Shown here one piece after another: positions 1-64,000 of a stretch of 64,000 nt of DNA. The stretch lies in NCBI GenBank assembly GCA_010909165.1, contig MU008181.1, forward strand, positions 744,001 to 808,000, written 5' to 3'. Positions within the stretch are counted from its first letter, which is position 1; every line of letters starts with the position of its first letter. Source of the DNA: Anthoceros angustus. Taxonomy: Eukaryota > Plantae > Anthocerotophyta. The position numbers and the translations under genes are program-made. Under the pieces are notes generated by a model. It saw nothing but the letters and a program-made list of their open reading frames with translations. It was not told the origin of the DNA and did no database searches.

Positions 1-53
1 CTCGATTGGGATCAGATTGTGGTGCATCGGCCACAAATTCTGCAGCAGCTTTG

Positions 54-134
54 CACGCGCCACGATTCAGCAGGTCCTAGCACGCGCCACGATTCAGCAG
101 GTCCTAGCACGCGCCATGATTCAGCAGGTCCTAG
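54..134. repeat. 27-bp tandem repeat, 3 copies
   Basis: CACGCGCCA(C/T)GATTCAGCAGGTCCTAG at 54, 81 and 108. Confidence 0.95.
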
Positions 135-1124
135 TGGCCATCAGATACTGTTCCTCCAAACCCTAAACATTTTGTAGGTAGATATGTATCTGGATACGTA
201 TAGCCTAAAGTTTTCAAACTACCTAGCTACATATACTCATACTTCCGTCTTAGCTGCTACCAATATTGTGTTATCCAAAACCTAATTTAAGGAAGCCGAA
301 ATGCTTATGTTTGAGCATGGATTGAATTGATGTGTTACGTTGGATACGATAGTCTGCCTTTGCCTGGATTGTCATCAAGGAATGTCTTACTCAAGGAATT
401 TCTCTGCAACGCAAACTTTGCCATCGTGTGTCCTTAGGCTGACAACTTCAGAAGGCAGGGTAGGCAATTTCGGAGATTTTTCTGCTCAAATATTCATTGT
501 ATTTTTTCGGAGGGCAGGTTAATTTTTTGCATTGTTCTGCTAACACATCATTACGAACGTGTCATCTCCTTCAAAATGATGTAGGCCACTTACGGTTCTG
601 ATGTGTGTGTATTCTTGCACTAAAATCCATGTAATTTTCCCCAGCCTCGTTTCTTGGTTTTCGAGTGGAATCTTTTGTTGGATGCTACAGTCCACGCTTC
701 CTTGAGCAAACATATCCATGGACTCCCTACACTACCCCCAAGGCGTGTGTAAAAAAATCAAGTAAAAAAGTTACTTTTAATTGCCAAAGAATTTTCAAGG
801 AGACAAAAAACCTTGCAAGGGCCCTAACTATGGTTACATGAAAAAAATTGGAGAGAATCAAGGACTTGTTCAAAGGATTTTGTGCATTGATAAAACGTAA
901 TATGAAAAATTCTGAAGAGAATCAAGGACTTATTCAAAGGATCTTGTACATTGATAAAACGTAATAGGAAGTAGATAATATTTATATGAAGTAGGTGGTT
1001 ATAGGTTGTTGTAATCAAATAACCAATTAAATAACTAATGAAACTAATTCTAGTCCTAAGAATTAAATAACATTAATTTTATAAAATCTGTCATAATATA
1101 TCAATAAGTGCATAGATGCATTGT

Positions 1125-1275
1125 GGCACCACAATATGACATTGTGGGTGCAGTTGGTCATTTTAGGTAGGGAGCTCAGTTGCTCCTCTTCACTCCGACC
1201 CCCGGGTCCCCATTTGTTGTCCCCTCCTAGATGGTCTCTTTCCATCGTTCTTTCACCTCAATAAATCATCCGTCT
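1125..1275 (+). mobile_element. 5'-truncated 3' end of a CRE-like non-LTR retrotransposon with a 12-bp target-site duplication
   Basis: 1135-1265 aligns by eye with the reverse complement of about 61060-61190 (ATATGACATTGTGGGTGCA...CCCCCGGGTCCC...CACCTCAAT). It is flanked by TAGATGCATTGT at 1113-1124 and 1276-1287. Confidence 0.8.
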
Positions 1276-2639
1276 TAGATGCATTGTTAGAAAAGAAATC
1301 AAATAGCCAATTAAATAACTAATGAAACTACTTTTAGCCCTAAGAATTAAATAATATTAATCATAAGGATTAAAAGGTGCCATAATTAATAGTCCCCTAA
1401 TATATCAAATATTTCATCACTCTCACTCACTATGAAGTAGGGGTGAAAATTAGCAACCTAAATAGCTAAACAACATAGCTTAACTCCCACTGAATGAAAA
1501 CTAGGTGCCTAAAAATTTAATTCAAGTTCAAGTCCATAAATGAGCAGATTAAGTAAATAAGGAAAAACATGTCTAAATAGCATAATAAGAAAATATTGAA
1601 ATATGAAAAATGCATGAAGCCTAAATACATATATTCGAAAATATCAGCCACATGAATAAAGGGATAATGGTGTATCCCCTGCCATCCAAAAACGGGTGTG
1701 CAAGAACACATCGCTATCCACCTCTCCGATGCTCGCAGGCCGAGCCACCGAAATATATGCTCAAGGTTGGTAAGTTCAAAATATGAGTTAAAAAAAATGT
1801 ATGGAGTGATATGTATGATCAAAGACTCGTTTTGACTAGATTCGGTATTCTGAGGCCATAGCAACCTATTAAGGCCATAACAGCCTAGAGTAGGTTGTGG
1901 AAGCCTGTAGTGTGACCTTGGAAGAGAGCTCTTTAAGGTGACAAATTGCGAGGAAGACACTACTAGAAACATAGGGGGTTTGTTACGCTATTTTGTTGCA
2001 GAGTTTGTTATGGTCCACGAAATTGTTACAACCTTTGGTATGAGAGAGGTGCATGGCATATTAGGCTATGTTTGTTACGTTGCAATATTACACTTGTCTC
2101 TTCAATATTGGGTGCCTCATGTCCCTATTTCCCGAATTTCCCACCCTTTTCGCTTGCCTCATTTGAAAATTAGTTTTCCCATGGGGTATCCCGGAACCCA
2201 ATGTAATCTCCTCAGATCCATTGGTGTCTCTAAATCTGACTTTTTTAAATGTATAGGCTGACTTTGCGTGTTCAACTGCTGCATTCTCCATAAGGTACAT
2301 TTCCCAATGCTCGAAGACATTAAAAATTTTCAAAACGGTCGTACCCCATGCTATTGCTAGTTGAAAGGATCATCAGAGCCATTTTCCAATACGAAAACCC
2401 GAAAACGTCTGACCGGCATTTCCGGGTTTGCAAATTTATCTTAGGTATGGTATACATGTGACATGTCGTAGGCTGGGATGTGGCCATGCAACTTGTCTTG
2501 GGTATGCGGTAAGGTTCCATACTCCGGGTATGCATGCCAAATGAAAAACCATACGTGCCATTTGAAGGATCGTGGGGCAGCCATGCTGGTGGAAAGAGGA
2601 GAGGAGAGGAGGAGGCAAGAGTAGCTCTCTCTCTTTGAG

Positions 2640-2803
2640 ATGAGGCTTGGAGGGTATTTATACCTCATAGACTCCTAAGCTCACAAGAAGCTCTAGGAAG
2701 GGCACAAGAAGCTTCCTAGTGATTAAGCTAACTAATGATATAGCGACACCTAACTTAGACTAAGTGTATTAGTCTAAGTACATTGAGCTTTAATACCCTT
2801 ACA
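2640..2803 (-). mobile_element. Start of the 3' LTR of a Ty1/copia element (left boundary not determined)
   Basis: On the minus strand a polypurine tract (AGTGGGAGGT, 2813-2804) is followed by TGTAAGGGTATTAAAG at 2803. A TATA-like GGTATAAATACC lies near 2651-2662. Confidence 0.7.
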
Positions 2804-4035
2804 ACCTCCCACTTAAAGGCCAATTTACCTTCGTGAAGAATGGACTATCTCATGCCCATCGATTAATAGAGCTTGTGCAAATTGCTCGTAGAGTCCCTTG
2901 GTAAGAATATCTGCGGGGTTACTGGTGTGAACCTTGACAAGTTGTACCCTCTTGTCGTCCAACACCTCTCGAATGAAGTGATACTTCACATCCACATGTT
3001 TAGTCTTCGCATGAAACACTTGGATTCTTTGCCAATTGGATAGCACTGGCTATCACAATGCAACAACAGCGACTCAACCTTGATCCCCAAGTCTCCCACT
3101 AAACGAGCAAGCCATATGGCTTCCTTGCAAGCCTCGATTCTTTGCAACATACTCGGCCTCTGTGGTAGATAGCGTAATGCGCAAGCGAGATCGCCATGAG
3201 GCGCCCCTCGGTGCGTGAAGACATAACGATGTGGACCTCCTTTTATCCATGCATAATCGACATGTGTACCCAACCACACATGCATCTTCACTACCAAAAC
3301 ATATGCACAAAGCTTTTGTACCATTGATACCTCATAACTCCTTTTATCGCCTCCCAATGCTTCTTGCCGTGGTTTGACATAAACTCGCTAACCACTCCCA
3401 CCGCAAAGGCAATGTCGGGGCGTGTAGCAATCATTGCATACATCAAACTCCCTACTGATGAGTATGGGACCTTCTCCATTTCAGCCTTTGTCCTCCTCGT
3501 AGCTTGGGCAATCCGCTTGAAAGTTTCACATATGGAGGCAATGGAGTACCCAATGGCTTCCCTTCTCCATGTTGAAACGTTGAAGCACTCATAATGTATT
3601 CCGTCGAGACAAATAAAGCGACGCTTATGTCCGCTCCGACGACGCATGCCAAGTATATGGCTCGCCTCCCAAGTCTGCTATTTCAAAGTGAGCATTCAAC
3701 TTTGACTTCAACGAAATCTCAGATCGCTCCAAAGAATTAGCATATCATCCACATAGAGGATCAAAATGAGCAAGCTTTGATCCTTAGCTTGCTTCAGATA
3801 GAGGCAATGATCCTCATCGCCACGCTTGTAGCCTTGAGAAAGCATAAATGAGTGGAACTTGTGATACCACTCTGGGTGCTGTTTCAAACCATAAGGCTCT
3901 TCCTCAACTCGCACACCGATGCTCTTTGCCCTTCTCAACAAAACCTTGGTTCTTTGCATGTAGGCGTCCTCTTGAAGGTCACCATGCAAGAATGCCGTCT
4001 TGACATCCATCTGTTAAGTTCCATATCATTTAAAG
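2804..4035 (-). mobile_element. Ty1/copia reverse transcriptase-RNase H remnant (frameshifted)
   Basis: Minus-strand fragments QMDVKTAFLHG, YGLKQ, LILILYVDDML, MYAMIATRPDIAFAVG, STTEAEYVA and KTKHVDVKYHFIRE...NPADILTK are copia RT/RH motifs spread across several frames. Confidence 0.93.
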
Positions 4036-4040
4036 GGTGA

Positions 4041-4231
4041 GCCCAATATACTTAGACTAATACACTTGGTCTAGTTAGTGTCGATTAAGTATCGTGGCTG
4101 CTTAAGCTATCACTGGAAGCCTCTTGTGCTCCTTCCTAGGAGCTTCTTGTGGGCTTCCTGGTGATTGGGTTAAGCTAACGATACTTAATCGACACCCAAC
4201 AACTAAGTGTATTAGTCTAAGTATATTGGGC
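4041..4231. repeat. Fold-back (inverted repeat) built from two copia LTR 5' ends
   Basis: 4041-4067 is the exact reverse complement of 4205-4231, and 4078-4095 of 4178-4195. Both arms resemble the LTR start at 2803-2700. Confidence 0.88.
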
Positions 4232-5290
4232 TTTAATACCTACACCATTTACACCGAATGTACATTGCTGGTCTACATAGCTGAATGAAACCCTCGTTGA
4301 ATGAAACGCAAGTTCTGCTGTTGTGCACTTTAAGGAACGAGATAAATGCACATGGTCGGCAAATTTAGACCTCACAATAGTAGAATGTGATTTTCCTTCA
4401 CTCCCTCTTGTCGCCCTCTGCCGAAGAACAACACTAGCTAGTGTCTCACGAGTCTTAAAAGTTATACCATCATGACTCTTAAAAGTTACCATCGGATTCA
4501 CTGAGAGGTACTTGATCATCCCTTAACTTGTACACGAGGAAGTGATCAACCTTTCAGCGATGGGAAGAAGCCGCCTTCAACCCAAATTTCTAGCCCCTCC
4601 CGTTGCTGGCGTGCCACGAACATGGGATCTGCCTTCGTGAAAAGACCGCTCTATGTGCACCGTATGGAAGGGGCTTATGACCAACCAAGGTCTTGCGCTC
4701 CCTGCTCACGCTTCATGTTCGAAAAATGGGCAAGGCTACAATGGCGGTCTAAGGAGTCGAAATCACGCTCCTCTTTGTTTGGAACTTTGGCAGCTCGCAG
4801 CAGCACTATGTCCCCTCGCCCTTAGGACCCCAAGCCGAACTTAATGGAGTCGCGACGCGAAGGATGGAAGAACCTCGAACACCCCTCTTCCCGAAGACCA
4901 CATAACTTGTTGCCTCCGCGGCCATGGCATTGGGCCGAGGTTGTCTGGCGGGGAATGTGGGAGGCGGGTGGCTGCTAGCTGAATCTGGGGTGAGTTCACG
5001 CATCCCTTTTTATCTTGGGTGGGCAAATCGGAGGAGGATGGGTGCGGATACTTTCGAGGCTGAAAAGGAAAGCCTCTTGATATTAATTTGACAAAAGTGA
5101 ATACATATATATGGGGCCCTTCGGAAGTTAATTGGTGACGAATCCCCCATATTAGAGTTGGTTCGAGAGCCAATCATAGGTTTTGCATGGGCCGGATTTA
5201 GTGTACAATGCTGAAATTCGCACTGATCTATGGAGTAGCAATATTGCGAACATGGGTACCAATTGCTATTGCGAACTAGATTCTGATGCT

Positions 5291-5915
5291 CATTTGTTCA
5301 CAAGAGACAATGTATCAATTTTTAGCACCAACACTTGTTGTGGAGAAGATGGACAATACTACATCATTGTACAGGTGGATGACAATGTGATTATGGTTAT
5401 TGGTAGTGGTTTTCCCTGTGGTCTCTCAATACCAGTAGCAATACCTTTTCAACGGTTCCTTCTAATTCAACTATCTTAAACTAAATGGTTCTCATGTCTA
5501 AGTGACAATAAGTTTGCACTTAAATAGAGTTTTGTTGCCTCTATCAATTGTAATTATTTTATAGAAATAAAAATCGTATCTTTGGGCAGCATGTAGAGAA
5601 CATTTGTTCACAAGAGACAATGTATCAATTTTAGCACCAACACTTGTTGTGGAGAAGATGGACAATACTACATCATCATGGGTGGATATGTGATTATGGT
5701 TATTGGTAGTGGTTTTCCCTGTGGTCTCTCAATACCAGTAGCAATACCTTTTCAACGGTTCCTTCTAATTCAACTATCTTAAACTAAATGGTTCTCATGT
5801 CTAAGTGACAATAAGTTTGCACTTAAATAGAGTTTTGTTGCCTCTATCAATTGTAATTATTTTATGAGAAATAAAAAATCGTATCTTTGGGCAGCATGTA
5901 GAAGAACATTTGTTC
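5291..5915. repeat. About 310-bp tandem duplication, possibly decayed copia RT (YIIVQVDD)
   Basis: CATTTGTTCACAAGAGACAATGTATC starts at 5291 and again at 5601. The copies are near-identical apart from small indels. Confidence 0.9.
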
Positions 5916-8907
5916 CACGTTTGAAACATACAAAAGAATATAATCCTAAACAAAATCTTTCCTAATCTCTTCATAATTATGCATAAACATATTTTAGTAA
6001 ACAAGCTATTTTCCGAAGGCATGATCTTAGTGCGAGAGAGAATAAATGACCATGGCCAAAATTATAAATTTCTCTCACAAAAGATGATATAGGTAATTGT
6101 ATTTGACATATCTAAGTTGAACCACATAGATAAAAGAATAAAACATACTGAAGATCTAAAGTGAGGAACTGTATTCGATTTGCCTAGGTCTATCAATCGG
6201 AATATTAATTCTGCTCTTTTGTGTACACATGAGTATGATACTACATCAAAGGATTCACAAGAAATTTTGAAGTTATATAATAAATACTAAAACATATAAC
6301 GTTGATTGTTTATGAGTAAAGATGTGATGCTTGTGACTTGTAGATATATTCTCTTGAGGCAATATTGTCTTGCTTATGAGACTATGTTTCAAACTTATTA
6401 AGATCATTTGGGACTCAGCTGAAGAGAACTCGAACTTGGTCCCAAGATCCCTACAGAAATAGAGAATGTTTCCTACCTAATGTTATTGCATCATGTGTTT
6501 CACATCCCAATTAATATTTTGAAGGGTCACCTCAAGTGCGCTCGGCCGTTGTCGTCTCAAGCGCACCCCGCCGCCGTCGCCTCAAGTGCGTCCTCTCAGC
6601 ACCGCCTCAAGCGCACGTCGAAACCTACTTACCTTAATAGTTTTCCCGTCTCACCCCCTTTCCGGTAGGAGCGGGGATTAAAAAAAAAAGTCTACCTAAA
6701 CTAGCCTATTTTCGCGAAACAACTACGTTTCGTTCAAAGTGGTTACTACCACTATTTTGTTTTGTGAAATTGGGATACCCAATCATACATTCACACTTGT
6801 GTTGGATCGGGATGCGATATTTAGGGTCCTCCTATATGGGACAATTCATCTTTTCAAGAGTTTTTAAGGGATCAATCATCTTATTTGAGAGGCAGCTTAT
6901 TTTGCCATAGTTGCCTTTCCTGAAGTAGGGAAGACTACAATGGGACAAAAGGGGAATCTTGTACTTCAAAAGTGGTTGGAACTCTCCGTTGAAGATAGAG
7001 ATGCAATTTCAGAGGAATATATGGAAGATGAATGGGTAGACAAATTTGTACTTATGATTGAGAATATCAAAGTGTATAACATGTGCTTGTATCATGATTT
7101 ATAGGTCAGACTTGATGGTCGATGGTTTGAGTCATGAAAATGGAATGAAAGCAGATCAAAATTTTATACTTAGGTTCCTTCATGCATAATTTTTTAAGCT
7201 AGGGGAACAAACATACTCAAAATTTCTGGATTATTTGAGCTACAAGCAGCCATCGCTTTTGACAAGTTTCACCTTTGAGAATGTCATCTCATTCATTCGG
7301 ATTTGTTTAGGACTAGGTATAGATACAAGGATTTTTGTAGGCTGGATGATTCATGAAGCAAATTCAGCCTACAAAGTAGTCAAAATAGCCTTTCCAAATT
7401 CTCTTCAGGATCACAGGACAAACAAGCCAACATGGTTATAAGAAGTATTGTCACAGTATGTTAGCATATTGGAATCTACTTATAGGAAAAAGAGTGGTAC
7501 TTTTTTTGTCCTTGCGCTTCGAACCATTCGATTTGCTGGAGGAGATCTTAAGTTCACCAAGTCCTATGAATCCGAGGCTATATCTGTGTTATTTAGGCCT
7601 TTAACGTTTTAGGAGACTGAACGTGTGGTTTCTGGCTTTGCTAAGCAATTGGAAAAGACACTAAAAGGTAAGGTGAATGACAATTTTGCTCTCGATAACT
7701 TTAAACTTCATGAGTTATGAACTTTTTACGATTTGCAAGGGGAGTTTCATGTTTGATAGCCCGTTGTGTAACATGCTACACAAATAATACATCCAAGAAA
7801 CTTGCAAACTTATTTGAAGTGTTAAAAAAAGCTAATACATATCATCATGTTTTGGAAGCTTGTTGCCAAGATTTTTGTCTATGTGTATTCAAAAAGATTA
7901 TTCTAAAGATTTCATATTACATCGAGATAAACTAGCCCTAGCTTTGGTCTTAATAGACATTTCAATCTCCATTTTGCAAATTATAGTAAGAAGAGGTGAC
8001 ATGATTGACATTGTGTCACAAATATCCGGGCTGATCTCGAAGCCAAAGGCATGATAATACTCATTTTGCATCGACCAGATACTAGCATGTCTATTGTTTT
8101 GGATGACGGCATGGATGTAGCAGAGATGAACCATCCCATAAGAAACAGTTCCTCGTCATGGCGGTTTTGGGTACGAGTACGAGACTACAAGTGACTTTCC
8201 CATGGCCACTATTATTGTCGCTACATATATATATTTAGCAGCAGATTTTAAACATGTGGCCTTTTTTCCTAGTTTGTATAAGTCTTCGTGGAGGAATATT
8301 GAGCATGCACATTTGCAATTGCTTATGCTCAGGATGTGGCTATTAAAACACTTTTTATACAAGGATAGTTTGAATGATTTGGTTGTAGGACATGGGCACT
8401 GTTGAAGTGGTACATCATCTAAAAGGCGCTTTGGATTTCATTGAGTTGTGCAACAAACAAGGAGTAGGGCGGTCTTTCATAGGGCCAAATAACTTTGGGG
8501 TAGACTCTTGGATTCAGTGCAGTGATGGAGAAGGAAGAAAAATGTTCTTTACATTACAGTCCCTGAGCTGAACTGCAAAAGGTCTAGTATATGCTGGCTT
8601 CCAAAATATCCTTAAGTCTTTCAAGAAGGGTTATGAGAGATTATTTACTCTACCAATTATCATTCAAGTCTAGAAAATAGTCATGAAAGTGCTCTTCAGA
8701 ACGAGGATGTCGCTAGGAATATATAGATGTCATGGCCTCTCAATTCATCTATATCTCTTGCCATGAGGAGATGTTTTCATATAAGAGTAGAGAGATACTC
8801 AGGTTATTGGCACAATGCAAACATCCTTGGGCAAAGTGTACTATAGTATGAGGTTTTAAGCCCAATATCATAAGATGTGACCCTTGGCAACAGTTGTCCT
8901 ACATTAG

Positions 8908-9041
8908 ACGGCACAATCGGACCCTAGTGAAACGGGTTTCGTTGCCTACAGTAACGGCACAATCGGACCCTAGTGAAACGGGGTTCGTTGCCTACAATAA
9001 CGGCACAATCGGACCCTAATGAAATGGGGTTCGTTGCCTTT
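8908..9041. repeat. 46-bp tandem repeat, about 3 copies
   Basis: ACGGCACAATCGGACCCTAGTGAAACGGG(T/G)TTCGTTGCCTACA(G/A)TA at 8908, 8954 and 9000. Confidence 0.93.
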
Positions 9042-9094
9042 TGCCTTCCCGCATACATATTTTACTTTATCAAAATCACAAACTTTGCAGGCTT

Positions 9095-9208
9095 GGCACA
9101 TCTAGTTAGGTTTCGAGGTACTTAGTGAGGCTTTACGCATCTAGTTAGGTTGGCACATCTAGTTAGGTTTCGAGGTACTTAGTGAGGCTTTACGCATCTA
9201 GTTAGGTT
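9095..9208. repeat. 57-bp tandem repeat, 2 copies, each with an internal CATCTAGTTAGGTT repeat
   Basis: GGCACATCTAGTTAGGTTTCGAGGTACTTAGTGAGGCTTTACGCATCTAGTTAGGTT at 9095 and 9152. Confidence 0.93.
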
Positions 9209-9526
9209 TACAGGTATTTACTGAAACTGCTTTATATTCAACATATTCCCATGCTTCAAGAACCCATTCAATGATTTTGTTTCTAGTTATCTATGATTTA
9301 TACGATATTATAAGTAGATCACATAAGCGCCTGGTTGTAAAAAGCCAATTTATATATAAAAAGTCCTATGGAGCTACTCTGAATTAAATCCACGGTATAT
9401 CCAAGACCTAATTTAGGGAAGTCTAAGCTTATGTCTTATGTTTGAGCATGGATGGCATTGATGCGTTATGTTGGAGAAGACAGTCTGCCTTCGCCTGGAC
9501 TGTCATCAAGGATTGTGTTCTGCCAG

Positions 9527-11063
9527 ATGAAGGACATGAGAGCTGTTTCCTTCACGGCTGGTGGCTTCTTCGCACTGTCCGGGCCCTCGATCAGGCTGTG
9601 CACCGAGAGGGTTAGTACTCGGGTGCATTGCATCAGGTGGAGTATGACTGCCTCAGCTGGGATCTCGGCTGGCCAGCAGGTGGAGCAGCAGAATGGCACG
9701 TTGAGGGATGGTGGCTCCTGCGCTGCCGTATTAGTTGCATCGGCAGATGAGAAGGTGAGGTTGGAGAGGAGAGGCCAGGTGGGCGCCGTCTTCTTCGACA
9801 TGGACGATACTCTGGTTCTGACGCACGAAGCAGATGCGGCCGCGCACAGGGCAGTGCAGGCTGTGGTGGCGGAGCGGGTGCCGGAGTTGGACACCGGGGC
9901 TCTGGTTCGTGTGTTTGTGGAGGAATTCGATAGGCAAGCATGGGATCCGGAGCATCGGGTTAGTCTGGCCTGGGGAAGTTTTTTGTGTCCGGGTCTGGTG
10001 TGTTAGCGTAGCGTTGTTGTATCATGGGTCACCGGGATCAGGTGGATGTGACAGAGTGGAGGGCTCGGATGTGGGGTAAGGCTTTGGCTGCTCAGGGATA
10101 CCACAGCATGGAGTTTGCAAGGGTAAGCAAAATGAGGACGTGTTGCCACCAGTCGCTTGGCTGCAGATGCAGTGATGGGGGCCTCACTCAGATTTGTTTT
10201 TTGTGTTGTTTGGTTCTGTCAGGAGCTCCAAGACTGCTTCGACACTGAGCGAATGCTAGCCTTTCGATGGGCTGCTGGCGTGGAATCGGTCTGTTCAATG
10301 CCCTTGAGAAAAGTGTGAGATTAAGCAAGCATGTGGTGAAACCTTTCTTTTCCCTGGTGGTTTGCAGATGATGAAAGCACTGGTCGCTGGTGGGATCAAG
10401 GTGGGCATAATCACGAACGGGCACTTTAAGGTAGGTCATACCTTCCTTACTTAGCAGAGTGGCAGCAATGCCATGACAAGATTCATGAAGCTCATGCACG
10501 CTGACGCGAAGGTGTATAATGGCAGGTGCAAAGACGGAAGCTGGAGGCATGCAAGGCCACACAACTCTTCAGCACCATCCTTGTCGGAGGAGGTGCCTTG
10601 CCTTTCCCTCGCTGCCTTTCTAGAAACCCCTTCAGCTAATGAGCAAGCTAATGAGTCACAATCCGGTGATGCTCTCCACTGTGCAGAAGAGCCCCGTGAA
10701 AAGCCACACAGAGACATATTCCTAAAGGCCTGCGACATGGCAGGGTGCCGGCCTGAAGAATCCGTGATGGTGGGCGACAACCTGAAGACCGACATCCTGG
10801 TGAGCCCGCAGCCTTGTCAGACCAAACCAGGTTACCCATGGAAGCACTCGTGGCTCAGCCAATATAACTAACACCCAGTAGCTGGCATGAACCAGGGTGG
10901 GATCAACGCCGGGTTTCTGGCCACTGTGTGGGTGAACGTGCGAAAGCTGGCAGCGATTCCTGCAGGGGGCCCGGAGCCCAACTACGTCATCTCCACCATT
11001 GGGGAGCTGCCACAAGTCCTGGGCGAGCTGGGCCTGGATATGTATCTGCCCTCCTTTCCCTAG
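9527..11063 (+). CDS. HAD-superfamily phosphatase, NANP/HDHD4-like, with an N-terminal extension (possible transit peptide)
   Basis: Seven exons with GT-AG introns and consistent phase: 9527-9958, 10042-10122, 10223-10288, 10368-10430, 10526-10592, 10687-10799, 10896-11063. HAD motifs: VFFDMDDTL (I), IITNG (II), EKPH (III), MVGDNLKTDI (IV). The start could be 9452, 9527 or 9536. Confidence 0.85.
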
Positions 11064-11645
11064 AAAACAGGCCTATCTATCCCAGACCCTGTACTGTCCC
11101 GGACCAGCACGATATTGTGCGTACATTCATCCTGCATACAAAACAACATGATGCGTCTGGCGAGCACTGGATGGCTAGGCAGGACGATCCCACACGGTTG
11201 GCGTCGTCCATAAGCATCCAAGCCATGAATGTCGCACCTGCTCACGACTCACACCCCTGCACATGGCAGGACGGTAGGGCCGTGTGGACGGGACGGGTGG
11301 CATCCGCCCATCCCCCGATCCCACCCCGAGACCTCCTCCCTGCTGCCCGAAACGGGCAACTAATTTGAAGCCGGTCAATGAGCATCGTTCTCCATGCTCG
11401 TCCCTCCCACGGTGCCGCTGCTGCCAACCGGATATAGAAGGAAGGAGGAAAGCCTAACGGCCTGTTCCGGACACGCCGCCCGCTCGTTAGGATTTGAAGC
11501 AGCTGCCGGAATGGATCCGGATTTACCGAGGCGCACAGGATTCAAAATCCGGCTGTAAGACGGGAGGCACACGGCGAGGCAGGCGGGGAAGGAGGGAGCC
11601 GGTCCGGGAGATAAAAAGACTACTCACAGCAGCCGCGGTGTGGGC

Positions 11646-14933
<3,288 letters not shown>

Positions 14934-15278
14934 ATTTTATTAGTAGTCGGCTTCAATTTTGTTAAAAGACCTTGTAATGATTTACTGGAAGTTGTAGTGT
15001 CCTGGTCATCGCACCTGGAATCAACTCAGCCGGATCGCAAAGAAATGTGTATACAACTTATGACGAGTGGGTGTGTTGCCATTTCGGCATGCTGTCCACT
15101 ATTGAAGATGTTAATTTGTAACAATTCAATAGCTTTATTTGATGCACGGAGCTGGAGGTGGATAGTGTGGAGAAAAGAGGTGGATTCCTAGGGCCAATTC
15201 ATTGCCCAAAATTGTGTTGGTAACCAGAATTTTAAATTAGGGCTAAAGTTCTACCTAAATAGTACGAAGAAAGGAGGC

Positions 15279-15411
15279 ACGTTTTACGGGCCACAATTAG
15301 GGTTAAAGTTTTAGTTGTAGCCCGATAGGTATAAGCAGAGCAACTACGTTTTAAGGGCCACAATTAGGGTTAAAGTTTTAGTTGTAGCCCGATAGGTATA
15401 AGCAGAGCAAC
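15279..15411. repeat. 67-bp tandem duplication
   Basis: ACGTTTTA(C/A)GGGCCACAATTAGGGTTAAAGTTTTAGTTGTAGCCCGATAGGTATAAGCAGAGCAAC at 15279 and 15346. Confidence 0.93.
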
Positions 15412-15456
15412 CCTATGGTTGTTGTTATTGAAACCCTTGTTGTTGTTGCTAAAACC

Positions 15457-16551
15457 TTAAAACGCCTTGTTGTTGTTGTTTTGGCGCTTCTCATTGTTAA
15501 ACCTTGCATTGTATTGCCCCATCGGTGGTACGAGTGAAGGTGGAATGTTGGTGGCCAGGGGCTTGCGAGGCCGAGGCTGATATTGATGTTGATGTTGATG
15601 TTGACGTTGACGTTGACATTGACGTTGACGTTGACGTCGAGCTTGAGGCTGGTGCACAGATTGTTGTTGAAGCTTTCTTTGAGACTGCCGAGGTGGGCTA
15701 TTAGTATTTTGCTGCCGTTGTTGTCGTGGCTTGGGTTGGGGGATCTTCTCCAGGACCTGAGATATAGTGTCATCAACACTCTTTTGAACAACCTCCTCGG
15801 TTGATATTTGTTGAGCTTCTGCCATTACAGCCTTCGTTTTTGCTTTTTCAGCAGCTTTGGCTTGTGCTTTGTCCAATTTATACTTGCAGTACCAAAGATG
15901 AGCTTTAGTTCTTAACCCGTGAAAAAGACTAGTTTTTTCGTCATTATAGTTTGATTCTACTTCCTCTTCAAGCGGTGCTCCAATTTCTTCATGGAGGCCA
16001 GGAAGGACTTGATCCATACGGTTTTCAATGTTGTCCCAAAAGTGTTCAACTCCTCTTTCCCTTGGACTAAGTATTGCTTCTCCTTCTCTAAAAATCTTAC
16101 TTTGGTAATCGCTAGTAAATTTACCAAGGCCCTCCTTCCACTCCAAAAGGTCGGTTTCCCTGAGCTTGAACTTGAGGTGGTACTAAGGGATTGCCTTTGG
16201 GGGAGAGACTTGAATATGGCGGGGTACATTCCCCTCAGCCTTCATAGCTTCCATCTTGGAAATCCATTTCCTAAGCTTTTCTAGTTAGATGACTAGAGAT
16301 CTATACTGTTTGAGTGTACACTCGGCGAAGTCCCTCTTAAGAAGATCATGGAGCTCAGAGGAATTGAGGGATGGAGAGGGAGGCGATCGAGGAGGGGGAG
16401 GAGGAGGAGGAGGAGGCAGGGGAGCACAAAGGGAAGGAGGAGAGGGATCATTAGCATTGATGATGACCGCTATGGTCTGTAAATTTGACTGTAGTTCCCA
16501 ATCCTGAAAGGAGTAAGTTTCCTCGAGGAAACTTACTCCTTTCAGGAACAT
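15457..16551 (-). pseudogene. Decayed ORF of probable mobile-element origin (family unassigned)
   Basis: Track ORFs 16551-16285 and 16146-15457 are in the same frame, separated only by a TAA and a TAG. The Q/N-rich tail derives from (GTTGAY)n. No catalytic motif seen. Confidence 0.45.
16502..16547. repeat. Perfect 46-bp palindrome with no spacer
   Basis: TCCTGAAAGGAGTAAGTTTCCTC|GAGGAAACTTACTCCTTTCAGGA; the two arms are exact reverse complements. Confidence 0.97.
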
Positions 16552-18555
16552 CTTGAGGGTTGTTCTTCACACGAGCTCGTGTGAAGAACAACCCTCAAGA
16601 TGGAGAAAGACTCTCTAAGGAGGCTGATCCTGAACAGCTCCTCCAATACGCTCATGTCCGCGGGAGGAGGCAGCCAACCTACAGCAATGAAGATGTCCTT
16701 TTGGAATAGGCTATGACTGAAGAAGGACACGTCCAACAGAACCCAGCAACTGGCAGTGGCGAGCAACTGGTTATGCTTAGTAAACCTAGAGGCCAGTACG
16801 AAGTAAAAGGTCATGTTTCATAAATATTAGATAGAATATTTTCTTAACTCCTAGGATGCATAAGTATGGCTGGTCTCTGACTTACAATTAGGATCGGATC
16901 AACCAATTAGAATAAAATATAACACCTACAAAAATACTGAAAATAGTCACATCAAACAATCTTAAATTTGGAAAAGAGAGAAGAATGGGACAACATTTGA
17001 ATTACACCACCAATGAACCAAAGATAGTGAAACACAAAACTAAAATAGGGAAACCAATTTGGGAGCATGGAAAAAGATCAAGTAGACACTACGATGTGAA
17101 GTATAATTGGCCTATAATAGGAAAATGATGATATTTTAATATTCATAATAATTATAGTAAAATAGTTTAATAGTCAACACCTTTGGTTTTCTAATTGTTT
17201 AAACAATTGATCTTTGATCTTCTATTGTTTTAAGATGTATAAACTTTTGAAGAGAAGATGCAAGTCCTCCGTCCTTAACTTATGAACTAATGTCTCAGTA
17301 TGATCCTAGTCAAAATAATTTTTAAATACTTCATAGTAGCCTTGTATTTTAAGTGAACCCTTTGATAGTCGATTTCCATGCTTGAAAATTATAAATCTAA
17401 TTTAACATTAGGCACTTATAAATTCCATTCTGCCATGTGGCTCCTACTACATATGCATGTACATACATACATATTGGGGCGGTGTCCGCCAAAATTTTTG
17501 ATTGCGAGAGATTTTTGATTGTTCTCGGATCCACCACCTAATAGCCAACACAAAAGCACGAAGCCTGGGAGAACACACACATGACAAAGCCTTTCAATGT
17601 GCCCCTGGTGTTGTCATGTCCTTCTGTTTCACAGGATCGAGGGCGGTTGGAGGCGTTTGACCGGGTCGGGAGTGATGGAACCTAGAACCGGTGGAAGGGA
17701 GGAGGGAGCGGGGTGCGCCACGTGGAAAGGCAAAGGTGACGTGATTAATCCAACATACGGGTTTGAATTTGCGCACGGGGAGGTGATTTTCGCAAATGCT
17801 GGCGCAAGCCTGTGAGGAGCGTCACGGTGCCACATGCGCCGCATGCGCGATGCGTGTCAGGCGTGCGTGGTTAGGGCTGGCGAACGTTGCGCCGCCTTTC
17901 GCCGCGCAGTAGGGCTTGCGCCGGGCTCCCCGTTGCGCCGGCTGCACCGGGCGAAAGACGCTGGCAAAAGAAGCAGCGAGCGCAACACGGACGCACGCGA
18001 ACGCGAACGCGAACCCGAACCCGCGAGCGAGACGAGCCAGCCAGCGAAGAAAGACGTTGGGAAGAAAGCGCAGCCCGGGAGCTTGAGGGAATGGCGTCCT
18101 AGCGCGCAGCGAGCAGGTTCTCGGATCCTCGAGACGTCTCGAATTGGATGCTCCAGCAGCTCAGTTGCTGAGCCGCTGGCTGCGCATTTCCGCGCGGCTG
18201 CCGGCTGGGAGCAAGGAGAATTGCGGGATCGGCAAGAAGGGGGGAGATTAGCAGGAGACCGAGACGTGAGTACGAGTATCGTGTAGACAGCGTGGAGGAG
18301 ATGGCAAGATGCGGTGCTTGCGGGGGTTGATTGAGTGTTGCGGCAGGTGCGGTTTGGCGGCAAGAATTTGCGTGTGGATGTCGGCAGCATGAGAAGGCGC
18401 AGGCGGGGCTGGCAGGACCGTAAGCAGGGGCAGGGAAAGAGGCAGGGTTCGGGAGGGAGGATTTGAGGAAGCGGCTTTCGTAGGGCGGGCTAAGCTCGCA
18501 CATTGGAAGACGCGGGGGTAGATCAAGCCCCGGAAAGACGGAGTACTTCAATAAT

Positions 18556-20401
18556 ATGTCTGACGAGCACCTGGCTCTATGTCTGCGTGAAAATGAAGTA
18601 GCGGTGACGCCGCCTCCGCTACAGATTAAACAAGGCGGCGGACGACCCCGGTCGCAGGTGTGGCAGCATTTCACTGCCTGCGGGGACCGGAATGACAAGA
18701 GTCGTCGATTTATTGTGAGTTGCAATGCGTGTGGTCAGAATTTGTCCAGCAGGGTGGAGGCCATGGAGAAGCATGTGGCTTATGACTGCAAGGAGGTGCC
18801 TGAGGAGGGCCGCTTGATGATCCAGCAGAAAATTGCTGGAAAGACGGCTGTGGCGGGGACTCTGGCAATTGTGGGAGCTCCTGCTCAGAAGAAGCCTAAG
18901 ACTCCGAAGATTGTGAAGCAGCAGCCTCATCTCCCCCATCATCATCAGCAGCTGCAACCGCCGTCCACTTTGATTTGCAGGGCTTGTGGTGTGCAGTACC
19001 CGCCTACTCCGGATCCGCAGCCTTGCAGAATATGCTGTGATGAGCGGCAGTATGTGCCAAGGTATGCCCGAGCACTCCTTGTTGACGGGCTTTCGTGAGG
19101 TGCTTTCTGTTGTAGATGGGTTTCTGATATAGTACTTGGCGCAATGTGTATGCCGAGCAGTATACGTGTTAGGTTTTGACCCAGTGACTGCTGGCCTTCA
19201 GAGCCTTTTCTTTAGGGCTTAGCTTATGCTTGTCAGGCACGAACATTTCTAGCACACTGATGGCTTCGAACTTACTTGAGAATGTTCTGCAGGTCTGGGC
19301 AATCGTGGACAACCATGGAGAAAATGGTCCAGGAAGGCTACAAGAACTGCTTCCAAAAGCATGAGCCTCGACTTTACGGGATTGGCACAGTTCCAAAGTT
19401 CGGAATTGGGCAGCGAGCATTTCTCATCCAAACACCTAGTAAGGGCAGCCTACCTCAGTCTGCATGAAGTGTGCTTGCTTGCATTGAAAGCAGCTGCTGT
19501 CTCACCTTGCTACTCTGATTTGGTACCAGATGGTAATCTGCTATGGGATTGCATTTCATTGGTGGATGATGCAACCATTGACATCATAAAAGCTCTTGGA
19601 GGCTTGAGAGCCATAGCGATTTCTCATCCTCACTACTATGCTTCCAATGCGCAGTGGAGTGCTGCATTTGAAGGTGTACCAGTGTACATTCATGAAAGGT
19701 GCAAGCCTTGATATTATTAATCTACTTTTGTCTCTTTTGAGCCCCATGCATTTCGTTGAATCAAGATGGATCGCTTGTTCGAAGCATTGTTGAGTGCAAC
19801 TGTGATTTCAATCGCCTCTCTGGTGCATATGTATGTGGTCACCGAAAGAGAATAGTCGGCGTTCTGAACTGGTTCCATCTTCGTTGTTGTAGGGACAAAG
19901 AGTGGGTTGTTTGGGAACATGGTAACATAAACTACTGGGGTGATCACGGAGATTCTCTTCCGTTATGGGGGGGATTCACACTTCTTCATCTTGGTGGACA
20001 CTTCGCTGGTGCACAGGTGTTGCATTGGGCAAATGGAGCAGATGGGAAGGGAGCATTGTTTACTGGCGACGTCCTGCAGGTATTGACCACATTCGAGGTA
20101 ACTCGTGAGGTTCAAGGAGCACGAGTGGAGCTTTGATGAGTTCTGACAGTGCGATGTTTGATGCGGGCAGGTTGGCATGGATCGGGAGACTGTGAGTGTT
20201 ATGCGCTCCTACCCCAATTATATTCCTTTATCTCCAGCCTACGTTGATAGATTAAGTAAGAAAATCGAGAACTGGCATTTTCACCGGCTTTATGGCGCTT
20301 TTTGGGACATGGAGATCGAGTCTGATGCGAAGTCGAAAGTCGCTTACTCATTGGAGAGATACATCAAGTGGATCATTCAAGATGAGGATCTGGAAATATG
20401 A
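18556..20401 (+). CDS. BED zinc finger fused to a CxxC/CxxC metallo-beta-lactamase-fold hydrolase (bacterial YmaE-like family)
   Basis: Exons 18556-19061, 19293-19438, 19530-19698, 19893-20079 and 20171-20401, all GT-AG and phase-consistent. BED: VWQHF...CNAC...H-x4-C. Hydrolase: CRACGVQY..CRICCDERQYV, FGIGQRAFLIQT, GNLLWDCIS, IAISHPHYY, LGGHFAG, LFTGD, MRSYPNYIPL, RLYGAFW. Confidence 0.9.
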
Positions 20402-21099
20402 TTTTTTTCAGTCTAAGAACGAAGCATGACACGCTGCACCTGGGATCTCTGACAGATATGTGTACAGGATTGCCTATTTCTTTGGATTGTCTCATTCCCC
20501 GAAATGGGTTAAGGATAACCAGAGTACACCTGAGGGTCAAAATCAGACATGTGTAGCAGCATTTTCTGCGTGGGTAATGGCTGCTTCCCTCGCTCGGTCG
20601 ACAATTGCGATGTGCTCGCACAGATGAACTCTTGTACCATCGTAGAGGTAGTACTTTCGCCCGATGATAGAATGTGCTCCTCCTCATGGACAAAAGCTGC
20701 GTCATTCTTACATCATTCGCAGGATGCTTTTTATTAGATCCCCACTCCACTGCAGTTGGACCACCGGCTCCACCCTGGCTGGCTGTTCGCTCGCCACGAT
20801 TCCTGCTCTGCTCGCTTGCATGCCCTTGGCCTTTACTAGGTATTTGCCGAAAGTTTGCACTTTCACTGGATAGAAAGCCCGGCATCCATCGCCCAATGTG
20901 TGGAGATCGACGGTAGTCAGTGTTGTAGTTTGTGAAACGTAGAACAGCCTAGGACGTGCGTTCATTGTCCTAGCGAATCGCTTTCTTGTGCACTGTGCAT
21001 GGTTGCCGATAGCTGCTTGATGTTCAGAGGGCTGGCTTGGTTTTAAGATGGCAGATAGTCTTACAATCAAACTTCACCTGCTTTTCTTTCACAATGCGG

Positions 21100-21900
21100 A
21101 TCAGAGGACTTGTCAATCACGAAAATAAGGTGTTTAAGCATCTCTCGACATGAGTCCTACACCCGACCGAGAAACTATGCACCACTCTCTCCATGTCTGT
21201 CCACCAGGTCTGGCCAGGCTGCTTCCATGCCCCAATTCCTTTTCTCCACGCCTCCATCTCCTTTGCCTGCTCCAACATCTGGGAACCGGTGTATATGTTT
21301 CACATCAACACATATGCTGCCAAATCTTCTTTGTCTAGCTTCACTGATTGATCAAACGCATGGCGCCCCACTTCCACGTCACCCCACTTTTGACACGCAC
21401 CTAATAGCGTGTCCCAGACAGCTGCATCAGGCTGTACAGGCATTGTCCTTACCAATGCTAGTGCCTCCTTCAGTTGGCATGAAAATCCTAGGACATCCAC
21501 CATGCGTAGTTGTCAGCCCTGAGTGATGCCATAATGTATACTCATGGCCTCAGAGTACACTCGCCCTTTGCTCACTAGACCGCCATAATTGCATACTGTT
21601 AGTACACTAAGGAATGTTACACCATCTGGGAGTGATGCCATCGTGTCTACTCATGGCCTCAAAGTACTCTCGCCCTTTGCTCACTAGACCCCCATGACTG
21701 CAAGCTTAGTGCACTAAGGAATGTTACACCATCTGGCTGTGTCCCATCCTTCCTCACTCTCGAACAAGTAAAAAACGATGTTACTGTCTGCGCCCTCACC
21801 ACCAGAAGAAATGCACGCCGCTTCCTTCCAGTCTCTGGAGCCAGAATCAGGCCCCGCCCCAAAGGTGCGTCATGACCTTGGACGCTCCATGACACAGTTA
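21100..21900 (-). pseudogene. PLS-class PPR pseudogene, C-terminal part with an E domain and a WW-type box
   Basis: QPDGVTFLSAL, MVDVLGFSCQLKEALALVRTMPVQPDAAVWDTLLGACQKWGDVE and AWKQPGQTWW...VHSFSVG. Frameshifts and a tandem duplication of about 108 bp (about 21521-21737). Confidence 0.75.
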
Positions 21901-22138
21901 CCAGCTCAAACTGGCAACCTTAGCCCCAATTCCACCTCATCTGAGTCAAATTCCAGGCCGGCACTCCTCGAAGGTGAGCTCGCCCGAGTCTGTGACCCAG
22001 CCAGATCGCAAGCCTCCATACGAGCTAGCCAACCATCTCCATGTCTTAATGTGGTCAGGGATGGAGTTCAGCAAGCACATTCACGCCAAGAAAGAAAGCA
22101 ATATTCCTCACTTCGTACTTGCTAGCTCTTCATTTCTC

Positions 22139-24040
22139 TCACGGTTGACCCTCACAACTGCAACAACACAGCTGTGAGTCCATGCACACAGTACCCATCC
22201 CTTACAACATTGTCTCTCTGTTCAAGCCTTGACATAATCTCCGTGGAACTGTGGCAGACACTGCACATGCCTAGGTTCTTCGATACCACCACAAGTGTCC
22301 AACGCAGAGTGTTCAAGAGACCAAATGCTAAAGCTAGCTTCTCAGCATGCCCACAAAGCACATCTTCCTTTTTCTTCTCAGACACTGCTTCAACACCAAC
22401 GTTGTGTGAGGTACGTGACCTCCTCCTTCCTGCTTCACACGTGCATTTGTGCTCTCTACCTTAAGCGCAACATCCTTTCTCCAATCTCCCACCAGAAATC
22501 TGTGTACTCACCTCAATGCTCGCCACTGCAGGTTCCCTGTTAGGTCCTGCTGCACTTCTCTGTGTTTCAATCCTGTCTACATCAGCCCACCTACCTGCTT
22601 CTGCATAGGCATTGGCCATGAGCACATTGGCAGATGCCATTTGAGGGTCCAGCATGACAATGCTTTCAAAACACCACACAGCCCTCTCCATATCCCTGTG
22701 ACTTTGGCAGGCATTCAACAAAGACGTCAAGCCCACAACGTTACTTTGGCCCTCACATGATAATAGCATCTTCTCTGCCTCATCTAAATGGCCCGCACAC
22801 CCAAGAAGATCAATCATGCAGGTGTAAAGCTCAATAGTAGGTTTGATGCCATGCTGTTCAGCCATGGAATCAAAGTGTTTGCGACCATCATGGACTAGTC
22901 CCTCATGACTGCATGCTGCTAGAAGGCAAGTAAAAGTAGCATCATCAGGCTGAATGCCAGCAACTAACAATCTCCTCAAAACAAGCTAGTGCCTTGTGAC
23001 CCTCATTACAAGCACCATAACCAGCAATCAGGGCATTCCAAATCGCCACATCCTTTGTCGCTGAGCTGTCCAAAACCTGGCATGCAGCCTCCAGTACATA
23101 CATGTCTACCCAGCAGTTGCCCAAGACTACGTTATCCAGCAGTCCTCCTTTGACAACCTCTGAGTGCACCTGCCTGCCCTTCTGTAAGGCACCAGTGCCT
23201 GCACAGGCTTTCAGAAGGCAGGCGAAAGTAACCTGGGTAACCAAAATCAGGCCCTCCTGCTCCATTTGTCCATACAGAACAAGTGCCTCATGTCCGAGCC
23301 CTTGCTGTGCATACCCAGCGATCAGCCATGATACCACATCCTTTTGTGCCAAGCTGTCAAAAACCTGGCATGCATCTTCACCACATTTTGCATCCATGTT
23401 CACCAGGCAGTTTGCCCACCAGTACGTCATCCAGCAGTCCTCTCTCCGCAACCTGTGAGTGCAGTTGCATGCCCTTCTGTAAGGCACCAGTGCTTGCACA
23501 GGCTTTCAGAAGGCAAGCAAAGTAACATGGTTAGCCAAAATGAGGCCAACCTCTTCCATTTGTCCATACACAACAAGCGCCTCTTGGCTGAGTCCTGGCT
23601 GTACATACCCAGCCATCAGGGCATTCCATGTCACCACATCCTTTGTGGCCATGCTGTCAAAAACCTGGGGTGCATCTTTCATTTTGCCACATTTCGCATA
23701 GATGTCCACCAGGCAATTGCCAACAAACAATTTAGTAGCAATCCCACTGTGCACCACATCACAGTGCACTTTTCTGCCAGATTCCAAGTCGGTGGCAAAT
23801 GCACAAGCTTGAAGGGCAGCTACAAAGACGTGACCTTCACTCCTGACCTACGCATCTCATGGTACAGCTGTATGGCCTCCTTAGGTTTCTCATGCTTCGC
23901 GTATGCTGAGATTATGAAAGACCACATGAAGGCATTTGGTTTCCACACCCTGGTGGACACATCCATGGCCTCCTGCAGCCTACCTCCACATGCGCATATG
24001 CGCAAGATATGGTTTCCCAAGTATCCGAATCCCTCTTAGC
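22139..24040 (-). pseudogene. PLS-class PPR-DYW:KP RNA-editing factor pseudogene (GRP-like terminus)
   Basis: PPR motifs (KDVVTWNALMAGY, KCGKMKDA, VTFACLLKAC), then EPAVASIEV, GGHVPHTTLVLK, EDVLCGHAEKLALAFGLLNT, KNLGMCSVCHSST and terminal CSCEGQP* (stop at 22139-22141), broken by several frameshifts. Confidence 0.85.
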
Positions 24041-25367
24041 TGTACACAGTTTCAGCACAGTGTAAAACAGAGACTGAGAGATGGCAGAGTCTGTCTGCGC
24101 CAGAGATTCCAGGGAACCAACGGCCTCAGAAAGCTTCCCTTACTGACATAACATGCCCACGGCTCCAGCCGTGACCACGCCCATTCCCCATCCTGCACGC
24201 CTGCCAGGTTCAGGCTCATCCGGAGATCTCCACTTGGAAGGAGAGGCATTAACACCCATCTGCATATCCAAGCAAACGAGCTGCTCAGCAACCCAAGCTG
24301 GCTTGTTTATCCACATGACCTCGCCGGACCCCTTAGGGCCGTTTCGCACGAGCCCAGAACCCGGGCCCGAACAAAACTTACGGGCCCAGGTTCGGGCAAT
24401 CGCATGTGCCCATATCCAGACAAGCCCGGGACCGGGCATCACTAGCCGCCACAGGTTGGGCATCAGGCTATGCCTCTCGAAGCATCAGGCTATGCCTCTC
24501 GAAAGAGCATGAGATAAGCTTGCAAAGCAGCCCTTCGACAGTTCGACTCCGCGCCTTCAACATTAAGTCCGCCTTGCCTATCTCAGATGCGTATCCTCCG
24601 ACAGTGAGCTCGAGCAAAGGAAGAAACTTGGGCATGACATGCCTCTCTTCACCATTCCAATTCCAGTACAATTTGCTATCATCAATATTGGGGCATGGAT
24701 AATTTCAAACAGCGTACTTAAAAAATTATTAAAATTTGAAAATAATTTTCATAAATTTGAGTTCAAGTCTATGGTGTTGCTTAAAGAAAAAGGAGCGGAA
24801 ATCTTTTGGTGCCTTTTGTGGCTTTTGGTCCCAATTCGAAGCTGCACTCCGAATTCACTAAGAGAGTTTTGAAACTTCATGAATTCGTTTCTCCAAATTC
24901 ACTTCAAGTTTTTGGGTTTTCACATTTTTAAATATCCTATTTCCAGCAAAGGAAGTCTCCACATGCATCTGCTGCCCAGGTTTCAAGTCTCCTCCTCTTG
25001 CACAATCCCGAAGGAGTGCACAAAGACATGTCCATCAGAGCTGCCCTCAGAAAGCTCCCAGAGCTTCAACAGCGTCGTCAGTGACTGACAGAGTCTACTC
25101 ACAGTTTCAGTAGTCACGCCTCTTTCATATGCAGCTGGCCCTCGAGGGTTCCGATCTGCACATCTGGAACAGCCAGCTGGCATTCATCCGATCAGATGGT
25201 AGTAGCTCCACCAGCTTCTGGGGCTTCCTCTGTTGGAAGTCAGCAGCGAGTGGATCATGTGTGGTTGTTTAGTTCATTTTCACCATCTGGAAGAAAGTCG
25301 CGAGCAGTCGTTTCTAGTCTGCTCGGAAAGAATTCAATAACAGGTAGCAGGGTAACAACAAATACTA

Positions 25368-27408
25368 TCAAGGATTTGAAGCTCTGGCAGAAAGAGATTT
25401 TCTCGGAGACTCAGTTTCCTGCTGCGTCTCGGTTACAAATCTCATAGCTTCTGAAGCAATGTACTCGTCGTCTGTGAATCTAATCAAGAAGTCTATCAAT
25501 CTGTACACATCAGAAAAGGCCGACACAGGCCCAAAAGAGACACGGATAGATGAGAATTGGGGGGCCTTGTCGTAGAATGAAAAGTCCTTCACTCGATCTG
25601 AAGCCTTGCTGAGAGCATGGGCCAACCCAGGATTGTTGAAATACCCTGAACCAATCACTATGTTTTTCTTCTCAGCCAACTGCTGTACCAGGCTAGAGGG
25701 TATGATAGTCCCGGTGGAATCCACCAGGTTGAAAGCCACTATGCTTCCTCTTTCATATATACCCTGAGGCCCATACAGTTGAACCAATGACTTGCCGTTG
25801 TGATGGAGAGCTTTGAGGGCTTTCACCAGCCAGGCGTCTAAACATTGCACCCGTTTCCTGATGGATTGAAGACCAATCGCTTCAAGATGTTGGAGCCCAA
25901 AGTTGAGAGCTGCGAATGACAGAAGATTGATGTTTTCGTCTTCACACACAATGTGGTAGTCTTTCCCCGGCTCTTGGACCCTGTTGGCTGCAACAAACCT
26001 GAGGCCAGATACTTTTGGAGTACTGTGGATTATGAAGGCAGACTTTTTCACAAGAAGAAACCCCATTCCTGACGGATATCCTAACAGATGACGGAAGGAA
26101 CCAACCACAAACTCTGGTCGCACCACTGACAGATCCAAACTACCAGAAGGTAGGAATGTGGAAACATCCAGCAAAACCTGCCACCCATTTTGCTGAGCCT
26201 CCACAACCCAGTTAAGGGAGTGCTTCACACCGGACAGACAGGATTGGGCTGGAAAGACGAAGAGCCCTCCACGCTCCCCATGGGTTCTCAGCGTGTTTCT
26301 AAGTACAGCGCTCTGCATGGCGAGATTCACTTCTCCAACAGCACATACCATTGGTTTCACTCCTTGCTGACGTCCAGCTGTAGTAATAATCCTCACAGCT
26401 TCATGATTATCCTGGCACACCAAGAATGCACTGCCTTTCTGAAACGAGTATGCCTCTGCGAAAACCCAAAAGGTTGCAGTGAACCCTGTTGTGAAAACCA
26501 CACTGTATTCATCCGGTGTAGTATTTAAGAGCTGCAATAGTCGGCGATGGGTCTCAGTGACATGGATGCCTAAGGGACTAGAAGATAGATGACCAAGGCT
26601 GGCAGCTCGAAAGGAGGGGGCTTCTTGCTGCACAACTTTAGCATGCTCCTCAACCTGATACATAACTACATTAGCCTACAAGGCATTGACGCCCTGATGA
26701 AGGCAGCTGTCTATGAACGGTGTATCAGCTGCACACAGCCAAAACACGTACCTGAAAGCATGAAAAGAGAGCAAAGCTGGCATAATCAAGGTAGACTATC
26801 GTCTGCGAGTCCAGCTTGGGGTACTGCTCTTTCCGCACATTGTCAACAGAAAGGTTGGCAAAGTAGTCCTCAAATTCTTCCAGAAACGCCTCCTCTGCAT
26901 CCTCAAATTGTGGCAACACATCAGGTCCGGCATCACGGCTGGCCTCTGGTACTGACGAGGAGATCCATGTTTGTTGACTCAGCGATGGCAGGGAAGTTTC
27001 GTGAGTTTCAATATGAGGAGGTAGCAATGACGGCAGGGAGCCCGAGGTTTGCTTACTTTCTGCTTCAGGCCGGAGGACCTCCCTTCTTCTCGACACACTA
27101 TCACTACTGTTTTCTTGAAAACAGGTTGCAGCTGCCCGCTGATTTATGTCAACTGTGTGGCCGAAATGAGTTTCAGCCTCTGCGGCCAGTACATTGGTGT
27201 CTGTCTCAGGTCTGGAGTTGGCCCATCGACAAGACAAACTTCTGCCTCCTCTGGCAGATAGCGGAGAAGCTCTTGCTGCCCCTACAGTGAAGGAGGGGCT
27301 GTCTCTCAGTAGGGGGGGCTCCGATTTGCCAGATTCTTGGGATCCCTGCGAACGCCAGCCACAACAACCATAAGAGAGATAGCGCATCCACAATTCATTC
27401 AGCACCAT
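25368..27408 (-). CDS. Molybdenum-cofactor-sulfurase-like, PLP-dependent transferase fold (class V aminotransferase family)
   Basis: Exons 27408-26752 and 26654-25368 (phase 0). Motifs VYLDYASFALFS, YSVVFTTG, DNHEAV, LFVFPAQSCLSG, WQVLLDVSTF, GYPSGMGFLLVKK. Confidence 0.85.
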
Positions 27409-28512
27409 GAATCAATCCTTGCTAAACTTGCTTCTGCATCCCACACATGGCCTATGGTGACGGAGATTCACCTTGGAAGGTCCAGATGAGCTGGACCGTG
27501 ACCGCAATCTGGCCAGCTTATTGAACATTTCGGACCACAGAAAAGCCTGGTCCGCTGCTCGATATGGACGTGCCCGAACTTGCACTCATCTCCTGAATAA
27601 ATTCACCTCACCCAGCAGCAGGGGATTCACATCTGCCAGACCCGGAGTGCCAAGAGCGGAGCAGCCTAGCGCCGGGCAAGCCAGAGGCCAAGCAGCAATG
27701 CACGAATCTGAAACGGCGGCAAACACCCGACTTCGCCCCCTGATGTTCGAGTGTCTGAAATGTTGGCTGGCCAAGGGAAGGCAGACACGACAAGGCAGCA
27801 GCTGAAGTTGTGAGACGAGAATTGGGCAGCAGGAGCGGCAACAGAATCAGCACTGTATACTAGCCTAGAGAGAGGCAGGTTAGAAACGTCCTGAATGAAC
27901 AGTTCCAGGCGTCTGATTCCAGGCTTGCCGGGCATAGCTTCGGCCAGCGCACGACCAGCACGACTTGACTGTTGGCAGCGCTGCACTGCGCCCGACTTCC
28001 CAGCCACTTGTCTCCCGTGTGAACCGCAACCCGCTCACTTTCTTCCATCTCTTTCGGGATTTGTTGACCAGTGGGTAGAGCAACCACAATGCATACACGT
28101 TCAGGGAGACCGGTCTACCAATCCTGTTTACACTCAAGGCTACTCCATTTCCGCTGCATCCTGTGGTAGGCCGTACATCCGTTCGTGGTTGCGGATGTCT
28201 CCCGCTCGCCTACCACCACAGTATGCACCTCCTGCTGATGGCTCGCAGCTCGAGGCCAGGCTTCTTGCCTTGACACGATCGAGCATGCCCGCATCCATTT
28301 ACAGGACATGTTTGACATGAGAACGAAAAGCCCGCGCCTTACGTTGCCTCTAAAGACACACAGCATTCAAAGCACATTTTCGCAGCTCGCCATGGCCACG
28401 TTTGTTTCGGGCAGCCTGCCAGAAGAACAGCCACAACGACAGGTCAGGCTGCATAGGCATGTGGAAAAGCGTATCTTCTGCATTGGTCAAAAGTCCTGCA
28501 CGCCGGACAAGA

Positions 28513-30095
28513 TCAATTCTCCAGTTCCGCAAACACCCCATGATCTCTGCTCATCCTGGCAAGGTATTCCGGTGCGTTCTCCACCTTGCCAAAATGGCTC
28601 GAGATAGACAGCAGTTGAAAGGAATGTTGAGTCTTATCTGGCTTCAGGACTGTCAGAGCCATGTCTTCTAGACCACTGACGGCTCCCACATTGCTGGAAG
28701 CTTCTAGGGCAGAAATGGGTGTGGCTGGATGTGGATTACGATCCCCTCTGATTGCATCTGGGCGTACAGTTTTAAAGCCTTTTCTCCTTGATTGTCTCTC
28801 GGTCCTGCTAGAGAAATCTATTATACACATCCTGGTCCCATACCTTGCATACACACTGACGAACGCACGCCACCTACAAGCATGTCTCATGCAAAACTTG
28901 TCCCAACAGCGATAGCATGTACTTCCTTCACCTTTTGGAGTGACTACACCTTCAGATCCTGGCCGTCCACCGGTGCACTTCTCTCCTTCTCTGCCATCGT
29001 TCTTCACATTAGGAGAGTGCTCAGAAAATGAAGCCGGGCCTGACACCTCTTCCATGAGCTGGAAAATGTTCCAAAGGCCTCGTCTCCTCGGCCCTGCACG
29101 AAATAAGCTGTACTGATAGAAGTATGACGCAACATTTCGTTCTGACAAACTGTCAAACACATGGTGCATCCATGAAGCTCCTACACGTCACCTACACTCT
29201 TCACAGTCTGACCAGTGACTAAGTTGCTGCCGAAAAATATTCTCAGTCAGTTCCTCTTTGCATATTTGTAGCATGGCATCTCTCCTTCTCTTTGATAGTG
29301 TCACATCCTAGGAGAGTGCTCACTAAAGTCTCTGAGCCGAGGCCTGACAACCTCCTCTTCCAATTGCCGAGACTGTTTGCAATGGGTTCGTCATGATAGC
29401 AGTCCAGCCACAACATTTCGCTCTGACAACCTGTCAAACACCTAAGGTGCATCCATAAAGCTCCTACGCTTAACAAAAATGTCTGAGTCAACTCCACCCT
29501 GCATATTTGTAGCATGAATTTCTCTACTTTGTCGGAGTGGCCACAACTTAGCATATCCATGAATGCTGATAAAGTTGCAAGGCATTTTATTCGTAGTCCT
29601 GCTGAGCATATGCTGCCATCATGGCAGTCAATAAAACTATGTCACCAGAGTATATAAACAACTCCTGTGCATCCTCCATGCTCCTGCCCTTTGCATACGA
29701 AGTAATCAGACTACTGCAAACAAGAACATCTAATTCAAAAAACCCTCCCTGCAATTGTAGCATGAATCTTCTTGCCCTTAGGCAAGAAGATAGCCGGTAG
29801 GCAAGGAGTATCCAATCCTTCAAAAGAAGCTTAGGCTGCATATGAAACATGGAACATGCAGAATGAAACATTTTAAATGAGCATCAGAAGCACAGGCAAT
29901 CTGTGACATAACAGCAGCAGGTGCCTTCCCCGACAAATAACAGCGTACAAATTGAACAGCGCACAGGCTACCTTTCCTTGGCAACAGATGCAAACCATGA
30001 GATACCATGTCACCTTGCAGTCGCGCATCCAGCCTGGCTTGGTTGGAATTATCAACCCAAGCAGTGGTGGTTCCAACAATCCTCAGCTTGAGCAC
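28513..30095 (-). pseudogene. Heavily decayed PPR gene fragments
   Basis: VFDSLSERNV and LDVLVCSSLITSYAKGRSMEDAQELF...DIVLLTAMMAAYAQ occur in different frames. Confidence 0.6.
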
Positions 30096-30392
30096 CAGAA
30101 TTGGAAATACACAACTTGCCTACGTCTCTGGTGATACAACGTACGTAACACGATCCAAGAGAAACATGGGGAACGTATCCAACTGAGCTTAAAATTGTTT
30201 AATTTTCGACGTTGTGAACGAAACGGGGAACGGGGCTGTGGCTTTGAGCGCACCACCAGGGCACCCGCTGCACATCAACAGCAGGTGCCTTCTCACCGCT
30301 CTATACGCTTTACTCGAGATTGAAGGCGGGAGAGCAGCTTGCAAGGAAGTGGCAAGCCGGCACAGGCGGCAAAGGCGCATTGCGGTGGCATC

Positions 30393-30915
30393 ATGGCTCT
30401 CAAGGCATCGAAGGCCATCGTGCCTGCCCTAGTTGGAGCCGGCGTTGTGTCCTACATCTTCTGGGATCTGGCTCGCAACCGCAAGGTGTTTGGAGGTAAG
30501 CACTTCTGGTCGACTTGGCATCCTTCACGACGTGGCTTGTGCTGCAGGTGATTTGGCTTGCCTGCTGTTCTGCACGGCGACACCGAATTGCTAGCGGAAA
30601 CTGCTTCTCGTCTTCACTTGACACCAACAATTGTTTTGTGATATGCATAACTTCTGCTCAGCAGGTCGTGATGTGTCAATAGTAGAGCAGATAGGGTACC
30701 TGCCACGATAAGGTGATTATTCTCGCAATGGTTGCATTCTCACAGCTGTTTGCTGCTGCTGCCGTTGTGCAGGCACTGTTCCCCGAACCCTGACCAAGGA
30801 ATGGGCCAAGGAGACTGAAAGGCTCATGGATGAAGGATGGCCAGTTGTGGCTGGAAAGCCCATGGTGATGAACCCGATCTCTAGGCAGAACTACAGGAAA
30901 GCATCAGGCGATTGA
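30393..30915 (+). CDS. OZI1: Ozone-responsive stress protein / DUF1138 small membrane protein
   Basis: Exons 30393-30495 and 30773-30915. N-terminal TM segment, KVFGGTVP.T...EW and WP..AG.P.VMNPISRQNY match the recalled ATOZI1 consensus. Confidence 0.85.
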
Positions 30916-31255
30916 TAGGCGTTGGGAAGCCAGCCTGGGGTTATGGTGATCAGGGCCGTGTGTAGCGTTGAAGTACAAAATAGCTGTGTTTCAGACTGAA
31001 TTGAGTCGCTTGCCTGTATATCTCGCCAAGAATGCTTGGGAGAGGGGATTGGACAACAGAACGTGAGTTTTTTAGTCATCTTTCCCAGGTGACAAAAAAC
31101 TATGTGAGCGCTTTTGCCCATGACATACCAGGCTGAATGAGCTCTCCAATGCTATGGGTGAACATCAAGCTAAGATTGTTTCTGGTGCCATGGCTGAACA
31201 TCAGCTAACATGGTTTCTGGTGTTGTGCCTGTGACGTGTTAGGAGTGTCCTTGAG

Positions 31256-32212
31256 TTACACAGACCGCTTGAAAGATTTCCCCTGTGCAGTTTTCCTTTC
31301 TTTCACACGCGTGGGATCACCTTCTGGTTTGGCTTTGTTGAAGGCCTGAATCAAAGTGTCCACCCGCCTCCTCATTCTGGTGTGCATGAAGGCCTTGGAG
31401 CACTTGATGTGATAGCCGACGTACGAGTGGAAGGTCGACAGGCTCCACACTACTCTGTCTAAACAGTCCCCCACCACATGGCGGGGGAAGATGACGAAGG
31501 ACACAAAGCCGGAATTGGCATCAAGGGCTTTAGGAGGTGCACCCTTGAGCTCAAGAGGAGGAGTGGGAGACCACTTGCAAACAGGCGCTGTGTTCAGCCC
31601 TGCTGTGCGTCGTGCCTCCATGAACTCCTGTAAGAAGGACGTTGCCAGAATGACGTCGTTGGCATCCTTGAAACGCATGGGAAACACCACAACCACCTTC
31701 TCCGGTTGCGGGATCACAAAATAAGACTCCCTCGGCCTGTGTACCAGAGAGGTGAGCAAGTCGGCATCCGGATCCACTTTCTTCGCGGCCAGATGCTTCA
31801 AGATGTTGCGCAGAGGAGCTCCCAGCACTACAGATCGCAGGGATGCCAACCTCGTCACCAGATGCAGGCGCTGTCCCTCATCAGCGGGCAGCCTGGTGAG
31901 ATCGAGCCGTACGGTGAGATCGAAGCCCGGCTCCGTGGCCTCCATGACCTGGACTGCACCGCCATAAGCTCCTCTCACCGCTTCGGTGGCACCGAAGGGC
32001 AGGCCCCCGGAGAAAACCGTTTCCGGAGGAGGAGGCGGAATGGAGATGGACAAGAAGAGATGCTGCGGCTCCTTGGCCGTGGCTCGGATTTGGTAGCGCA
32101 CGTCGTCGAACTCCACCAGCTGATAGTCGATCTCCAGTCCCCTGTCCAGAGCGCGCAGCCGAGCATGGAGCGTGTGCTGCAGCACTCGGGATGGCCCTTG
32201 CAGCAGAATCAT
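31256..32212 (-). CDS. ARPC2: Arp2/3 complex subunit 2 (p34-Arc), single exon
   Basis: MILLQ start, VEFDDVRY, VVFPMRFKD.ND..LATSFLQEFMEARRTAGLNTAP, GFVSFVIFPRH, YHIKCSKAFMHTRMRRRV. Confidence 0.96.
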   Translation of the reverse strand: MILLQGPSRVLQHTLHARLRALDRGLEIDYQLVEFDDVRYQIRATAKEPQHLFLSISIPPPPPETVFSGGLPFGATEAVRGAYGGAVQVMEATEPGFDLTVRLDLTRLPADEGQRLHLVTRLASLRSVVLGAPLRNILKHLAAKKVDPDADLLTSLVHRPRESYFVIPQPEKVVVVFPMRFKDANDVILATSFLQEFMEARRTAGLNTAPVCKWSPTPPLELKGAPPKALDANSGFVSFVIFPRHVVGDCLDRVVWSLSTFHSYVGYHIKCSKAFMHTRMRRRVDTLIQAFNKAKPEGDPTRVKERKTAQGKSFKRSV

Positions 32213-33485
32213 GTCAGCAATACCACCGACCTGTCACCAGCCGGCACGACTGGAGCCTGACTGAACCTCGCACAACCGGAAGTACCAGTTCAACCGGAAG
32301 TCTCGTCTGGTATCGGAACAGTGCGTGATCCCTGCGCAAGACTGTTAGGTTTTCTAACCACAGCTTTCGGATTTGCCAATGTCATGACGCCACACTGTTG
32401 CAGAACCTGCAGACGCCAAGAACCAGCCTTGGATTGTCCGCAGAGGTTGTGTCAGTTTCCTGTGTTGCCACAGTCCTGCGTCCTCACGGGTGTCTTTGGC
32501 GGTATATAAGCTGAGGCACTAACGATGGATTCACTAAGACTTGTTGTGAGAGGCTGACAGCCATGGACATAGTAGGAACTGTCGGACAAGTTACGTGCCC
32601 CTCAACAGAAAAGTCAGTTTTTGTCATCACACGATGAAGCCGCCTGTTCTTCACAGCAGAAGAAGAGATGTACCATTGCAGCCTTGACGGGTTGCCCGCT
32701 GTTCCGGCAAACCGAAGGAGAGCACATGGCAACCGCTGATCTTGGGCTTCGCAAGGGCGATGAGTCCGCTTCCCCTGGAGGTGGCAAGGCTGAAGAACAT
32801 GCTTCCGATGCCATGCTTAACAAACAGGCTGCTTGCTCTCCTGGATATGTACATTATTTTGTATACAAAATTCTATCTTCAGCATATTCCACCTTTTGTT
32901 CCTACAGAACTTCTAGGCTACTCTCCACCTTGCTCAGCTCCAGAAGGAAAACCTTCATGGATGTCACTACAAAGGCTCTATAAGTTGGCTAATTTTCCTC
33001 CCAACACGAGACAATTCAACCTATTTACAGCATATAACACTGCAACTATGACTACATGGCCAATGGTGGAAAGCTGATGCTAAAACAGCTTCGTTGTTGT
33101 GATCCTTCTACACGGCTTGTCCACCGTCTGCCCTGACTGCGAATCTAAAGCACTCATAGACTCAAGACTAAGAGTCTTGGGATTTCAAGATGCAATTACC
33201 TCTCTTGGTTTCTAGCCACTTGACAACCCCGTGCCATACTCTGCCCCCAATGCCACTCACCAGACCAGGTCTTCGTATGACGAGGAGCGGCATTAGCACG
33301 CTTAACTGCAGCTTGGATCTCCTCCCTCATTGGTCCTTTCCCACTGCATGCAACATCTTGTGAGAAAGTTACAAAATGATCACACTTCAGGCAGGCAGGT
33401 CTGAGCTGTAGACGGGAAAGGGTGATACCTGTATGTTGAAGCACAGTGGCAAGTTCAAAGTGCAGTGAGGAACATATAGTGAGGC

Positions 33486-36400
33486 CTATGACTGAGTGGA
33501 GGAGCGAAGGTTTGCTAGTCGTGCATAAGCCCCATTAGGCTTGGACATCAATTCTTGATGCCGTCCTTTCTCAACTATGGTCCGATGCTTCACCACCGCA
33601 ATGAGATCTGCATTCTGAACAGTTGAGAGCCGATGGGCTATCATGATAGTGGTCCGATCCATAGCCAAACGGTCCAGGGCATCTTGAACCACCCTCTCTG
33701 ACTCTGCATCCAGTGCACTTGTTGCTTCATCCAGCAACAACACTTTGGGGTTCTTTATGATCGCTCTAGCAATTGCGATGCGTTGCTTCTGGCCACCTGA
33801 CAGCTGAGTACCCTTCTCTCCAACCATCGTGTTGTATCCATCTGGAAGGTCTGAGATAAATTTGTGGGCATTGGAAGCTTTGGCAGCTGCTTCAACCTCT
33901 TCTTGAGAAACGTCAGGCCCAGTGCCGTTGTCATGCCGTCCATATAGTATATTGGCTCTGATTGTGTCATTGAAGACAACAGGCTCTTGACTCACCAAGC
34001 CCAGTTGTTGCCGGAGCCATTTTAATTGTAGCTCTTTGATATCAATGTTGTCCAATAAGATCAGACCAGCATCTGGGTCGTAAAACCTCTCCAAGAGGGA
34101 TATCGCGGTTGATTTACCACTCCCGCTCTCTCCGACAAGGGCCACAGTCTGCTAGCAAACGACAATTTGGTCAACCTCCATCCAATGTATTGCAAAACCT
34201 GAAAGACCTACAGCACAGAGACGAAGGAATGTAGGCACGCCTCGAACCTGCCCTGATGGTATCGACAAGGAAAAGTTTCGAAAGATGAGAACATCAGGCC
34301 GCGACGGATATCTGAATTTGACATGCCTAAACTCGATATCTCCTTTCACGGATGGCAGAGTCTTTCCGTCCATGTTAGATGAGTCGATCTTCGACTTAGC
34401 ATCCAAAATTTCGAATATAGAATCAACAGCTGAGGATACCCTTCCCAGGTCCGGCGCCAAGCTTGTGCTCTGAGCTATGCTGGTGGCACTGAGAGCAATA
34501 GCCAAGAAAACCTGAATTCACCACGACATGCACCTCAGATTTGCAAAAGTGTTGCTAGCTGGGCAGCACTTGCTGGCGGAAATGGGAGATATTGCTGATG
34601 GGAGTTACTCTGAAGACTTGATGGAACGACGTCTCGCCCTTGTCGACGAGGCGTGCTCCGTACCAAAAGCTCAGAGCATATGCCACAAAGGTGGCAAACT
34701 GTGCAAATCCAAGACCAGCTCCAACGATAAAGCCTTGCTTGATTTCATGGTCTTTCGGAGTTTTGCACTTGGCTTCAAAAGTTTGCACTACTGTCTTCTC
34801 CGCACAAAACGAGGCTACGGTTCGAATACTTCCTACTGCATCGCAAGCCATTTGACTGGCCTCTTCATATGCCACCTGCAAAAAGAACAGAGTTAGAGGC
34901 AATCGAGCTCTAATGCAGCAAAACAAGCTCTCTCAACCGCCAGTGCACGTTAAGACCCGTTTCAAGCCCATGGAACGACAGCAACACGTTCAAGTCCTGA
35001 ACTTTGATTTCACAGGTCTAATCTCAAACCTTTGTCCGGGCACCGGAACCTCGCGCTCTTTGTATTTGAACATAGCCTTGCAAGCCAATGAGAGGCATCA
35101 TAGCAAAGACCACAAAAGCCAGCTTCCAGTTTGCTAGAAAGCCAATAAGTAATGCGCCAGCTACTGTTGCCAGATTCTGCACCAGCAGTGAAAGTAGATC
35201 CCCGACAATAGTCTGCACGAGGGAAGCATCTACGGCCAACCGAGCACTTACTGCACCACTGTAACCAGACCAAGAAAGGACAGAATTAAATTCTGATAAA
35301 AGTAGGTGGACGTCGGATACACATGGGAAACATAACCCAGGTGACGCCAAATTCCTGCCAAACACCACGACAGAGATAGGCATCTAACAGGAGAAGACAA
35401 GCCATCACGCACCTGGAGTTCTCGGCAGCATCAAACCAGCTAATCTCCTGCCTGACCACCTTGCTGAACATTGATCGGCGCACCACACGTGCTAATTTGT
35501 GACCCATCACTTGCAGACAGAGAGTCCTGACGGGCATGACTGTCGCCACACTAACTGCCAGTACAACAAACATGCAAGCCCAGAACTTGATCTGCCTCCG
35601 GACCTCATGAGGGTCTGGGTTGTAGAAGACGGTCACGGAATGAGCTAAAAGGAGTCCAAATACTGGCGTGGAAGCTCCATAGCCAACGGCGCCCAAGATG
35701 CCCACCATAGCGAACAGCTTTCCATCTCCACGAAGCAGACTTACTAGGCGAAAGATGGAGTGGTCATTGTATGAAAACAGACGTCCAGTCTCTATGTCGT
35801 ACACGGGTTTTGGTCGTCGAATTAGTCGATCTACCAAACCTTGCTTTGAGGCCTGCTTGATCCTCGCCCTCAGTTCATTACTGTCTCCTGGCTTGCCTAC
35901 AGTGCTGCTGAATAGAAACATGAAATCGGGGTTAAACCGGAGGAAGACATTACCCATACTTGCAATGCTCCTCAGACACAAAATTACCTGCGGAAAGAGG
36001 AAGACCTTCTACTGCTTGAGTATCTGCTGCTAGATCTGCTTGAGGCATATGATATGAGGTTCACTTCATCATCATCTACATCTGCCTCAGGCTCCTCCGC
36101 TGGTTTCAGGGCTTGTAGTTCAACAAGCTGGTAATAGGCGCCGCTCTCATCTCTAAGCAGCTCCGCGTGAGTTCCTGCAAATCACGGCAATATATTCCAA
36201 CCATCAATCCCACAAAATGGTGAGCAAACACCTTGTTCTCATCTTTCACAATCAGCTGAAACTCTACCTTGTTGGATTATGGCTCCATGTTGCACCACTG
36301 CTATCAGGTCTGCATTCCGAATGGTAGAAAGACGGTGGGCCACGACCACAGTGGTTCTGTCCTTCATGAGACGGTCCAAAGCCTCTTGAACCACGGTCTC

Positions 36401-38907
36401 AGATTTGGTGTCCAAAGCACTGGTTGCCTCATCCAGAAGAAGAATCTTGGGATTCTTCAAAATGGCCCTTGCAATAGCCACCCTCTGCTTTTGACCCCCA
36501 GACAATTGGGCACCATGCTCTCCAACCTGCGTGTCGTACCCCTACACGACAAAACCCTTCAGATGGAAGAACTAAACCACAATGGTCGACGTTCTTCCAG
36601 TCTACAGCTCTCACAATTTACCTCAGGGAATTTTCCGATGAAGACGGCAGCATTCGCACGCTCGGCTGCTTCCTGAATCTCTTCCATGGTTGCTCCAGGT
36701 TTGCCGTAAGCGATGTTATCCTTGATGGAAGCTGCAAACAACACTGGTTCTTGGCCCACCAGCCCTATCTGCTGCCTCAGCCATGTGACATTAAGGGTCT
36801 TGATATCCACGCCGTCAATCAAAACCTCCCCACTTTGAGGATCATAGAAGCGTTCAATCAAACTCACCACCGTCGACTTGCCACTGCCACTTTCTCCAAC
36901 AAGAGCCGCTGTGCTGCACGAAGGTATGGAGAGAGAGAAGTTGGAGAAAATCTGCACCCCTGGGCGAGTAGGATAGTAGAAATGCACTTGGCGAAGCTCG
37001 ATATCGCCCTTCAAGTCGGCTATGCTTGTTCCACCGGGATCAGAAGAATCGATGGGCGGCTTTCTGGCAATCACCTCAAACAACTTGAAGGATGCTTGCT
37101 GCCCCAGTTGAATGGCACCCAATGTTGGGGCAGCGTGACCGAGACTCCTGACCTCCACAAGCAAGCAGGAGTCGCGTGGTGATGAGACAAGCACTCCAAA
37201 CTGCAGCTACATGCAAGACATGCAGAAGCTAGGGGTTCTCCACACAACTTACAGGCCTCCTAGGATAACAGAGAAGATGATTGTAAGCGCAGCCCCTCCA
37301 TTGTAACCCTCCTCGGTGACAAGGACAGATCCATACCAAAGACCTAAAGCATAGGTATTGTAGAGGACGAGAAAGATTCCAGCAACACCCACGGAGGCAA
37401 ACACAGTCTGAGAGACAGACACTTTGTAACCTTTCTTCAGTGATCTATCATAATCGTCCACGGCTTTCTTCTCCCCGCTGAAGCAAACCACCTGGAGAGG
37501 GCATGAGGAGAATCCGAGACATCTCCAACGTTATACTAGTGCCAAATCTGTGGCAACATGAACAGAAAATGCAGGTCATGATGATCCGCCTACCGTTCGA
37601 ATGGAGCTGAGGATTTGCTCTACCACTTTAGCTCCTTCAGAATAAGCATCCATTCCTCGCCGATTCTTCATCTGCACCATAGCTGCCCCCAAAGCTCCAG
37701 TGCCGAAGAGAAGCGGCAGGGACGAAGCAATGACCAGCGCCAGCTTCCACCCTTTGTACAAGGCAATGGCATAGCCTGCCACGAAAGTGGACATGTACTG
37801 TGCAAATCGTCCAGCCTGCAGGCGAAGGGGAAAAAAGTTGAACACGACAGCAACACAAAATTAAAGAATTCGTCCACGACCCATGTCACTCTGATACGCA
37901 CCTGATCCCCCACGGCTGCCTGGATGTGAAGCGTGTCCGCAGCCAATCTGGCCACCACCTCGCCTGTGGCAGTCTCCTTGTCAAAGAAGGCCACATCCTG
38001 CTTCAAAATTGCTCTCAGATACGCAGTCCGGATGCGATTCGACTGCCGCTCTCCCGTAGCAGCCCAGAATGCCACCCCTGTAACACCACCATCACCGGTC
38101 AGGAAATCCAGTCCCCGCTACACTCGGAACTACTACACCAAACAAGCGATAGAGCTTACTCACCGACATATCCCGCCACTGCCGACGCAATGCCGACGTA
38201 GATAAGCTTCAAAACCAGCTGCGCACGTACACCAATCAAGACAACGATGCGCTCTGAGACAACCTTCCAAGCACCTCCCAAAGCAAGAATTGGGCAGCAA
38301 CCCAGCTTCAGGAAGTTCCACCAACCTGGTTCACAGCGGGGTTGAGAGAAGGTCCACTGCTTCCAAACGCGTTCAGGATGGAGCCCAGCAAGAGAGCCAG
38401 CGCAGGCTGCGAGGCCCCAACTCCCACCGCTCCCACGGTCCCTAGCAGCATCAAGACGTAGTCCACCCCGTCTGCGAACGCGAACAGCCTGTAGAAGGGA
38501 ACAGTTTGCGCGTTCTCCTTCTTCTTCTTCTTCTTCCCCGGATTTTCCTTCCCGTCCTGCTCGGGCCCGGGAGGACCGCCCGCCAAGCTGCTGGAATTCC
38601 CGGGTCTCTTGCTCGTCTCCACAGGCAGGTGCAGACCAACAATTCCCGGTGGAATGTCCTCCACCTCCGCCCCCAGCTCCTCACCGTCCAGAGACCGACT
38701 CCTGGAGAAGGAGACGTCTCCGTCTCCGTCCCCGTCCCCGTCCCCTCCCCCGTCTCCATCTCCATTTCCATCATCCCTTTCCTCAAGCTCATGCTCATGC
38801 CCATGCTCATGCTCATGCTCAAGCTCAAGCTCAAGCTCAGACTCAGGAGAGGATAAAATCGGGACAACATGGGCAGCTCCAGGTGCTGCAGCCCCGGCAG
38901 ACTCCAT
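33486..38907 (-). CDS. ABCB: Full-size ABCB (MDR/P-glycoprotein) transporter, multi-exon
   Basis: TMD-NBD-TMD-NBD order. Two Walker A (GESGSGKST), two signatures ([13 protein letters not shown]) and two [11 protein letters not shown] motifs; [12 protein letters not shown]-terminal motif. First ATG at 38907; internal exon boundaries not all mapped. Confidence 0.93.
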
Positions 38908-40763
38908 TGCCAGGAGTGCCTGCCCTGCCTTGCCCTGCTCCCTGCAACTGGCAAGTGCAAGTCCGGGACTGGAAGCCCAGGACTCCACTCGTCTCCAGCA
39001 GCAAGAGCGGGAGCAGGTGGGGGGGCGTCTGTGCCATTTCCAGATTTATGTGAGCCAGCCCAGAGGCAGCTAAAAATAATGCAAACCTGACCGCCTGTGA
39101 TAGGAACGTAGGCCATACCGAGCCTTGAAAAGTTGAAATGTCTGCTACTCAGAAGCCACAATGCAGCGGCGGCAACAGCAGCCTACCTGTACATTGCCTT
39201 AGCCACCAGTGGGCAGGACTATTCTTCAATGTGTGTGCGTGTACTCTCGTGTATGGAGATGGATCATGGATGTGGGCAAAGAATGATAGGCCCTACGCAT
39301 CTCACCACTGTTTGCACACGACAAGAATCTGGAGCAGAAATAGCAGAATGTTAAGCAGGAGAGAGAGAGAGAGATGAAAGTGCCAAGGCAATAAAGGAAA
39401 GGAAAGGAAAGGGAAGGAAAGGAAGCACCTGGACCGGCCTGATCCCGGAGGCTCCTGCACCTGGACTCTGGAGTGGCCAGAGCAGTGATTTTCCTTTTGG
39501 CTTCGAAAAACGAGGCGATATTTGGAAGTTCGAGCCTGGTCCGACACCATCGCGCGCCAATTCAGATCGGGTGGGGCCGAGCTCAGCCTGAAAGCGGCTT
39601 TCCTGGAGGGAAACCGAGATTGCCGAATTTACTATCTTTGCCGGGTCGACTTCACACGACTGCACGGCATTGGCGAGCTTCCCAGCCTCGTCCTCCACAG
39701 AGGTGTGGGCATATGCTTGCAAGTTGCCCCAACCTAGTCACCTGGATACAGTATCCCTGACTCTCATACTCCGGCACTTGCAAATGCCTCATAGTAAATC
39801 CTCTTGCAAGTTGCAACACGCAAAAGTGAGCTAGAATCCTTTCAGGGGCATCATGTGAATGGTGCTCCAAGCTAGAGCCCCACGTGGAGCTCTTCGTGAT
39901 TTGTGATTCAGACAAGGAGTATTCCTCTTGGTCGGGTTCTGTCTGAGCCCAGCTTGTTGGGAAGGGCTGCAGCCTGCAACACATGTAAAAGAGGTTTGAA
40001 ATTGTTCCCCAAGTGGACCGAGTGTGCGCGCACCCATACCGAGGAGCATTTTCTTATGATTGACCCATATCCAAGCATCGTTGAAGACTTCCTGCAGTTG
40101 TTGGGGAACCTTGAGGTTCTTCACAGCCTGTTGCTTGGTAACAGCCACTAGCTACCCGGTGATATGAACAAGACAAACATTCACAACATTCTCCGAAACC
40201 CCCCAAGTCGTCACACTCGTCAGCTGATAGAAGAGCACGGCTCTTTAGCATCTCCGATTGCATGTGGCGCCAAGCGCTAAAGTGCTGAGGGCCAGACTCC
40301 TCGTCCAATCGGTTTGTAGACCAACCCCGCGGCAACCCCCCTTCGATCTGGAGACTTGACAGCGCTTCTTTTTAAAACGCCGTGAATCTCCTTATACATA
40401 CATAGCCACATACATGCAACGCCCATGACCATGCTCAAGAACATCATCAGCTGAAGGCGTGCTCCTCGGTTACTCTCCTGGAACCAACCTAAAACTTGGG
40501 TGCCCAACTCTCAGACTGCATACAGCAGAAGTCGGCACATCTTGGGTGCCGAACTCATGGGCAAAAGTGGTAGGTTACCTTCAAGTCATGTGCACCTTTG
40601 TGCATCTCACCGACTGAAGTTAGCAGCTACACATCGTTGTCAGACGAGAAGCCATCATCCTGAGTTTGTGAGGAATTGAGTAGAAAAAGGTATGGCAGCT
40701 TCATGTCTCTGCACTCCCAACTTCTCCTGTTGCCGTTTGCACGTCTTCCGATCTGAAGAGAGG

Positions 40764-42230
40764 ATGGGTGTGGAGGTAGACTCACCGAGAAGCAAAGTCT
40801 GTGTGACCGGAGCGTCTGGCTTCGTAGCCTCATGGCTTGTCAAGCGACTCCTTGAGAAAGGGTATTCCGTCCGTGCCACAGTCCGGGATCCTGGTACTAC
40901 TATCTTGCCTCATGGATTTCCTTTCCACAGACATGCTACCGCCATGGCCAGCAATGTCACTCATTTTCAAGGTTCGTCATCTGCAGAGAACGAGGCCAAG
41001 ACTGCTTACCTTCGAAAGCTTCCGGGAGCAGCCGAACGATTGGAGCTGGTGGGTGCAGACCTTCTTGAAGATGGAAGCTTCGATGCAGCTTTGCAAGGCT
41101 GCGAAGGTGTCTTCCACACTGCTTCTCCCGTGGTCACCATTCGCTCCGACCCGCAGGTGAGCTGAAGTCCAGAACACCTTCGATCTTGTCGTCCTTCCAC
41201 TCTCCTCTGCTCCACTTCCTCACTCCTGGGCTTCGTGGTAGACCGAGATGATCGATCCAGCAGTGAAGGGCACCTTGAACGTCCTCAAGTCATGCACTCG
41301 CACCCATTCCATCAAGCGAATTGTCATGACATCCTCTTCATCTACCGTGAGGTTCAACGACACCTACAAATCTTACATTCCCATCGACGAATCAAGCTGG
41401 AGCTCAGAAAAATACTGCCGCCAATACAGGGTACAACCCACACCAAAATCTACCCAACGCCATTTCTCTCCCCTACACACCAGCTGAACCCCAACGGACT
41501 GCAGATCTGGTACGCCCTGGCCAAAACCCTGGCGGAAAAAGCAGCCTGGGAGTTCGCCAAGAAGCACGGACTGGACCTCGTCGTGATCCTGCCCAGCTTC
41601 GTCATCGGCCCGGTCCTGCCCCGGGAGCTCTCCTACACGGCCACAGACACGCTAGCTCTTCTGAAAGGTGCACACCCACCCTCTCCACCACTCCTCGGAG
41701 GCCCTTCTCTCGCCTGACCTCCTCCTAATCTCCATCTCCGCCCGCATGCAGGAGAAACCAGCAAATTCGCCTTGTTTGGCAGACTGGGGTACGTGCACCT
41801 GGACGACGTTGCCACGGCGCACATCCTGGCATACGAGAATCCCCACGCTGAAGGCCGCTACATCTGCTCATCCAGGGAACTGGAAAACCACGAGCTGGGA
41901 GAATTTCTTGCAAATCGGTATCCCTCCCTCAACATCCCTACCGAGTGAGTCACCGTCTCTTCCCCAAGATAACATAAACAATCCGCACCTCAAACCGTAC
42001 CTACCAACGGCTAAGGCTTCTGTGGGTTGTGTGCCGCAATGGCCTGCTGCAGATTTCCAAATTCCTCCCGAGTTCGTCGTTACGTCTTCGACTGCAGCAA
42101 GCTCCATAAGCTCGGGCTCCGATTCAAGGATCTCGGTGAGATGTTTGATGACGCGGTGGCCAACTTCCAGGAGAGGGGCCTTCTCTACGCACAGGATGAA
42201 CATAACGGGGTAATGGCATGCTGTGGCTGA
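40764..42230 (+). CDS. TKPR1: Tetraketide alpha-pyrone reductase 1-like (DFR/CCR-family SDR)
   Basis: [67 protein letters not shown]; about six exons with GT-AG introns. Closest recalled match is TKPR1/DRL1. Confidence 0.8.
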
Positions 42231-42459
42231 GCGTTTGAAGATGGTATGAATGTTGTAATCATGTTCCTTTCCTGTTCTGCAGTTTCTGTGCTGAACGACT
42301 GAACAATAGCGACTCTTCACAATTAGAGACAGTGTTGAGTGTGGCTTCACATATGCACTTGCTCATGATAAGGATGACAAGTGCCTATGATGATCAGTTG
42401 TGGCTGCACAAGCTTGATAAGCTTCACACAATGTGGCTTCACACATTGCCTCATCAAGT

Positions 42460-43745
42460 GTAAGACTCTTGGGATGTTTCAAGATGGAATGAATAGCCTC
42501 TTGGTTTCTAGCCACTTGGCAATGCCGTCCTATACTCTCCAACCTGAATGTCATGACCCTAGATCCCAATTTTGTATGAGCTCCGTTTTCTCATCCTATT
42601 CTGAGGAACATGGTGCTATGATGCCTTGAACTGAACTCACCAGACCAAAGTCTTCCATGCGGCGTGTCGCAGCATAAGTACGCTCAGCTGTAGGCTGGAG
42701 CTCCTCCGTCATTGCTCCTTTCTCACTCCATGCAATATTTCGTGATATAATAGTTGCAAACGGATCACAGTAGCAGGCAGATTCTGAGCTGTAGCTGGGC
42801 TGAAGCAAAGTGGCAAGTTCAAAGTGCAGTGAGGAACATATAGTGAGGCCTATGTCTGAGTGGAGGAGCCAAGGTTTGCTAGTCGTGCATAAGCCCCATT
42901 AGGCTTGGACATCAATTCTTGATGTCGTTGCTTCACCACCGCAATGAGATCTGCATCCTGAACGGTTGAGAGCCGATGGGCTATCATGATAGTGGTCCGA
43001 TCCATAGCCACACGCTCCAAGGCATCTTGCACCACCCTCTCTGACCCTGCATCCAGTGCACTTGTTGCTTCAACCAGCAACAACCCTTGGGATTCTTTAT
43101 GATCGCTCTAGCGATTGCGATGCGTTGCTTCTGGCCACCTGAGAGCTGAGTACCCTTCTCTCCAACCATCATGTTGTATCCATCTGGAAGGTCTGAGAAA
43201 AATTTGTGGGCATTGGAACAACAGCAGGGCTTGGTGAGTCAAGAGCCTGTTGTCTTCAATCAGAGCCAATATAATCTATGGACGGCATTGGGCCTGACGT
43301 TTCTCAAGAAAAGGTTGAAGCAGCTGCCAGAGCCTTTTCAACTGTAGCTCCTTGATATCAATGTTGTCCAATAAGATCAGACCAGCATCTGGGTCGTAGA
43401 ACCTCTCCAAGAGGGATATCGCGGTTGATTTACCACAGCCCCTCTCGTTGGAGAGAGGCACAGTCTCCTAGCAAACAACAATTTGATCAACCTCCATCAA
43501 ATGTATTGCAAAACCTGAAATACCTACTACAGCACAGAGACAAAGGAATGTAGGCACGCCTCATACCTGTCCTGATGGTGTGGACACGGAGAAGTTTTGA
43601 AAGATGAGAACATCAGGCCTCAACGGAAATCTCAATGGCACATCCCTGAACTCAACATCTCATATCTTTCACGGATGGCAGAGTCTTTCCGTCCATCTGG
43701 GATGAGTCGATCTTCGACTTTACATCCAGAAGTTCGAATATAGAA
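42460..43745 (-). pseudogene. Partial duplicate of the ABCB 3' end (NBD2 plus 3' flank) with deletions and an inversion
   Basis: Colinear with about 33170-34410, including the intron and about 300 bp of downstream flank. Frameshifted; 43219-43333 is inverted relative to 33877-34010. Confidence 0.9.
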
Positions 43746-44610
43746 TCAACGCTGAAACCTGCACCAAGATAGCATGACAAACCCAAACGTTAACGGGCAC
43801 CCAACATTCCTGTGTGGATGCTCTATCTCGTGCTCCATTTCCGATGGGTTTCGCGGGTGCCATTGAGCAGCTTTCCGCCCCACCCCCCAGGCAGGGTGAA
43901 AGGAATTGGCATTTGAAGGCGGAAGCAGAATGTTGTACCGTGGGAAGGGCCTGGCACTGATGGACATACATGAAAGTGATGGTGCATCACATGCTGCTCA
44001 AATTCAGGTGCGTCGCCACTGTTCCGCAAGACCCGAGCCTGTGCTGTTCAGGAAATTAGACGTAATTTAAGATGGAATAAGATGCTGCGGAGATGTGAGC
44101 TAGGCCTGATTCAAGCTCGCCTAGAAATGTTTTACAGATGTTTCAGATTTGCTTAGTCTGCAAGGCCTGCCTTTCTTACTGCCCCGACCGGAAACCCGCT
44201 CGCAGTTTCCTAGGCATCGCGGAACCTGTGGTTGCAACATGTGGTTTCAGATTTGCTTAGTCTGCTTGGTGAGGAGAGGCACTGGTTCAGGCTCTCGGCT
44301 ATGGCTGTAGGTCTGCGGGAAGGTCACCATTCGCAGGAAGTGGGTGGAGGGGGACAGAATCAACAGAACGAGGGATATTGTGTTCCCTGGACCGAATTTT
44401 TTTGGGTGCGGTTCTTTCACCTACAGGCAACAGGCAGGGGTGTCCTAAGACCTGGGCAACATACGCCCTTGCGGAGGTGTTGCGTCACCGAGATTTTTCT
44501 GTGAATCAGTGGTGGAAGTTTCGAGCCCTCGGAACCTGACATAAATGAGCTCTGAAGCAGCCTGGGAAGGCCTGCCCAAATGTAACGACCTCATCGGCAC
44601 ATAGGGAAGG

Positions 44611-45097
44611 GCCCCTGATGGTAACCCCGGACGAGACTAACATGAGCTAGTGCTCGGAAATCCCCAAGACATTGACAACAGGAAGAAGCTCATCAAGCTG
44701 CTCGCGTTCTGGACATATTCCTCTGAATACCATTGATGTACCTCACTTCAAGCAATCACCTCAACAACACCTTGTGCCCCTGATGGTAACCCTTGACGAG
44801 CCCAACACGAGCTAGTGCTAGGACATCCCCACCACAGTGACAACAGGAAGCTGCTCGCGTTCTCAAAATTCCTCAAAATACCTCTGAGATACCTCACTTC
44901 AAGCCATCACCTTGACAACAGCTTGTGCCCCTGATGGTAACCCTTGACGAGCCTAACACGAGCTACTGCTAGGATATCCCCACGACATTGACAACAGGAA
45001 GAAGCTCATCAAGCTGCTCGCGTTCTGGACATATCTCGTCCTCTGAATACCATTGAGATACCTGACTTCAAGTAATCACCTCAACAACAGCTTGTGC
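44611..45097. repeat. About 165-bp tandem repeat, 3 diverged copies
   Basis: GCCCCTGATGGTAACC starts at 44611, 44776 and 44927. GACAACAGGAAG and GCTGCTCGCGTTCT recur in each copy. Confidence 0.88.
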
Positions 45098-45670
45098 CAC
45101 AACAAACCCCACACCAAATAATGGAAGCACCTCAACTAATGTGACGAGAGAAAATCGAATGCACACAATCGAGTATCCATAAGCAGCGGGAAGAATTGGC
45201 ATCCCAGCATACATGACATGCAAGCCCCTTCCCCCTTTCCTGCACCCTGCCACGCTGGCCCCCTACAGAGAATTGACGACAAATGGTCGGGCAAATCTGT
45301 CTTTTAGTGAAAGACAAAATGGTCCAGCAAATGATAGGGTTCACAGAAAAAGAATTAGTCCCCATGTTCGAGGTAGCAATTGACAAGTTATATGCCTGCA
45401 ACATCTGTTATCCTACTCGTAGCATCCACTAGGTACTCCCGTAACATGTAGCTTCGCAGCCGCCAATTGTACAGACTCATGGACGGGGAACATCAACCAT
45501 TTATTGTAGCTGCCAAAATCGAAGCCAAGATATCCACACTACCCTAACGCCAACTGCCAAGCTTGCCAAACCCTGGGATGCAAGAGGTAACGAGAAAGAT
45601 GCTCACCAGGTGAGACAGAAACGCAGCCAAGCTCTCAGCTCAGCATGGAAATCAATGACGCTGATCCAGC

Positions 45671-46222
45671 CTAGGTAGCAGGCTCCAGCTCCGCTTCGTT
45701 CACCGTGTCCAGCTTCTCATCAGCGCTGAGCTGCGCAGAGATGTTATCAATGGCCGCATTCAGCTGCGCAATCTTCTCCACCAGCGTCTTCCTGGTTTTC
45801 TGATCGGCCGCAGAGAGCGAGGCTTCGTTGTACTCTTCCCTTTCCGCCGTGCGCTCAGATTTCCGGTAATCCTCGAACGTGTCCTCGTCTTCCAGGTACT
45901 TGGCAGCCTTCTTCGGGGCTCCGTTGCGCTCCCTCTCCGCCACTTCCGAGATGGACTTGTTCAGCTGCGGCGCGATGAGGTAGCCGAGAGCTCCGAACAC
46001 CACTCCCCCGAGCACGAAGCCGGCAAAGAAGTCGCTCCCCCCGCCTCCTCTCCTGTACTCTGCCTGCACCACGGCTCGATGTGCGGCCATGACTGCAGGC
46101 ATTGGCTGCGCCAGGCCAATTCTCGCCAGCGGCACCTGCGGCCGATGCTGCGGGGAATTGAGGGATGCCGGCCATTGAGCGGCCCGTGTGGACACCGCGG
46201 TGCTCACAGCTGCGGCGGCCAT
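45671..46222 (-). CDS. Plastid membrane protein with a YtxH-like TM/coiled-coil region (Arabidopsis At1g42960/At5g16660 type, from recall), single exon
   Basis: Transit-peptide-like N-terminus, DFFAGFVLGGVVFGALGYLIAPQ, KTRKTLVEKIAQLNAAIDNIS. Confidence 0.85.
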   Translation of the reverse strand: MAAAAVSTAVSTRAAQWPASLNSPQHRPQVPLARIGLAQPMPAVMAAHRAVVQAEYRRGGGGSDFFAGFVLGGVVFGALGYLIAPQLNKSISEVAERERNGAPKKAAKYLEDEDTFEDYRKSERTAEREEYNEASLSAADQKTRKTLVEKIAQLNAAIDNISAQLSADEKLDTVNEAELEPAT

Positions 46223-46690
46223 GGCGGATGGAGTGTGAAAGCCTGTCGATCAGGAAGCGAGACGGGCAAGGTGTGGCGGAGAGTAAGCTAAGATACAGGA
46301 TCTTGGTTTCAGATGCATGCAGCTCAGAGGTAGCTAGCTGGTGCTGGTGGGAAGCAGGAGAGCGGACGGCGTTGGGATCGACTGCCTGGACTGTCCCATT
46401 TGTCCCTATCTTCCAACGGAAACAGCAATGTTACACGCACACGCCAAAAACCTAAGCATTGGCCAAGTGGACCATCCTAACTTTAACTTGCACCTTCAGC
46501 TACACCATTTCCTCTCCACTATGGGTAGTTTTTCTCTACCCAGAATCCTAAATTTATGGTATAAAGATTTATATTTACCAATAGTGCCCGTTCATAATCC
46601 ACAAAAAGGGATGGGAAACTGTAAGTCTTATGCCAAAAATTTGTGCACAAGCTGGGTTCAAAAGTATTCCATAGACATAATAGCGAGAGT

Positions 46691-46828
46691 ATAAGATTTG
46701 AGTGGTGCTTCATAAACACAACAGTTGAGAGCATAAAATTTGAGCGGTGCTCCATAAACTCAACGGCCGAGAACATAAGATTTGAGTGGTGCTCCATATA
46801 CACAACAGCTTAGAACATAAGATTTGAG
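46691..46828. repeat. 42-bp tandem repeat, about 3.3 copies
   Basis: ATAA(G/A)ATTTGAG(T/C)GGTGCT(T/C)CATA...GAAC units at 46691, 46733, 46775 and 46817. Confidence 0.9.
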
Positions 46829-47195
46829 AGATTCAAACGACGAGAGGAATCGAGAGCGGGTATCACTGGGAGTTACTATTCTACTTGTAATACAACAGAC
46901 CAGATAGCCCAAGTTGTGGAACTTATATTAGGCATTGAAGAACTCTCTTGGAATTGCCTAGCTCTTGGAATGATTATTCTTCTTGTAATACAAGAGACCA
47001 AGCAATCGAAGTTGTGGAACTTACATTATGGCATTGAAGGATTCTCTTGGAATTGTCTGGGCAATAGGTGGATTTTAGGAATTGCTAGCGTCCATACGAG
47101 TGGGACCACCCAATTTTAAAGTTAAAAAAGTAATATATCTCTCGTTTATTCCATAGATAAATGGCTTGATGTTTCATGAACGTCAAATCGTGAAA

Positions 47196-47350
47196 CATCA
47201 AATATCTTTCTTCTACAATTGGGGGCAAGTCCGGTTATAATTAGTTAACCATTGTGCAATACATATTGCATGAAAAATGTGAAGGCATGCATTTATCTTA
47301 ATGACTTGATCATTTTTTTTACTGGATCGAACAAATGCTGTAAGTTGTAG
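47196..47350 (-). pseudogene. Broken copy of the neighbouring RING-H2 ORF
   Basis: Translates to ...VIKINACLHIFHAICIAQWLTNYNRTCP.. with a stop and frameshift. Part of a block (about 47190-47830) duplicated at about 48390-49080. Confidence 0.8.
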
Positions 47351-48322
47351 GATCTTTGTTATCGCCAAGAGCATCATAATAATTGTTGTCATGTTTTCCC
47401 GTCAAGTCAAATCGTTAGTATCCAAAGGCCCAAGAGCATCATAATAATTGTTGTCACATTTTCTCGTGAAATCAAATCGTTAGTATCCAAAGGCAATTGT
47501 AGCTCGATTGATGTCAATCATACTAAATCCAATTTGATAATGATAATGATAATAAAAAGTAAGATGGTTGGAAGATATCTAATACTTTGGTGGATCAGGC
47601 AAATATAAAATCACTAATGCTTATGAGTAGAAGCTATCGAGTTTTCAAGGCCTCAAGGTGAGTTTCGTTGTTACGCTCATGGGCGGAATATGTTGAGTTT
47701 TCAAGGCCCAAAGTGATATTCGAAAAATAGAAGAATTTTCGAGACCCAAGGTAGTTTTCTTAGGGAGATTTTGAGGTAAAAGTAAGTGATTTTGGGTCCA
47801 AAATTTTGTTTTTACATTGAATTTGTTATACAAGCAAAAGCTTCACTATGCTACACCACTCCAACCCATATTGCGTTATGCACAAGCTGCTACTTGAGCT
47901 GACTTGATAAACGAGCAAGGGGCAAGACGCAATGAAGGCTTAAAAAAAGGGGCCAGAGACGGTGCACAACAACACTGGCACTCTATGGTCTCTTGGAGCA
48001 AGTACAAGTACATTTATTACATTGCTATACACTGAAAACCTTGTTGCTACATCAAACTAACTTGTTTTGCAATTATGTCCTTGGAAACGCTCTCCTCCTA
48101 CACCAATGGCTTTAGAATTTGCTGGCTGACAAACTCTCCTCATGCACCAATGCCTTTAGAATTTGCCTGCTCTATTCTCTTTAGTTCCATATTCTATTCC
48201 TACTTATGCCTACGAACCTTGAACATAGAGGCTCTTTGAATTGGTTGTACATTAGACTTCCTAGCTAATGGCAGATTTACTATGATTTTACAATGATTAT
48301 AATATAAGCCAATTGAAGATAG

Positions 48323-48625
48323 TTAATTATGAATACTGGATAGCCGCGGGAAATATAAAGTGCTAGGCGTTTCATGCTCATTATTCTCATGGTCATCAAA
48401 TATCTTTCCTCTACAATTAGGGCAAGTTCGAGTACAATTATCTAACCATGGTGTAATACATGTTGCATGAAAAATGTGCAAGCACGTATTTATCTTAATA
48501 ATTTCTTGATCTTTTTCAATAAGATCCAAGCAAATGCTGCAAGTTATACACTCATGGGTATGGTCTTGGCCATCATATATGATTTTTGTTATGCTTGCTT
48601 GTTGAGTCAAATCGTTCCTATCCAT
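48323..48625 (-). CDS. Small intronless RING-H2 (C3H2C3) protein in an AT-rich block
   Basis: CSIC...CLHIFHATC..WL....TCPNC; ATG at 48625; about 100 aa. Confidence 0.7.
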   Translation of the reverse strand: MDRNDLTQQASITKIIYDGQDHTHECITCSICLDLIEKDQEIIKINTCLHIFHATCITPWLDNCTRTCPNCRGKIFDDHENNEHETPSTLYFPRLSSIHN

Positions 48626-50671
48626 AGTCAATTGTAAATATGTGAAGGATAAAATGGTTGGAAGATATCTAATACTTTGGTGGACTAGGCATATATAGAA
48701 TCACTAATGCTCATGAGTGGAAGATATTCAAGGCCATGAGGTAAGATTCCTTATTATGTGAAGGATAAAATGGTTGGAAGATATCTAATACTTTGGTGGA
48801 CTAGGCATATATAGAATCACTAATGCTCATGAGTGGAAGATATTCAAGGCCATGAGGTAAGATTCCTTATTATGGTCATGGATGGAAGATGTCACGTTTT
48901 CAAGGTCCAAGGTGAGTTATCTTATTACGGAATATTGAGAGTTTTGGAAAGATATAAGAGTTTTCGAGGCCCAAGGTAAATTTTGCTACTGACTCATTGA
49001 CATGATTGACATGGAGTTGTTAGGGTAAGAGTAAGTGATTTTGGGTCCAAAATTTTGCATCAACAGCATATTTGACATGTCAGAAAAAACTCAAGTTTTC
49101 TTATTATGAAATATTGAGATTTTTTGGAAGCATATAAGGGTTTTCGAGGCCCAAGGTGATTTTCCTATAGACTCATTAACATGATTGACATGGAGTTGTT
49201 AGGGCAAGAGTAAGTGGTTTTGGGTTCAAAATTTTGTATCCATAGCAAATTTGAAATGTCCGCAAAAGCTCCATAGATATAATGATTTATTTTAAAAAAA
49301 ATTGGATGCGAAAAGCTTTTCATAGGTTAGAGGTATAGATCAATCATATGTCAAATCATTACGTTTTTATAACAGTTTTTAAAGTCTCAGAACTGCATGA
49401 TAAACAATACATTTTTTGTAGAGTATTAGCAGATCGTCGTGTACATAAAGTTCTAACTACCTACAATTAGAAATACTATAATATATTTTCTATGTACCCA
49501 AAAAATAAATATTGTTGTAAATGTTTTGCTCTTATGGGGAGAAGAAAAGGTCAATGGATTGTCACACACAAATTTAGATAATGAGATCGATTTAATGACG
49601 ACATTCAACAAAGAAATTTAGACCATGGTATAAATTCCATAAGTGACATACAAAATTAGACCATGAGATAGACTCATATGTCGGACAACAATGATCTTGG
49701 AAGCATAAGAATGTTTGTTGCTTAGAAGCATCAAAACATACTTAATGAGGTGGAGAGTGATCACGAAGAACCACCAAGTTGTGCGTACAAGGTTTGATGG
49801 ACATGACTCTGCTAATCATATTCATGGTCAAGTGGCTTAGGGGGCTTGTCCAAGTGGTAAGAATTATTTTAGGAAATCCCAAGTTAAAGGACCGCTTAGT
49901 GGAAGAGTTTTGGGATGGGGAGGAAGTGTTTTTAAGCCGTCTCTTCAATCTCTTCAAGGGGAGCTTGTGCTTGGTGTTTGCCCTGTCTAGGGATGACTGG
50001 ACAAGACCTCCACAAAGGTTGTAGAAAATATAGAACTTTTTTGTTGGAGTGGGCACTGGAGAAGCTCACAAGAGCGTTGTTATGGAGCAAAACTAGTTGT
50101 GCATCAGAAGGCCCAACTAACAGAGTAAAGGTTGAAGAGCAACATCAACCTCACGGAGTTAAAAAAATATAAACGAGACATAGCAAAAAATGGTTAAATC
50201 TCGAGCTCAAACCTAAACCTCTTCATAAGAAATGCTATTCAACCAATATAGGTCATCTTTTGCTGAAGAATTCACACCAGGAAGTTCGTTACATGATAAA
50301 TTTTCCTTAATTGAATACTTGATTTTTTCTTAGAAACAATTAATACACTAATTAAGTTTTTTTAACTGGTTTATAAAGAAACATATGATATAATTAAGAT
50401 ATCTGATAATTATTAAAAAATTTATCTAACCGATGGAATACTAAATATGTAAGTATAGCAGGAGTTAGGTGATTATTTCGGTGCATAATTGCATACATGA
50501 GAAAGTCTACGGAGAAAAACTTGCGAAGGGGTACCAGTTGGGCGAGGATTCGTCGCAACGGGTTGCGACAAAACGGAAGGGGGCTCGAACTGGACTTTGT
50601 CGCTGAGCAACCAGGGATGGCCGGAATCCATGCCAGCGGCTCTGACCCGCAACTGATCCTGGGGCGGTTGA

Positions 50672-52069
<1,398 letters not shown>

Positions 52070-52586
52070 GTTTTCTTTCTTCTAAAGGTGACTGGATTTG
52101 ATGCTGGAGTGGCCAAATTTTCCTTCTCTCTCCAGCTGGATTCATCAATTCATCCTCACTTCCTTCCTCTTCAAGAGCCTGCTGTTGCTGTTGCTGTTCC
52201 TGCTGCTGCTGCTGCAATTCAGTCAGTCAGGAGTAGTAGGGGTGCTGCAATTCAGTCAGTTAGTAGCAGTAGTAGGGGTAGTACGAGGTAGCATATGCTG
52301 TGATTTATTACTGCTAGGTATGGCGGTCTTGGAATGTTGCTGTAGCCTGTAAATTACACTAACCAAACTAAGGAGAGTGGCAACAACATGGCCTGCCCAC
52401 CTTGTTGCACAAATTGCTGCAACTTGGTGTCATCGGGGTTACAACTTACGTACTCGGATGTTTGAGCAAGAGGTTTGCCCTCCAATTCTTCTTTTTTCCC
52501 TTAATGATTCTTTTGATTGGAAATACCGAGTTGGTATTGCGGACTTCAGCATTGTGTTGTTGTTGCCCCGAATTATGTGAGCCATC

Positions 52587-53183
52587 TCACTTACCGAAGC
52601 CCTTCTTGATCCAGTCGAGAGTGGCGTCGTTGATCTTGAGGTCGGCGGTGAGGACGTTGTCGGGGATGCCGGAGGCGAAGAGGGTGGCGCCCGCGGCCTG
52701 CAGGCCGGGGTTCTCGCTGTTGAGCACGGCGATGCCCTTGGCGGTGGTGTTCCAGTTGTTCCTCTGGTAGTGCAGCAGGCCCTTGGGGAAGATAAAGATG
52801 TCGCCCTTGTACAGCCGCTTCTTGAAGATGGTGTTGGTGGTGTCCACGAAGCCCACGTCCACGACGCCCTTGATCACGTAGAAGAGCTCGGTTCCCCGGG
52901 GATGCGAGTGCGGGGTGATCTGGGACCTGGGAGCGAACTCGAAGTAGGCGGCAGAGATGCCGAGGCCCCTCAGGCCTGGGAACTGGCCTATGAAGGCGGG
53001 CACGAGGGACACCGCGTTGGGGCCCGGCTTGGGCCGGTTGGATTCCCTGAAGCCTCTGAAGGTGAAGTTGAGGCCGGATGTGGGGTTCACGATGCCGTAG
53101 TCGCCTGGGGGTTGCCACCCTGCCAATGCTTGCACCACGAACGTGGCCAGCATGACGCTCGTCATTCCCATCAGGCCTGCCAT
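52587..53183 (-). CDS. GLP: Germin-like protein (cupin), secreted, single exon
   Basis: Signal-peptide-like N-terminus, box B PHSHPRGTE, box C GDIFIFPKGLLHYQ, NSENPG. Confidence 0.93.
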   Translation of the reverse strand: MAGLMGMTSVMLATFVVQALAGWQPPGDYGIVNPTSGLNFTFRGFRESNRPKPGPNAVSLVPAFIGQFPGLRGLGISAAYFEFAPRSQITPHSHPRGTELFYVIKGVVDVGFVDTTNTIFKKRLYKGDIFIFPKGLLHYQRNNWNTTAKGIAVLNSENPGLQAAGATLFASGIPDNVLTADLKINDATLDWIKKGFGK

Positions 53184-53839
53184 CGCTTGCTTTCTCCTCT
53201 CACAAGAGGTAGCACCGGCAGTGGAAACTGCACAAGCAGCAGCTCTCCCAATAAGGGGGCCAGAGAACTGGAATGGTAGTTAGCCTCCACAACCGTCTTC
53301 CCGCGTCAACTGACTGCCAGGGAAGAAACCGCCATGTTCTCCCTCACCTCTGTTTCCAGTCAAGGCAGACAGGTCGATGGTGCAAAGGATTTATCGACCT
53401 TCTGTTGGCAACAACTGGCCACATTATTAGGTACCTAGTACAATCACGGAGTCCAGCATACGCATACGTTACAATGGTACAAGTCTGAAGGCTCTGGTCT
53501 AAAATCATGGGCAAGGGCGCGAGCTACACAAGTACCCGGCTCAACTACGTTATCTCCAGCGTTCCTAGGGTGGAGAGAGAGCAGCGGCAACCACATCACG
53601 CGTCACAGGAGGCACCCTTCTCATGCTCGGCGCTATTCATGACTCTCTTCGAGGAGTACTGGAACCCTAGTGCAGACCTACCCACTGTCGTCCACCTTCC
53701 AAGCTGTGAACGGGCACATCAAGCCGGTCACCTTCGCCGCTGGCAAGCCTTCAACATGGAAAACTACACGGAGTCGAATTCGTGTGAGCTCGGGATGTGG
53801 TTGGGTCGTGATATGGCTATAGCCCTGACAACCAACCAA

Positions 53840-55789
53840 CTACCACCTTCTCAAGTATCTGAAAGAGCTCGAGCGACCCGCCTTCTTTGTGAGGGCGGCG
53901 GTAGGCAGCTCCTCCACACAGCTGTTGTCCGGGGAGACCCGAGCCGGAGATCCAGGCTTCCTCCATCCTACGTCGCTTGTTTCCTTACTTGACTTGCCTC
54001 TGAAGGAGAACTGTCTCCGGGAGAGCGACTTGCTCAAAAAAGGCTTCTCACCGAGTAAAGCTGAACCTTGTGATGACCTTCCACCTGTGATTTCAGCGGA
54101 ATGCGGGACCCTGTAAGAGTACTCTGGACCAGATATGTCGTCTGTCACCACCCCTATCCTAGACAGCTTGTTTCTTGATGAAGATTGGGCCACTGACGCT
54201 GCAACCCGCTGTCCCGCTTTGCCGGTCGGGACAGGCTCCGCAGACATAAGCCCCTTCATGGCTATTTTCTCTGCAGCCGAACACTGTGGGCAAGGAGGAT
54301 CCTGCTGCTTGGATTCAGGAGTAGACTGCTCCAGACATTCAGCATGATAGACATGCCCGCAAACAAGAACACCCACAACTGCAAGCTCTGCACCACCAGC
54401 CATCCTGTACGAGCTCCAAGGAGACCGGTGAGAGAGCAGCCGGGTGCAAATACCACAAGTTTGTACCTCTGAGTGTGGAGAAACTGATGCAGCTTGAGAG
54501 CTTCCTGCCCTTATCCTCTCCAAGGCTGTCAAGCCTGCCTTCTCCAAGTTTTCACGGCTTGTTCCCCACCCAAAGTCTGAAGGACTGCTAGCACTAGACC
54601 ATCGCAACCTCTCCCTACGAGAGGATGCAACCAGCTCAGAGAACGTCTGCATTGACCACCAATCAGAGGAGCCACCATGACTAGAGTCACCGCTCCCCCC
54701 TGACCAGCGGAACGAGTGCCTGCTCTCAGCAGGGACCCCCCTGCTGCCCATTGCGTTGATTGCATGGACTCGACTATCTGACACCTGCCTGGACAACTGG
54801 TGTGCATTCCCTGGGAAAGAGGACTTAGAGAAAAAGGAGTGGCCACCATGACCACTGCGCTGAGAGGAGGAAGGTTGAAATGCTGGCGGGGTTCGTGAAC
54901 TATCTCCTGCATTCGTCTTGTAGGATAACGGTGTTGACTCAGGTGTGTTTGACACTGTTGAAAGGCCAGCTGAAGGACAACCCTGCAATCCCAGCCTTCA
55001 AGCTTCAGTGCAACACACCACATGATACAAACCCCTACGTGCCAAAGACAAGCAATCCGTGCAGTCCCAACGACAACATGTGGACTTGGAAGCAAATGTT
55101 CACCTCTTTGGATGAGGCTATTGTGATAGCTGGACTTGAAATGGAATCTGCATTACCAGACTTTCCGTGTCAGCCATGATGTTTTGTCTCAATGTTGCAA
55201 GCATATCCTGCTCAAAATGATCAGTTCTCTCACTCGCGACACAAATAACATTGCTTCATGGTATCTAGCAGGAGCAGAATTTAGCCTTCAGCATGAACTA
55301 TCATATAATGAGACTGGAAGCTTGCCGGGAACTTTTGTCAAAATGCGTCGGTAAAGAGGGCTAAAACAATAGAGAACATCAAACAATAACATTACCTGAG
55401 GAGGCAGCTACGTAGTCCCCCAGTTGGCCATTTTGTGACGATGCAGCAGGGGTCCATTGAGGAACACGGAAACTGTCAGATGGGCTCGCACTGTGTGAAA
55501 ACAGGCTTCCTGAGAGGTTGCGATGATGGCTCAAATACCGTGCACTGCCAGCCCGACTTGCTGCCCTGCTACCTCGACTGCTTGATGACAGTGAAGATCT
55601 CTGCAACTGCAGACTCTGGGCTGCAGAGGACAACTCATCTGGTTGTGATTTGCTTTCCCAACGTGAAGACAGGGGAGGGGAGAAGCCACCATTGCCTCTC
55701 CAAGTAGAGTCATGTGGTCCTGTAGACCACCCATCATCGTTTATAACGGACCCTTCCGGCCTTGCGGCCACACAGCAAAGAGACCCCGT
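53840..55789 (-). CDS. RING-type zinc-finger protein with a (M)GSLCCVAARP N-terminus; predicted ACG start
   Basis: Exons about 55789-55396, a probable small middle exon near 55150-55105, and 54982-53840. Motifs WSMQTFSELVASSRRE and CGIC...VLVCGHVYHAECLE...DPPCPQC. Confidence 0.82.
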
Positions 55790-55824
55790 TGTGACGACCC
55801 GTGAGTTACAGCTTTGATATAGTA

Positions 55825-55875
55825 TTACACCAGGTAGATACCAACAATCTCCAGAACCAAGACACCACTGTACAT
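55825..55875 (-). promoter_or_regulatory. Upstream ORF (MYSGVLVLEIVGIYLV*) in the leader of the RING gene
   Basis: ATG at 55875 and TAA at 55827-55825. It lies just inside a predicted acceptor (TGTTCTGTCTCAG, ending 55884) and is out of frame with the main ORF. Confidence 0.55.
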
Positions 55876-58800
55876 TCCTCCTCCTGAGACAGAACATGAG
55901 CCAGTCAGCACGGGAGCAACATCAAGTCACTGGTCAATACAGATGTAAAAGAGAAGAGCTCAGACGCAAACAAGACGGTACCTTAGGAGACTGGAGATTC
56001 TGTAACAACTGGAGAGAGCTGCCTTAGCGAACCAGACACTAAAAGGTGACGACAGCTGCGCCGGCAGATATGAAGATAATACGCCTGAACGGCATCCACG
56101 AGAAATTTGTCCACAACAACTGAGTATTCACTGCCGACAGCTGTAGATCAAATACATTCTTGAAAGCCACTGTCAATAAGCCGAATATCCTGGAGTGGCT
56201 CACTTCCGAAGGAAAAGGAGAGTCTCTTTGAAAGACTGTATCAAACAAGACCACCACTCGAATCTCTGTCTGTCTATGTCAATGTCAAAAGCGGCTTCAT
56301 TCCTGTCGCGTTGCAAGTACAAAAATGTGAATGTGTAACATGACCTAACATCCCCCTGGCTGCAGAACGTCGAGACACCGAAACTCCTTATCAACAGCGG
56401 TCCAATTCGAGATGACGCAGGCAGCTCCTAAGTCATTCCACGCATACGGGCCCCCACAGTCCTGATGAGATTCTGGAAGGCATCCAGATGCGGCTCCGCA
56501 AGCAACTACCTTACGTCCAATGGACCAGTACAGATTTACTACAACAGATTTGCTGTCATGTGATTCCAAACCCGAATTGAGGACTCTCAAGCTATACGCA
56601 GTGGCCCGACACCATGGAAGCGCTCACGAAACAGTTCGCAACACTTGCAGGTACTACTACCTTGAGTGTCAGCATACTACCACCGAACAGGCTCTCAAGA
56701 CAAGGACTCCTCGTACACTCCTCGGATGCCACACAAGAACAAAGCTGGAGCCAAACACAGACCGCGCACGACAGCAAGTCCCAGAAAGCAATCGCCGTCG
56801 CGCAACCCTGGCAGACCAAGAAGCCAAATTCCGACAAACCGGCCAACAACAGCATCAACAAGGAAACCCCCTCCGCCACCAAACCGACCAGTGGACTTCC
56901 CCGACCACTCCCCGCTCCCTGCCCCCAACCGCCCCTACCCTCCCCTCCCCGATTGCGCAAGAAAACCTCACTCCACCATTTCCCACCAAGCCGCTCCAGC
57001 CAAGCCACCGAGCAGCGCAGCACAACGCCGCTCCCACACCCGAGGCGCGGATCGCATCAGACCTCAACCAGGCCCAGGCCCAGGCCCACCGGACTCAGCA
57101 CCCGCTCAATTCCAAACCCCCCGCCGCCCGGATTGGTGCACCAGATGCACGGCAGCATCCCGGTCGGCGCCGGGGCAAATCCCACCCTCCTTCCTCCCAG
57201 AAAAGCTCCCAATCCCGCCCCCTGAGCCAGAGGCGGCATCCGGCCGCAAGCAGCGCCGGGAAGACGAGGCGCGACGAGATCAGAACCCTGGGAACGGGAT
57301 TCCCAGCCCGAGCGACATCGCCACCTCCGTCCCCTCCGCCTCGGCTCCCCTTCGCTCCGCGCAGACACCGAGCCGAGCACACACGGCAAGAGGAGGAGGC
57401 AAGGTGAAGCGAGGGTACGAGGTAAAAAAAGTCCGGCTTTCATCCACCCGGATAGATGCAGAATCATTACCTACCTCCAACATGCCGGACCCGGTGCTAA
57501 CAAGCGCACTAAATGCGCCGCCTAATGGCGTCCTCGCCTCATTAACCTTAACCGGGGTCCGACAGGATAGTTGACCGACCACATGGGTCGGCGAGGGCAG
57601 GCGGGCAGAGCGGGCAGAGCGGGCAGGCCGGGCATCCGGGCAGCGCACCGTGCGAGTATCGCCAGCGGCTCCCGGCGGATTCGGCGGCCGTTATTCGACG
57701 CTAACTGGACGTGGAGTCGGGCTATCATGGCGTGTTGTTGGCCCGCGCCGTTTCTCATGGGGCGGCGGTGAATTATCATGACGCGGTAAGAGCAGGACGG
57801 TGAAACGTTTTCCCATTTGCGCTGCCCGAAATGTGACTGTGAAGTGACCCAGTCAGGGCCGGTGGGAAACTCGTGACGACGCTTTTTCTTGCTTAAAAAT
57901 TCCCGCGCGGCTTTGTCAGAAATGTGGGCAAAAAGCGAACCCGGCCGGCCCGTGACCTTCGGCCGAGAAAGCGGCCTTCACACAAGTAGCCTCGATCGGA
58001 TTTCATCTCCACTGCTCCAATCGACTCTCAGACAACAGACAGTACACAAGAGCAGCTGGAGAGAGTAAACAGTGGAAGGCCATCAAGCTGCACACCAACT
58101 ACTAATTCCAGTGTGCTACTCTGTTACAGTGCAGTTAAGTGGTTAGTTGTCCTAGTCTTGGGCAACACTGAGAGAATTGCGACGCTAAGCTTGTTGAGGA
58201 GGCAGCCTTGGTCTGTCTTCACGAGCCTCGTAATCGCCGCTTTATACGTATTGGAGGAACAAGTTGTTGTTGGTGGGTCTGCAGGGAACTTTTAATGGGC
58301 ATTTCTTGTGGGGATTTAAAAAGCCGTATTCGGAAAGGTGATCCCCAGCTTGGGAGAAGGCAGGGCCAGCCATTTGAATGGAGGCATTTGAACGATGTCC
58401 TTTGCGATCTCTTGCTTTTCCTTTCAGCGACACACGAAGATGTTGATCACTAGGTACATAGGTGGGTCGTACGTGAACTCCCGAAATTGGGCAGGCGAAA
58501 TATTCTAGGCAAAGGCCACATTTCCCTGGCCTTGCGTATGATAGAATATTGGAGACTCGGATTGCTGGGGGAAACCATTCAGAAGTTCAGGCACCGTTCT
58601 CATTACGGGACTGAGGGTTCAGGACTGTGAGCAGACAAGCTGTTTGATGAGATGCGATAGATGTGGAGCTGGTTGAAGAGCTTGCTCACCGAGGAGCTGG
58701 TGTTGGTATCGTCCTCAGTCAGAAGGTCGGAGGATGCCCGATGATTGTGCCTTGAGGCCTCTGTGACCTGATAGCTGGTCCGGAAAATTTGAAGGTATGG

Positions 58801-59540
58801 TTGCCCATGAAGACCAGCAGCGTCACCGAAGCTCGAGAGGGCTGGCCGGAATGCGTTTTCATTCGCTCAAACTGTGTAACTGTGACTGTGGATGCCATGG
58901 GCATGGACATGATGCTAGGGCGTCACCCGTGTTGTGCGTAAGCTACTCACATGCACACGGCCTTGCCCAATCCATCCTGAGTGACGCAGGATGGAATCTG
59001 CAAGGCCGTTTGTGGGTGCTGTCTGAACAGGAGATGAAATCGGGAAGCGCTGCCAGATGGCGCATGTGTAAAAGGGCAAACATAGACTAATATTCATTTG
59101 TGAATCGTGAAAAGCTGTACCTACAGGCATTTCAATCTGCTTTCCAGAAGGGCTGACCTTCCTTTCCCACATTTGCCCAGACGTGCGGGAACATGGACTG
59201 GATGTTGCGTGTTGTGGATATCGCGCAGCAATCGGCCTGATCTCGTCGCCTGGCCTCTCTGCGCTGCCGCGTTTTGCTGGCCGCGCACTGGATGTTCTCT
59301 GGCCCGCAGCTGGGCGATGGCGACCGGCAGAAGCCGGTCTCCGCAGATGCGATCTCCATGCGCGTGCATTGGGATCCGCTGAATTGTGGGGGTGTTGGAA
59401 GCGGAAATGGGCAGTTGCAAGAGATTGCTATGGTTGCAAAAATCGTCCAAGTAGTGTCAGATGGTACTTGCAAGTTTTCCCTGGAGTTGACAATGCTGAG
59501 GAGCGTTGGAGTTTGAGTGTTGTGTACTAAGAGGACGGTG

Positions 59541-60752
59541 ATGGAGATGGAGTGGGTGGTAGGAGTAGGGATGCCAGCTGATCCTGTTGTTGTAGAGAAG
59601 GATGATTTTTCTGTGACCCATTGGAGAAGGGATCTGAGGTCAGTGCCATTCGGCACCACTTTAGCTGGAGCAGTGACAGGGGTTATGTTGGGCATCGTTG
59701 TGCTTGCCTGTATGGGCATCTTGCTGTGTCTGTGGAGGAGACGGCACTTGAGGAGGAGGAATTCGATGACCCAGCGGGGACTGCCCTTCTACCATGTCAC
59801 CAAGACGGATAACCCTCGGATTCATGTGTTCACGATGACAGAGCTGGCTAAGGCAACGGGGGAATTCAGCCAGGTTTTGATCTTGGGGAGGGGATCCAGC
59901 GGGGTGGTGTACAAGGGCTTGTTGCCGGATGGTAGAGTAGTTGCAGTGAAGAGGTCTCATTACCAGGAGTCCAGTCTGAGGGACAGATACCGAGGGCAGT
60001 CGCACGGGCAGTACCACTCGGAGCTGGACACGCTGAGCAGAATACACCACTCCTACTTGGTGAAGCTTCTGGGTTATTGCCTGGATCAGTCAGAGCACAT
60101 TCTGGTGTTTGAGTACCTGCCCAACTCCACCCTGTATCATCATATGTTCAGGAGGGGCGTTCTTCTGAGCTGGGAGCAGCGTCTCACCATTGCTCTTCAA
60201 GCTGCTCGGGCTCTGGAGTATCTGCATCTCTATTCTGACCCGCCCATAATCCACTGCGACTTCAAGTCGGCAAACATTCTGTTGGACGAGTCCTGGTCAG
60301 CGAAAGTGAGCGACTTTGGCTTGTCACATGCGTTTCCGAATAGGGATGGCATCACACACATATCAGGCATCGCTGGAGGAACTCCTGGGTATGCGGATCC
60401 CGAGAACCTGGCTCTGAATCAGATATCCAAGGCAAGCGATGTGTACAGCTACGGGGTGGTTCTCTTGGAGATGTTAACTGGGCAGAAGGCTGTGGAGCTT
60501 GACAGGAGCCCTGTCAGCCTGGCAGCCTGGGCGGTCCCGTTGATTCAGAGCAAACTGGGCCTGAGTATTCTGGACCAGAGGCTCCCCATTCCGGAGAACA
60601 ACCGATGTTTGTTAAAAGCAGCTAAGCTTGCTTCCCGATGTGTACGACCCAGTAGGAAGGACCGACCCACTATGGACGTGGTTGCTGGAACCATGCAGAG
60701 GGTGCTGCACATGTTCCTCAACCTAGATTCTACTAGTATGTCCTTCAACTGA
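59541..60752 (+). CDS. Single-pass receptor-like Ser/Thr kinase, non-RD, single exon
   Basis: TM segment VTGVMLGIVVLACMGILLCLW followed by RRR; GRGSSGVVYKG, VAVKR, HCDFKSANILL, DFG, GTPGYADPE, SDVYSYGVVLLE. Confidence 0.9.
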   Translation: MEMEWVVGVGMPADPVVVEKDDFSVTHWRRDLRSVPFGTTLAGAVTGVMLGIVVLACMGILLCLWRRRHLRRRNSMTQRGLPFYHVTKTDNPRIHVFTMTELAKATGEFSQVLILGRGSSGVVYKGLLPDGRVVAVKRSHYQESSLRDRYRGQSHGQYHSELDTLSRIHHSYLVKLLGYCLDQSEHILVFEYLPNSTLYHHMFRRGVLLSWEQRLTIALQAARALEYLHLYSDPPIIHCDFKSANILLDESWSAKVSDFGLSHAFPNRDGITHISGIAGGTPGYADPENLALNQISKASDVYSYGVVLLEMLTGQKAVELDRSPVSLAAWAVPLIQSKLGLSILDQRLPIPENNRCLLKAAKLASRCVRPSRKDRPTMDVVAGTMQRVLHMFLNLDSTSMSFN

Positions 60753-60825
60753 TGGGCCTCTCCGGGCAAACTAAGTAAATCAAAAGCGACCTTGCCCGTG
60801 TCTGTCAGCTGCAACCTTGCCCGTG

Positions 60826-60868
60826 TCTGTAGGGGTCGCCCGCGCAGGTTCGGACCTTGCTGTTGATG
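60826..60868 (+). pseudogene. 3' half of tRNA-Ser (anticodon stem to discriminator), diverged
   Basis: TCTGTAGGGGTCGCCCGCGCAGGTTCGGACCTTGCTGTTGATG versus TCTGTTGGGTTCGCCCGCGCAGGTTCGAACCCTGCTGTTGACG in the intact tRNA (63677-63719). Confidence 0.85.
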
Positions 60869-60924
60869 TGGAGAGTAGCTGCATGTACAGCACTGGTTTT
60901 AGCTGCTCTGCCAGTTTTCTTCAG

Positions 60925-61040
60925 AGCAGCTACGCTTGCTCCCCGATGTGTACGACCTAATAGGAAGGACCGACCCACCATGGACGTGGTTGTGGAAACA
61001 TGCAAAAGGTGCTGCACACGTTTCTCAATCTAGATTCTAC
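60925..61040 (+). repeat. Duplicated 3' end of the kinase CDS
   Basis: Aligns to 60617-60733 (AGCAGCTA.GCTTGCT.CCCGATGTGTACGACC...CTAGATTCTAC). Confidence 0.92.
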
Positions 61041-62900
61041 AATAAAAGTGCGAGTTTTCATTGAGGTGAAAAAACGATGGGAAGAGCTCATCCTGGAGGG
61101 ACAACCAAAGGGGACCCGGGGGTCGAGGTGGAGAGGAGCAACCGAGCTTCCTATCTAAAGTCAACTATTGCACCCACAATGTCATATGCAGGAAGAATAA
61201 ACGGCCTACAAACCACGGAAGTAGAGGAAGATGCGTCACCTACTATTGCCGCCTTGTGGAGGATCGCCATTGAGAGCGCCCGTTGAAGGGCAATTGAAAC
61301 CCGTTGTCGAAAGTAAGCTGTGAAGTATGAGAGGGACAGCCCCGCGCCGTGTCTACGTGCATGGTAAGCTTTGGCACAGGACTTGACAAATTTGTCAAAG
61401 TCCTCAGCCATTGCCCCTTACATTTCTAGTGCAAGCGGAATAAAGAGGTGGCCCGCTTGCATCCTGCTATATTTGTGGACCTTGAGAGCCACTGCTCCGG
61501 CAGCAGCCCAACCTGTACAGTTAGTGATGACCCCCTCTAGGCTATGTAGCCGCTTTTGCGGGAAATGGCGAATATGACATCGCGGATGGCGTCGTGAGTG
61601 GTAATGCGATGACCCGCGTGGGGACAACGAGCAAGGTGTACCCCAGAATCATCGAGGGCAGAGCCGCACTCACAAGTAAGGAGCGAAGAAGCCACAGGCT
61701 GGAGTAGGCCAAGACGGAATCGCATCGCAGTAGTGAAGGTGGTTGGTGCGATCCCTAAACCCCGTGTGCATGGGCGGGCCAGTAACCAAGCACATGCGCC
61801 ATTCCCAGAACAAAAGCGGAGCCTCGCTCTTGTGGACCTGGGGATGGAGGGGTCCTAGAGGACAGCTTGGAAAGCCTGGCCCAGCTGCTTCTCTAGCAGG
61901 GATGCCTGCAACCCCCTGAAACCATCAGTAATAAATGTCGAGAAAGGAGGGAAGTCCTTCCGAGCATCCACTGATAACATGTCCTTATAGCTAGCTAGCT
62001 AGCCTACCTCAAGGACGTTTGGAGAGAGAAGGTTCCCTCCTCCACACCTGATACAACATCCTCCAGAAAGGGTCTGTCATGGAGGATGAAGCGAGAAGCC
62101 AAAGCGGTAGAGGGCCCAAGCGCGAAGCCGCCGGTGAAGAGACCTCCAGGCGAGCGACTGTGCCTCAAATTGCAGGCGGGGATGCTGCCGGAGCGGATCG
62201 CCTACGGGACCGAAAAGCCCACAGGCCTAGGATGTCCCCAAGAGTATCCATAATCTTCCTATCAAACCACCGCAGCAGGGACAAAAGGGTCGAGGACGGA
62301 GGCTCCTACAGAAGCTTTTGGAAAGATGCACATGAAAAGGAGGGTCACCATTAACAGTTTGAACTATTTCACACACATGCATTCCGTCCATACATGATTC
62401 TTCATGGTGATCATGGTCCACTGGGTAGGTGGGGCATGGCGTGATTGGCTCAGCGGCGCAATCCCGGCCTTTATGCCGATGGTAGAGACTATCAATCCAA
62501 GCCGGGGTGGGTACAACGTCCTGCCGAGTCGGTGCCGGCCGGCCAACCCCAACAGAATCATGTCCGAGAAATGTGAAAGTTGGATAAATAGGGATGATTT
62601 CTACCACCCTTTCCGTGTCATTTCATACCCTCTCAAGTTTAACAGGCCACGGCTGGACATGGTGCATAGGGTTTGAGGCCCAGAATGGTGTCATCTTTTG
62701 AAATGACCAAGTCTTTGTACGATTGACCGACCGGAATGGGGAAGTTCATGGGCTCTATTTCGACACTTCCACAGGTGTCTGCCTTTCCTAGTACCATGCA
62801 CACACACTGGCGGGTCCATGAAAGCGATGCGACCCCCGGGTGCACACCTTACTTTTGAGTGGGAAATTCTACATTTTCCGTGAACCACTGTTTCCCAACC
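61041..62900 (-). mobile_element. CRE-like non-LTR retrotransposon remnant (decayed RT, zinc knuckle, partly deleted restriction-like endonuclease, 3' UTR)
   Basis: DDTILG (RT core, about 62700), AWLLARP...MRFRLGL, CECG...HLARC...RITTHDAIRD, KVHKY...FIPLALE, YFRQRVSIALQRA. Confidence 0.78.
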
Positions 62901-62922
62901 CATTGCAAACCCCCTTTGGCGT

Positions 62923-63505
62923 ATGTTGTACAGAAAACCCCCTTCCTGTATATTCACCCCCTTGCAACTTTGTTGTGTTGAGAGCGGTTATTTTCCATAC
63001 AAGGAGCATCTATGTACCTTACGCAATGGGGTGTCGGTAAGGACGGATCTATTTCTGCTCCGAGGGGATCAAATCTTTGTTGCGGATGTCGTCGTAACGG
63101 ACCCTACCCGGAACTGTGAGCATGTCACTATCAACCCTCCGAGCTGGGCGGCGGAGTGATGCGCGACTGCCAATGTACACAAGTACACACCTTTGTAGGA
63201 TGGCCACGCCTTCATCCCTCTCGCCATTAAGACTACCGAGGCTATGGGCAAGGATTTTTCCCAGCTCATTAAGGATTGCACTAAAGCCTACTACAGTCGT
63301 CGGAACGGGCTGGATCTCCCTTTCCTCAGTGGTGGCTTTTTTTTCATAGCGGGTATCCATCTCGGAACACGACATAATCGGGGTGATAGGTAGCTTCGGG
63401 GTTGTCATTCGTGAGGGCTAGCTCCCCTAGCTTTTGGCCCTTTGGTGGGTTGTCCCCCCCGGTTCGGGTAGATGGTTTTCCCAATCTCTTCTTTTTAATA
63501 AAGTC
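62923..63505 (+). mobile_element. Second, diverged CRE-like element, C-terminal endonuclease and 3' UTR
   Basis: RTDLFLLRGDQIFVADVVVTDP (PD..D-type nuclease core) and HKY...FIPLAI.T..MGKDF.QLIK.C.KAYY.RR.G parallel the minus-strand copy. Confidence 0.72.
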
Positions 63506-63638
63506 TTATTGCCCCCAAGTATGAAAGAAGAAGAAGTATAGGTATTAGAGAAGTATATATCCTTGAAAAATGGAGTGGGCAGCGCTTGCCACATTGAATT
63601 AGAATGTATATATTTAAACTTCCACTGCCGTTGTGCAC

Positions 63639-63719
63639 GTCAATATGGCCGAGTGGTTAAGGCGACAGACTTGAAATCTGTTGGGTTCGCCCGCGCAGGT
63701 TCGAACCCTGCTGTTGACG
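63639..63719 (+). tRNA. trnS-UGA: tRNA-Ser (anticodon UGA)
   Basis: Acceptor stem GTCAATA/TGTTGAC, A-box TGGCCGAGTGG, anticodon arm ACAGA-CTTGAAA-TCTGT, long variable arm, B-box GGTTCGAACCC. Confidence 0.97.
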
Positions 63720-64000
63720 CTATCACCCCCTAATCAGACATGTCTATGTTCAGACAAGATGGCCGACACTTTTGTTCGCGGATTCTCTTCAATTTCGTTT
63801 TCGTTTTCCAATTTGAAGAAGGATTATCCTCTTTACGTGAGATAAAGCAGCAAGTATGTTCCCGGTTTGCAACCGATCAACATTACCTGACAGAGCGAGT
63901 GTAGTATCAGATCGAACGGAATTCTCGGATCCTCTTCAAGTTCATTTCAGAAAAAACTCATCAACAACAATACCTGGCACGGCAAGCGTGTCTCCAGATT

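Follow-up and report, generated by a model that had tools for sequence, protein, structure and literature searches.

How a DNA-binding finger of the transposon type came to be joined to a metalloenzyme, and what the joined protein might do, is the question raised by a gene in the 64,000-nucleotide stretch of Anthoceros angustus DNA analysed here (the window). New genes are known to arise by capture of such fingers, the partners usually being regulatory domains; the partner in this hornwort is an intact, conserved enzyme. A preliminary description of the locus proposed that a hydrolase of bacterial or fungal type had been acquired horizontally, had gained introns and had captured the BED finger of a transposon. 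We favour a different account, to which we give a probability of roughly 0.55: the enzyme was inherited vertically, the BED finger was captured, and the enzyme's activity would be tethered to DNA in the nucleus. The descriptive part of this account (an ancestral enzyme gene, a BED extension, transcription and retention) is very probable in our judgement, while the putative tethering mechanism falls a little short of even odds.

The BED finger

The gene comprises five exons at 18556-20401 (+), whose 1239 nt of coding sequence specify 412 aa. Exon 1 (18556..19061, +), which ends at a donor GT at 19062, carries the start codon, a BED finger, a basic linker and a Cys4 ribbon in a single open frame. 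A single-exon join of BED finger and ribbon-MBL enzyme within a five-exon gene is what the preliminary description had proposed, and every motif named there is present where it had been placed.

The BED-type CCHC zinc finger and the helix after it occupy aa 25-100 (18628..18855, +). Its zinc ligands are C56-x2-C59 (18721 and 18730) and H73-x4-C78 (18772 and 18787), none of which varies across 40 aligned relatives; in the same alignment at least 70% of rows keep the W of the aromatic signature W36/F39 in VWQHF (W36 at 18661). The Pfam model zf-BED (PF02892) matches with E=9.5e-4 and 19.6 bits, just under its gathering cutoff of 20.6, and it also scores below cutoff in the orthologue P0064 (17.7 bits) and in the BED+DUF659 protein P0017 (18.3 bits). 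A whole-library HMMER search of 1.84 billion representatives found 61 other proteins that match residues ~25-100, with E down to 4e-21. AlphaFold models residues 30-100 with a pLDDT of 90-96 (the linker is at about 50), placing strands at 39-42, 53-56 and 62-64 and a helix at 67-77. Foldseek matches of this model are weak (E 0.2-0.5) and have BIR domains interleaved; ZBED2 (2djr) heads the list, and ZBED3 and ZBED1 are among its first 15 rows. On the sequence and the AlphaFold model taken together, we consider that the BED assignment is more than chance. After the finger comes a disordered linker, aa 101-137 (18856..18966, +), which holds a stretch rich in His and Gln as well as a basic KKPKTPK patch (18889-18909).

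Closest to the finger, at 53-58% identity, are small stand-alone BED proteins. One of these, P0002, is 53% identical to the BED region over 88 aa and 75% identical at the nucleotide level over 146 nt, and its basic patch (KRMKKEKEGRRR) resembles KKPKTPK and stands in the same place after the finger. The pattern of the subfamily, GGxP...VW.HF...C-x2-C...RVE.M..H-x4-C, is common to algal BED+DUF659 hAT-like proteins, whose fingers belong to the same subfamily as that of the hornwort, and several of the aligned relatives extend into a DGWTD-type core. The BED region of Chlorokybus P0017 is 41% identical (pairwise E=3e-16), and Klebsormidium P0020 is annotated as a BED-type domain protein. These two algal relatives are 520-759 aa long, and the transposase-like core of P0017 is absent from the hornwort gene, next to which we found no transposon ends or transposase core. 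A word-index search with the BED region returned P0001 alone among 11 candidates, a result that is uninformative, as P0002 shares many words.

Host-transposase fusion genes and domesticated BED proteins, including the vertebrate ZBED genes, have been described (bioRxiv 10.1101/2020.05.07.082677). Like the host-transposase fusions, the hornwort gene combines a transposon-type finger with a pre-existing host gene in one transcript under purifying selection. Unlike them, it has a metalloenzyme rather than KRAB, SCAN or another regulatory domain as the partner, and the join lies within one exon instead of arising by splicing to a transposase exon. A further difference is that the finger's nearest kin are stand-alone BED proteins, so that the immediate donor may have been a BED gene rather than a transposon. 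The earlier claim of a captured transposon DNA-binding domain is thus borne out as to the subfamily, which includes the algal hAT-like proteins, but is weakened as to the direct source.

The ribbon-MBL enzyme

The remainder of exon 1 (18967..19061, +) encodes a rubredoxin-like Cys4 ribbon (C141-x2-C144 ... C157-x2-C160) and then DERQYV, the two together spanning 18976-19052. The ribbon aligns with the first residues of the bacterial and plant homologues and so represents the ancestral N-terminus of the enzyme; its Cys residues are at least 90% conserved across the family, and in a cyanobacterial homologue it matches Pfam RUBY_RBDX weakly. The rest of the enzyme lies in exon 2 (GQSW...FGIGQRAFLIQTP; 19293..19438, +), exon 3 (19530..19698, +), with WDC, ISHPHYY (19619-19639; H250, H252) and H272, exon 4 (19893..20079, +), with GGHF (H310) and TGD (D333), and exon 5 (20171..20401, +), with SYPN (aa 349-352) and the stop codon at 20399-20401.

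The AlphaFold model of the MBL fold has a pLDDT of 95.4 and a pTM of 0.92, and Foldseek gives it a probability of 1.0 against many MBLs. VIA places 79 chains at Z of at least 8, the nearest solved fold being Ava_3068 of Anabaena variabilis (2p97; Z=20.2, rmsd 2.5 A over 194 aligned residues). That protein is itself a putative hydrolase; its identity is 16%, and the alignment starts only at model residue 53, which leaves the ribbon outside. These comparisons confirm, for the predicted structure, the alpha-beta/beta-alpha sandwich of the MBL fold. Pfam PF00753 scores 17.4 bits in P0064, below the cutoff of 22.7, and 23.7 in the cyanobacterial homologue, above it; precomputed PF00753 matches occur in 10 of the best 120 relatives. 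Searches of Pfam, NCBIfam and PDB sequences with single enzyme exons gave no matches, because the pieces were too short; the full-length protein was reached via bacterial loci and P0064, a member of the P0001 cluster. A kinship with Vms1, considered after a PDB profile search with the family alignment, was rejected as a chance GGHFAG match only.

As had been noticed at the outset, the canonical H-x-H-x-D-H of motif 2 is replaced, here by H250-P-H252-Y-Y, with Tyr for the Asp and Tyr again for the second-site His. This form is family-wide, bacteria included. H310, D333 and H272 are invariant, D224-C225 is also present, and the site expected for motif 5 is SYPN, which has no His. The enzyme core is intact: all 30 family-invariant residues are kept (30/30), and a single near-invariant position has changed, P to Q at aa 155.

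More than 7,000 ribbon-MBL relatives were found, and the family is widespread in soil bacteria; relatives of exon 5 are encoded at 436 bacterial loci (41-55% identity). The bacterial proteins have the same Cys4 ribbon + MBL architecture and invariant residues as the hornwort enzyme, with 41-57% identity, while their genes have neither introns nor BED and are labelled 'MBL fold metallo-hydrolase' or 'glyoxylase-like metal-dependent hydrolase'. Among 80 bacterial loci we found no gene neighbour that is conserved across phyla, and the second-largest cluster of neighbours proved to be an antisense ORF artefact of high-GC DNA.

Novelty of the fusion and selection on it

In the exhaustive HMMER search, BED finger and ribbon were joined only in the hornwort lineage's own cluster (P0001), the 61 other proteins having the BED alone. 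A search of the Atlas for a BED-MBL fusion returned only bacterial MBL clusters, and searches for publications on a BED + metallo-beta-lactamase fusion, hornwort zf-BED, Mp4g07340 or HGT of Zygnematophyceae MBL found nothing relevant. The suspicion that this architecture is uncatalogued elsewhere is upheld by that single cluster and by the literature searches. Sequence comparison indicates that the novel part is confined to exon 1, to its first ~137 codons.

A divergent second copy, L084/L085, keeps the fusion with 89% aa identity and silent sites near saturation; overall, pS between the two copies is 0.61 and omega 0.05. Within BED codons 25-100 there are no aa changes among 76 and 25 silent changes (pS 0.51, omega about 0.01), against 30/244 aa changes in the MBL core (omega 0.045). 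Eight of the 37 linker residues differ, with AQKKPKTPK identical. L084/L085 could be a paralogue rather than an orthologue of the window gene, which would change the dating and leave the evidence of selection as it is. That the finger is conserved more strictly than the enzyme suggests that the combination does real work.

What the fused protein might do

The ancestral streptophyte gene encoded a metalloenzyme of about 280 aa with a Cys4 ribbon and an MBL fold, and had four conserved introns. In the hornwort lineage, exon 1 was then lengthened at its 5' end by about 137 codons, specifying BED, helix and KKPKTPK. Under the account we favour, the donor may have been a gene of the P0002 type for a small stand-alone BED protein, kin to the hAT-like BED+DUF659 fingers, and joined in frame upstream. 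The basic KKPKTPK patch, a putative NLS, would take the protein into the nucleus, where the finger would bind specific DNA; a mono- or dinuclear metalloenzyme, still active, would thereby be brought to chromatin. Such a nuclear, DNA-bound form hints at a possible connection between the substrate of the enzyme and nucleic acid or chromatin.

It would also offer experiments a way in. Both Anthoceros agrestis and Marchantia are transformable.

An alternative, which we regard as unlikely, is that the protein is a ligand-sensing transcription factor. The BED finger would be its working part, and the MBL domain, no longer an enzyme, would act as a sensor of small molecules, metal or redox state, switching the binding of DNA or bringing in partners. 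The lack of any amino-acid change makes the finger the most conserved part of the protein, HPHYY falls short of the canonical HxHxDH motif, and captured transposase DNA-binding domains typically yield transcription factors (bioRxiv 10.1101/2020.05.07.082677). However, a motif that bacteria also have is no sign of decay after the fusion, and the enzyme retains the complete set of family-invariant residues and the low omega given above. Furthermore, on the tree the stem leading to the fused pair (0.27) does not exceed the branches of the BED-less plants in length.

The favoured account also has a stronger form, in which the BED finger would deliver an active metalloenzyme to defined DNA sites, giving sequence-directed catalysis on chromatin, nucleic acid or a local metabolite. 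If true, this would be a kind of catalysis not yet described in plants, and the fusion would also be the first way to approach the function of a large uncharacterised family, one that is kept by all non-seed land-plant groups sampled, is shared with soil bacteria and was not found in seed plants; we think it rather improbable.

We give still less credence to the idea that the finger does not target DNA at all, serving instead as a protein-protein, RNA-binding, regulatory or decoy-like module of a cytosolic enzyme. Some BED domains do act without known DNA binding, for example the integrated BED of plant NLR immune receptors, and we count these in its favour, together with the occurrence of ZBED3 (a Foldseek match) in the cytoplasmic complex structure 9l4j. 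Against it, the conserved KKPKTPK next to the finger is consistent with a nuclear signal, P0002, the closest relative, carries its similar patch at the same place, and transposase-like proteins, whose BED is a DNA-binding domain, belong to the subfamily.

Ancestry of the enzyme

Liverworts, mosses, lycophytes, Psilotum and zygnematophyte algae have orthologues of 273-308 aa that lack the BED finger. Among these are Marchantia MPTK1_4g07340, Physcomitrium LOC112284116, Selaginella LOC9640785 and Diphasiastrum O6H91_13G097400, with further examples from Sphagnum, Ceratodon, Riccia, Psilotum, Mesotaenium and Spirogloea. These streptophyte proteins are 57-65% identical to the hornwort protein over ribbon + MBL and share DERQ[YF]V, IGQRA, WDC, SHPH[YF]Y, GGHF, GD and S[YF]PN with it, while they begin a few residues before the ribbon (12 aa in Marchantia) and lack both finger and basic linker. 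We found no hidden BED in the Physcomitrium model P0215 (387 aa), which is an old over-extended gene model, or in the Diphasiastrum protein (308 aa).

In an unrooted tree of streptophyte and other sequences, all named ones among the others being bacterial, the streptophyte orthologues form one clade (100/100), in which the algae are sister to the land plants (96/96) and the order resembles the species tree. The Marchantia gene has its introns at all four positions of the hornwort gene (4/4). Since clade and introns are shared, acquisition of the enzyme and gain of its introns must long predate the hornwort lineage. We conclude from this phylogeny that the enzyme is no recent import and that its descent has been vertical from the common ancestor of Zygnematophyceae and land plants, if not for longer; the streptophyte ancestor may have received it from bacteria.

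The scenario of the preliminary description, taken literally, has a bacterial or fungal gene entering the hornwort lineage, gaining introns there and capturing a transposon BED. What made it tempting is genuine: outside the streptophytes every close relative with a name comes from bacteria (Planctomycetota, Bradyrhizobium, Chloroflexota, Cyanobacteriota and others; 41-57% identity), and the best 120 relatives contain no seed-plant protein. The bacterial half of the claimed affinity and the contrast with seed plants therefore stand, but no fungal connection of the hydrolase was seen. With Zygnematophyceae, liverwort, moss, lycophyte and Psilotum orthologues in one clade of species-tree-like order, and with the introns common to Marchantia, any transfer predates land plants and is unconnected with the hornwort lineage or the BED capture. 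Vertical inheritance, which the preliminary description had itself listed among the findings that would count against it, corrects the story of horizontal transfer, and we consider the literal scenario very improbable.

Transcription of the fused gene

Introns 1 (231 nt; 19062..19292, +), 2 (91 nt; 19439..19529, +), 3 (194 nt; 19699..19892, +) and 4 (91 nt; 20080..20170, +) all have GT-AG borders, and all four junctions, that of intron 1 in every run, are matched exactly by spliced contigs assembled from four public runs (four studies, four coded organisms). Three of the four transcript contigs cover the 5' leader, the BED codons and the enzyme exons without a break and reach the 3' UTR, which answers the call for RNA-seq reads across the BED-ribbon span and the junctions. 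The contigs begin at 18020 (X2 and X10), 18092 (X11) and 18436 (X1), so defining a leader of at least 536 nt (18020..18555, +), and the 3' UTR extends over 20402..20902 (+), where the X1 contig ends at 20902. A scan of the gene for bacterial-type promoters and terminators, irrelevant to a eukaryotic gene, gave nothing.

In the translation of 18406-18600 there is an in-frame stop 24 codons 5' of the ATG at 18556, with no ATG between. Transcript contigs cannot show where transcripts start, so a minor internal start is possible. A BED-less isoform arising from an internal AUG was considered and ruled out: after M88 the frame contains no further ATG before the ribbon, and any AUG-started product that contains the ribbon therefore carries the BED finger.

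The cluster's sole database representative, P0001, is a 227-aa model that reads through intron 1, and might raise the suspicion of a chimera of assembly or annotation, or of a read-through of two adjacent genes that has no function. Such an artefact is extremely improbable: BED and ribbon share one uninterrupted ORF inside one exon; the same structure recurs in the genome window, in L085, an independent genomic contig of 7.5 kb, and in spliced contigs from five runs; and purifying selection on the gene is strong. The fused BED-MBL gene is real, transcribed, correctly spliced and conserved.

The fusion gene and its transcripts

The gene under study occupies 18556-20401 of the forward strand and consists of five exons (18556-19061, 19293-19438, 19530-19698, 19893-20079 and 20171-20401, all +), whose 1239 coding bases specify 412 amino acids. 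Its introns are short and each is bounded by GT-AG; GC content is 49.5%. In the translation, the BED finger residues W36/F39, C56-x2-C59 and H73-x4-C78 are followed by the basic patch KKPKTPK (aa 112-118), a His/Gln linker, a Cys4 ribbon (C141-x2-C144 and C157-x2-C160, then DERQYV) and the enzyme motifs IGQRA, ISHPHYY (aa 248-254) and SYPN, so that every motif claimed in the preliminary description is found where it was placed, within this five-exon model. An in-frame stop lies 24 codons 5' of the ATG, and the intervening stretch is free of ATG. Furthermore, after M88 the frame offers no ATG until the ribbon is reached, and an AUG-started protein with the ribbon but without the BED finger is therefore impossible.

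Transcript evidence came from Logan contigs of four runs, each from a different study and coded organism, which were mapped on 17800-21000. The sequence of one organism matches the window exactly, and those of the other three differ by a few percent in the UTRs. All four predicted exon joints are present in all four runs, and in three of these one unbroken contig, beginning at 18020, 18092 or 18436, crosses the BED codons and exons 2-5 and enters the 3' UTR. These contigs lend no support to transcription beginning downstream of the BED finger, which would have undone the proposed fusion, although contigs cannot map starts.

The 5' leader (18020-18555) is long (at least 536 nt) and GC-rich, and several short upstream ORFs lie within it, including an ATG-started one at 18309-18392. 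A 57-aa upstream ORF called in the divergent second copy of the gene is not conserved in the window.

Comparison with a divergent copy

Two sequences represent this divergent copy, the spliced transcript L084 and the genomic contig L085 of 7.5 kb. Between it and the window gene, protein identity is 89%, with silent sites close to saturated (pS 0.61; omega 0.05). BED codons 25-100 show no amino-acid change, with silent changes in 25 of 73 degenerate codons; in the linker 8 of 37 residues have changed, with AQKKPKTPK kept. Of the residues that are invariant across the enzyme family, the window protein retains all 30, and only one near-invariant residue is changed. Purifying selection acts on both halves. 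The gene encodes an obligate protein of BED finger plus enzyme, which is expressed and conserved in both parts.

The 5' end of the coding sequence (window 18517-18700) shows unusual conservation of silent sites: only 7 of 45 degenerate codons within codons 1-48 carry a silent change relative to the divergent copy, against 139 of 304 elsewhere (Fisher p=8e-5), and ∼40 nt 5' of the ATG are likewise conserved. This could reflect an RNA-level constraint on the leader or the start region, or gene conversion.

The enzyme half and its ancestry

Exon 5 alone matches 436 bacterial loci at 41-55% identity, in Planctomycetota, Bradyrhizobium, Chloroflexota, Dormibacterota, Gemmatimonadota and Cyanobacteriota. 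These bacterial relatives, of ∼265-290 aa, start straight at the Cys4 ribbon and DERQYV. They also carry AISHPHYY, and the incomplete HxHxDH is thus a trait of the family, not a decayed motif. With Pfam Lactamase_B, a cyanobacterial member reaches 23.7 bits and the plant orthologue 17.4 bits, both near the edge of detection. The AlphaFold model of the ribbon and MBL part is confident (pLDDT 95.4), and Foldseek matches it to MBL structures with probability 1.0, the best structural match being the uncharacterised Ava_3068 (2p97; Z=20.2, rmsd 2.5 Å, 194 residues). Sequence search detected no solved structure of any family member, and no substrate is known for any member.

Ancestry was traced with the enzyme part of P0064 as query, supplemented by cluster look-ups and inspected N-termini; P0064, derived from a transcript contig, belongs to the cluster represented by P0001 and is an orthologue or paralogue of full length. 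Its top matches, which lack a BED finger, are plant proteins 273-308 aa long. Such BED-less proteins occur in lycophytes (Diphasiastrum, Selaginella), liverworts (Marchantia, Riccia, Calypogeia), mosses (Ceratodon, with Sphagnum and Physcomitrium via cluster look-up), the fern Psilotum and the zygnematophyte algae Mesotaenium and Spirogloea. An unrooted IQ-TREE phylogeny of 70 rows recovers a single streptophyte clade (100/100) in which embryophytes have Zygnematophyceae as their sister group (96/96). Liverworts form a monophyletic group, as do mosses; the window protein groups weakly with vascular plants. FastTree (197 rows) agrees.

The Marchantia protein begins 12 aa before the ribbon, and its gene has four introns at exactly the same protein positions as the window gene, so for land plants both the enzyme gene and its introns are ancestral. 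Given the streptophyte clade and these common introns, the proposal that the enzyme was horizontally acquired and then gained introns is inapplicable to this lineage. It is possible that the ancestor shared by Zygnematophyceae and land plants received the gene from soil bacteria, an event that an unrooted tree cannot show. Only ∼137 codons at the beginning of exon 1 are new in the fusion gene.

The BED half and its relatives

Pfam zf-BED matches aa 33-73 with E=9.5e-4, one bit below cutoff. With exon 1 as query, exhaustive HMMER searching of 1.84 billion representatives returned 62 proteins, of which 61 match residues ∼25-100 only. Named relatives include Chlorokybus P0011, P0017 (zf-BED plus DUF659) and P0023, and Klebsormidium P0020 ('BED-type domain-containing protein'). 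C56, C59, H73 and C78 are invariant in the alignment, and in several rows a DGWTD-type transposase core follows the BED finger. Residues 30-100 are modelled as folded (pLDDT 90-96) with disordered flanks, and ZBED2, ZBED3 and ZBED1 are within the top structural rows, although these matches are weak. Closest are the small stand-alone proteins P0002 (185 aa) and P0003 (187 aa). P0002 is 53% identical over 88 aa and carries a basic patch at the matching position, and its contig shows 75% DNA identity to the window over 146 nt.

P0006-P0010 and P0019 are small BED proteins sharing a second conserved motif at the C-terminus, IP[LF]RLRFPQ[VA], and may form an as yet undescribed stand-alone family.

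Uniqueness and possible function

Outside this lineage's own cluster, the exhaustive search found no BED finger joined to the ribbon among the 1.84 billion representatives; ESM Atlas neighbours were bacterial MBL clusters only, and literature searches found no published work on the BED and ribbon-MBL architecture. The claim that the architecture had not been described before is borne out to that extent. The observation made in the preliminary description holds, while its interpretation does so only in part, horizontal acquisition and intron gain in this lineage being the part that fails. Host genes are known to capture BED fingers; what is unusual here is the enzymatic partner.

As to function, the basic patch would serve as a nuclear signal and the BED finger would bind DNA, and together they may bring an active metalloenzyme to chromatin. 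There are two rival explanations. The first is that the protein is a ligand-sensing transcription factor instead of a chromatin-bound enzyme, while the second is that the BED module does not bind DNA.

Flanking sequence and the second copy

The contigs of one RNA run (X10, organism C) have a loose end at window 18516, where 30 letters match the sequence upstream of the divergent copy (L085 3510-3560), and the same run holds low-depth contigs identical to the version of organism B. Such a pattern would reflect either a two-species sample mix or the presence of both copies in one genome as paralogues.

The upstream neighbour is homologous between the window (14067-14897) and L085 (2-904) and syntenic, and the downstream neighbour (window 22900-23850) matches L085 6581-7528 in opposite orientation. 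A 91-nt non-coding block at window 17789-17879 is 72.5% identical to L085 2703-2786; outside it, neither the remaining leader nor the introns can be aligned. The block occupies the stretch 140-230 nt before the transcript contigs begin and is a candidate promoter element.
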